Positions 1 through 32,000 of a stretch of DNA of 32,000 nt are shown here, piece by piece. This stretch comes from Allobaculum fili (GTDB lineage: Bacteria > Bacillota_I > Bacilli_A > Erysipelotrichales > Erysipelotrichaceae), in NCBI RefSeq assembly GCF_020969955.1, contig NZ_JAHDSX010000025.1, positions 1-32,000 of the forward strand. Reading direction: 5' to 3'. Positions within the stretch are counted from its first letter, which is position 1. The number at the start of each line of letters is the position of its first letter. The notes under the pieces are model-generated. The model did not search any database. It was not told the origin of the DNA and saw only the letters and a program-made list of their open reading frames with translations. The position numbers and the translations under genes were made by a program.

Positions 1-274
1 CTCCCCCTGCACCCCCCTGAAGACGTCCCCGCCGTCGAAAAAATGCCACCCTGGCAGGGACGTCACAAGTCTAGCAGGGGGCGCCCGCTATAAAGGGCCG
101 CTCCAGAAATTTTCAATCGCTCATCGTCCAGCGAGGTGTTTCGGGCCTTCGAAACGGCCAAATGTTTCAACTACCAAAAAACGAATTTACACAAAATTCT
201 TTACATACCCTATCAGTCAGGCATTACAAGTATGCAATGGTGTTTTTTTGTAAAACAGATCAGGAGGTATACAG

Positions 275-798
275 ATGAATTTAGTATTAGACTTGTTTCG
301 CACAAGAAGAAGTTATAGGAAATACAGCGAAAAACCGATTGATGAAGCTGTATTAAAACAAATTATGGAAGTTGGACTTATTTCTCCAACAGGGGATAAT
401 TTCAAGACTGTAGAACTGATACTAATAAAAGATAAAGATCTGTTAAATGAAATCGCAAGTATGCGAAAGGCTGCAGCTATGCTTCGCCATGCAGGTGCTG
501 CAATTATTGTGCTTGTAAATACCCAGAAGACAGATTTGTGGATTGAAGACGGAGCTATATCTGCGTCGTATATGCACCTTGCCGCCGATGCTTTAGGAAT
601 TGGAAGCTGCTGGATCCAAGTGAGAGCAAGAGATGCCGTAGACGGCAAAGAATTTGAGGAAAACTTCAAGAGAAATTCGATATACCAGAGTATATGAAAC
701 CGCTTTGTATCTTATCGTTAGGAAATGTAGATTACCAACTGCCCGCTCACTCCATAGAAGATATTAACTGGGATAATATTCATTCTGAGAAATATTAA
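275..798 (+). pseudogene. nitroreductase-family protein interrupted by a 1-nt frameshift (or a homopolymer sequencing error)
   Basis: AGGAGG at 262-267 precedes ATG 275. The N-terminus LFRTRRSYRKY is typical of the nitroreductase fold. The frame stops at 695-697, but the adjacent frame is open from 658 to 798 and encodes KFDIPEYMKPLCILSLGNVDYQ..., a typical family C-terminus. The shift must lie within 658-676, probably the A-run at 673-675. The joined length of about 174 aa fits the family. Confidence 0.6.
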
Positions 799-902
799 AA
801 TAATGAATTTTCAGAAAAAGGAGAACGCGGATATTTTTGTCAATTGAAAACTGGTCCACTTTGGGTTGAAGAAGACTGCTCTTTTCAGTTGCAGAATCCG
901 CA

Positions 903-1020
903 GTTTGAGTTCGATATTCTGAATTCTCGGTTCAGGATTCCGTTTTTTGAGTTTAAGATTCCGACGTTTGAGTTCAAAATTCCAAAAAAATCAGAAAAAA
1001 ATCAGTTTGAGCTATTTAGC
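903..1020. repeat. four copies of an ~18-nt motif (GTTTGAGTTNAANATTCC) in a non-coding stretch
   Basis: Copies lie at 903-920, 945-962, 966-983 and 1005-1020 (the last is degenerate). Copies 2 and 3 share 15 of 18 nt. Start spacing is about 42, 21 and 39 nt. An 11-nt tandem AAAAAAATCAG x2 lies between copies 3 and 4. Confidence 0.5.
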
Positions 1021-1588
1021 CCAAAGCCAGAATCAGGTCCTCTGATTCAGGTTTTGGGCTGTTTTGTAATACTTCTCACCAGCGGTTCTCGAGATCGAGC
1101 GCAGCGCAGCTGCTCTTCTGGATGAGTTTTCCTGTATCCGTAAATCGATGGATTTGAAAACTGTCATCTGAGTATGCACTTTCCAGTCCACCATTATGGA
1201 GTACGCAAAAGTCAGGCGGCCCATTTTTCAAATCCGATTTTCGCTTTTTTGGACCAGTTTTAAACTGCAAAAAAACAAGAGCTGCAAGACGAAACGAAAT
1301 GCATTTTGAAATGGAACTTCCATAAAAGTAATTTCCATTTTTTCGCGCCAGGCATGAAATTTACTTTTTCGCTTCACACAACTAAACTTTCAGTCTTTTC
1401 CCTTTACCCTTTTCACCCCGAATCTTTATACTATCTTTATAAGTGCTCCGGCATCTGGACAGGATTCGGGGCTGTTTCTTTTAAAGCGACAATGTATATT
1501 AAAATTCACCCCGTTGTTGTCCGCCATTTTCGAGTCGCCTAAGATAGGAAATGGAGGGATCGCATACAAAAGTTTGGAGGGTATTGAG

Positions 1589-2884
1589 ATGAAGGCAAAC
1601 GAACCATCTGCCGTTAAGGCAGCAGCCGCTATATGTACTCTGTCTGTGATCGGAGCCACGGTTTCCACGATCACTGCCTTCACCACCAGTGAAGCGCAGA
1701 ACAGACTGGACGATAAAGTCTATGCCGCGCAGGAAACCCCAAGCCCTGTCCAGCTGGATACGAAATATTATCTCGAAGCACCAGCATCCCAGTCTGATGC
1801 AGTCCAACAGAGAACACTTACCGATTCACAGGCCGAAGATGTGGCCCGTCGGGAACTGGCCCGTCTGGAAGCGCAGGATCGCGAGAAAGCCGCTGTCGCT
1901 CTGATCGAAACTCAGAGTGAACCGGCAGACCCCAATCCAGAAGTCCAGTCCGAGGATCCCGCCGCACAGAGCGCAGATCTCGACCCGAACGCGGATGCTT
2001 CTTCTGAGCAGACGCTGGAAACGCAGGATTCTGTCGTTGCCGACGCAGCGATGAATGCGCAGCCTGTTCTTACACAGCCTGTCGCTGAGCAGCCGGCAGC
2101 ACAGCCCGCAGCGAATATGCCTGCAGAACAGGTTCCCGTGGCACAGGTTCCGGTTGTGAATGGCAATGCGTCCGTAGCGGGAGGCGAATCCATTCCGGAA
2201 AGCGGCGTCGAAGCCGATAACAGCGCCGATCAGGCGATGACCGGCGATGCGATCAATCTGGACGAAACGATCACGGTACAGCCGATTCTTCCGGTTGTCA
2301 CCGATCCGGTTCAGACCGATCCTTCTGCCGTTACCCAGATTCCGGAAGACGACCTTCCTTCGGATTATGATCCAAACGCGCAGCCTCCAGCGGATAATCC
2401 GCCTGACGATCAGCCGCCGATCGACGATCCGAATCCGCAGCCGCCCATCACCCCGAATCCGCCCAGCAATGTCGATCCGGGGCAGAATCAGCCGGGTGAC
2501 GATGACAATAAGCCTGCCGGCGATTACTCCGCTTTGAACGCGGCCATCGCCCAGTCGGCCCTCAGCCTGGTGGGAACGACCGACGGACTCTCCTGCACGG
2601 AAGTCGTTCAGCTCGCTCTGGCAAAAGCCGGCGTCAGCGATGCCATGTCGCTCTGGCCAAAGGATTATGCGGCGATGTACGGCTACTACACGGATACGCC
2701 GCAGCCAGGCAACCTGATCTACTATGAACAGGGCGGGAACGGTCTGGACCATATCGCCATTTACATTGGAAACGGCATGGCCGTCCATGGAAACTACGTC
2801 ATTGACGGCAAAGGCTATACCAAAATTGCACCGGTAGAAACCGGAAATTATTCTTACTATGCATTTATTCAGGTCTGCCGCTAG
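1589..2884 (+). CDS. membrane-anchored or secreted NlpC/P60-family cell-wall hydrolase with a long acidic Pro/Gln-rich linker
   Basis: GGAGG at 1576-1580 lies 8 nt before ATG 1589, an internal start of track ORF 1514..2884. There is an N-terminal hydrophobic segment (AAAAICTLSVIGATVSTITAF). The middle is low-complexity (PVAEQPAAQPAA..., PPADNPPDDQPP...). The C-terminal ~110 aa carries a Cys...His arrangement (GLSCTEVV ... LDHIAIYIGNGMAVHG) typical of NlpC/P60. Confidence 0.75.
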   Translation: MKANEPSAVKAAAAICTLSVIGATVSTITAFTTSEAQNRLDDKVYAAQETPSPVQLDTKYYLEAPASQSDAVQQRTLTDSQAEDVARRELARLEAQDREKAAVALIETQSEPADPNPEVQSEDPAAQSADLDPNADASSEQTLETQDSVVADAAMNAQPVLTQPVAEQPAAQPAANMPAEQVPVAQVPVVNGNASVAGGESIPESGVEADNSADQAMTGDAINLDETITVQPILPVVTDPVQTDPSAVTQIPEDDLPSDYDPNAQPPADNPPDDQPPIDDPNPQPPITPNPPSNVDPGQNQPGDDDNKPAGDYSALNAAIAQSALSLVGTTDGLSCTEVVQLALAKAGVSDAMSLWPKDYAAMYGYYTDTPQPGNLIYYEQGGNGLDHIAIYIGNGMAVHGNYVIDGKGYTKIAPVETGNYSYYAFIQVCR

Positions 2885-3024
2885 GCCGACCGAAAACAAG
2901 CCGATCCTTCCGTTGAACGGTTGAAGTTCAAAGATCTAGACGAATCTGCCCATTATGCGGATTCGTCTTTTTCTTTGGAGCCAGAAGAATCTGGATCGGT
3001 CGGGGCTTTGAAAGCTGCCCGGTG

Positions 3025-3065
3025 CTTCCTTCCTTTTTCTTCTCTTTTTTTTCTTCTCTTTTTCT
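3025..3065 (+). repeat. 41-nt uninterrupted homopyrimidine (C/T) tract with an internal direct repeat
   Basis: Only C and T occur from 3025 to 3065. TTCTTCTCTTTTT occurs at 3037-3049 and again at 3051-3063. The tract lies in the 450-nt non-coding gap between the NlpC/P60 gene and ispF. Confidence 0.8.
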
Positions 3066-3337
3066 GTTTTGAAATTTCCGGATCTTCTTTCAAATTTCTG
3101 TATCTGCGAAAAACTTCCGTACAATGAAAGAATCAGGAACGAAAGCGCGCTCACTCTGCCTGGCCGGATTGCCGGAAAGACGCATGGCCTCTTATGGCAG
3201 AAAGCCGGCTTAAAACTCAATACAGAATTCGGCTTTGTCTGAAGTGTTTTTCGTTTTCTGGAATCGGAAGAAAAAGCTTTCGTCCTGTTATGCGGCTGCC
3301 AATGCGGCGGACGGGGTACGAAAGCTGGAGGTTAACT

Positions 3338-3823
3338 ATGGCACGAATGAGAATCGGGCAGGCCATCGACATTCATCCGCTCGAAAGCGGGAGGCCGCTG
3401 GTGCTTGGCGGCGTAGAGATTGACTCGCCCAAAGGCCTGAAAGGCCACTCGGATGCGGATGTGCTTCTGCATGCGATTGCGGAAAGCATTCTCGGGGCAC
3501 TGGCCCTCGGCGATCTGGGCGCCAATTTCCCGGACACCGATCCCAAATACAAAGGCATCGCCTCGACGCTGCTTCTCGATGAAGTCTATCGGAAAATGCG
3601 CGAGAAAAAATATCATATCGGCAACGTCGACGCGACAATCATGGCCGAAAAGCCGCATCTGGCCGGCTATAAGGCGCAGATGACGGAAAATGTCGCGTCC
3701 ATTCTTCACTGCGACGTCGATCAGATTTCCATTAAGGCAACCCGCGGCGAAAAGCTTGGCTTTGTCGGCAGACAGGAAGGAATGACCGCTCTGGCTGTCT
3801 GCCTTCTGGAGGAAGACGAATGA
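3338..3823 (+). CDS. ispF: 2-C-methyl-D-erythritol 2,4-cyclodiphosphate synthase
   Basis: GGAGG at 3327-3331 precedes ATG 3338, an internal start of ORF 3194..3823. Family signatures are present: RIGQAIDIHPL, HSDADVLLHAI, LGDLG..FPDTDPKYKG and KATRGEKLGFVGRQEG. Confidence 0.92.
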   Translation: MARMRIGQAIDIHPLESGRPLVLGGVEIDSPKGLKGHSDADVLLHAIAESILGALALGDLGANFPDTDPKYKGIASTLLLDEVYRKMREKKYHIGNVDATIMAEKPHLAGYKAQMTENVASILHCDVDQISIKATRGEKLGFVGRQEGMTALAVCLLEEDE

Positions 3824-4263
3824 AAGTCGTCATTCAGCGCGTAAGTCACGCCTCCTGCACGGTGGACGGTGAAATTATCGGCCAGATTCAGGACGGACTG
3901 CTTCTTCTGGTGGGGTTTAACCGGGAAGACGATGCGTCGGTTTTGCCGAAGATGATTCGCAAAATTGTCAACATGCGCATCTTTGGCGATGAAGAAGGCA
4001 AGCTGAACCGCTCCGTCCTGGATATAAAAGGAGAAGTGCTTTCGATTTCGCAGTTTACCTTATACGCTTCCTGCAAAAAGGGAAATCGTCCAAGTTTTAT
4101 CGAAGCAGCCCCTGCAGAGCAGGCGCGCATGTTATATGATCAGTTTAATGCACTGCTTGAACAGGAAGTCCCCGTACAGAAGGGCGTCTTTCAGGCAGAT
4201 ATGAAAATTGATCTGCTCAATGACGGGCCGATCACCATCGTACTCGACAGTAGAGAGGTATAG
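3820..4263 (+). CDS. dtd: D-aminoacyl-tRNA deacylase
   Basis: MKVVIQRV..., SQFTLYA, GNRPSF and LNDGPITIVL are canonical Dtd motifs. The length is 147 aa. An ATGA start/stop overlap with ispF indicates translational coupling. Confidence 0.92.
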   Translation: MKVVIQRVSHASCTVDGEIIGQIQDGLLLLVGFNREDDASVLPKMIRKIVNMRIFGDEEGKLNRSVLDIKGEVLSISQFTLYASCKKGNRPSFIEAAPAEQARMLYDQFNALLEQEVPVQKGVFQADMKIDLLNDGPITIVLDSREV

Positions 4264-4267
4264 AAAA

Positions 4268-5128
4268 ATGATTCTTTATGGAAATGAACTTGCTGCAAAA
4301 CTGCAGGCAGGCATGAAAGAGGAAATCGATCAGATCAAGGAAAAAGGTCTGCGCCTTCCGTGCCTGTCCGTCATTCTGGTCGGCGACAATCCAGCCAGCC
4401 AGTCCTATGTCAAAAGCAAAGCCAATGCCTGCCACAAAATCGGCATTGAAAATCGCACCATTCATCTTCCTGCCGACATTTCTCAGGAAGAACTCGAAGC
4501 CGTTGTACAGAAAGAAAACGAAGATCCAAACGTTGACGGCATTCTGATCCAGCTGCCGCTGCCGGCTGGTTCCGGACTGAACGAAGAAAAGGCACTGATG
4601 GCCATCAGCCCCGACAAGGATGTCGACGGACTTCATCCGCTGAACGCCGGCGCGCTCGCACTTGGCCGCGAAGGCTTCGCTCCATGCACCCCGCGCGGTG
4701 TCATGGAAATTCTGAAAGAAGCCGGCTATACTGATCTTTCCGGTATGCGTGCGGTAGTCATGGGCCGTTCCAATCTCGTCGGAAAACCGGTCGCGCAGCT
4801 TCTGCAGAACGCCAATGCCACCGTTACGGTCATCCATTCGAGAACGAAAGACGCGCCTTCGATCTGCCGCGAAGCCGACATTCTGATCGCCGCCATCGGC
4901 AAGCCGGAATTTGTAACTGCTGAATATGTCCAGGACGGCGCCATCGTAATCGATGTAGGAATCAACCGCGTAGACGGAAAACTGAAAGGCGACGTAAAAT
5001 TTGATGAAGTGGCTCCGAAAGCGTCCGTCATCACGCCCGTACCGAAAGGCGTCGGCCCGATGACCGTATGCATGCTTCTCGACAACACCATCGAAGCCTG
5101 GAAAAAACACGAGGGAATTCATGACTGA
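4268..5128 (+). CDS. folD: bifunctional methylenetetrahydrofolate dehydrogenase / methenyl-THF cyclohydrolase
   Basis: The start was chosen at ATG 4268 (MILYGNELAAKL...). Family motifs are present: LSVILVGDNPASQSYVKSK, DGILIQLPLP, GFAPCTPRG, VVMGRSNLVGKPVAQLL and PVPKGVGPMT. Confidence 0.92.
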   Translation: MILYGNELAAKLQAGMKEEIDQIKEKGLRLPCLSVILVGDNPASQSYVKSKANACHKIGIENRTIHLPADISQEELEAVVQKENEDPNVDGILIQLPLPAGSGLNEEKALMAISPDKDVDGLHPLNAGALALGREGFAPCTPRGVMEILKEAGYTDLSGMRAVVMGRSNLVGKPVAQLLQNANATVTVIHSRTKDAPSICREADILIAAIGKPEFVTAEYVQDGAIVIDVGINRVDGKLKGDVKFDEVAPKASVITPVPKGVGPMTVCMLLDNTIEAWKKHEGIHD

Positions 5129-5333
5129 TATTCAATACGACCTTGGCGACATTGTGGAAATGAAAAAAGAGCACCCCTGCCATCTTTCCAAAGAATGGAA
5201 AATCATTCGCATGGGCGCCGATATTCGAATCAAGTGCCAGGGCTGTCAGACCAGCGTTCTGATGCCGCGTTCCAAATTTGAGAAAAAGCTCAAGCGCGTC
5301 ATCCGGAAAGCGGATCAGAACAAGGAGGAATAG
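5121..5333 (+). CDS. DUF951-family small protein
   Basis: The 70-aa product reads YDLGDIVEMKKEHPC....W.I.R.GADIRIKCQGC, the DUF951 pattern. This family is characteristically found next to ychF in Bacillota. The gene overlaps the end of folD by 8 nt. Confidence 0.7.
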   Translation: MTDIQYDLGDIVEMKKEHPCHLSKEWKIIRMGADIRIKCQGCQTSVLMPRSKFEKKLKRVIRKADQNKEE

Positions 5334-5338
5334 AATCA

Positions 5339-6439
5339 ATGTCTTTAACTGCAGGAATTGTCGGACTGCCAAACGTAGGCAAGTCCACCCTGTTTAATGC
5401 CATCACCAACTCGCAGGCGGAGGCTGCCAACTATCCGTTTGCGACCATCTCGCCCAACGTCGGCGTCGTTGAAGTACCCGATCGCCGCGTAGACCGCCTG
5501 ACGGAACTGTTTCATCCGAAGAAAACGATTTATACGACCTTTGAATTTACCGATATTGCCGGTCTGGTCAAAGGCGCGTCCAAAGGCGAAGGACTGGGCA
5601 ACCAGTTTCTGGCGAACATCCGGAACACGGATGCGATCTGCCATGTCGTTCGCTGCTTTGACGATCCGAACATCACGCATGTGGAAAACTCAGTCGACCC
5701 GGTTCGTGATGCCGAAATTATCAATCTCGAACTGATCCTCGCCGATCTGTCGACGGCAGAAAACCGCATTGCCAAAGTTGAACGAAAGGCATCGAGCGGC
5801 GATAAGAGCGCCAAAGCGGAAATGAATCTGCTTTCCCGTCTTAAACCGCATCTGGAAGCCGGAAATCCGGCCCGCTCTCTGGAAATTACGGAAGACGAAG
5901 CGCCGATTCTGCACCAGTACGGTCTGCTGACTGTCAAACCGGTCATTTACGTAGCCAACATGGATGACGAAGGCATCGCCGATCCGTCGGCCAATCCGTA
6001 TTTCCAGGCACTGTCCAAAATGGCCGAAGCCGAAGGCGCGCGCATCGTTCCGATCTGCGCCCGTCTTGAAGAAGAACTTTCCAGTCTGGAACCGGAAGAA
6101 AAGGACGCGTTCCTCGAAGATCTCGGTCTTCCGCAGTCCGGTCTCGATCATCTGATTCAGACTGCGTACGCGACGCTCGATCTCTGCACGTTCCTGACTG
6201 CAGGCACCGACGAATGTCGTGCATGGACATTCAAGCGCGGCATGAAAGCGCCGGACTGCGCCGGCGTCATTCACACCGACTTCAAGCGCGGCTTTATCCG
6301 TGCCGAAGTGTACGCCTTTGATGACATCGATCGTCTCGAAAGCGAACAGGCGGTTAAGGAAGCCGGCAAGCTGCGCCTGGAAGGCAAGGACTATGTCGTT
6401 CAGGACGGCGACGTGATGCATTTCCGCTTCAACGTCTAA
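5339..6439 (+). CDS. ychF: redox-regulated ribosome-binding ATPase YchF
   Basis: The product has the G1 motif GIVGLPNVGKSTLFNA, then FTDIAGLVKGAS, and a C-terminal TGS-like end (GKDYVVQDGDVMHFRFNV). The length is 366 aa. Confidence 0.95.
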   Translation: MSLTAGIVGLPNVGKSTLFNAITNSQAEAANYPFATISPNVGVVEVPDRRVDRLTELFHPKKTIYTTFEFTDIAGLVKGASKGEGLGNQFLANIRNTDAICHVVRCFDDPNITHVENSVDPVRDAEIINLELILADLSTAENRIAKVERKASSGDKSAKAEMNLLSRLKPHLEAGNPARSLEITEDEAPILHQYGLLTVKPVIYVANMDDEGIADPSANPYFQALSKMAEAEGARIVPICARLEEELSSLEPEEKDAFLEDLGLPQSGLDHLIQTAYATLDLCTFLTAGTDECRAWTFKRGMKAPDCAGVIHTDFKRGFIRAEVYAFDDIDRLESEQAVKEAGKLRLEGKDYVVQDGDVMHFRFNV

Positions 6440-6478
6440 TCCGACAGGACGGTATTCCATTCCATCTGAAAACAATTT

Positions 6479-6510
6479 GACTCTCCGTCTCGATCGCGGA
6501 GAGTCTTTTT
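6479..6510 (+). terminator. intrinsic terminator after ychF
   Basis: A 9-bp stem pairs GACTCTCCG (6479-6487) with CGGAGAGTC (6497-6505), followed by TTTTT. Confidence 0.7.
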
Positions 6511-6687
6511 GAATTCTTACACTGTGCCCAAATCAAACCGGAATCCTTTTCTTTTGGATGGCGTTCTGTATGATGGGTATACGGTCCCAAAATGTATAGC
6601 CGCAAAAAGAATGCTTTTGCGAACTCCAATGGACCGAATTCGACGCAAATGACTTTGAAAGGCTCTGGCTTTGCGAAAGGAGAATTT

Positions 6688-7353
6688 ATGTTATCTGCCC
6701 TTCGAACATTCGATCTGCGCATGATTTCGATTTATCTGATTGCCGTTTTCCTTTCCATGACGCTTCATGAAATGGCGCATGGACTGGTCTCCTACTGGCT
6801 GGGGGATTCGCTGGCAAAATCGCGCGGACGAATTTCTTTAAACCCGTTCCACCATATCGACTGGATGGGTCTGCTCTGCCTGCTGCTCTTTGGTTTTGGA
6901 TGGGCCAAACCGGTACCGGTCGATCCATCCCGCTACAAGGATCCGAAAACCGGCATGATCTGGACCGCTTTTGCGGGTCCGATGACCAACTTCCTGCTTT
7001 CCTTTGTCTGCGTGTTCCTTTTTGAAGTGCTGGTTTATTTCACCGGCGGCTTCGTGAACACTGCCATCGGATCGTATCTGATCTCGCTTCTGTCCGCGAC
7101 CGCGGTGATGTCCATGGGATTTGGCGTCTTCAACCTGATTCCGATCCCGCCGCTGGACGGATCCCGCATTTTCTGGGCATTTTTGCCGGACCGAGAATAC
7201 TTCAAAGTCAATAATCCGCCTGCCTGGATGTCCCTGCTGTTTCTGGTTGTGATTTTCTCCGGCATTCTCGATGGACCGCTGGCCATGATGCGTTCCACCA
7301 TGATCGGCTGGATGGAAAGCGGAGCGCTCTGGCTGCTTTCTCCGTTTATTTAA
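6688..7353 (+). CDS. site-2 protease family (peptidase M50) membrane metalloprotease
   Basis: AAAGGAGA precedes ATG 6688, an internal start of ORF 6592..7353. HEMAHGL (HExxH) sits in the first TM segment. There are multiple hydrophobic segments, and NLIPIPPLDGSRI matches the family's conserved LDG motif. Confidence 0.8.
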   Translation: MLSALRTFDLRMISIYLIAVFLSMTLHEMAHGLVSYWLGDSLAKSRGRISLNPFHHIDWMGLLCLLLFGFGWAKPVPVDPSRYKDPKTGMIWTAFAGPMTNFLLSFVCVFLFEVLVYFTGGFVNTAIGSYLISLLSATAVMSMGFGVFNLIPIPPLDGSRIFWAFLPDREYFKVNNPPAWMSLLFLVVIFSGILDGPLAMMRSTMIGWMESGALWLLSPFI

Positions 7354-7472
7354 ACGGCCTGTTTACGCGCGGGGGACTGGATCATCCAGTCCAAGGCGCC
7401 GCACAAACGAAAGAGATCGAACGGGATTGTCTGGAAATTCCGTTCTGAACCGCTCTGTTGTGAACCCTTTTT

Positions 7473-7517
7473 GAGTCTGTACGTACTGCAATGGTACCTG
7501 CAGACTCTTTTTCTTTT
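7473..7517 (+). terminator. probable intrinsic terminator marking the left edge of the accessory cassette
   Basis: GAGTCTG (7473-7479) pairs with CAGACTC (7501-7507). An inner GTAC/GTAC pairing extends the hairpin. It is followed by TTTTTCTTTTT. Confidence 0.55.
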
Positions 7518-7730
7518 TCCAAAAAGGCGGGATCCATTATTCGTTTGCACGCTTCGAAAAGCCATCGCCTATAGAAAAACGAAAGGTACAATCCGGTATT
7601 GCAAGAATGAGCAGCGCTTGCATAAATTGATTGATTTTCAGAAGAATTGGACGATGCAGGGAAAGGCTACGGTACAAAAAAGACAATGACAGTCAAAAGA
7701 AAACGTGAGTGTCAAACCAGACGCTCAATT

Positions 7731-7774
7731 TTCCGTACCTGTTGCGCTTTAATTCCGTACCTGTTGCGCTTTAA
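7731..7774. repeat. perfect 22-bp tandem duplication TTCCGTACCTGTTGCGCTTTAA x2
   Basis: The unit at 7731-7752 is repeated exactly at 7753-7774. The repeat ends 33 nt upstream of ATG 7808. Confidence 0.9.
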
Positions 7775-7807
7775 AAGAAAAAAGTAAGAAAAGAAAGAAG
7801 GAAAATT

Positions 7808-8071
7808 ATGAAATACTGTGAGCACTGTCATGCTCCCATTTCCGATACGGCGCTGTTCTGCACCAGCTGCGGAACGCCTGTTTCCAAATCCTCTCCGGCC
7901 AGTCAGCCGGCAAAGTCGAATCCGGTCCAAAACGCATCGGCGCAGAGAGTTCAGCCTGGCAAAACTGTTCAGCCGGCAAAAAATGCCGGATATCCTCAGA
8001 ATGCCCGGGCGGTATCCAGTACGCCTTATGCGCAGAACGCGCAGCCCGTCCAGAATGCGCAGAACGGATAG
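7808..8071 (+). CDS. zinc-ribbon domain protein with a Q/N/A-rich tail; N-terminal part of a gene split by an in-frame TAG
   Basis: GAAGGAAA precedes ATG 7808. The CxxC...CxxC arrangement (CEHCHAPISDTALFCTSCG) indicates a zinc ribbon. A low-complexity linker follows. The frame ends at TAG 8069-8071. Confidence 0.65.
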   Translation: MKYCEHCHAPISDTALFCTSCGTPVSKSSPASQPAKSNPVQNASAQRVQPGKTVQPAKNAGYPQNARAVSSTPYAQNAQPVQNAQNG

Positions 8072-8134
8072 TTTTCGAATGCGGTAAAGACAAACGCCCA
8101 GACGCAGTCCGTTTCTTCCGCTGCCTCTTCCGCC

Positions 8135-8800
8135 ATGCAGACCGTGCAGGCGGTCGTCGGTTCGGTTCAGTCGTTTGTGGATAATGCCTCGGCGGCTTAC
8201 CGGCCGGTCGCTCAGCGCGCAGTGGAAAATGCGGAAGCGCCAAACCGGGACAAGACGTGTCATGGCGTAATTCTTTCGGACGGGGAAATCGTAATCCGGG
8301 ACTACGTATGTGCCGATATCCGCTCCCCGCGCTGCATGGGATATCTTACCGTAACGAATAAGCGCGTCCTCTTTAACGGAGAAGGCAGCGGAAGCCGGAT
8401 CGCTCAGCAGGCCTGGATTGACGGCGTCACCGGCGTTACCGCCTATTACGGGCGCGACATTCAGATTTCGATGGTCGTTGGCGGAGCACTTCTTCTTCTC
8501 TGTTCCCCCTTTGCAGCGATGGTCAATCCGCTCGTACTGTTTCTGTTTATGGGGCTGGGGATCTTACTGATCATTGTCGGCCTGATGCAAAAATGCTTCA
8601 AGCTGAGCATTCATTCCAGCAACTACACCGGCAACAGTATTTCGTTTGGGAGCGGGCCGACCAACATGCTCGGCAATGCGGCGCTGCTTTCGCTGACCGG
8701 CGGCCCGACTGTCGACACCAACAAGATGATGGATGAGCTCGGCGCTCTGATTCAGGATCTTCAGACGCAGGGCGATCTGGCCATCAAAAAATGGAAATAG
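8135..8800 (+). CDS. PH/GRAM-like domain protein with a two-helix TM hairpin; C-terminal part of the same split frame
   Basis: This ORF is in the same frame as 7808..8071, and all 21 codons from 8072 to 8134 are sense codons. GYLTVTNKRVLF is a bacterial PH/GRAM-like signature. The two hydrophobic helices are VVGGALLLLCSPFAAMV and LVLFLFMGLGILLIIVGL. No Shine-Dalgarno sequence precedes ATG 8135. Confidence 0.6.
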   Translation: MQTVQAVVGSVQSFVDNASAAYRPVAQRAVENAEAPNRDKTCHGVILSDGEIVIRDYVCADIRSPRCMGYLTVTNKRVLFNGEGSGSRIAQQAWIDGVTGVTAYYGRDIQISMVVGGALLLLCSPFAAMVNPLVLFLFMGLGILLIIVGLMQKCFKLSIHSSNYTGNSISFGSGPTNMLGNAALLSLTGGPTVDTNKMMDELGALIQDLQTQGDLAIKKWK

Positions 8801-8823
8801 CCGATCGAAATTCTGCGATCGCA

Positions 8824-8864
8824 ACAAAGACAGGCATCGGCTTTCGCTGCCTGTCTTTGTTTTG
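8824..8864 (+). terminator. intrinsic terminator
   Basis: A 12-bp perfect stem pairs ACAAAGACAGGC (8824-8835) with GCCTGTCTTTGT (8849-8860), followed by TTT. Confidence 0.7.
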
Positions 8865-8878
8865 GAAAGGAAATCGAA

Positions 8879-9178
8879 ATGATTGATATTAATGTAAATC
8901 GTCTCGCAAAACGCATTCAGGAAGAGTGTCCGTACCTCGATGCGCAGGCGGCAATGTATTACGCCAGAGACTTTCAGCGCACCTTTGAAGACGGCTCGAA
9001 ACCCGCACTGGAGCGATGGATGAATCATGAGCCGTTTGAGACGGATGAAAAATATACCGTTCCTGTGATTCAAAAAATTCACAGAGCCGGAGGAATTGTG
9101 GAAGCATTCCGTCTTTACGATCTGTGGAAAAAAGATCCCGTCCTGGGCGAACGGCTCATCTGGCAGGGACCGCGCTAA
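8879..9178 (+). CDS. hypothetical 99-aa protein, first gene of the B-C-D unit
   Basis: AAAGGAAA precedes ATG 8879. No family was recognised. The gene ends 15 nt before the next gene on the same strand. Confidence 0.55.
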   Translation: MIDINVNRLAKRIQEECPYLDAQAAMYYARDFQRTFEDGSKPALERWMNHEPFETDEKYTVPVIQKIHRAGGIVEAFRLYDLWKKDPVLGERLIWQGPR

Positions 9179-9193
9179 AAGGAGCAGAAAGTC

Positions 9194-11380
9194 ATGAACT
9201 TACGACAGATGCGCTTTGCGCTTATGAGCGATGAAAAGCTCTATCAGTCTTTTGCTTCTTCGAACTGGAACCGGATGAGCGTCGAAAACCGGAAGGCAGC
9301 GCTGCAGGAGCTGGGCAATCGCGTCGCAGACGAATACGGGATTGAACGCCGGCCGATGTGGTTTGAACCCATGAGCGGAGGACGCTTCGGATCTTTTGAT
9401 GAGAATGAAAATGTCGTATGCCTCAACCGCTACCTTGTGGAAGAAGGCCGGCAGTATATGGCGGAAAACGGGCAGCTGTATTACTGCGATCGTACGGATG
9501 CGCCGGCCGAACTGGTGAATACGGTTTATCACGAATACTATCACGCCTATCAGCGGGATGCGATCGACGGAAAAGTGACGCATCCGGATCCCATGGAAGT
9601 CAAAGTCTGGGAAAGCAATTTTAAACGGGATGCGGGCAATCAGCTCGTGAACTACTACAGCAATCAAGACAAAGTGGATCCGCGCTATAACGTCCAGTCC
9701 GGGGAGCGAACAGCCGACCGCAAAGGAGAAGAAGGCGTTCGAAAAGTTTTTGAATCCAACGAAAGAACTCTCGGCAAAGACCAGATGTATGAAGAGTATA
9801 AAAAATCGCATGCCTGTGATTCATATTCCAGACACCTTCAGGATGCGATCAGCCAGTTACAGGATCCGAACATCGAAGAAAATCTCGATAAAGAGATGCT
9901 CATGAAATACTGCGATGATCATGGAATCGACTATAAAGCAGAGGACAGCTATAAGGATGTCTGCAATCGGATTCGGCAGGCAGAGCATCCAGAACTTGGT
10001 CCAGCTAAGCCCGCTTCCGAAAAATCTCTGCTGACCCCGGAACAGGAGCGGCTTAAGCAGTACATGGATGATCATGGATACAGTCCGGAAAACCAGACGG
10101 AGTATAAGCGGGATCCGGAATGGCAGCGGCTGCATCAGGCAGTTTATGGAGAACGCGAAGGCATAAATAACTTGCCGCCGGATCCCTCTTTCCACAAAGA
10201 AGCGGAAAAGGCCGAGCAGGAAGACCAGACGATCAACAGAGAACTGAACACGGAGGTTTTACCAAAGAAAGCGGAAGAAGCTGCCGAAAGCGAAGACCAG
10301 GATCAGCAGGAAGGCGAAAGCAAAACAGCGGAAGAGACCGAGGACGAATCTGAGGCTGAAAGCGAAGGTCAGAGCGAGCAGGAAGGCGAAAGCGAAGCGG
10401 TCGAAGAGACCGAGGACAAATCCGCAGCCGAAAGCGAAGATCAGACTGAACAGGAAGATCAGGTCGAGTCCGATGAACTGAACATGGACGACTCCCCCGA
10501 AGAAAGTGAAGACGAAACTGAGCAGGAAGATCAGAGTGAAAGGTCTGAAGAGACCGAGGACGAATCTGAGGCTGAAAGCGAAGATCAGAGCGAACAGGAA
10601 GAGGAAAGCGAAGCGGTCGAAGAGACCGAGGACAAATCCGCAGCCGAAAGCGAAGATCAGACTGAACAGGAAGATCAGGTCGAATCCGATGAACTGAACA
10701 TGGACGACTCTCCCGAAGAAAGTGAAGACCAGAGCGAACAGGAAGATCAGGTCGAGTCCGATGAACTGAACATGGACGATTCTCCCGAGGAAAGTGAAGA
10801 CGAGACTGAACAGGAGGATCAGGTCGAATCCGACGAATTGAACATGGACGACTCTCCCGAAGAAAGTGAAGACCAGAGCGAACAGGAAGATCAGGTCGAG
10901 CCCGATGAACTGAACATGGACGATTCTCCCGAGGAAAGTGAAGACGAGACGGAACAGGAGGATCAGGTCGAATCCGATGAACTGAACATGGACGACTCTC
11001 CCGAAGAAAGTGAAGACCAGAGCGAACAGGAAGATCAGGTCGAGTCCGATGAACTGAACATGGACGATTCTCCCGAGGAAAGTGAAGACGAGACGGAACA
11101 GGAGGATCAGGTCGAATCCGACGAATTGAACATGGACGACTCTTACGACGAAAACGAAGACCAGAGAGAACAGGAAGATCGGAACCATTCGGATGATGTA
11201 AACATGGATGAATCGGCAGATCAGGAAGAAGAAACATCTGAAAACGAAGAACAGGCCCAGTCCGAAGATCAGAGTCTGTCCGATGAGCCCAGCATGGAGG
11301 ACGGTTCTTTGCCATCAGACAGCGGGGAGAGTTCCTCTAAAGAGGAGGAAGAAGACGAACAGAAGGGCATATCCTACTGA
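9194..11380 (+). CDS. HExxH (zincin-like) N-domain protein with a ~390-aa polyacidic tandem-repeat tail
   Basis: AAGGAG precedes ATG 9194. HEYYH with a following AYQ lies at nt 9530-9553 (residues 113-120). An internal duplicated motif (K.Y.DDHG...YK.D) occurs near residues 240-300. From about residue 336 to the end the protein is almost only D/E/S/Q/T, built from 24-aa units (DELNMDDSPEESED[ET/QS]EQEDQVES). Confidence 0.85.
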   Translation: MNLRQMRFALMSDEKLYQSFASSNWNRMSVENRKAALQELGNRVADEYGIERRPMWFEPMSGGRFGSFDENENVVCLNRYLVEEGRQYMAENGQLYYCDRTDAPAELVNTVYHEYYHAYQRDAIDGKVTHPDPMEVKVWESNFKRDAGNQLVNYYSNQDKVDPRYNVQSGERTADRKGEEGVRKVFESNERTLGKDQMYEEYKKSHACDSYSRHLQDAISQLQDPNIEENLDKEMLMKYCDDHGIDYKAEDSYKDVCNRIRQAEHPELGPAKPASEKSLLTPEQERLKQYMDDHGYSPENQTEYKRDPEWQRLHQAVYGEREGINNLPPDPSFHKEAEKAEQEDQTINRELNTEVLPKKAEEAAESEDQDQQEGESKTAEETEDESEAESEGQSEQEGESEAVEETEDKSAAESEDQTEQEDQVESDELNMDDSPEESEDETEQEDQSERSEETEDESEAESEDQSEQEEESEAVEETEDKSAAESEDQTEQEDQVESDELNMDDSPEESEDQSEQEDQVESDELNMDDSPEESEDETEQEDQVESDELNMDDSPEESEDQSEQEDQVEPDELNMDDSPEESEDETEQEDQVESDELNMDDSPEESEDQSEQEDQVESDELNMDDSPEESEDETEQEDQVESDELNMDDSYDENEDQREQEDRNHSDDVNMDESADQEEETSENEEQAQSEDQSLSDEPSMEDGSLPSDSGESSSKEEEEDEQKGISY
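10331..11191 (+). repeat. nested in-frame tandem repeats: 216 bp x2, then 72 bp x7 (alternating A/B types, i.e. a 144-bp super-unit)
   Basis: GAAGAGACCGAGGAC... starts at 10331 and again at 10547, a period of 216 bp. GA[TC]GAA[CT]TGAACATGGACGA starts at 10472, 10688, 10760, 10832, 10904, 10976, 11048 and 11120, plus a degenerate copy at 11192. Copies 10688-10759 and 10976-11047 are identical. Copies 10904-10975 and 11048-11119 are also identical. Confidence 0.9.
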
Positions 11381-11436
11381 TTCCTCCCAGCTAGTCCAAT
11401 GCTTCAGCCTCAATGTATGGAAGAAAGGAAAAGAAA

Positions 11437-12747
11437 ATGGAATACAACGAACAGATTCTCAGCGGTGAATATCTTCATGATGATCTGACTTACGTAGAAC
11501 AGACGGCAAAATTCGGCCTTCCCGGAACGCTTCGAACCGGGAACAGTGTACTGCTCTGTCCGGGTGAGCAGATGCTGTCACGCCATCTGCTTCTGCTTGG
11601 CGGAATTGGAAGCGGCAAATCCAACTGCTTCAATCACCTGATCCGCAATGTCCGTGCCGGACTGACCGGACAGGATGTGCTGATCATTTTTGATACCAAA
11701 GGCGACTATTACGATGAGTTTTACTGTCCGGGCGATGTCGTCATCAGCAACGATGCCCGGGCTACCGGCGGCGCTGGTTTTGACTGCTGGAACGTCTTTA
11801 ACGAAGTCATGATCGATGACCGCGTCGAAGAAAACGTCTACGAAATTGCCGGTACGCTTTTTTATGACAAGATTCACAACAGCTCGCAGCCGTTTTTCCC
11901 AAATGCGGCGAAAGACCTGTTTACGGCGCTGATGCTGCACATGAACCGCTCCGAGAAAATGGCGGCGCATCACAATAACAAGGCGCTCCGTTCCATGCTG
12001 GATACGTTCTCTCCGGAAGCCATGAAGAAAATTCTTCTTTCCTATCCCGATCTGAAGTCGATGAGTACGTATATTGATGATCCGAAGTCCGGACAGACAA
12101 TGGGCGTCGTCTCGGAACTGCAGCAGGCAGTGCGGGAAATTCTGATCGGCAATTTTAAGCAGAAGGGAACGCTCTCCATGCGGGAACTGGTTCGCCAGAA
12201 AGGCGGCCGTGTCATTTTCATCGAATATGACACGGGCATCGGCAATCTGCTTACACCGATTTATAAGCTGCTGGTCGATCTGGCAATCAAGGAAGCGCTC
12301 TGCCGCAAGAGCAACGAAGGAAACGTTTATTTCATGCTCGATGAATTCCGGCTGCTTCCGCATCTCGAACACATTGACGACGGCGTCAATTTTGGACGAA
12401 GCCTGGGCGCCAAGTTCGCGATCGGAATTCAGAACGTGGATCAGATTTCGGCAGCGTATGGCGAAAACCTGGCGCGAAGCATTCTTTCCGGTTTCGCGAC
12501 AACGTTCGCTTTTCGGGTCAACGATTCCAATTCCCGCGGCTACATCAAGGATCTTTATGGAATGAATCTGCGTTCGGCAAGCTTCCTGTCCAATATCACG
12601 TCAAGAGGACTGGTCGAGCAGATTCGGGAAACGACGGTCGTTGAAGACGTGGATATCACCCGGCTACAGATTGGCGAAGCCATTATCAGTACGCTGGGCA
12701 TGCCGCCTTTCCGCTTCCGGTTTGATGAGTTTTTCTCGTCGCGCTGA
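11437..12747 (+). CDS. VirD4/TraG/TraD-like (type IV coupling protein-like) P-loop ATPase lacking an N-terminal TM anchor
   Basis: AAAGGAA at 11424-11430 precedes ATG 11437, an internal start of ORF 11413..12747. Walker A is LLLLGGIGSGKS (nt 11599-11622). The T4CP-like blocks are FDTKGDYYDEF, CWNVFNEV, QPFFPNAAKDLFTALMLHM, Walker B YFMLDEFRLLP, and GAKFAIGIQNVDQISAAYGENLARSILSGFATTFAFRVND. There is no hydrophobic N-terminal segment. Confidence 0.8.
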   Translation: MEYNEQILSGEYLHDDLTYVEQTAKFGLPGTLRTGNSVLLCPGEQMLSRHLLLLGGIGSGKSNCFNHLIRNVRAGLTGQDVLIIFDTKGDYYDEFYCPGDVVISNDARATGGAGFDCWNVFNEVMIDDRVEENVYEIAGTLFYDKIHNSSQPFFPNAAKDLFTALMLHMNRSEKMAAHHNNKALRSMLDTFSPEAMKKILLSYPDLKSMSTYIDDPKSGQTMGVVSELQQAVREILIGNFKQKGTLSMRELVRQKGGRVIFIEYDTGIGNLLTPIYKLLVDLAIKEALCRKSNEGNVYFMLDEFRLLPHLEHIDDGVNFGRSLGAKFAIGIQNVDQISAAYGENLARSILSGFATTFAFRVNDSNSRGYIKDLYGMNLRSASFLSNITSRGLVEQIRETTVVEDVDITRLQIGEAIISTLGMPPFRFRFDEFFSSR

Positions 12748-12820
12748 CTTTGGAATGCGATCCGCACCCCGTAAGGTACTCACAGAAACGGTTCGCAGAT
12801 CGCAAAAACCAGAGAATAAA

Positions 12821-12861
12821 ACCCGTCCGATCGAAATTTTGGCTCGATCGGGCGGGTTTTG
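12821..12861 (+). terminator. intrinsic terminator marking the right edge of the accessory cassette
   Basis: A 13-bp stem pairs CCCGTCCGATCGA (12822-12834) with TCGATCGGGCGGG (12844-12856), with one G-U pair. It is followed by TTTT. Confidence 0.7.
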
Positions 12862-13117
12862 TAGGAATGCGTCTGCTTGTGGAAAGGAAACGACGGTTTT
12901 CGGAAAGGATCGGATCGGGAAGAAAAGTGCGCTTTTTGACGGCAGGGAGAACGGTTGTACGGGTGACTCGGGCGTTTTCGATCCAAATCGGGTCAAATGT
13001 GAATGAAACGTGTACACCAAAGCAAGAAGTTTTCATTTCATTTTCAATTATTTTCATGAAAAAAACGTACAAAGCACACAAAAACGCAGAAATAAGGGAA
13101 GGGCACGGGAAGATATG

Positions 13118-13145
13118 TTGAGATTATCGGTTTTGCGTTTAATAT
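13118..13145 (+). promoter_or_regulatory. candidate sigma-A promoter of the liv-type operon
   Basis: TTGAGA (13118-13123), a 16-nt spacer, then TAATAT (13140-13145), about 30 nt upstream of ATG 13176. This is a pattern match only. Confidence 0.3.
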
Positions 13146-13175
13146 TTAAGCTATCTTTTTAGAAAGAGGAACAAA

Positions 13176-14375
13176 ATGACAAAACACTTCTGGAAAGCAG
13201 CCGGAGCCACATTACTCTGCACATCCATGCTCGCTGGCTGCTCAAGCACTCCTGCAACTGGCAGCAGTACCGCAGATTCTGCTGCAGGCTCTTCCGCCAA
13301 AGCTGGCGATACCGTTAAAATCGGTCTCAACTTCGAGCTGACCGGTCAGGTCGCTGACTACGGCACAAAAGAAATTAACGGTGCGAAAATCGCTGTACAG
13401 CAGTTCAACGCCCGTGAAGACAAGCCCTTCACCGTAGAAACGGTTGAATTTGATGACAAGGGCGAACCGGCTGAATCGGTTGCTGCAATTACGAAACTGA
13501 TCGAACAGGACGGTGTTGTCGGCGTTGTCGGACCTGCGACTTCCGCAAGCTCCATCGCTACGTATGAATTTGCGACATCGAAGCAGGTTCCTGTAATTTC
13601 TCCTTCCGCAACGCAGGTAAACGCCATGCTCAAGGCAGATGGTACACCATATGAATATGCGTGGCGTGTCTGCTTTGAAGACAGCTATCAGGGCAAAGGC
13701 ATGGCGGAATATGCCTACAACAATCTTGACGCGAAAAAAGCCGTTGTCCTGAACGAAGTATCCGACTACGGTTCCGGCCTGGCCGAAGCCTTCACCGAAG
13801 AATTCGAAAGCCTCGGCGGCGAAGTTCTCGACCGTTCCGAATACCAGTCCGGCGACAAGGATTTTGCAAGCTTCATTACCAAAATCAAAGACCTCGACTT
13901 CGATGTTATTTACGTTGGCGGCTACTATAACGAAGCAGCCCAGATCGTAAAGGCAGCCAAGGCAGCCGGCATTGAAAAACCGATCATCGGTGCAGACGGA
14001 TTTGACTCCGCTGACTTCATCCAGCAGATCGGCAACGACTACGCCAACAATATTTATTACACAACCGCCTACACAGCGATTGATCCAAGCGAAGAACTGT
14101 CCAAGTTCATCGAAGACTACAAAGCAGCATACGGCGAAGAACCAAGCATGTTTGCGGCGCTTGCCTATGATGCAACCAACCTGCTCCTCTCCAGTCTCGA
14201 AACGTCCGGTGCGACGGGTGCAGAACTGAACGAAGCCATCAAGAAAGCAGACTTCTCCGGTATCACTGGATCCTTCACATTTGATGAGACAAACCACACT
14301 CCAGCAAAATCCGTTCTCGTTGTTGAACTCGTTGACGGTGTTCAGTCCAACGTCAAGGAAGTAAGCGTAGAATAA
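13176..14375 (+). CDS. livJ: branched-chain amino-acid ABC transporter substrate-binding lipoprotein (LivJ/LivK type)
   Basis: The signal peptide has a lipobox (LCTSMLAGCSS). The product shows type-I periplasmic-binding-fold features (KIGLNFELTGQVADYG, VVGVVGPATSASS). It sits upstream of livHMGF-type genes. Confidence 0.88.
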   Translation: MTKHFWKAAGATLLCTSMLAGCSSTPATGSSTADSAAGSSAKAGDTVKIGLNFELTGQVADYGTKEINGAKIAVQQFNAREDKPFTVETVEFDDKGEPAESVAAITKLIEQDGVVGVVGPATSASSIATYEFATSKQVPVISPSATQVNAMLKADGTPYEYAWRVCFEDSYQGKGMAEYAYNNLDAKKAVVLNEVSDYGSGLAEAFTEEFESLGGEVLDRSEYQSGDKDFASFITKIKDLDFDVIYVGGYYNEAAQIVKAAKAAGIEKPIIGADGFDSADFIQQIGNDYANNIYYTTAYTAIDPSEELSKFIEDYKAAYGEEPSMFAALAYDATNLLLSSLETSGATGAELNEAIKKADFSGITGSFTFDETNHTPAKSVLVVELVDGVQSNVKEVSVE

Positions 14376-14398
14376 GCTGAAAACCTGAATCCATTCAG

Positions 14399-14428
14399 AA
14401 AGCAGGGGTCTGATCCCCTGCTTTTTTC
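14399..14428 (+). terminator. intrinsic terminator or attenuator between the binding-protein gene and the permease genes
   Basis: GCAGGGG (14402-14408) pairs with CCCCTGC (14415-14421), followed by TTTTTT. Confidence 0.6.
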
Positions 14429-14448
14429 AAAAGAAAGGAGAACTCCAT

Positions 14449-15327
14449 ATGGAAGTGTTTCTGCAGCAGGTGATCAACGGACTGTCGCTTGGCAGTATTT
14501 ACGCGCTGGTCGCCCTCGGCTATACGATGGTGTACGGAATCATCAAACTGATCAACTTTGCACACGGCGACATCTATATGATCGGTGCCTACACAGCCTT
14601 TTTCGTAACTACCTACATGGGCATGAGATTTCTGCCGGCCCTGATCGTGTGCATGATCGTCTGCGGAATTCTCGGTGTACTCATCGAACGCATTGCCTAT
14701 CGTCCTCTGCGAAAGGCGCCCCGTATTACCGCGCTGATTACCGCGATCGGCGTCAGCTATGTCATTGAATACACGACCCAGATGTTCATGGGCACGTCCA
14801 CAAGAACGTATCCGAAGCTTCTGCCGGATACCTCATGGCAGCTCGGTCCGGTTCGTATTTCCTATATTCAGATGGTCATCTTTACCGTAACGATCGTACT
14901 GATGATTCTTCTGACGCTCGTCATTCAGAAAACAAAAATCGGCCGCGCGATGCGTGCCGTTTCCGCTGATGAAAATGCCGCCAAGCTGATGGGTATTTCC
15001 GTCGACAATACGATTTCCTTCACCTTCCTGATCGGTTCCGCCCTCGCGGGCGCGGCCGGTATGCTGGTCGGTGTGTACTACAACGCAGCCAGCCCGCTGA
15101 TGGGTATGGTTCCTGGTCTGAAAGCGTTCGTTGCGGCCGTATTCGGCGGCATCGGCTCCATTCCGGGCGCGCTTGTGGGCGGTCTGTTTATCGGCGTTGC
15201 CGAAACGCTGGTCGTTGCCTACGGCTCCTCGCTGTACCGCGACGCCATCGTGTATGCCATCCTGATTCTGGTGCTGATCATCAAGCCGACCGGTCTGTTT
15301 GGCAAGAACGAAAGAGAGAAGGTGTAA
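14449..15327 (+). CDS. livH: branched-chain amino-acid ABC transporter permease
   Basis: AAAGGAGA RBS. The 292-aa polytopic membrane protein starts MEVFLQQVINGLSLGSIYALVALGYTMVYG, a typical LivH N-terminus. Confidence 0.9.
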   Translation: MEVFLQQVINGLSLGSIYALVALGYTMVYGIIKLINFAHGDIYMIGAYTAFFVTTYMGMRFLPALIVCMIVCGILGVLIERIAYRPLRKAPRITALITAIGVSYVIEYTTQMFMGTSTRTYPKLLPDTSWQLGPVRISYIQMVIFTVTIVLMILLTLVIQKTKIGRAMRAVSADENAAKLMGISVDNTISFTFLIGSALAGAAGMLVGVYYNAASPLMGMVPGLKAFVAAVFGGIGSIPGALVGGLFIGVAETLVVAYGSSLYRDAIVYAILILVLIIKPTGLFGKNEREKV

Positions 15328-15330
15328 TCC

Positions 15331-16293
15331 ATGGCAAAACAGGTTCTGACAAAAACCAACCTGATCTGGACGGTGATTGCACTGAGCATCTTTACCCTCG
15401 TCTGGGTTCTGATGGGCGCGGGCGTTATCAACTCCTACTATGAATCGACGATCTTTACGATCTGCTTCAATATTATTCTGGCTGTCTCCCTGAATCTGAT
15501 TGTCGGCGTCTGCGGACAGTTCTCCTTAGGACATGCGGGATTCATGGCGATCGGCGCCTATTCTGCCGGTATCGTTACGAAAATGATGCCCAACTACGGC
15601 GGCATGGCGCTGGGCATTCTGATCGGCTTTGTCATTTCGACGCTGGCCGCTCTGGTCGTTTCCATTCCGACGCTGCGTCTGCGCGGCGACTACCTCGCCA
15701 TTGCGACGCTGGGCTTTTCAGAAATTATTCGAATCTGCATTCAGAACATGAAAATCACCAACGGCGCAGCCGGTCTGATGGGCATCCCCAAACTGACCAC
15801 CTGGCCGATCCTGTTTTTCGCGGTTGTGCTTTCGATTATCGTCTGCACAAACTTCGTCCGCTCGACCCAGGGCCGTGCCTGCATCGCCATCAACGATGAC
15901 GAAATCGCAGCCGAAGCCATGGGCATCAACACCACGAAATACAAAGTCATGGCGTTTATTATCGGTGCCATTCTGGCTTCTCTGGCCGGCAGCCTGTTCG
16001 CCAACTACTTCTATGTACTGAACCCGAACCAGTTTACCTTCAACAAATCGATCGACATTCTGGTTATGGTCGTCTTCGGCGGCATGGGCAGCATGTCCGC
16101 TTCCGTTATCGCGGCCATCGCGATCGGCATCCTCAACATGTGGCTGCAGCAGTTCACCGACCTGCGCATGATCATTTACGGCGCCGCTCTGGTTCTGATG
16201 ATGATCTTCCGTCCGCAGGGCATCCTTGGCTCCTGGGAACTTTCCATCGAGCGTTTCCTGAAAAAGCGTAAACTGAAAAAGGAGGAAGCGTGA
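15331..16293 (+). CDS. livM: branched-chain amino-acid ABC transporter permease
   Basis: The 320-aa polytopic protein contains GQFSLGHAGFMAIGAY and LRLRGDYLAIATLGFSEI, both LivM signatures. It lies 3 nt after livH. Confidence 0.9.
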   Translation: MAKQVLTKTNLIWTVIALSIFTLVWVLMGAGVINSYYESTIFTICFNIILAVSLNLIVGVCGQFSLGHAGFMAIGAYSAGIVTKMMPNYGGMALGILIGFVISTLAALVVSIPTLRLRGDYLAIATLGFSEIIRICIQNMKITNGAAGLMGIPKLTTWPILFFAVVLSIIVCTNFVRSTQGRACIAINDDEIAAEAMGINTTKYKVMAFIIGAILASLAGSLFANYFYVLNPNQFTFNKSIDILVMVVFGGMGSMSASVIAAIAIGILNMWLQQFTDLRMIIYGAALVLMMIFRPQGILGSWELSIERFLKKRKLKKEEA

Positions 16294-17072
16294 TGGACTC
16301 CGTATTAAAAATTACCGGCCTTTCCAAAAACTTCGGCGGTCTGGCTGCGGTTTCCGGCATCAACATGGAAATCTACCCCGGCGAACTGATCGGTCTGATC
16401 GGACCGAACGGTGCCGGCAAGACCACGCTGTTCAACTTGCTGACCGGCGTGTATGAACCGTCCGAAGGTCTGATTGAACTCAATGTCGACGGCAAGAAGC
16501 AGCAGATCGGCGGCATGAAGCCGTACAAGATCACCGCACTTGGCATGGCGCGGACGTTCCAGAACATTCGTCTGTTCAAAAGCATGACCGTTCTGGAAAA
16601 CGTCAAGCTCGCCATGCACAAGAACGCCGGCTACGGCGTATTCAACGGTCTGCTCCGTACGTCCCGCTATTACAACGCGGAACGCTGGATCGAAGAAAAA
16701 GCCTGCGAATATCTGCAGGAAGTCGGTCTGTACAAAAAGCGCTACGACAAGGCGACGAACCTGCCGTACGGCGAACAGCGCCGCCTGGAAATCGCCCGGG
16801 CGCTGGCAACCCAGCCAAGCATCCTCTTTCTGGATGAACCGGCAGCCGGCATGAACCCGCAGGAAACCGAAGAGCTTACCCAGCTGATTCATCATCTGCG
16901 CGACAAGTACAAGCTCACCATCATTCTGATCGAGCACGACATGTCCCTGGTCATGAACCTGTGCGAACGCATCTTCGTTCTGAACTACGGCCAGCTGATC
17001 GCGTCCGGAACGCCGGATGAAATCAAGAACAACGAATTCGTCATCAAGGCGTACCTGGGCGAGGAGGTGTAA
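16293..17072 (+). CDS. livG: branched-chain amino-acid ABC transporter ATP-binding protein
   Basis: GGAGGA at 16281-16286 lies 6 nt before ATG 16293; the track starts at the adjacent GTG 16290. Motifs are Walker A GPNGAGKTT, the signature YGEQRRLEIARAL, and Walker B ILFLDEPAAG. The start overlaps the livM stop. Confidence 0.9.
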   Translation: MDSVLKITGLSKNFGGLAAVSGINMEIYPGELIGLIGPNGAGKTTLFNLLTGVYEPSEGLIELNVDGKKQQIGGMKPYKITALGMARTFQNIRLFKSMTVLENVKLAMHKNAGYGVFNGLLRTSRYYNAERWIEEKACEYLQEVGLYKKRYDKATNLPYGEQRRLEIARALATQPSILFLDEPAAGMNPQETEELTQLIHHLRDKYKLTIILIEHDMSLVMNLCERIFVLNYGQLIASGTPDEIKNNEFVIKAYLGEEV

Positions 17073-17074
17073 GC

Positions 17075-17794
17075 ATGGCTTTGCTCGAAGTTAAAAATCT
17101 CCATGTTCACTATGGCGTAATCGAAGCGCTTAAAGGCGTTTCCATTTCCGTTGAACCCGGACAGATCGTTACGCTGATCGGCTCCAACGGCGCCGGCAAG
17201 ACTTCGCTTCTGCAGGCCATTTCCGGCATCGTGAAAAAGAGCGAAGGCGATGTCATCTTCAAGGATGAGTCCATTTACAAAGCCAAACCGCGCCATATCG
17301 TGTCCAACGGACTGGTGCAGGTTCCGGAAGGCCGCCACGTCTTCCCGGGTCTGAGCGTGTATGAAAACCTGATGATGGGCGCCTATCTGCGCAAGGACAA
17401 GAAGGGCATCGCCGAAGATCTGCAGAAAGTCTACGAACGCTTCCCGATTCTCGAAAAACGTAAAAACCAGGATGCGTCGACGCTTTCCGGCGGCGAACAG
17501 CAGATGCTCGCCATGGGCCGCGCCCTGATGGCCAGACCGCAGCTGCTTCTGCTCGATGAGCCGTCCATGGGTCTGGCTCCGATTCTCGTCAAGGAAATCT
17601 TCAATATTATTCAGGATATCCAGAAGACGGGAACGACGATTCTGCTCGTTGAACAGAACGCCCGCATGGCTCTTTCCATTGCGGACTATGCCTATGTACT
17701 GGAAACCGGGAAAATTTCCCTGCAGGGACCGGCCAGCGAACTGGCACAGTCTGAAGACGTCAAGAACGCCTATCTGGGCGGAAGCGCGTCCTGA
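17075..17794 (+). CDS. livF: branched-chain amino-acid ABC transporter ATP-binding protein
   Basis: Walker A GSNGAGKTS, signature LSGGEQQMLAMGRAL, Walker B LLLLDEPSMGLAP. The GAGGAGG RBS lies 2 nt after the livG stop. Confidence 0.9.
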   Translation: MALLEVKNLHVHYGVIEALKGVSISVEPGQIVTLIGSNGAGKTSLLQAISGIVKKSEGDVIFKDESIYKAKPRHIVSNGLVQVPEGRHVFPGLSVYENLMMGAYLRKDKKGIAEDLQKVYERFPILEKRKNQDASTLSGGEQQMLAMGRALMARPQLLLLDEPSMGLAPILVKEIFNIIQDIQKTGTTILLVEQNARMALSIADYAYVLETGKISLQGPASELAQSEDVKNAYLGGSAS

Positions 17795-17814
17795 TCGGCG
17801 CAAAGGAGACCACT

Positions 17815-18465
17815 ATGTTTCGCGTATACAACTTTATGACGAAAAATCCCATCACGGTCGGCAGCGACGAAAAGATTTCCGCCGCGCTCGACCTGATGCG
17901 CTACAACAAGATTCACCGCATTCCGGTCACCGATGAAAACGATCATCTGATCGGTCTGATTACCGAAGGCATGATCGCCGCCAATAACAAGGCGACCAGC
18001 CTCAGTATTTACGAACTCAACTATCTGCTGTCCAAAACCGATGTTCGCACCGTCATGATCAAGCACCCGATTTCCATCGGCGAAAACGCGCTGCTCGAAG
18101 AAGCGGCCGAAAAGCTGCTCAAAAACGACATCGGCTGCCTGCCGGTCGTGAACGACAAGGATCAGGTGACGGGCATTCTGACCCAGAACGACATTTTCAA
18201 GGCGTTCCTCGACATGCTTTCCTGGGGACAGAAAGGCACCCGCATCATTCTGTCCTTGCCCGAAGGCGTAGGCGTTCTCGAAAAAGTCAGCCGCATTTTT
18301 GCGCAGAACAACATTTCGGTAACATCCATCAGCGTGTACGAACACGGCCAGGAAAACGCGGAAGTGCTCGTTAAGACAACGGGCCCGTTCGATCAGAAAC
18401 GAATGACTGAGCAGTTTTCCAAGGAAGGCTTTACCGTACTCGACATCGAAGAAGTCGAAGCGTAA
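17815..18465 (+). CDS. CBS-pair plus ACT-domain protein (AcuB-like)
   Basis: AAAGGAGA RBS. There are two CBS repeats (MTKNPITVGSDEKISAALDLMRYNKIHRIPV... and MIKHPISIGENALLEEAAEKLLKNDIGCLPV...). The C-terminal ~70 aa has an ACT-like fold pattern. Confidence 0.8.
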   Translation: MFRVYNFMTKNPITVGSDEKISAALDLMRYNKIHRIPVTDENDHLIGLITEGMIAANNKATSLSIYELNYLLSKTDVRTVMIKHPISIGENALLEEAAEKLLKNDIGCLPVVNDKDQVTGILTQNDIFKAFLDMLSWGQKGTRIILSLPEGVGVLEKVSRIFAQNNISVTSISVYEHGQENAEVLVKTTGPFDQKRMTEQFSKEGFTVLDIEEVEA

Positions 18466-18515
18466 TTCAGAAGTTCTTCCTTATACGATTGAAGCGATAC
18501 GATTTATGCAGTCTG

Positions 18516-18542
18516 GGACCGGAGAAATCCGGTCCTTTTTTC
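18516..18542 (+). terminator. intrinsic terminator
   Basis: GGACCGGA (18516-18523), loop GAAA, TCCGGTCC (18528-18535), followed by TTTTTTT. Confidence 0.75.
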
Positions 18543-18659
18543 ACGCATGCGCTTCTGGGGACCTGAAAGGACGGCCGGGTATGAGGCGCAGGCAAGGCAA
18601 ACCCTGCATACGGCCGCTATACTGAAACCGAAAAATACCGCAAAGAAAGAAGGAAAACT

Positions 18660-19955
18660 ATGGCTGAATCCACCAATCCAAATCTCAGTAAGCAGATGAT
18701 TTATTCCGTATTCGTACGCAACCATTCCAGAGAAGGAACCTTTGCGAAAGTCGAAGAAGATCTCGACCGCATCCGCGATCTGGGAACCGATATTCTCTGG
18801 CTCATGCCGATTCACCCGACGGGTAAAGTCGAGCGCAAAGGCGAGGACGGAAGTCCCTACGCGATTGCCGACTACTGGAAAATCGATCCGAAAATGGGAA
18901 CGGAAGAGGATCTGAAACATCTGGTGCAGAGCGCGCATGAAAAAGGCATGAAAGTCATTCTCGATATTGTCTTCAACCACACTTCGCCCGATTCGAAAAT
19001 GGTCCAGGAATATCCCGAATGGTTTTACCGCGATGAAGACGGCAAGCCGTATCCGATGTTCCGGGAATGGAGCGATATCGTCGATCTCGACTTTTCGAGC
19101 AAAGCGCTTCAGGAGGAACTCATTCGAATTCTGAAGCATTACGCTTCGATCGTGGACGGCTTTCGCTGCGATGTCGCCAGCCGCGTACCGGCCAGTTTCT
19201 GGAAAAAAGCCAGAGCGGCCTGCGACACAGTAAAGCCGGATTTGTTCTGGCTGGCGGAAAGCTGTCATCTTCCCTTTATTAAGTTCTGCCGTGACAATGG
19301 CCGCGTCGGCGAAAGCGATTCGGCGCTGTATGAAGCGTTCGATGTGCTCTATGACTACGACGCCTTCCCGTACTGCGAGAAAATTTTTGAAGACGGCAAG
19401 CCGATGGAAGAATGGGTCGACGCGCTGATCCGTCAGGATGCCGAGCTTCCACAAAACGCCATCAAGCTGCGCTATCTGGAAAACCACGATACCGACCGGA
19501 TCAGTCAGTACGTAAAGGACTGGCCGCTCTGGAAAAACTGGACGGCGCTGCAGTTTACGCTCAAAGGCATGCCGCTCGTTTACCATGGTCAGGAAATTCG
19601 AACAAGTCATCGTCCGGACATTTTTACTGCCGATCCGATCGCATGGAAAGAAGACGATGCGGCAGCAGACTGGATTCGAACGCTGGCGCATCTGCACAAA
19701 ACGCTGTTCTCGGCGCAGCCGGTCATCGACTATGAAATCGATGAAACACATCCTGTTCTGCGCATCAGCCGGGACGGTTATGCGGGTGCCTTCCTGCTCG
19801 CAAAAACCGAGCCGGATGCTCTGATTTCGACGAACCTGAAAGACGGCGTATGGTACAACCTCTTTACCGGAACCGACTTTGAAGTGGCCGATCACCATAT
19901 GAAAGCCGCGGATTTCCCGGTTCTCGTACAGATGGAAGACGAAGTCAAAGACTGA
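18660..19955 (+). CDS. cytoplasmic glycoside hydrolase family 13 (alpha-amylase family) enzyme
   Basis: GH13 conserved regions are present: ILDIVFNHTS, GFRCDVAS (nucleophile Asp), FWLAES (acid/base Glu) and YLENHD. There is no signal peptide. Confidence 0.85.
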   Translation: MAESTNPNLSKQMIYSVFVRNHSREGTFAKVEEDLDRIRDLGTDILWLMPIHPTGKVERKGEDGSPYAIADYWKIDPKMGTEEDLKHLVQSAHEKGMKVILDIVFNHTSPDSKMVQEYPEWFYRDEDGKPYPMFREWSDIVDLDFSSKALQEELIRILKHYASIVDGFRCDVASRVPASFWKKARAACDTVKPDLFWLAESCHLPFIKFCRDNGRVGESDSALYEAFDVLYDYDAFPYCEKIFEDGKPMEEWVDALIRQDAELPQNAIKLRYLENHDTDRISQYVKDWPLWKNWTALQFTLKGMPLVYHGQEIRTSHRPDIFTADPIAWKEDDAAADWIRTLAHLHKTLFSAQPVIDYEIDETHPVLRISRDGYAGAFLLAKTEPDALISTNLKDGVWYNLFTGTDFEVADHHMKAADFPVLVQMEDEVKD

Positions 19956-20082
19956 CCTGAGGAAAAGCAGAAGCAAATCGCAGAGCGTGAAAACGGGAAA
20001 CGCACTGAAAACAAGTCCTGCAATCCCGCTTTTGCACACAATCCGTATACGCATCCGAATAAAACGTTAAGAAACAAAAAAA

Positions 20083-20137
20083 CGCTCGTCGGCCGCAGGG
20101 GACTGTATGAAAATACAGACAGCTGCGCCGACGGGCG
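20083..20137. terminator. long hairpin between convergent genes (bidirectional terminator)
   Basis: CGCTCGTCGGC (20083-20093) pairs with GCCGACGGGCG (20127-20137), with one G-U pair. An inner CTGTAT/ATACAG pairing extends it. An A-run lies upstream and GTTTTCTT downstream. Confidence 0.55.
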
Positions 20138-20183
20138 GTTTTCTTATGGCTTTGTGTGTTATGCATTCGATCGCAGAAAAAGG

Positions 20184-20672
20184 TTACGATCTGCGCCGCT
20201 TTTTGCGGATGCGTCTGGAGAGATCCTGATCCGCACTGCTGGAGCCGGCGCACTGCGCCTGTTCAAGCATCTTAAAGAAGGACTCGATATCGCTGGCGAT
20301 TTCCTTCTTCTTGGACGGCCTCTCCAGCGGCAGCAGAACGATCGATCCCGTACTGGTGTCGAGGAAAAAGTCATCGTCCGTATCGCTTAAAGCGAGCGGA
20401 AAATACGTATCGGGAATGAGATTGCCCATCGAGTACAAGTCGAGAATATGATCGGCTGACATATTTCCGGTAAATAAAGGAATGAAATGATCGACGACAT
20501 ACGTATGGCCGTCTACCTCCAGAGGGGTATGGAACATACTCATACCGTTGCACGTGCGGTAGAAGTCCTTGAGGGCGCCGGGAAGACACAGATTATAGCG
20601 GTCTTCAAATTCCAGGAGCATTTCTTCCGAGAAAGGTAAAGGGTCCTGGCCGGGGGTGAGGAATGAATACAT
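20184..20672 (-). CDS. SMI1/KNR4 (SUKH-1) family immunity-like protein
   Basis: AAAGGAGG precedes the ATG whose complement is at 20670-20672, an internal start of ORF 20184..20747. LEFEDRYNLCLPGALKDFYRTCNG matches the family pattern (LP..yk.F....NG). The C-terminal tail is basic. Confidence 0.72.
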   Translation of the reverse strand: MYSFLTPGQDPLPFSEEMLLEFEDRYNLCLPGALKDFYRTCNGMSMFHTPLEVDGHTYVVDHFIPLFTGNMSADHILDLYSMGNLIPDTYFPLALSDTDDDFFLDTSTGSIVLLPLERPSKKKEIASDIESFFKMLEQAQCAGSSSADQDLSRRIRKKRRRS

Positions 20673-20890
20673 GAGGTATACACCTCCTTTTCTCAAGTAT
20701 AGGCGCCATAGGGACCTCTCATTTCGTCGCCGGAGCGAAATTATCAAACCTTAATGGGAAAAAAGAATATAAACAAAGGCCGCCTAAAGATCCAAAACCA
20801 TTATGGAGAAAATGAATAGAATGTAACAATTTACATTTCCAGCTCAAAACCGCGCGCAAACGGTCAGAGCGGATCGCGACGGCAGACCAA

Positions 20891-20919
20891 AGAAAAAGCA
20901 GGCGAAAGCATCCGCCTGC
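20891..20919 (-). terminator. intrinsic terminator after the lipoprotein gene
   Basis: The minus strand reads GCAGGCG-GATGCTTT-CGCCTGC followed by TTTTTCTTT. Plus-strand stems are at 20898-20904 and 20913-20919. Confidence 0.55.
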
Positions 20920-20943
20920 AAATAGAAAAACTGAGTCCTGGTT

Positions 20944-21663
20944 TTACTGGACGGGCCAGGAAGCGAGATCCGAAGGGAAGTCGATTTGAACGGTTCCGCC
21001 GACCTGATCGATTTCGATATCGGCCTGGAAGGTAAGCGGCGTGCTGGCCACGTCGATGTCATACGTTCCCTTGAGGTCGATCGACAGTTCCCTGATCGTC
21101 TTGTTTTCGATCTCGACTTCAAGGACGGTTTTGTCTACGTCGACCGCGCCATAGGAATCCAGAAATTTGGCGACTTCCGAAGGTTTGAGCACAAAGGTGT
21201 ATTCATTGCCCTCCACTTTTACGGATTCGAAGAGGTTTTCCCGCTCGCTGCGGGAAAGTTCCAGAAACGGGTTGGGCATATGGAAACCGTCTTCTTCGTT
21301 AATACCGAGATTTGCGGCGAGAGAAGACGATTTGGTTCCGGCATAATTAAGATACGTGTGACCGTCACGAATATAAAAATCGGCGTCCACGCTCTGTCCG
21401 GCCACGCTGCCTTTTCCGAGAAAAGCCAGTTCAGCCGGCTGGCTTTGATACGCAGCGTTGAAATCCAGATCGACGCCCAGAAGATTCATATCCCCGTGGG
21501 CTTTGAGCGAATCGGCTTCACAAAGGCGGTTCCAGGATTCGAAAAACAGGTTTACAGCCTCCTTTTTCTGGTCAGCATTGCTGTTGGAACAGCCGGCAGC
21601 CAGAGAAGAAAAGGCGAACAGCGTACAGAGCGCTGTAGTGCGAAATGCGTGTTTTGAGAGCAT
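20944..21663 (-). CDS. lipoprotein of unknown function
   Basis: AAAGGAGAA precedes the ATG at 21663, an internal start of ORF 20944..21708. The signal peptide has a lipobox (LFAFSSLAAGCSNS). The remainder looks beta-rich and no family was recognised with confidence. Confidence 0.7.
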   Translation of the reverse strand: MLSKHAFRTTALCTLFAFSSLAAGCSNSNADQKKEAVNLFFESWNRLCEADSLKAHGDMNLLGVDLDFNAAYQSQPAELAFLGKGSVAGQSVDADFYIRDGHTYLNYAGTKSSSLAANLGINEEDGFHMPNPFLELSRSERENLFESVKVEGNEYTFVLKPSEVAKFLDSYGAVDVDKTVLEVEIENKTIRELSIDLKGTYDIDVASTPLTFQADIEIDQVGGTVQIDFPSDLASWPVQ

Positions 21664-21792
21664 GCGTTCTCCTTTCAAAAGAAATTGGACCGGTCTGCAT
21701 CGACTCAAATCAGAAGGAAGAGCAGAGCGGCAGGGTTATTAAGCGGGAAACAGGCGGCAAAGAATGTCCGCCTGACAAAATGCAGAAAAGCA

Positions 21793-21842
21793 GCAATAAG
21801 AAATAGCAATAAGAAATAGAAATAAAAATAGAAATAAGAAAT
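21793..21842. repeat. A-rich 12-13-nt tandem repeat (GCAATAAGAAATA x2 plus two degenerate copies)
   Basis: Exact copies lie at 21793-21805 and 21806-21818. They are followed by GAAATAAAAATA and GAAATAAGAAAT. The repeat sits in the divergent intergenic region. Confidence 0.7.
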
Positions 21843-22161
21843 CAAGGATATACTGTCCGGTTTTCGTCTTTTCCGGATTGTTTTCAGAAAAGGGAACCGG
21901 CGCAACAACAGAATATTCAGAAATTCGAAAAAAATACAGGCAGATTCACGGATCTGTCGAAGCCAGAGACGAAAGTGCTTTGCGGTTTTCGATACAATAG
22001 TCTGAAAGCAAACCATACAGATTGAATGACGATCGATCCGCCACGGTTTATAAATCCTATCTATGCAGGTACTCTATAAATCGTCAGCCCATGCGGACGG
22101 CTAAACCGTCGAAAAAGAAAAAAACAGAAAAGGGCATCTATAGAAACAGGGAGGAACCTCT

Positions 22162-22731
22162 ATGATCCTGATTGAACGCGCCAGCACGATGAATGAAAAG
22201 CAGCAGAAGGCTCTGCTCAAAGCTCTGGGAAACCATTCGTATTCCTGGATCCCGGACGGATCCGACGAAAAGACGATGCGCGATCTGCTGCAGGCGGCCG
22301 AGGCGTCCCCCTGTACCAGCGTCGATGCGCCAAGTGACACGCATGCCGATTCCAGCACAGACGAAGCTGCTTCGGACGCGCTGACGATTCTGTATCTGGA
22401 CGGTTTCGATCACGATGCCGTGTTTACTTTGTACGACAAGCTGAATCAGGCGCAGATCGGTCCGTTTGAATGTGCGACAGCGACCGAAAACAATCTGTAC
22501 TGGACGCTGGCTGCCCTGAAAAAGGAAATGTTAGCGGAAGCGGATTACATGCGAAAGTACGGCGAGCTCAAAGAGCGGCTTTCCACGATCGATCTGCTGC
22601 GCATGCAGAAAGATCCGACCTACCAGAAATTCATTTTCATGGTCATGTCCATGGAGAAGGAAGAAGAAATCGATCCGGTTGCTCTGGAATGGATGCTTTA
22701 TAAATTTAAGGAATTCGACGCGTCCAGATAG
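22162..22731 (+). CDS. hypothetical protein, possibly DUF3783-like
   Basis: GGGAGGAA RBS. The central segment LTILYLDGFDHDAVFTLYDKLNQAQIGPFECATATENNLYWTLAALKKEMLAE resembles, from memory, the DUF3783 pattern (hhhh.gF...hd.hh..h+...KAV.T..N..W.h..L..EL). The family call is tentative. Confidence 0.55.
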   Translation: MILIERASTMNEKQQKALLKALGNHSYSWIPDGSDEKTMRDLLQAAEASPCTSVDAPSDTHADSSTDEAASDALTILYLDGFDHDAVFTLYDKLNQAQIGPFECATATENNLYWTLAALKKEMLAEADYMRKYGELKERLSTIDLLRMQKDPTYQKFIFMVMSMEKEEEIDPVALEWMLYKFKEFDASR

Positions 22732-22877
22732 AGGATGCGTGACTGAGATTAAAAACGACGAAATGGAAACCAAAGAATTTCCAAAGAAAGCCCGCGAAAG
22801 AGGATGCTTTCAAAATCTGTATCGCGAAATAAACCGTCCTGAGTGCAGGAAGGCACGGCGAAGTAAAGGAGCTTGTT

Positions 22878-24251
22878 ATGCAGATCATCATTGCAGGTCT
22901 TGGAAAAGTCGGAATGTGCCTGACTGGCGAACTTTCGGCGGAAGGGCATGACCTGACAGTTGTGGATACAAAGCCGGAGCAGGTGCGCAAGGCGACGTCC
23001 AAATTCGACATCATGGGATTCAGCGGAAACGCCGCGGATCCGGATACGCTGGCGGAACTCGATGTGGCCGACGCGGATCTGTTTATCGCGGTGACGACGC
23101 AGGATGAAGTCAATCTTCTTTCCTGTCTGCTCGCCAAACGGGCCGGCTGTTCCAAAACGATTGCCCGCGTTCGCAATCCGGAATACAGCTCGTCCATGGA
23201 CTATCTCAAGGAAGCGCTGGGCCTGGAAATGATCATCAACCCGGAACTGCTGGCCGCCAAGGAAATCGAACGCGTTCTCTCGCTTCCCGGCGCGATGAAT
23301 GTCGATGACTTTACGAGCGGTCATGGCGAAATTCTGAAACTGCGCATTCAGCCGGGATCCTGTCTGGACGGCTTGCGCGTTAAGGAAATTCATTCCCACA
23401 TTCACGCCGAAGTGCTCGTCTGCATCTGCCAGCGCGGCAAGGAAACGTACATTCCGGACGGCGACTTTGTTTTGCACGCGCGCGATCTTCTGTATATAGC
23501 CGGTGCCCGCGCGCAGTCCGTCAAGTTCTTTTCAAGCGCCGGTCTTCCGGTCGGCGGCATCCGTCATGTGATGGCGGTCGGTGCCGGCAAGCTGTCTCAC
23601 TATCTGATCGAGCTGCTCGAACGTGCGGGCATTGAAACGACAATTATCGATAAGGATCTCGACGCCTGCGAGCGCATGACCGTTCTGTATCCGGATACGG
23701 TCGTCATTCACGCGGACGCCTCGAGCCAGAACGTGCTGCTCGAAGAAGGTCTGGAGGAAATGGACGCCTTTATCGCCATGACCGGCGTGGATGAGCAGAA
23801 CGTCTTTCTCAGCCTGTTCGCCCAGCGCAAGGCGGATCTGAAAACCGTAACGAAAGTCACCCATATTGATATGGATGAACTGTTTGAAGACTTTGAACTG
23901 GATACGGTCATCAACCCGAAGACGCTCAGCGCGGAATACATCATTCGCCACGTGCGTGCGCTGGCCAATTCCATGGGCTCCAATATCCGGACGGTGCACC
24001 GTCTGGCCAGCGATCAGGCGGAAGCGCTGGAATTCCAGATCCGGGAAGGATCGAAAGTCATCGGCGTGCCCCTGATGCGTCTGGCGCTCAAAAGCGGGGT
24101 GCTGATCGCGCTTATTGAGCGAAAGGGCATGCTCATTCTGCCGCGCGGAAACGATGTCATTTTGCCCGGCGACCTGGTCGTGGTCATTACCAACCGTAAA
24201 GGCTTTACGGATGTGGACGACATTCTGGAAGGGAAGAAGAGAATCCTATGA
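22878..24251 (+). CDS. trkA: Trk-system potassium uptake protein TrkA (two RCK modules)
   Basis: MQIIIAGLGKVGMCL (GxGxxG) is followed by a second Rossmann motif VMAVGAGKLSHYL. The length is 457 aa. AAAGGAG RBS. Confidence 0.92.
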   Translation: MQIIIAGLGKVGMCLTGELSAEGHDLTVVDTKPEQVRKATSKFDIMGFSGNAADPDTLAELDVADADLFIAVTTQDEVNLLSCLLAKRAGCSKTIARVRNPEYSSSMDYLKEALGLEMIINPELLAAKEIERVLSLPGAMNVDDFTSGHGEILKLRIQPGSCLDGLRVKEIHSHIHAEVLVCICQRGKETYIPDGDFVLHARDLLYIAGARAQSVKFFSSAGLPVGGIRHVMAVGAGKLSHYLIELLERAGIETTIIDKDLDACERMTVLYPDTVVIHADASSQNVLLEEGLEEMDAFIAMTGVDEQNVFLSLFAQRKADLKTVTKVTHIDMDELFEDFELDTVINPKTLSAEYIIRHVRALANSMGSNIRTVHRLASDQAEALEFQIREGSKVIGVPLMRLALKSGVLIALIERKGMLILPRGNDVILPGDLVVVITNRKGFTDVDDILEGKKRIL

Positions 24252-25897
24252 ACCTGTTTGTCATTGCCTACGTACTTGGACAGGTGTGCAAGTTTGAAGC
24301 GGGCTTCATGCTTCTGCCCATGGTCTGCGCCCTGTGCTACAGCGAATATTCCATCGCGCTCATTTTCTTTCTGTGCGCCCTGCTGTGTCTGACGGTCGGC
24401 TTTTTCCTGACGCTTAAAAAGCCGGAACACATGCGCATACGGCCGAAGGAAGCCATGGCGGCAACCGCCCTTTCCTGGGTCGTGATTTCCGTTCTGGGCT
24501 GTCTGCCCTTCATGATCTCGGGCGAGATTCCCCGGTTTGCGGACGCGTTTTTTGAAACGGTCTCCGGGTTTACCACCACGGGATCGAGCATTTTAAGCGA
24601 TATCGACGCGATGTCCTGCGGCAGCCGCTTCTGGCGTTCGTTTACGCACTGGATCGGCGGCATGGGCGTTCTCGTCTTTGTGCTGGCCATTCTGCCTTCG
24701 ACGAGCAGCACGTTCATGAACCTGATGGTTGCCGAATCGCCGGGTCCCTCGGTGTCCAAGCTGGTGCCGAAAGTCCGGCAGACAGCCAAGTATCTGTACA
24801 CCATTTATCTGACGATGACGATCGTACAGATCGTTTTGCTTCTGCTTGCGGGCATGCCGCTGTTCGATTCGATCACCCTGACGATGGGAACGGCCGGAAC
24901 GGGCGGCTTCAGTGTGCGCAGCAGCGGATTTGCGGACTATACGATGCTCCAGCAGGGAATTATCGCGGTGTTCATGGTTCTGTTTGGCATCAACTTCAGC
25001 TTTTATTTCCTGATTGTCCGGAAAAAATTCAAAGCGGCCGTTTCCATGGAAGAAGTTCTGACGTATCTGGCGATCATCCTCGCGGTCGTGCTGCTCATCG
25101 TGACATCGGTATGGTGGATGTTCCCAAATCTGTTTGAAGCGTTCCATCACGTCTTCTTTACCGTCTCGTCGATCATTACGACGACCGGCTACGCCACGGT
25201 CGATTTCAACCAGTGGACCTCGTTTGCGAAAACGCTCGTCGTTCTGATCATGTTCATCGGCGCCTGCGCCGGATCGACGGGCGGCGGCATTAAGGTCTCC
25301 CGCATTAACGTCATGTTCAAGGGCATTAAAAAGGAACTGCAGATGCTTCTGCATCCCGGCCTGGTGCGCAAGGTCAAAATGGATGGCAAGCCGATCCCGC
25401 ACGAAACGGTTCGTTCCATCAACGTGTTCATCGCCATTTATCTGGTGACGTTTGTCGTGTGCCTCGTTCTTGTAACGCTCGACGGCAAGGATCTCGTGAC
25501 CAGTTTCACCGCGGTAGCCGCTACGCTCAACAATATCGGTCCGGGTCTAGGCGAAGTCGGTCCGATGGGCAATTTTGGCGCGTTCTCGGATTTTTCCAAG
25601 TATGTCCTGAGCTTTGCGATGCTGGCCGGGCGTCTTGAACTCATTCCGCTGCTTCTGCTGCTCATCCCGCAGATGTGGGAAGGCACGATCAAGCTGACCC
25701 GCCGCATTCGCACACAGTCCTCACGCGCGAAAAACCAGGGCTTTCAGCGCGAACCGTCCAGCCCCGAAAAAAGGCTGCGTCCAAAACCGGAGCCCCGGCG
25801 AAAACCGAAAGATCCGGATTTCGAACCGAGTCCGGCGCTTGCACGAAAACAGAGGCCAAGGCGCCTGCGCCTGCTGACCCAGACCTCGCTGGAATGA
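24248..25897 (+). CDS. trkH: TrkH-family potassium transporter with an unusual ~65-aa basic/Pro-rich C-terminal extension
   Basis: The start overlaps the trkA stop. The protein is polytopic, with selectivity-filter-like motifs (SGFTTTG, MGTAGTGG, TTTGYAT, GGSTGGGIK). After the last TM segment (LELIPLLLLLIPQMWEG) a tail rich in R/K/P continues to 25897. Confidence 0.88.
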   Translation: MNLFVIAYVLGQVCKFEAGFMLLPMVCALCYSEYSIALIFFLCALLCLTVGFFLTLKKPEHMRIRPKEAMAATALSWVVISVLGCLPFMISGEIPRFADAFFETVSGFTTTGSSILSDIDAMSCGSRFWRSFTHWIGGMGVLVFVLAILPSTSSTFMNLMVAESPGPSVSKLVPKVRQTAKYLYTIYLTMTIVQIVLLLLAGMPLFDSITLTMGTAGTGGFSVRSSGFADYTMLQQGIIAVFMVLFGINFSFYFLIVRKKFKAAVSMEEVLTYLAIILAVVLLIVTSVWWMFPNLFEAFHHVFFTVSSIITTTGYATVDFNQWTSFAKTLVVLIMFIGACAGSTGGGIKVSRINVMFKGIKKELQMLLHPGLVRKVKMDGKPIPHETVRSINVFIAIYLVTFVVCLVLVTLDGKDLVTSFTAVAATLNNIGPGLGEVGPMGNFGAFSDFSKYVLSFAMLAGRLELIPLLLLLIPQMWEGTIKLTRRIRTQSSRAKNQGFQREPSSPEKRLRPKPEPRRKPKDPDFEPSPALARKQRPRRLRLLTQTSLE

Positions 25898-26007
25898 GTA
25901 CGGGCCAGAACGGAAAAATGGTTTCTTTCTGGCTGTAAGGACGGCTTAGAAAAACGGAGCGGAAAAGTACAGATTTTTCGCACAATGAAATTTACGCAAA
26001 GAAAAAA

Positions 26008-26048
26008 CAGTCCAGGAGCGATTTCGCTTGGAAATCGCTCCTGGACTG
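26008..26048 (-). terminator. 18-bp perfect hairpin whose U-tract lies on the minus strand
   Basis: CAGTCCAGGAGCGATTTC (26008-26025), loop GCTTG, GAAATCGCTCCTGGACTG (26031-26048). On the plus strand it is preceded by GAAAAAA, which reads TTTTTTC after the stem on the minus strand. It is followed by TCTGCGTCTT, a poor U-tract. It may still stop trkH read-through. Confidence 0.55.
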
Positions 26049-26316
26049 TCTGCGTCTTAAGTGTTCAGGATTGGCAGATCCTTTGGAAAAGTCGGGCGTT
26101 TTGCGGGCGCTCTGTTCGATTTTTCGGGTATGGACCTTCAGAATAAAGGGAAGTACAGATTCGCAACAGTGCGAAAATACGAAAAAAGTAAGAAAAGCGG
26201 ACGATTTCAGGGGCCGCTAAGGGGGCGCGTGCGCTCAAAAAAGGAGGGGTTTCGACTGGTATTAGCATTAAAACTGCCAGAATGCAAGAATTTTCAGAAT
26301 AAAAAAGAACAATCGA

Positions 26317-26345
26317 TTGATAGGCTGGCAAGCTAATAATATTAT
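26317..26345 (+). promoter_or_regulatory. candidate sigma-A promoter for rpoBC
   Basis: TTGATA (26317-26322), a 17-nt spacer, then TATTAT (26340-26345), about 75 nt upstream of the rpoB start. This is a pattern match only, in an AT-rich region. Confidence 0.35.
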
Positions 26346-26418
26346 AGTAAATTGCTAAATAGTCAATAAACCGAGGGTTTTTGACTGTTTTTGAAATTCA
26401 GAAGAAAGGATCGTGCGC

Positions 26419-29400
26419 ATGGACAGCAATAAACCATACCAAATCGTTCCGGAAGGAAAAAAAGCATTCCGTCGGGACTATTCCAAAGTATCCGGCAAGC
26501 TCGAACTTCCAAACCTCGTAGAAATTCAGACCAACTCGTTTGAATGGTTCAAAAAATACGGAATCCAGGAAGTATTCGAAGAAATCTTCCCGATCGAGAA
26601 CCACGGCAGAAATATCAAACTTAAATACAAAGGCTTCCACTTCGAACCTCCAAAATGTTCCGCGCAGAAAGCCATGGAGCGTGAGTGCAACTACGCTTCA
26701 CGCTTAGATGTTGACATGGAACTTGAAATTGTCAATGAGAACGGAGAAGTCATCACCAAGCAGGAAAAAGTCTTCCTTGGCGATTTCCCGATGATGACTG
26801 AAACCGGTACCTTCATTATCAATGGAGCGGAGCGTGTCATCGTCAGCCAGATCGTTCGTTCTCCAGGCGCCTATTTTTCCGAAAGCTTTGACAGCAAAAC
26901 TGGAAAACAGAACTACGCCAGTGAACTCATCCCGAGCCGGGGAACCTGGCTCGAGTTCATGACGGAGCAGAAGAAGAACACCAACGGACGAGCCATTATG
27001 ACATCGATCGACAGCAGCCGCAAAATGCTGTCTACCATCTTCTTTAAAGCACTGGGCATGTCCTTCTCCCTGGAAAAAGGAGACGACACCCAGGATACGA
27101 CTGCACTCGATACCTTCATGAAGGCGATCGACAAGCAGGCTAAGGATCCGATTCAGGATGAAACCCATCGCGAATACATGGATCAGTATCTGATGCTGTT
27201 CAACGGTTTCTTCGGCAAGTCGGAAGAAATCGAAAACACCCTCCTGGCTGACAAAGTCATGACCACTGAAGAAGCGCTGCTTTCCTTCTACGGCAACCAG
27301 CGCTCCGACGAAATCCCGACTCTGGACGGATCCATCACGCTGATGCAGAACAAGCTGTTCGATCCGCGCCGCTACGATCTGACCAAAGCCGGACGCTACA
27401 AACTCGGCAAGAAACTTTCCGCCGTCTCCCGTACGATGAACAACACCCTCGCCCAGGACATCCTGGATGTTAACGGAGACGTCGTTTACCCCAAAGGCAC
27501 CCATGTGACCCGCGATATCCGCAACCGTCTGCGTGAAGAACTCGCCAAGGGTACCTACATGAACCCGTTCCCCTTCAAGCCGGAATTCCTTGAAGCGGAC
27601 ATCGTGACCATTCCGGCCAGCTACCGGACCGGTCTCATCGGCCGTGTCCTGGCCGAAGACATCACCATCGACGAAGAGCTGTTCGAACGCGGACAGGTTC
27701 TTTCTGAAGAAGATGTCGCTAAAATCGTTGAGCACGGCAAGGACGTCAGGATTTACGCCGGTCTGATCGCCAGACCCGTTATCCTGAGTGAAGAAAACTT
27801 TGATCCGGTTCTCAACTACGGTCAGCGTCTGTACACTCTCGGCCGTCTGACCAACGCAAAAGGTCAGGATCTCGTCAACTCCGATCTCGACCTCATTGCC
27901 GGCCGCTATGAAATCGGCGTTACCCCAGAACGCTTAAGTGATGCCGCCGTCTTCGATCTGAAGACCCGCATGAACGACGAAACCGTCACCGCCTGGCTGA
28001 TCGGTGCCGCCGTACAGGAATTCGACATTGAAGACAAGAACGGCGTTCGCCGTCACATTATCGGCAACGACCCGTTTGCTCAGATTCACACGATCACCAT
28101 TCCGGATATTTATGCCTTCTTCGACTACAACCTGAGCGTTATGGAAGGCATCGGCGAAACCGACGACATCGATATGCTCGGCAACCGTCGTATCCGTTCC
28201 GTCGGCGAACTCATCCAGAACCAGTTCCGTATCGGTCTTTCCCGTATGGAACGCGTGGTTAAGGAAAGAATGTCGATTCAGGAAGCCAAGAGCATTACCC
28301 CGAAGAAGCTGACCAACGTCCGCCCGCTGACCGCTGCCATTAAGGAATTTTTCTCTTCCTCGCAGCTGTCGCAGTTCATGGACCAGCAGAACCCGCTGGC
28401 TGAGCTGACCAACAAGCGCCGTATTTCCGCGCTGGGCCCAGGCGGTCTGACCCGTGATCGTGCCGGCTTCGAAGTTCGAGACGTTCACTCGTCTCACTAT
28501 GGCCGAATCTGCCCGATTGAGACCCCTGAAGGTCCGAACATCGGTCTGATTTCCAACCTCACTACCTATGCAAAAATCAACGAGTACGGCTTCATTCAGA
28601 CTCCGTACCGTGTTGTAAACAAGGATGGAACCGTTTCGGAAGAAGCGCGTTATCTGTCCGCGGATGAAGAAGCGGATTACGTTATCGCTCAGGCGAACGA
28701 AGTGCGCGACGGCCGTCTGATTCACGACCGTGTCGTAGCCCGTAAAGGCGGCGAAACGATTATCGCCGACCGCGCCGATGTCGAACTCGCCGACGTATCC
28801 CCAAAACAGATCGTTTCGGTAGCGACCGCCTGCGTACCGTTCCTCGAAAACGATGACGCATCCCGAGCCCTGATGGGTGCGAACATGCAGCGTCAGGCCG
28901 TACCTCTGCTTTCTCCGCATTCCCCGTACGTCGGAACCGGTATCGAATACAAGATTGCCAAAGACTCCGGCGTCGGCATCATCGCCAAGGAAGACGGCGT
29001 AATTACGTATGTCGACTCCCTGCGAATCGTAAACACCGATGCAAACGGCGTGGAACATACGTATCACCTGCGCAAGTTCAGCCGTTCCAACGCATCGACC
29101 TGCATTAACCAGAAACCGATTGTCAAAGTCGGTGAAGAAGTCGAAAAAGGCGACATCCTTGCCGATGGACCGTCCATGGAAAACGGCGAGCTGGCTCTGG
29201 GTCAGAACGTAACGATCGCGTACATGACCTGGTACGGCTACAACTATGAGGATGCCATCATCATGTCCGAGAGAATGGTCAGCGACGATGTCTACACGTC
29301 CATCCATCTTGAGGAATACGATATCGACTGCCGCGAAACCAAGCTTGGACCGGAAGAAATCACCCGCGACATTCCAAGCGTATCCGAAGCCGCCATTAAG

Positions 29401-30672
29401 AAGCTGGACGAAAACGGCGTCATCATGGTCGGCAGCGAAGTGCACGAAAACGATATCCTTGTCGGAAAGGTAACCCCGAAAGGCCAGTCTGAATCTTCTC
29501 CGGAAGAAAAGCTGCTCCTGGCGATCTTCGGCGAGAAGTCCCGCGAAGTGCGCGACAACTCCCTGAAAGTACCGCACGGCGGTGCCGGCATCGTGCATTC
29601 CACCAAGGTGTTCAAACGAGGAGAAGAAGGCGTGGATCTGCCGCCTGGAGTTATCAAGCGCGTCAAGGTCTACATTGCTCAGAAACGTAAGATTTCCGAA
29701 GGCGACAAAATGTCCGGCCGTCACGGTAACAAGGGTGTTATTTCCAAGATCCTGCCGATCGAAGACATGCCGTTCATGCAGGACGGCCGTCCAATCGACA
29801 TCATCCTGAACCCGTTCGGCGTACCTTCCCGTATGAACATCGGTCAGATTCTTGAGATTCACCTCGGCTATGCCGCCAAGAAACTGAACCAGAAATTTGC
29901 GACGTCCGTATTTGACGGTCTTTCCAACGAAGATCTGGCGGATGTCATGAAAGAAGCCCAGATGACTTTCGATGGAAAACAGGTTCTGTACGACGGTCAG
30001 ACGGGTCTCCCCTTTGATGAACGTATCTCGGTCGGCGTCATGTACATGATCAAGCTTGCCCACATGGTTGACGACAAGCTGCATGCCCGTGCCACCGGTC
30101 CGTATTCCACCATCACCCAGCAGCCTCTTGGCGGTAAAGCACAGAACGGCGGCCAGCGTTTCGGTGAGATGGAGGTATGGGCTCTTGAAGCTTATGGCGC
30201 CAGCCATACGCTGCAGGAAATCCTGACCATCAAATCCGACGACATCACCGGCCGTATCCAGACGTACGAAGCCATCACCAAGGGCCAGGATATCCCGGAA
30301 CCTGGCGTTCCGGAATCCTTCCGCGTACTGATCAACGAACTTCAGGGTCTTGCCATCGACGTCAAACTGTTCGATGACGACGGCAACGAAGTTTCTCTGA
30401 ACGCTTCGAGCGCGAAACCTGGTCAGAAATACGTGGAAGATGACAATGCAAAAATCGACATCATTCAGGATGCTGAAATTGTCGATGACGGCAAAGCCGA
30501 TGCAGAAGTCAGCGATTCCCCTCTTGAAAACGATCTCGATCCGAATGCTGTAGCCCAAGCGCTCGAAGGCACGACCTACGCAGGCGACGATACAGAAGAT
30601 GTCCAGAGCGAGCTCGACCAGGAGGAAGATGAAACCAAAGAACTGGAGGGCGAACTTCTCGAATGTCAGTAA
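26419..30672 (+). CDS. rpoB: DNA-directed RNA polymerase subunit beta
   Basis: The product carries canonical beta-subunit blocks: [87 protein letters not shown] and [18 protein letters not shown]. The start was chosen at ATG 26419, 8 nt after AAAGGA; the track uses GTG 26413. Confidence 0.97.
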
Positions 30673-32000
30673 ACAATTTTTCCTCGATTCAGGTACAGCT
30701 TGCTTCTCCGGAAACCATTGAAAAATGGTCCCACGGTGAAGTAACCAAACCTGAAACGATCAACTACCGCTCGCAGAAAGCAGAACGTGACGGCCTGTTC
30801 TGCGAACGCATTTTCGGCCCGACCAAGGACTACGAATGCTTCTGCGGCAAATATAAAAAAGTCCGTCACTACAACGGAATGGTCTGCGAACGCTGCGGCG
30901 TTGAAATCACGCAGTCCAAAGTCCGCCGCGAGAGGATGGGCCACATTCATCTGGCCGCTCCGGTCGCACACATCTGGTATCTGCGCGGAATTCCTTCCCG
31001 CATGGCCCTGCTTCTGGATCTGACACCGAAGCAGCTTGAAGAAGTTGTATACTTCGTCAGCTATATCGTTACCGATCCAATGGACAGCGACCTGTCCTAC
31101 AAGCAGGTTCTCGCTGAAAAGGAATACCGTGAAAAGCTCGCACAGTACGGACCTGGCGGATTCAAGGCCAAGACCGGTGCGGAAGCCGTTCTGGAACTGC
31201 TGCAGAATGTCGATCTCGAAGCTGAGTACACGAAAGTGACTTCGCAGCTCGAAGATGCGGCCGACGGCAGTGAAAAGCGCAAGAAACTGATCAAGCGCCT
31301 GGATACCATCAACGCGTTCCGTCATTCCAACAACAAGCCGGAATGGATGATTCTTCAGAACATCCCGGTTATTCCGCCTGATCTGCGTCCTATGCTGCAG
31401 CTGGACGGCGGCCGCTTCGCGACCAGTGACCTGAATGACCTGTACCGCCGCGTCATCACCCGTAACAACCGTCTGAAACGTCTGCTCGATCTCGGTACGC
31501 CGAACATCATCGTGCAGAACGAAAAGCGTATGCTGCAGGAAGCTGTCGATGCTCTGATCGATAACGGACGCCGTTCCAAGGCGATCACCGGTGCCGGCAA
31601 CCGTGCGCTGAAATCGCTGTCTCACTCCCTGAAAGGTAAACAGGGACGTTTCCGTCAGAACCTGCTCGGCAAGCGTGTAGACTTCTCCGGACGTTCCGTA
31701 ATCGCGGTAGGACCGGACCTGAAAATGTACCAGTGCGGTATTCCGCGTGAAATGGCGATCAACCTGTTCAAGCCGTTCGTTATTAACGAAATCACCGCTT
31801 CCGGCGCCATCCCTGGCATCAACAACCCGAAACAGGCTGAAAAACTGATCGAAGCCCGTGACGAAAGAATCTGGCCGATCGTTGAAAAAGTTATCGAAGG
31901 CTATCCTGTACTGCTCAACCGTGCGCCTACGCTGCACCGTCTGGGTATCCAGGCCTTCCTTCCAAAACTGGTTGAAGGACGCGCCATGCGTCTGCACCCG
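30663..32000 (+). CDS. rpoC: DNA-directed RNA polymerase subunit beta' (5' part; continues beyond the window)
   Basis: The frame from ATG 30663 reads [66 protein letters not shown]...CERCGVEIT, which includes the beta-prime zinc motif. It stays open to the window end, so it is absent from the ORF track. It overlaps the end of rpoB by 10 nt. Confidence 0.95.

Follow-up and report, generated by a model that had tools for sequence, protein, structure and literature searches.

The 32,000-nucleotide stretch of Allobaculum DNA analysed here (the window) carries a cassette of four genes, A to D, which we interpret, with a probability of roughly 60%, as a polymorphic toxin–immunity module equipped with its own minimal export machinery. 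We observed a four-part synteny, swappable toxins, covarying partners that include known immunity families, a common C-terminal tail and an absence of Sec signals. The cassette type is apparently widespread and undescribed, and our literature searches found no published description of it.

Organization of the cassette in Allobaculum

The cassette is flanked by housekeeping genes, with ychF (5339-6439) and an M50 peptidase gene (6592-7353) on the left, and livJ followed by liv permease and ATPase genes on the right (from 13176). Three intrinsic terminators were detected on the + strand. The one at the left edge (7473..7517), which closes the M50 peptidase gene, is formed by a hairpin at 7473-7507 (-19.2 kcal/mol, z of -5.9 against shuffled sequence) followed by UUUUUCUUUUU. 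The terminator after A (8823..8861) has a 14-bp stem followed by UUUUGG, and the 66-nt stretch that includes this hairpin (8823-8861) folds with -31.6 kcal/mol (z of -6.3 against shuffled sequence). At the right edge, the terminator closing B-C-D (12816..12862) has a 19-bp stem followed by UUUUGU, and the 126-nt stretch around it gave a z of -6.5 against shuffled sequence. All three hairpins are thus followed directly 3' by a U-run and fold far more strongly than shuffled sequence. The intergenic gaps are 15 nt between B and C and 56 nt between C and D, the latter given a D start at 11437. The ORFs of the 32-kb window include no family of relaxases, VirB4 proteins, integrases or transposases. 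In all these respects (housekeeping flanks, terminators at both edges and after A, gap lengths and missing mobility genes), the original prediction, which had been made from the window alone, was borne out.

The same prediction had described A as one gene (7808-8800) with a zinc ribbon, a PH/GRAM-like fold, a TM hairpin and its own terminator. Each of these features was found, but the ORF is not intact, as an in-frame TAG at 8069-8071 splits it in two, leaving one ORF of 87 aa with the zinc ribbon and one of 221 aa (8135-8800) with the PH-like domain and the TM hairpin. The N-terminal fragment (7808..8071, + strand) comprises the zinc ribbon, with CxxC pairs at 7817-7828 and 7859-7870 (+ strand; Zn_Ribbon_1, 6.9e-9), and a Gln/Ala/Pro-rich linker that runs up to the nonsense codon. 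The C-terminal part (8135..8800, + strand) holds the PH/GRAM-like domain (~8291-8770), into which the two helices of the TM hairpin (8465-8515 and 8528-8584, + strand) are inserted. At this codon eight other Allobaculum contigs have CAG (Gln; Arg in one) and encode an intact A of 330-334 aa, and a further contig, which came up in 3 samples, shares the nonsense allele. In addition, the leader/promoter region of A contains a perfect 22-nt tandem duplication (TTCCGTACCTGTTGCGCTTTAA twice; 7731..7774, + strand, TRF) for which zero matches are expected by chance; two copies occur only in the window and in contig L092, and six other Allobaculum contigs have one copy. The nonsense codon and the leader duplication suggest that the module may be crippled in this strain. 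C is frameshifted in L094 and truncated in P0127, and with the nonsense codon of A in this strain the locus may be decaying, which counts against the toxin–immunity reading.

Recurrence of the four-gene order across phyla

Using the patterns applied here, relatives of D that are 51-68% identical were found in at least 295 species among 185,579, distributed patchily over Bacillota, Chloroflexota, the PVC phyla and others. The identity of D across phyla, above 50%, is unusually high for a conflict gene, which counts against our reading. Where the genome sequence reached at least 4 kb beyond D on the upstream side and 3 kb on the downstream side, a strong A-family gene (E<1e-40) was present within 5.5 kb of D at every locus (52 of 52), in Bacillota, Chloroflexota, Verrucomicrobiota, Kiritimatiellia, Victivallales, Cloacimonadota, Bdellovibrionota and Leptospirales. 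Even where D is only 38% identical, as in replicons of Paenibacillus and Curtobacterium, A and D remain paired. The order A, small gene, acidic protein and D recurs across phyla and in differing chromosomal contexts, and does not represent a chance neighbourhood; a shared neighbourhood of B, C and D homologues, which had earlier been raised as a possibility, was indeed found as synteny in other genomes.

Within this Allobaculum species the locus is fixed, and in other genera it occupies another chromosomal position, in keeping with the earlier description of the genes as accessory rather than core to the family. The 8-kb flanks of 80 loci contained housekeeping genes or zinc-ribbon membrane proteins, and no conjugation gene family recurred in them, which argues against the cassette being the edge of a conjugative element, a concern also raised at the outset. 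Gene order and distribution, as read from the genomes, support a real syntenic accessory module that appears to have been scattered horizontally.

A zincin domain and an acidic region ending in a conserved tail

Gene C (9194-11380, + strand; 728 aa) had been predicted to combine an HExxH domain with polyacidic repeats, and both were confirmed. The N-terminal zincin-like metallopeptidase domain (9194..9958, + strand) contains the motif HEYYH at residues 113-117 (9530-9544) and Glu171 (9704-9706), the putative third ligand or catalytic residue. All 22 homologues of the domain, which are 17-28% identical, retain H113, E114, H117 and E171, and the family is further characterized by invariant W19 and G60 and by a Q-P-x-E-x-D-A motif. 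The best PDB profile match was Spartan. A structural model (pLDDT 84) matched IrrE/PprI, minigluzincins and anthrax LF in Foldseek, zincins being the only consistent matches (probability up to 0.99, E ~0.02); matches of the domain to known metallopeptidases (E 0.02-0.05, TM-score 0.2-0.5) all lie under family thresholds. The C protein of the window matches neither the DUF6782 nor the SprT-like Pfam family, and among its 22 homologues 10 match DUF6782 and six SprT-like, with a best E of ~1e-4 that is under the Pfam gathering threshold. With HExxH and Glu positioned on a predicted zincin fold, the domain qualifies as a zincin metallopeptidase, and judged by its sequence it is a family of its own within the zincin type. 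The domain also forms the C-terminal part of other multidomain proteins, a placement shared with toxin modules.

Residues 346-728 of C are 48% Asp+Glu and consist of acidic repeats of low complexity, in which neither Pfam nor NCBIfam domains were matched. This polyacidic disordered region (10229..11365, + strand; 48% Asp+Glu, 3% Lys+Arg) includes about 10-12 tandem 72-nt (24-aa) repeats (10283-11180, + strand, TRF), the copy number of which varies by strain, and C ranges from 512 to 728 aa in length. The protein terminates in G-I-S-Y before the stop codon (11366..11380, + strand), and the tail reads G[MIK]SY in most Allobaculum strains and SMSY in one. This is the local version of a signal seen throughout the family. 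Where enough sequence was available upstream (~70 loci), D is in most cases preceded by the gene for an acidic protein, which ends ~3-30 nt before it, and the last 8 residues of 68 proteins encoded just upstream of D follow the consensus D-Y-x-Y-G-Y-G/S-Y. Among 6175 ORFs, a regular expression for the tail matched 52, and almost all of these sit immediately before D. The acidic proteins lack a Sec or TM signal, since 67 of 69 are without a hydrophobic segment. The conserved tail of C had been missed in the original prediction.

The N-terminal domains of these acidic proteins fall into at least 25 sequence clusters (70 loci), most without a Pfam match. Those that could be recognized at other loci include Tox-HNH-HHH (1.6e-25 and 2.8e-18), Endonuclea_NS_2 (1.8e-14 and 4.9e-13), WHH/Colicin-DNase and GNAT domains, and a weak match to ADP-ribosyl-cyclase (NADase-like) was seen in the toxin slot. 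A single conserved trafficking region (acidic stretch and Tyr-Gly tail) joined to many putative toxin domains is the arrangement that characterizes polymorphic toxins.

A partner gene that covaries with the toxin

Gene B (8879..9178, + strand) encodes a cytoplasmic protein of 99 aa, the length predicted earlier, and has no match to any known family, including recognized immunity families. It is located upstream of the toxin gene and not downstream, which counts against an immunity role. The B family was found in 21 loci, in 20 of which it is directly upstream of a zincin-type C, and in none of the 21 is it beside another toxin type. At other loci the same slot is occupied by SUKH-1 (one locus, 9e-11) or IFS (three loci, 6e-7), both known immunity protein families of secreted toxins (PMC3113570, PMC3482391), and the clusters of partner genes follow the toxin clusters across loci. 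Such covariation of a putative adjacent immunity gene with the toxin domain is a further hallmark of polymorphic toxin systems. Based on its position and its covariation with C, B is a probable cognate immunity protein, or inhibitor, of the C zincin domain, a role that had escaped the original prediction. Since the variable part consists of secreted-toxin domains with SUKH and IFS partners, the module points to interbacterial antagonism.

We also considered a non-antagonistic role, in which the cassette serves the export or processing of acidic surface or matrix proteins, or the C protease acts on substrates of the producer itself, with B as a chaperone. The domain carried by the C of the window is indeed a protease rather than a classic killer domain, B matched no immunity family, D is highly conserved and the locus is a fixed feature of this Allobaculum species. 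However, at other loci the same slot is filled by genuine toxin nucleases accompanied by SUKH or IFS proteins, the taxonomic distribution is patchy, and one housekeeping role does not fit at least 25 unrelated N-terminal clusters, making such a role highly improbable.

A soluble coupling-protein-like ATPase and its membrane partner

Gene D (11413..12747, + strand; likely true start 11437) encodes a soluble, TrwB/VirD4-like ATPase of the hexameric type, with a Walker A motif GGIGSGKS (11599-11622, + strand) and a Walker B motif YFMLDEF (12328-12348, + strand). It matched TrwB_AAD_bind at 4e-44 (151 bits against a cut-off of 20.5; aa 56-384), T4SS-DNA_transf at 1e-20 and TraG-D_C at 2e-12, and its best PDB match was TrwB (1e9r, 1e-12), spanning the nucleotide-binding and all-alpha domains. 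These matches assign to D a predicted FtsK-HerA-type nucleotide-binding domain with the inserted all-alpha domain of coupling proteins. TrwB has two N-terminal TM helices. D contains no 19-residue window with a Kyte-Doolittle mean of at least 1.6, and is of the same size as the crystallized TM-less TrwB chain (437 residues, PDB 1e9r); its homologues are ~430-445 aa long among the matches listed, and the best 120 of 2534 scored homologues are 60-100% identical. Hydropathy and the TrwB_AAD_bind match (4e-44) therefore confirm the earlier description of D as a TM-less VirD4-like ATPase. D reached none of the NCBIfam curated T4CP cut-offs (TraD, TraG, VirD4), the best scores being 89.5 bits against 521 for TraD_Ftype and 69 against 250 for the CD1115 family, with the rest lower, and it is only ~25% identical to plasmid TraD.

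The AlphaFold model of A (pLDDT 85) showed a sheet of seven or more strands (at 53-108 and 152-191) and a C-terminal helix (193-212), with the two-helix TM hairpin interposed. The top 50 Foldseek matches were essentially all PH, GRAM, GLUE or PTB-type domains. As the Pfam GRAM score of 15.4 bits is under the cut-off of 23.6, we regard this as fold-level PH/GRAM similarity and not family membership; the model predicts a PH-like/GRAM fold, in which a seven-stranded bent sheet is capped by a C-terminal helix. That helix is conserved (...LGALIQDLQ..GDLAIKKWK at the end), and the A family comprises 441 representative clusters in 1.84 billion proteins. Each A chain has only two TM helices, which counts against a role as channel.

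D could be a coupling protein, and A an adaptor, that feed a secretion machine (T4SS, X-T4SS-like or other) encoded elsewhere, so that the cassette would be an island of cargo and receptor. Known T4CPs need a VirB-type channel, for which two helices per A chain offer little, and orphan effector/immunity islands are common (PMC8740702, PMC6759196). On the other hand, across 80 loci the 8-kb flanks showed no recurring T4SS, relaxase or T7SS family, D resembles plasmid TraD only distantly and falls under all NCBIfam T4CP cut-offs, and its invariable partner A brings exactly the membrane segment that D is without. The module is moreover found across very different envelope types, which disfavours dependence on one machine. 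Taken together, we consider this explanation quite unlikely.

Export or intracellular conflict

A defence function against phages or plasmids was the leading inference of the original prediction. In an intracellular conflict system of this sort (abortive infection, anti-plasmid or toxin-antitoxin), D would sense or move invading DNA, C would be freed from B or from its own DNA-mimicking tail, and A would act as membrane effector or anchor, leading to death or arrest with no export. D does belong to a DNA-translocase family, with partial PADLOC matches to mad8 (4.5e-11) and HerA models (1e-7 or weaker), and its spread (295 species among 185,579 with the patterns applied) is patchy and looks horizontal. 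Defence systems often hold one NTPase and swap effectors such as HNH or NADase, and, by its composition, the polyacidic tail of C could mimic DNA in the D channel. Nuclease and NADase domains, and toxins neutralized by a partner, are found in intracellular toxin-antitoxin and abortive-infection systems as well, and this counts against a secreted toxin. However, PADLOC returned no matches for A, B or C, and the other MADS genes, including the methyltransferase, are absent from the window. The SUKH-1 and IFS families that accompany the toxin slot are known for secreted-toxin immunity (PMC3113570, PMC3482391), and a dedicated covarying neutralizer is usually not needed by defence effectors. An extreme C-terminal signal common to unrelated proteins is typical of secretion substrates, and D was found in none of 50,697 phage records and in only one IMG/VR contig. 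Intracellular conflict is thus an unlikely explanation, and the evidence favours what had originally been offered as the alternative, namely an export pair of substrate and coupling ATPase.

Because of this gene content, we infer that the toxin would be exported by D together with A, and the same reasoning underlies our suggestions as to which of them would bind the tail and what route would lead beyond the membrane. C would be the toxin, composed of an N-terminal zincin, a long polyanionic disordered spacer and the tail ...EEEEDEQKGISY as recognition signal, while B, encoded upstream in the same operon, would be the cognate immunity protein that shields the producer and its kin from C. D would recognize the tail and, driven by ATP, pass the unfolded polyanionic chain, which resembles DNA, on to the membrane, where A would supply the anchor or channel element (two helices) that D is without. 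The PH-like domain and zinc ribbon of A, predicted to be cytoplasmic, could serve in docking D, the tail or both. The gene content offers no account of passage through the wall, or through an outer membrane in those hosts that are diderm, or of entry into a target cell, and this counts against export in general. As a possible but tentative extension, A and D may form a secretion pathway of two proteins that needs no further machinery, a 'split coupling protein' in which the tail is recognized by a TrwB-like hexamer, and the polyanionic, DNA-mimicking region and then the toxin are threaded through a membrane pore or anchor made of the A hairpins.

If export is confirmed, the cassette would represent a new and very small toxin-delivery route beside the known secretion systems, in which a conjugation-type DNA pump is re-used for polyanionic proteins without the rest of the machine. 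If the two-protein pathway holds, interchangeable N-terminal toxins would arm bacteria of six or more phyla, among them Clostridia and Erysipelotrichia that are common in the gut. The tail and the A-D pair provide a simple signature for unannotated toxins and immunity proteins, many of them in bacteria of the gut, the rumen and anaerobic digesters, which are difficult to study. The short C-terminal tail is also a candidate portable export tag for Gram-positive hosts, and Allobaculum strains with intact A or the nonsense allele offer a natural comparison for function in the gut.

Comparison with known systems

In X-Tfe effectors, the toxin domain is N-terminal. C has the same arrangement as these X-T4SS effectors, with a variable N-terminal toxin and a C-terminal recognition signal. 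The X-T4SS (PMC8740702, PMC6759196) also has in common with the cassette a VirD4/TrwB-family ATPase with an all-alpha domain, an adjacent immunity gene and, as proposed here, interbacterial antagonism; there, the all-alpha domain of VirD4 binds the C-terminal XVIPCD of antibacterial effectors (PMC8740702). Unlike the X-T4SS, the cassette has no VirB1-11 nearby, its ATPase is without a TM domain, a separate PH/TM-hairpin protein is always there, and its hosts are mostly monoderm Bacillota and Chloroflexota. In place of the XVIPCD, the acidic proteins have as candidate signal a long disordered, polyacidic region with D-Y-x-Y-G-Y-G/S-Y at its end. We rejected C as an X-Tfe, as it has no folded XVIPCD of ~120 residues and its tail is Tyr/Gly-rich and not Gln-rich.

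Type VII secretion (EssC/EccC, LXG toxins) likewise employs an ATPase of the FtsK-HerA superfamily as motor and receptor, and the toxins that it delivers in Gram-positive bacteria are likewise polymorphic and accompanied by immunity genes. T7SS neighbourhoods have also been seen to include an accessory protein of PH-like fold (PMC3482391), and two 'reverse' type VII toxins, TslA and TslM, have been described in which, as in C, an N-terminal toxin precedes a C-terminal targeting region (PMC10730906). EssC, however, is a membrane-anchored three-domain protein, whereas D has a single domain and belongs to the T4CP clade, and the type VII signal is a helical bundle where that of the cassette is disordered and acidic. 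Membership in type VII was rejected, given the single-domain, soluble nature of D, its match to T7SS_EccC_b at an E of only 0.021 and the absence of WXG/LXG from A, B and C.

TrwB (R388), TraD and VirD4 share with D the fold and intact Walker A and B motifs. D differs in having no N-terminal TM helices, relaxase, oriT context or nearby T4SS, and its predicted substrate is a polyanionic protein instead of a relaxase-DNA complex. An ordinary T4SS coupling protein was rejected as an identity for D, which shows neither a TM domain nor VirB4/relaxase association (32-kb window, 8-kb flanks) and is under the equivalog thresholds. The cassette was also rejected as a catalogued PADLOC system (MADS), only D of the full gene set being matched. 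For the C domain, SprT/Spartan, IrrE/PprI and minigluzincins have the same compact zincin fold, with the HExxH helix after a small sheet and a downstream Glu; unlike SprT/Spartan, C gives no sign of DNA-dependent activity.

Neither term searches of the Zhang et al. 2012 survey nor our literature searches found trafficking by a soluble T4CP-like ATPase, a PH/TM protein and an acidic Tyr-Gly tail. The classical polymorphic toxins described there (Zhang et al. 2012) likewise join one trafficking part to many toxin domains (HNH, NS-type, colicin DNase, NADase-like, peptidase), and likewise show SUKH-type immunity genes, patchy spread and strain-level variation. In contrast to these toxins, the cassette is reversed in orientation, with the toxin N-terminal, and its putative immunity gene is upstream.

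Layout of the cassette and state of gene A

The ORF listing and translation confirmed four same-strand genes (A to D) between the gene for an M50 peptidase (6592-7353), itself preceded by ychF, and livJ (13176-14375). Three hairpins, each with a U-run behind it, have folds much more stable than those of shuffled sequence; one closes the M50 gene (7473-7507), one follows gene A (8823-8861) and one follows gene D (12816-12862). These bear out the terminators that the original prediction had placed at both edges of the cassette and after A. Together with the short gaps of 15 and 56 nt that separate B, C and D, they indicate that gene A is transcribed separately and that B-C-D, as had been proposed, probably form one operon. 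Antisense ORFs over the repeats of C (e.g. 10233-11315, minus strand) were rejected as genes, being Arg/Ser/Leu-rich mirror images of a Glu/Asp repeat. Some 7.5 kb downstream of the cassette, a gene of the SUKH-1/SMI1_KNR4 immunity family (20187-20747; 1e-11) lies beside one for a 254-aa predicted lipoprotein without a family (20947-21708), both on the minus strand. The SUKH-1 gene may be an orphan with no link to the cassette.

The only factual error in the earlier description concerned gene A, which had been taken as an intact ORF at 7808-8800. An in-frame TAG is present at 8069-8071, at a codon that encodes Gln in eight other Allobaculum metagenome contigs (Arg in one of them), where A is intact and 330-334 aa long. 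The nonsense allele was found in one other contig, present in three samples. A perfect 22-nt tandem duplication in the leader of A (7731-7774) occurs only in the nonsense-allele lineage (the window and contig L092), and the unit is single-copy in six other Allobaculum contigs. Inspection of the sequence upstream of the ATG of the 221-aa remainder of A revealed no obvious Shine-Dalgarno sequence. Other members of the species carry a frameshifted C (contig L094) or a truncated one (protein P0127, from Allobaculum sp. Allo2). The cassette occupies the identical place in all Allobaculum contigs seen, and the locus shows signs of inactivation at strain level.

Domain architecture of the four proteins

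The D protein matched TrwB_AAD_bind in Pfam (4e-44), as well as T4SS-DNA_transf and TraG-D_C, and its profile retrieved TrwB (PDB 1e9r) at 1e-12. It carries Walker A and B motifs and has no hydrophobic segment. Its counterpart is the soluble portion of a conjugative coupling protein, and it scores below every curated T4CP equivalog threshold. Homologues of D number in the thousands; the best 120 listed are 60-100% identical, and nearly all are ∼430-445 aa long, with a few shorter entries.

Protein A begins with a zinc ribbon (Zn_Ribbon_1, 6.9e-9), after which come a low-complexity linker and a module of 180 residues. An AlphaFold model built from an alignment of 48 sequences (pLDDT 85) starts with five strands and ends with three more and a long C-terminal helix; between the two sets of strands lies a hydrophobic hairpin of two helices (residues 111-150 of the 221-aa ORF). 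A Foldseek search of the PDB with this model returned PH/GRAM-type domains only (e.g. Lam6, Sac2, MTMR2 and Vps36; probability up to 1.0, E ∼0.01). On the basis of the model and these matches, A is predicted to be a PH-like domain carrying an inserted TM hairpin. TrwB is itself anchored by two N-terminal TM helices, and A contributes just as many. The A family is small, since no more than 441 clusters emerged when 1.84 billion representative proteins were searched exhaustively with phmmer.

B is a soluble protein of 99 aa with no match in any family library searched; a PG_binding_2 hit (E 0.018) was rejected as it was below threshold and not seen in homologues. A match of C to Ish1 in Pfam (E 0.006) was dismissed for the same reasons. 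The N-terminal part of C shares 98-100% identity with hypothetical proteins from 'uncultured Allobaculum sp.', and its first 255 residues belong to a family with an invariant W19, G60, H-E-x-x-H (aa 113-117) and downstream Glu (aa 171) at 17-28% identity. Homologues gave weak Pfam matches to DUF6782 ('putative metallopeptidase') and SprT-like, the best PDB match of the profile was the Spartan SprT domain (E 0.05), and the fold of an AlphaFold model (pLDDT 84) matched IrrE/PprI, minigluzincins, Spartan and anthrax lethal factor. Taken together, the invariant residues, the weak profile matches and the modelled fold indicate that the N-terminus of C is a zincin metallopeptidase domain of a new family. 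A word-indexed search with this domain found only 8 proteins by single sequence and 11 by profile, owing to its fast evolution; the alignment built from sequences of the cassette loci was more informative. The domain is also the C-terminal domain of other multidomain proteins, as is the behaviour of mobile toxin modules. In P0131 and P0137 (also P0129, P0134 and P0135), for example, it follows a long helical N-terminal region without an acidic tail, and looks like the same toxin module under another delivery system.

Residues 346-728 of C, made of 24-residue repeats, contain 48% Asp+Glu and 3% Lys+Arg, and the C-terminus reads ...EEEEDEQKGISY. The copy number of the underlying 72-nt repeat array (10283-11180) varies by strain, giving C a length of 512-728 aa (L005-L008, L093-L100). 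The array disrupts many metagenome assemblies, and contigs of this species often begin or end within it, so some apparent frameshifts in C (L096 and L097) may be assembly errors.

Conservation of the A-D pair across bacteria

With one genome taken per species, a pattern scan detected relatives of D in 295 species, the best 80 of which were 51-68% identical. They are found in Clostridia, Erysipelotrichia, many Anaerolineae and other Chloroflexota, and also in Verrucomicrobiota, Kiritimatiellia, Victivallales, Cloacimonadota, Bdellovibrionota and Leptospirales. ORFs were called in all loci and searched with iterated HMMs seeded from three cassettes. A strong A-family gene lay within 5.5 kb of D in all 52 loci with enough flank (at least 4 kb upstream and 3 kb downstream of D), and on large replicons of Paenibacillus and Curtobacterium, with D at 38% identity, the pair was still kept. 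The B family was recognised in no more than 21 loci and the C family in 27. The arrangement of A varies: Anaerolineae have two tandem paralogues, some Clostridia place A after D, and in PVC bacteria A is fused into a protein of 826-935 aa. In three such diderm loci (L040, L068 and L080; Verrucomicrobiota, Kiritimatiellia and Victivallales) the A module is the end of this large protein, encoded after D, and before D lies the gene for a short tail-bearing protein of 83-121 aa that ends in GMGQ, GISQ or GMGM.

The flanking genes are housekeeping genes that differ from lineage to lineage. All-against-all clustering of ∼940 flanking ORFs from 80 loci revealed no recurrent T4SS, relaxase or integrase family, and none of these is present in the window. 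D is only ∼25% identical to plasmid TraD, and was absent from 50,697 phage records. These observations contradict the idea, raised with the original prediction, that the cassette is the truncated edge of an ordinary conjugative element. A second possibility is that cargo and receptor form an island feeding a machine encoded elsewhere; this is weakened by the absence of channel genes from the 80 neighbourhoods and by A being the invariable partner of D. In viral collections, a relative of D (45% identity) turned up on a single contig, L089 (IMG/VR UViG_3300029356_000130), where a weak A-like match follows D.

The only further families recurring in the flanks are two zinc-ribbon membrane proteins, both absent from the window, that may be accessory components. 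One, in most cases encoded downstream of D, carries an extracellular C-type lectin domain (21 loci, e.g. L016 11200-12069 and L003 11302-12153, and 19 others), while the other is TcaA-like, ∼450-520 aa long and encoded directly upstream of A (16 loci, e.g. L046 4935-6299 and 15 others).

A conserved acidic tail and exchangeable toxin domains

Where upstream sequence was available (∼70 loci), D is mostly preceded, at a distance of ∼3-30 nt, by the end of a gene for an acidic protein, whose length ranges widely from 83 to more than 900 aa. These proteins resemble one another at the extreme C-terminus: their final eight residues have the consensus D-Y-x-Y-G-Y-G/S-Y, with Gly at -4 (43 of 68 proteins), Tyr at -3 (41), Gly/Ser at -2 (49) and Tyr at -1 (36). 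A regular expression for this tail matched 52 of 6175 ORFs, nearly all directly upstream of D; as it was composed after inspection of the data, the position-by-position counts and a background comparison are the fairer measure. A looser test (at least two aromatics in the last six residues and a preceding acidic stretch) was passed by 39 of the 68 tail proteins vs 24 of 2313 background ORFs. A hydrophobic segment is absent in 67 of 69 proteins, indicating that there is no Sec signal. The G-I-S-Y ending of C in the window fits the family; most Allobaculum strains have G[MIK]SY, and one has SMSY.

The N-terminal 280 residues of the tail proteins fall into at least 25 unrelated clusters, several of which are named toxin domains located at residues ∼50-300. 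These are Tox-HNH-HHH (1.6e-25 and 2.8e-18), Endonuclea_NS_2 (1.8e-14 and 4.9e-13), WHH/Colicin-DNase, GNAT and, as a weak match, ADP-ribosyl-cyclase. The small gene at the position of B covaries with the toxin cluster; at one locus it encodes a SUKH-1 immunity protein (9e-11), and at three loci its product is an IFS immunity factor. The B family of the window was found beside zincin-type C proteins only. PDB sequence searches for the IFS-like partners, and for a likeness of the toxin of locus L023 to SPN, gave no matches.

In seven Anaerolineaceae loci (L069, L071, L072, L076, L078, L083 and L086) A is present as two tandem paralogues, and D is preceded by genes for two acidic proteins with the tail, one after the other, of ∼120-137 aa and ∼220 aa. 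No recognisable toxin domain was seen in these pairs, and the short proteins could be adaptors or another kind of cargo. On the Curtobacterium plasmid pS16 (L091), the ORF called at 5272-7002 (+) encodes a 576-aa acidic protein (24% Asp+Glu) ending directly before the D-like gene. The deposited annotation has a hypothetical CDS on the opposite strand instead, and the record may therefore be misannotated.

Proposed function and comparison with known systems

Taken together, these results show what is predicted to be a polymorphic toxin–immunity pair in which the layout is reversed, with the toxin domain first and the conserved trafficking region last. The pair is tightly tied, genetically, to two further genes, one for a soluble TrwB/VirD4-like ATPase and one for a PH-like membrane protein that carries a TM hairpin. 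We rate the cassette as a polymorphic toxin system with a T4CP-family receptor, and there is a substantial chance that it represents a new minimal secretion pathway. This arrangement suggests that D would recognise the tail and power export, and that A would supply the membrane element absent from D. The polyanionic spacer is present regardless of toxin type and, speculatively, might give a pump that arose for single-stranded DNA a hold on a polypeptide chain. The alternative of an intracellular system, for defence or of toxin-antitoxin type, is weakened by the SUKH-1/IFS immunity families at the partner position, by a tail of secretion type and by the PADLOC search, which yielded no more than partial ATPase matches and led us to reject a catalogued defence system. 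Export without antagonism is a rival to the toxin reading.

A full-text literature search found no published description of the A-B-C-D combination, which, the searched literature being incomplete, is absence of evidence only; term searches of a 2012 survey of polymorphic-toxin trafficking modes gave no match for it. The proposed toxin system has counterparts in two known types of secretion. Antibacterial effectors bearing the XVIPCD carry the toxin domain at the N-terminus. The C-terminal XVIPCD is bound by the all-alpha domain of VirD4 (PMC8740702). Among type VII systems, toxins of reverse domain arrangement have been reported (PMC10730906), and in type VII neighbourhoods an FtsK-like motor stands beside a protein of PH-like fold (PMC3482391).

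Follow-up and report, generated by a model that had tools for sequence, protein, structure and literature searches.

The 728-residue protein encoded at positions 9194-11380 of the window (the whole 32-kb stretch of DNA analysed here) may be one of the cargoes or effectors of a cassette not described before. This cassette pairs a T4CP-like ATPase that has no transmembrane domain with a PH-domain membrane protein, and the C-terminal tip of the 728-residue protein would serve as its client signal. We give this reading a probability of about one half. Domain signatures, synteny and the enrichment of the tip beside the ATPase were all observed. Literature searches found no published description of the cassette, and the papers on Menshen, on Bub/Bil and the 2006 papers on ubiquitin antecedents do not mention it. 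The features of the locus are as follows.

7808-8800, + strand: membrane partner, with a Zn-ribbon, a Q/N/A-rich linker, a PH/GRAM-like domain, two TM helices and a conserved C-terminal helix (ELGALIQDLQ..GDLAIKKWK)
8825-8863, + strand: terminator-like hairpin after the membrane-partner gene, read directly, with a 12-bp perfect stem (CAAAGACAGGCA / TGCCTGTCTTTG), an 11-nt loop and then TTTT
8879-9178, + strand: small helical partner of the zincin head, 99 aa, with its stop 15 nt before the zincin start
9194-11380, + strand: gene for the zincin-like protein, an ORF of 728 aa
9194-9979, + strand: gluzincin-like metallopeptidase head, aa 1-262, with HEYYH at nt 9530-9544 and a putative third ligand, E171, at 9704-9706 in QSGERTA (ExxA)
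9980-10198, + strand: linker with a ~40-aa motif (LTPEQERLKQYMDDHGYSPENQTEYKRDPEWQRLHQ) that is seen 2-4 times in other polyacidic proteins
10199-11365, + strand: polyacidic low-complexity tail of 72-nt (24-aa) repeats (array 10283-11180), with 48% D/E and 3% K/R over aa 336-728
11366-11380, + strand: tip G-I-S-Y and the stop codon, fitting [GS]-[YMILFHA]-[GSH]-[YMF]-COOH after an acidic run
11413-12747, + strand: T4CP-like (TrwB/VirD4/TraD-type) ATPase, 444 aa, with Walker A GGIGSGKS at ~11599-11622 and Walker B DE at 12340-12345

The tip was strongly enriched next to the ATPase. The window protein ends ...EEEEDEQKGISY, which fits the motif [GS]-Φ-[GSH]-[YMF]. We counted this motif in 80 metagenomic loci that carry the ATPase clade at 51-68% identity: it was present in 31 of the 60 genes immediately upstream of the ATPase, compared to 15 of 1292 other ORFs (odds ratio 91, p = 4e-35), and these 15 'background' cases were themselves further genes of the same cassettes. 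The tip-bearing upstream genes had 23 distinct C-termini on at least eight unrelated head families, and the median D/E fraction over the last 60 residues was 0.23 for upstream neighbours, compared to 0.12 for the background. Heads found at this position include Tox-GHH (65 bits, cut-off 25) and Endonuclea_NS_2 (48.5 bits, cut-off 27). As in polymorphic toxins, unrelated toxin domains thus share one conserved C-terminal element at the same genomic position. In several loci there are two or three genes for tip-bearing proteins, some of which have 104-137 aa. Only about half of the upstream neighbours match the strict tip, and the Lachnospiraceae zincins end ...GMDI. That the tip is common to unrelated, partly toxin-like proteins beside the ATPase points to an undescribed protein-handling system, probably for export, in gut and soil bacteria.

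The ATPase has the nucleotide-binding and all-alpha domains by which T4CPs are recognised. It matched the Pfam families TrwB_AAD_bind (4.1e-44, 151 bits, cut-off 20.5), T4SS-DNA_transf (1.1e-20, 74 bits) and TraG-D_C (2.2e-12, 47 bits), and among solved structures TrwB (1e9r) is the closest. The clade shows no variation at G63-K69 and D310-E311. We found no hydrophobic N-terminal segment that could form an N-terminal transmembrane domain, and the size of the protein is close to that of the soluble TrwBΔN70 (437 aa); its relatives have 432-501 aa. With the classical TraD proteins of plasmids it shares only ~25% identity. Haloarchaeal relatives of the ATPase share 29% identity. The ATPase adjoins the zincin in 7 out of 8 loci, and two loci (L011, L014) carry the small partner and the zincin without an adjacent ATPase.

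The membrane partner accompanies the ATPase closely. A PH-TM membrane protein lay within 5 kb of the ATPase in all 27 metagenomic loci with enough context, and was also present in Paenibacillus and Curtobacterium megaplasmids. Homologues of the membrane partner adjoin the ATPase in L005 (36% identity), in Paenibacillus (L016, 35% identity) and in Curtobacterium (L017, hhalign 80%, E 1.5e-5). In Pfam, the membrane partner matched Zn_Ribbon_1 (6.9e-9) and, weakly, GRAM. An in-frame TAG at 8069-8071 splits its gene in the window into ORFs 7808-8071 and 8135-8800, which are in the same frame and separated by this one stop. Other Allobaculum strains have CAG in place of TAG and an intact protein of 334 aa. 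With this nonsense codon, the system may be impaired in the strain analysed here. The hairpin downstream of the gene was missing from the terminator scan because the scan permits loops of 3-8 nt only.

The locus lies in the core chromosome, with YchF and a site-2 protease on one side and a Liv transporter on the other; the window holds IspF, FolD, YchF, S2P, Liv, TrkAH and RpoB. It contains no relaxase, VirB4, VirB6 or VirB8 gene, and the related loci that we inspected have neither a relaxase nor T4SS channel genes. A tblastn search with the zincin head against 72,556 plasmids and 50,697 phage records gave no match. On these three grounds, we rejected a classical conjugative or mobilisable element.

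A long ORF across a repeat of this kind is, taken alone, no proof of coding, and the 309-360-aa ORFs on the reverse strand over the repeat were judged to be artefacts. Near-identical Allobaculum alleles have 512, 560, 584 and 728 aa, so that their lengths differ in multiples of 24 aa, and all of them share the C-terminus ...EEEEDEQKG[IM]SY. A similar C-terminus was found again in distant relatives of the zincin-like protein. The 24-aa length steps, the constant C-terminus and its recurrence in distant relatives argue that translation continues through the whole frame. Tandem Repeats Finder identified a period of 72 nt with 10.4 copies at 10430-11180, and related 72-nt units start at 10283. A count over the 393 tail residues gave 187 D/E and 12 K/R, with a net charge of -175, and the motif DELNMDDS occurs eight times.

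An earlier, sequence-only reading of this DNA had reported HEYYHAYQ at nt 9530-9553 (aa 113-120) together with its flanking peptides, a 24-aa unit with 13 D/E and no basic residue, and a remainder that was essentially polyacidic. All of these were found in the translated ORF. The same reading had described residues 1-335 as one non-repetitive domain. It really has two parts: a zincin-like domain of ~250 aa is followed by a distinct region at aa ~270-330 that carries the ~40-aa motif. The latter was matched separately, in several stretches, by P0026, P0043, P0095 and others, and P0043 and P0095 adjoin DUF87/HerA-FtsK ATPases. Pfam Ish1 (HeH-like) gave a sub-threshold match at aa 285-307 (E 8.6e-4).

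Conservation and modelling support the assignment of the head as a gluzincin-type metallopeptidase-like domain, and as a member of an uncharacterised family. There are 278 representative relatives at E <= 1e-3. In 51 relatives at 22-35% identity, H113, E114, H117, Y165 and E171 were invariant and A174 was conserved in at least 90%; the window protein carries ERTA at the ExxA position (E171/A174). The AF2 model of the head (pLDDT 94.6, pTM 0.91) places H113, E114 and H117 of the HExxH on one predicted helix (103-124), and E171/A174 in the following long helix (169-193). The only fold matches were zincins (minigluzincins, IrrE/PprI, SprT/SPRTN and M48), and these were weak. In the PDB the top matches were jannalysin 4jix (E 0.02, prob 0.99), PprI 8sln, selecase, SPRTN 6mdx and BepA, with none at E <= 0.001 and with low TM-scores. 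BFVD gave the same picture, and overall the matches had E >= 0.004 and a TM-score <= 0.35 on the query. The zincin proposed in the sequence-only reading is thus supported by the invariant HExxH and E171, by predicted helices arranged as expected and by weak fold matches to zincins only.

No curated family accounted for the head. Residues 1-335 matched nothing significant in Pfam, NCBIfam, PADLOC or PHROGs, and searches of the PDB by sequence, with the single sequence or with a 51-sequence profile, gave chance matches only. Among the 51 members, weak profile matches were to SprT-like in four and to Peptidase_M91 and Tox-MPTase3/4 in single members. We rejected SprT-like (PF10263), to which the window protein has no match and its four relatives only weak ones (best E 3.5e-6, below the curated cut-off). 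We also rejected DUF4157 (PF13699), which the sequence-only reading had suggested: the window protein has no match at E <= 1, none of the 51 members matched at E <= 0.1, and nothing is common beyond the short HExxHxxQ string. Minigluzincins, IrrE/ImmA and SprT-like zincins, the best fold matches, resemble the head in having the HExxH on an active-site helix, a Glu on a later helix (ExxA) and an N-terminal subdomain of beta-sheet and helices. Unlike them, the head has its own conserved residues (W25, Q38, N142, Y165 and Q168) and no profile match for the window protein.

The small partner was encoded directly upstream of the zincin gene, as a ~100-aa gene, in 8 out of 8 independent loci, including the two without an adjacent ATPase. 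None of its 96 relatives has an informative name or a Pfam domain, and it had no significant match in Pfam, NCBIfam, PADLOC or PHROGs. AF2 predicted a six-helix bundle (pLDDT 88), for which a fold search found no PDB match and no known immunity fold. The cassettes of Paenibacillus and Curtobacterium have genes of 184-210 aa, to which homology of the small partner was rejected (hhalign probability <1%), and we therefore assign the small partner to the zincin head rather than to the ATPase machine. It is probably an inhibitor, immunity protein or chaperone of the head.

What does the tail do? The sequence-only reading had offered a DNA mimic, a decoy or a handle recognised by the ATPase, and had held that a tail highly variable or absent in orthologues without functional consequence would count against its proposal. 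Tail length is indeed highly variable (8 to 665 aa in the zincin family), but the acidic character and the tip are conserved: the tip is retained among relatives of 22-40% identity, and the remaining tail is not. Long polyacidic tails on zincin heads also occur in L021, L025, L026 and L029. Next to the Paenibacillus ATPase is a 620-aa polyacidic protein without a zincin, and the Curtobacterium ATPase has as its neighbour a protein of 576 aa that lacks annotation and bears an EPEP... tail. The tail travels with the ATPase rather than with the zincin head. An acidic C-terminus and tip are common to unrelated proteins beside the ATPase, and from this enrichment the handle is the favoured of the three ideas. 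Our best reading is that the tail is a recognition handle for the ATPase machine, repeat-expanded here, rather than a DNA mimic.

We propose that the tip and the acidic stretch before it form the signal by which the ATPase would recognise its clients, and that the PH-domain membrane protein would tether the ATPase at the membrane. The head would travel with its own small helical partner, and the likeliest outcome is that clients are moved across or into the membrane. The tail is probably disordered as well as acidic, its conserved element being an acidic run that ends small-hydrophobic-small-aromatic. The 393-aa Allobaculum array would then be a lineage-specific expansion of the acidic part, in which the eight internal DELNMDDS motifs may add avidity for a hexameric ATPase. 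Taken further, and only tentatively, the ATPase and its PH partner may give monoderm bacteria a new and minimal pathway for protein export or delivery, one that descends from a conjugative coupling protein and needs no T4SS channel. Acidic tails with Y-x-Y-G-Φ-G-Φ-type tips would address all of its substrates, namely zincin proteases, small helical proteins and nucleases of the GHH and non-specific kinds, and the motor might thread the polyanionic tail in place of single-stranded DNA.

Among type IV coupling proteins and their substrates, the closest known case is that of the antibacterial X-T4SS effectors (X-Tfe), whose C-terminal XVIPCD interacts with VirD4, and the Legionella Dot/Icm effectors, which have Glu-rich C-terminal signals; the coupling complex of Legionella also recognises such glutamate-rich stretches on its effectors. 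Like the cassette, both have a TrwB/VirD4-type ATPase, an acidic signal, a small cognate partner gene beside the toxin-like head, and clients whose enzymatic or toxic heads vary and whose C-terminal recognition element is common. In contrast to these systems, the cassette has no T4SS channel genes and no relaxase nearby, its ATPase lacks the TM domain and always has a PH-domain membrane protein as partner instead, its signal is a short acidic-aromatic tip compared to the ~120-aa XVIPCD, and its hosts are monoderm gut and soil bacteria.

Type VIIb secretion, with EssC as its FtsK/SpoIIIE ATPase, small helical partners and LXG polymorphic toxins, is likewise found in monoderm hosts. Its ATPase too belongs to the FtsK-HerA superfamily, each locus has several clients, some of them helical proteins of ~100 aa, nuclease toxin domains are interchangeable, and small helper or immunity genes lie beside the toxins. 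However, the cassette ATPase is of the T4CP family with a single ATPase domain, and none of the other type VIIb core genes EssA, EssB, EsaA and YukD was seen near the cassette. The conserved element in the cassette is C-terminal, with the toxin head N-terminal or central; LXG toxins have the reverse order.

T4CPs without a transmembrane domain are known to pair with small membrane proteins, as in TraJ/TraI of pIP501, where the gene of the ATPase lies beside that of a small membrane protein thought to tether it (PMC7434980). TraJ differs in that its gene is one of 15 in a complete conjugation operon, which includes a relaxase, and the cassette pair stands alone with protein clients. The C-terminal domains of T4CPs are themselves D/E-rich, and the acidic tail of DotL helps to receive effectors (PMC7434980).

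Several observations stand against our reading, among them the two loci without an adjacent ATPase, the upstream neighbours outside the strict tip pattern and the nonsense codon in the membrane partner. Apart from the two-TM PH protein, nothing in the cassette is an obvious channel, which leaves the crossing route unexplained, and the defence-island settings of some loci fit an intracellular immune role equally well. In such an abortive-infection-type module, which we consider somewhat unlikely, the membrane-tethered ATPase would sense or pump invading DNA, and the tails and tips would dock interchangeable effectors (the zincin, nucleases) as pseudo-substrates that real DNA frees or activates, with the small protein keeping the zincin inactive. 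Several loci do lie in islands of defence-type genes (TIR, DarT, Card1, type III CRISPR), those of Lachnospiraceae being among TIR_2, NADAR-DarT1, NB-ARC, Card1 and type III CRISPR genes, and the cassette recurs beside E1/E2/JAB genes and once beside ClpP. Defence systems typically keep one ATPase and exchange effectors on it, gene decay is frequent (nonsense and frameshift alleles), and the ATPase has weak PADLOC matches to mad8 and HerA. Yet no cassette component convincingly matches a PADLOC system model, and the Allobaculum, L005 and L013 cassettes lie among housekeeping or polysaccharide genes, outside defence islands. Two or three tip-bearing proteins per locus resemble a set of secretion substrates more than a single effector, and Tox-GHH is known above all from exported polymorphic toxins.

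It is quite improbable that the tail is a neutral, fast-evolving acidic low-complexity extension, a 'bristle' that aids solubility or serves as a spacer and is not specifically tied to the ATPase, and that the zincin and small protein are a self-contained toxin-antitoxin or protease-inhibitor pair merely beside it. Such a tail could vary as widely in length as this one does, even between near-identical strains, could tolerate the frameshift seen in the tail of allele P0004, and would fit the two loci in which the pair occurs without the ATPase. It does not account for the ~90-fold enrichment of the tip on unrelated heads, for a tip that is conserved where the rest of the tail is not, or for the polyacidic proteins without a zincin that lie beside this ATPase and PH-TM pair in both Bacilli and Actinobacteria.

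We hold it very doubtful that the disordered C-terminus is a ubiquitin-like conjugation substrate, activated by E1/E2 and trimmed by JAB as is the CD-NTase C-terminus in type II CBASS. Loci of Synergistaceae (L006), Oscillospiraceae (L007) and Lachnospiraceae (L001, L003) do have genes for E1 (ThiF), E2-like and JAB proteins next to the cassette, and many family C-termini have a Gly 3-4 residues from the end (...DDGGIE, ...DDGMDI). Against this, the window has no E1, E2 or JAB gene, nor do L005, L013, L015 or the L021-type loci, and many tips have no Gly (...NYSY, ...YTYSY).

Barely credible is an Ocr/ArdA-like DNA mimic or decoy that inhibits restriction enzymes or DNA-binding proteins generally: the tail shares with Ocr and ArdA a very high negative charge density, its neighbour is of a DNA-translocating ATPase family and disordered D/E tracts can compete with DNA on DNA-binding proteins, but known mimics are folded with a fixed charge pattern, whereas this tail is repetitive, low-complexity, length-variable and chromosomal without plasmid or phage relatives, had no Pfam, NCBIfam or PHROG match to ArdA or Ocr (and none in Pfam to any other family), keeps the same partners in orthologous cassettes when just 8-30 residues long, and has as its conserved part a tip common to nuclease-headed proteins.

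At present, Allobaculum, Blautia, Lachnoclostridium, Mediterraneibacter and many metagenomes carry the zincin head, its 100-aa partner and the PH-TM protein only as 'hypothetical proteins' that lack a Pfam domain, and these families would gain an annotation. With the tip motif, clients of the system could readily be listed for any genome. Coupling proteins, known as substrate receptors of conjugation and effector T4SSs, would gain an orphan role: a widespread clade that has lost the membrane domain, always pairs with a PH-domain membrane protein and lies beside toxin-like proteins with a common C-terminal address tag would represent either a new way for Gram-positive bacteria of gut and soil to export proteins or antagonise others, or an immune module of a new kind.

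The conserved feature of this system is a C-terminal stretch, acidic and capped by a short aromatic/Gly tip, that is carried on interchangeable heads beside one pair of proteins, an ATPase and a PH-TM membrane protein. In the window it belongs to a cassette set in core chromosome, with IspF, FolD, DUF951, YchF and a site-2 protease upstream and a Liv ABC transporter, TrkA/TrkH and RpoB downstream. No tRNA or conjugation genes were found in the 32-kb window. The cassette comprises:
7808-8800, forward strand: Zn-ribbon, PH-like, two-TM protein (PH-TM), with an in-frame TAG at 8069-8071
8879-9178, forward strand: 99-residue helical protein
9194-11380, forward strand: zincin with polyacidic tail
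11413-12747, forward strand: TrwB/VirD4-type ATPase of 444 residues, with Walker A and B motifs and an all-alpha domain; no transmembrane segment was found in it

The sequence-only reading had placed HEYYHAYQ (aa 113-120, nt 9530-9553) in the 728-residue product of ORF 9194-11380 (forward strand) and a polyacidic tail after it, and both were borne out. The tail (aa 336-728) contains 187 D/E and 12 K/R residues (net charge -175), and eight exact copies of DELNMDDS. Tandem Repeats Finder assigned 10430-11180 to 10.4 copies of a 72-nt unit; related units begin at 10283. The length of an ORF across such a GA-rich repeat proves little about coding by itself, and low-complexity DNA accounts for two artefactual ORFs on the strand opposite the acidic repeat:
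10233-11315, reverse strand: 360-residue ORF
10259-11188, reverse strand: 309-residue ORF

The window reading frame is supported because near-identical Allobaculum alleles of the zincin (512, 560, 584 and 728 residues) differ by multiples of 24 residues and share the end ...EEEEDEQKG[IM]SY, and because distant relatives also retain an acidic tail with a similar C-terminus. The window protein ends in ...EEEEDEQKGISY, which matches the tip pattern [GS]-[YMILFHA]-[GSH]-[YMF]-COOH. Some alleles are frameshifted, through either real decay or assembly errors: in one relative (P0004) a change of frame makes the tail K/R-rich, in Allobaculum sp. Allo2 (P0007; 2.73-Mb contig) the zincin ends prematurely near residue 168, and at one compared locus (L014, 661-1680) it is split into pieces of 60 and 255 residues.

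The TAG in the PH-TM gene divides it into ORFs of 87 and 221 residues; another Allobaculum assembly (98.9% DNA identity) has CAG (Gln) at this site and an intact 334-residue product. As the Curtobacterium homologues lack the Zn ribbon, the 221-residue product might still contain the PH/TM core, provided that it is made. Taken with the zincin and tail frameshifts in other strains, this nonsense codon suggests that the system is dispensable and may be inactive in this strain. A 12-bp hairpin followed by TTTT lies 3' of the gene. Just 5' of the gene, after a terminator-like hairpin (7706-7727), a perfect 22-nt tandem duplication (TTCCGTACCTGTTGCGCTTTAA twice, 7731-7774) may represent a regulatory site or the scar of an insertion. 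Elsewhere in the window, a SUKH-1/SMI1-KNR4 immunity-type protein (20184-20747, reverse strand; Pfam 1e-11) is flanked by unannotatable ORFs of 516 and 254 residues; this region (18504-21708, reverse strand) could be a separate toxin-immunity locus.

No curated match to residues 1-335 was found in Pfam, NCBIfam, PADLOC, PHROGs or PDB sequences, and a word-indexed search of 5.8 billion proteins returned only Allobaculum alleles and one protein at 33% identity. An exhaustive HMMER search with residues 1-250 gave 278 representative relatives. In an alignment of 51 head sequences (22-35% identity to the window protein), H113, E114, H117, Y165 and E171 were invariant, and W25, Q38, T110, N142, Q168 and A174 nearly so. 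This combination, an HExxH followed by a Glu within ExxA, is the gluzincin signature. An AF2 model using this alignment (pLDDT 94.6, pTM 0.91) had a β-sheet (aa 55-99), an HExxH helix (103-124) and a Glu helix (169-193). Its top Foldseek matches were zincins only, all weak (E ≥ 0.004): minigluzincins (jannalysin, selecase, abylysin), PprI/IrrE, SPRTN, M48 peptidases, and phage IrrE-like and SprT-like proteins. A few head relatives weakly matched SprT-like, Peptidase_M91 or Tox-MPTase3/4, and none matched DUF4157, the family that had been proposed. The invariant HExxH and E171, the confident model and the zincin-only fold matches support the original zincin assignment, so the head is predicted to be zincin-like and is a member of no curated family.

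Residues ~270-330 form a separate motif of ~40 residues that recurs in other polyacidic proteins, which adjoin DUF87/HerA-FtsK ATPases (loci L019, 5298-10979, and L020, 2-4103). As L019 lies between serine recombinases, this version is on a mobile element. Of these motif-bearing proteins, P0043 has a large non-acidic C-terminal region without a Pfam match and P0095 has the zincin at its C-terminus.

In its genomic distribution the acidic tail accompanies the ATPase and not the zincin head. Among plasmid-borne ATPases, those closest to that of the window (38-39% identity; classical TraD, ~25%) belong to two megaplasmids that are non-mobilisable, one from Paenibacillus and one from Curtobacterium, in both of which a PH-TM homologue lies beside the ATPase. 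The Paenibacillus cassette encodes a 620-residue polyacidic protein (39% D/E, 1% K/R) and that of Curtobacterium (plasmid pS16) a 576-residue one with an EPEPEP... tail (5272-7002), both without a zincin. RefSeq misses the latter gene and annotates a nonsense reverse-strand ORF (5560-6834).

Among eight independent contexts, including Allobaculum, three Lachnospiraceae types, and Synergistaceae and Oscillospiraceae MAGs, the small gene directly preceded the zincin in all eight and the ATPase lay beside it in seven. Two further loci (L013, L015) were consistent with this order; at L014, with its frameshifted zincin, no ATPase adjoined. The small protein has 96 relatives and was modelled as a six-helix bundle (pLDDT 88), for which a fold search found no known relative. 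Ubiquitin-like conjugation genes, encoding E1 (ThiF), E2-like proteins and JAB peptidases, adjoin the cassette in three separate lineages:
13106-15576 of L001/L003 (Lachnospiraceae)
1864-8317 of L006 (Synergistaceae)
1646-4493 of L007 (Oscillospiraceae)

The E1 of L001/L003 has, by eye, an N-terminal JAMM-like HxHx7SxxD motif, and many zincin C-termini have a Gly 3-4 residues from the end. A Lachnospiraceae-type locus (L012, 12608-14723) has a second T4CP-like ATPase (510 residues) directly followed by a ClpP protease gene, and a ClpP fragment adjoins the small gene of L014.

The tip was tested on 80 metagenomic loci, from human gut and sediment among numerous other samples, with ATPases 51-68% identical to that of the window. 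Where the flanks were long enough, the PH-TM protein lay within 5 kb of the ATPase (27 of 27 loci) and was frequently a tandem pair of paralogues; a zincin head was present in 16 of 51 loci, always directly upstream of the ATPase. The median D/E fraction of the last 60 residues was 0.23 for upstream neighbours of the ATPase, compared to 0.12 for other ORFs. The tip itself occurred in 31 of 60 upstream neighbours and 15 of 1292 other ORFs (odds ratio 91, p = 4e-35); these 15 are additional genes of the same cassettes, such as 104-137-residue proteins ending ...EDYYYGYGM. Typical upstream neighbours ended in ...EDEDEEYTYSY, ...EEDENYSY, ...SYDYGMGY, ...DDYCYGIGM, ...EVDEGIGY or ...KNGISM. Tip-bearing proteins showed 23 distinct C-termini and at least eight unrelated families of head, two of them the recognised toxin domains Tox-GHH (65 bits; cut-off 25) and Endonuclea_NS_2 (48.5 bits; cut-off 27). 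Zincin heads had long polyacidic tails in several loci (proteins of 518-743 residues), and in many cassettes the tail was only a few dozen residues.

What role would such a tip have? The signatures, the synteny and the enrichment are direct observations, and they are best explained by the tip serving as an address tag read by the ATPase and membrane-protein machine. This corresponds to the earlier idea of a translocation handle recognised by the ATPase; that the tip docks on the ATPase and not on the PH-TM protein is our inference. Export would be the outcome for tip-bearing clients, with the 99-residue protein a putative inhibitor, immunity protein or chaperone of the zincin. An intracellular immune role keeps some plausibility, as the cassette has no obvious channel, repeatedly adjoins E1/E2/JAB or ClpP genes and, in Lachnospiraceae, occurs in defence-type islands. 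However, we prefer export because of the toxin-type heads, the several tip-bearing proteins per locus and the obligatory membrane partner. The least supported reading, that the tail is a DNA mimic, was not borne out, as a short tail is enough, the long one does not resemble a folded mimic and no link to mobile elements was found. In a related reading that keeps some plausibility, a motor whose usual substrate is ssDNA may act on a polyanionic peptide in the same manner.

Precedents exist for the address-tag reading. The XVIPCD domain binds VirD4, the Legionella coupling complex recognises Glu-rich signals on effectors, and T7SS ATPases recognise the C-termini of their substrates. The C-terminal domains of coupling proteins are rich in D/E, and in DotL the acidic tail participates in receiving effectors (PMC7434980). 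Coupling proteins without a transmembrane domain cooperate with a small membrane protein, as do TraJ/TraI of pIP501 (PMC7434980), which the present ATPase and its membrane partner resemble.

The zincin and the T4CP ATPase are individually known kinds of parts. No description was found, in the literature or in defence, phage and family libraries, of the combination seen here: a T4CP lacking TM segments, together with a PH-TM partner and diverse clients that share an acidic-aromatic C-terminal tip. We class the cassette as a variant of T4CP-based substrate recruitment, and consider a genuinely new export pathway rather unlikely. The L005 and L013 cassettes (L013, 9001-14765) lie amid ATP-grasp, CapK-like, gamma-glutamyl-hydrolase-type (Peptidase_C26), GDPD and glycosyltransferase genes, and L007 has ATP-grasp and transglutaminase genes downstream; the products of these neighbouring genes could in principle modify the acidic tails.
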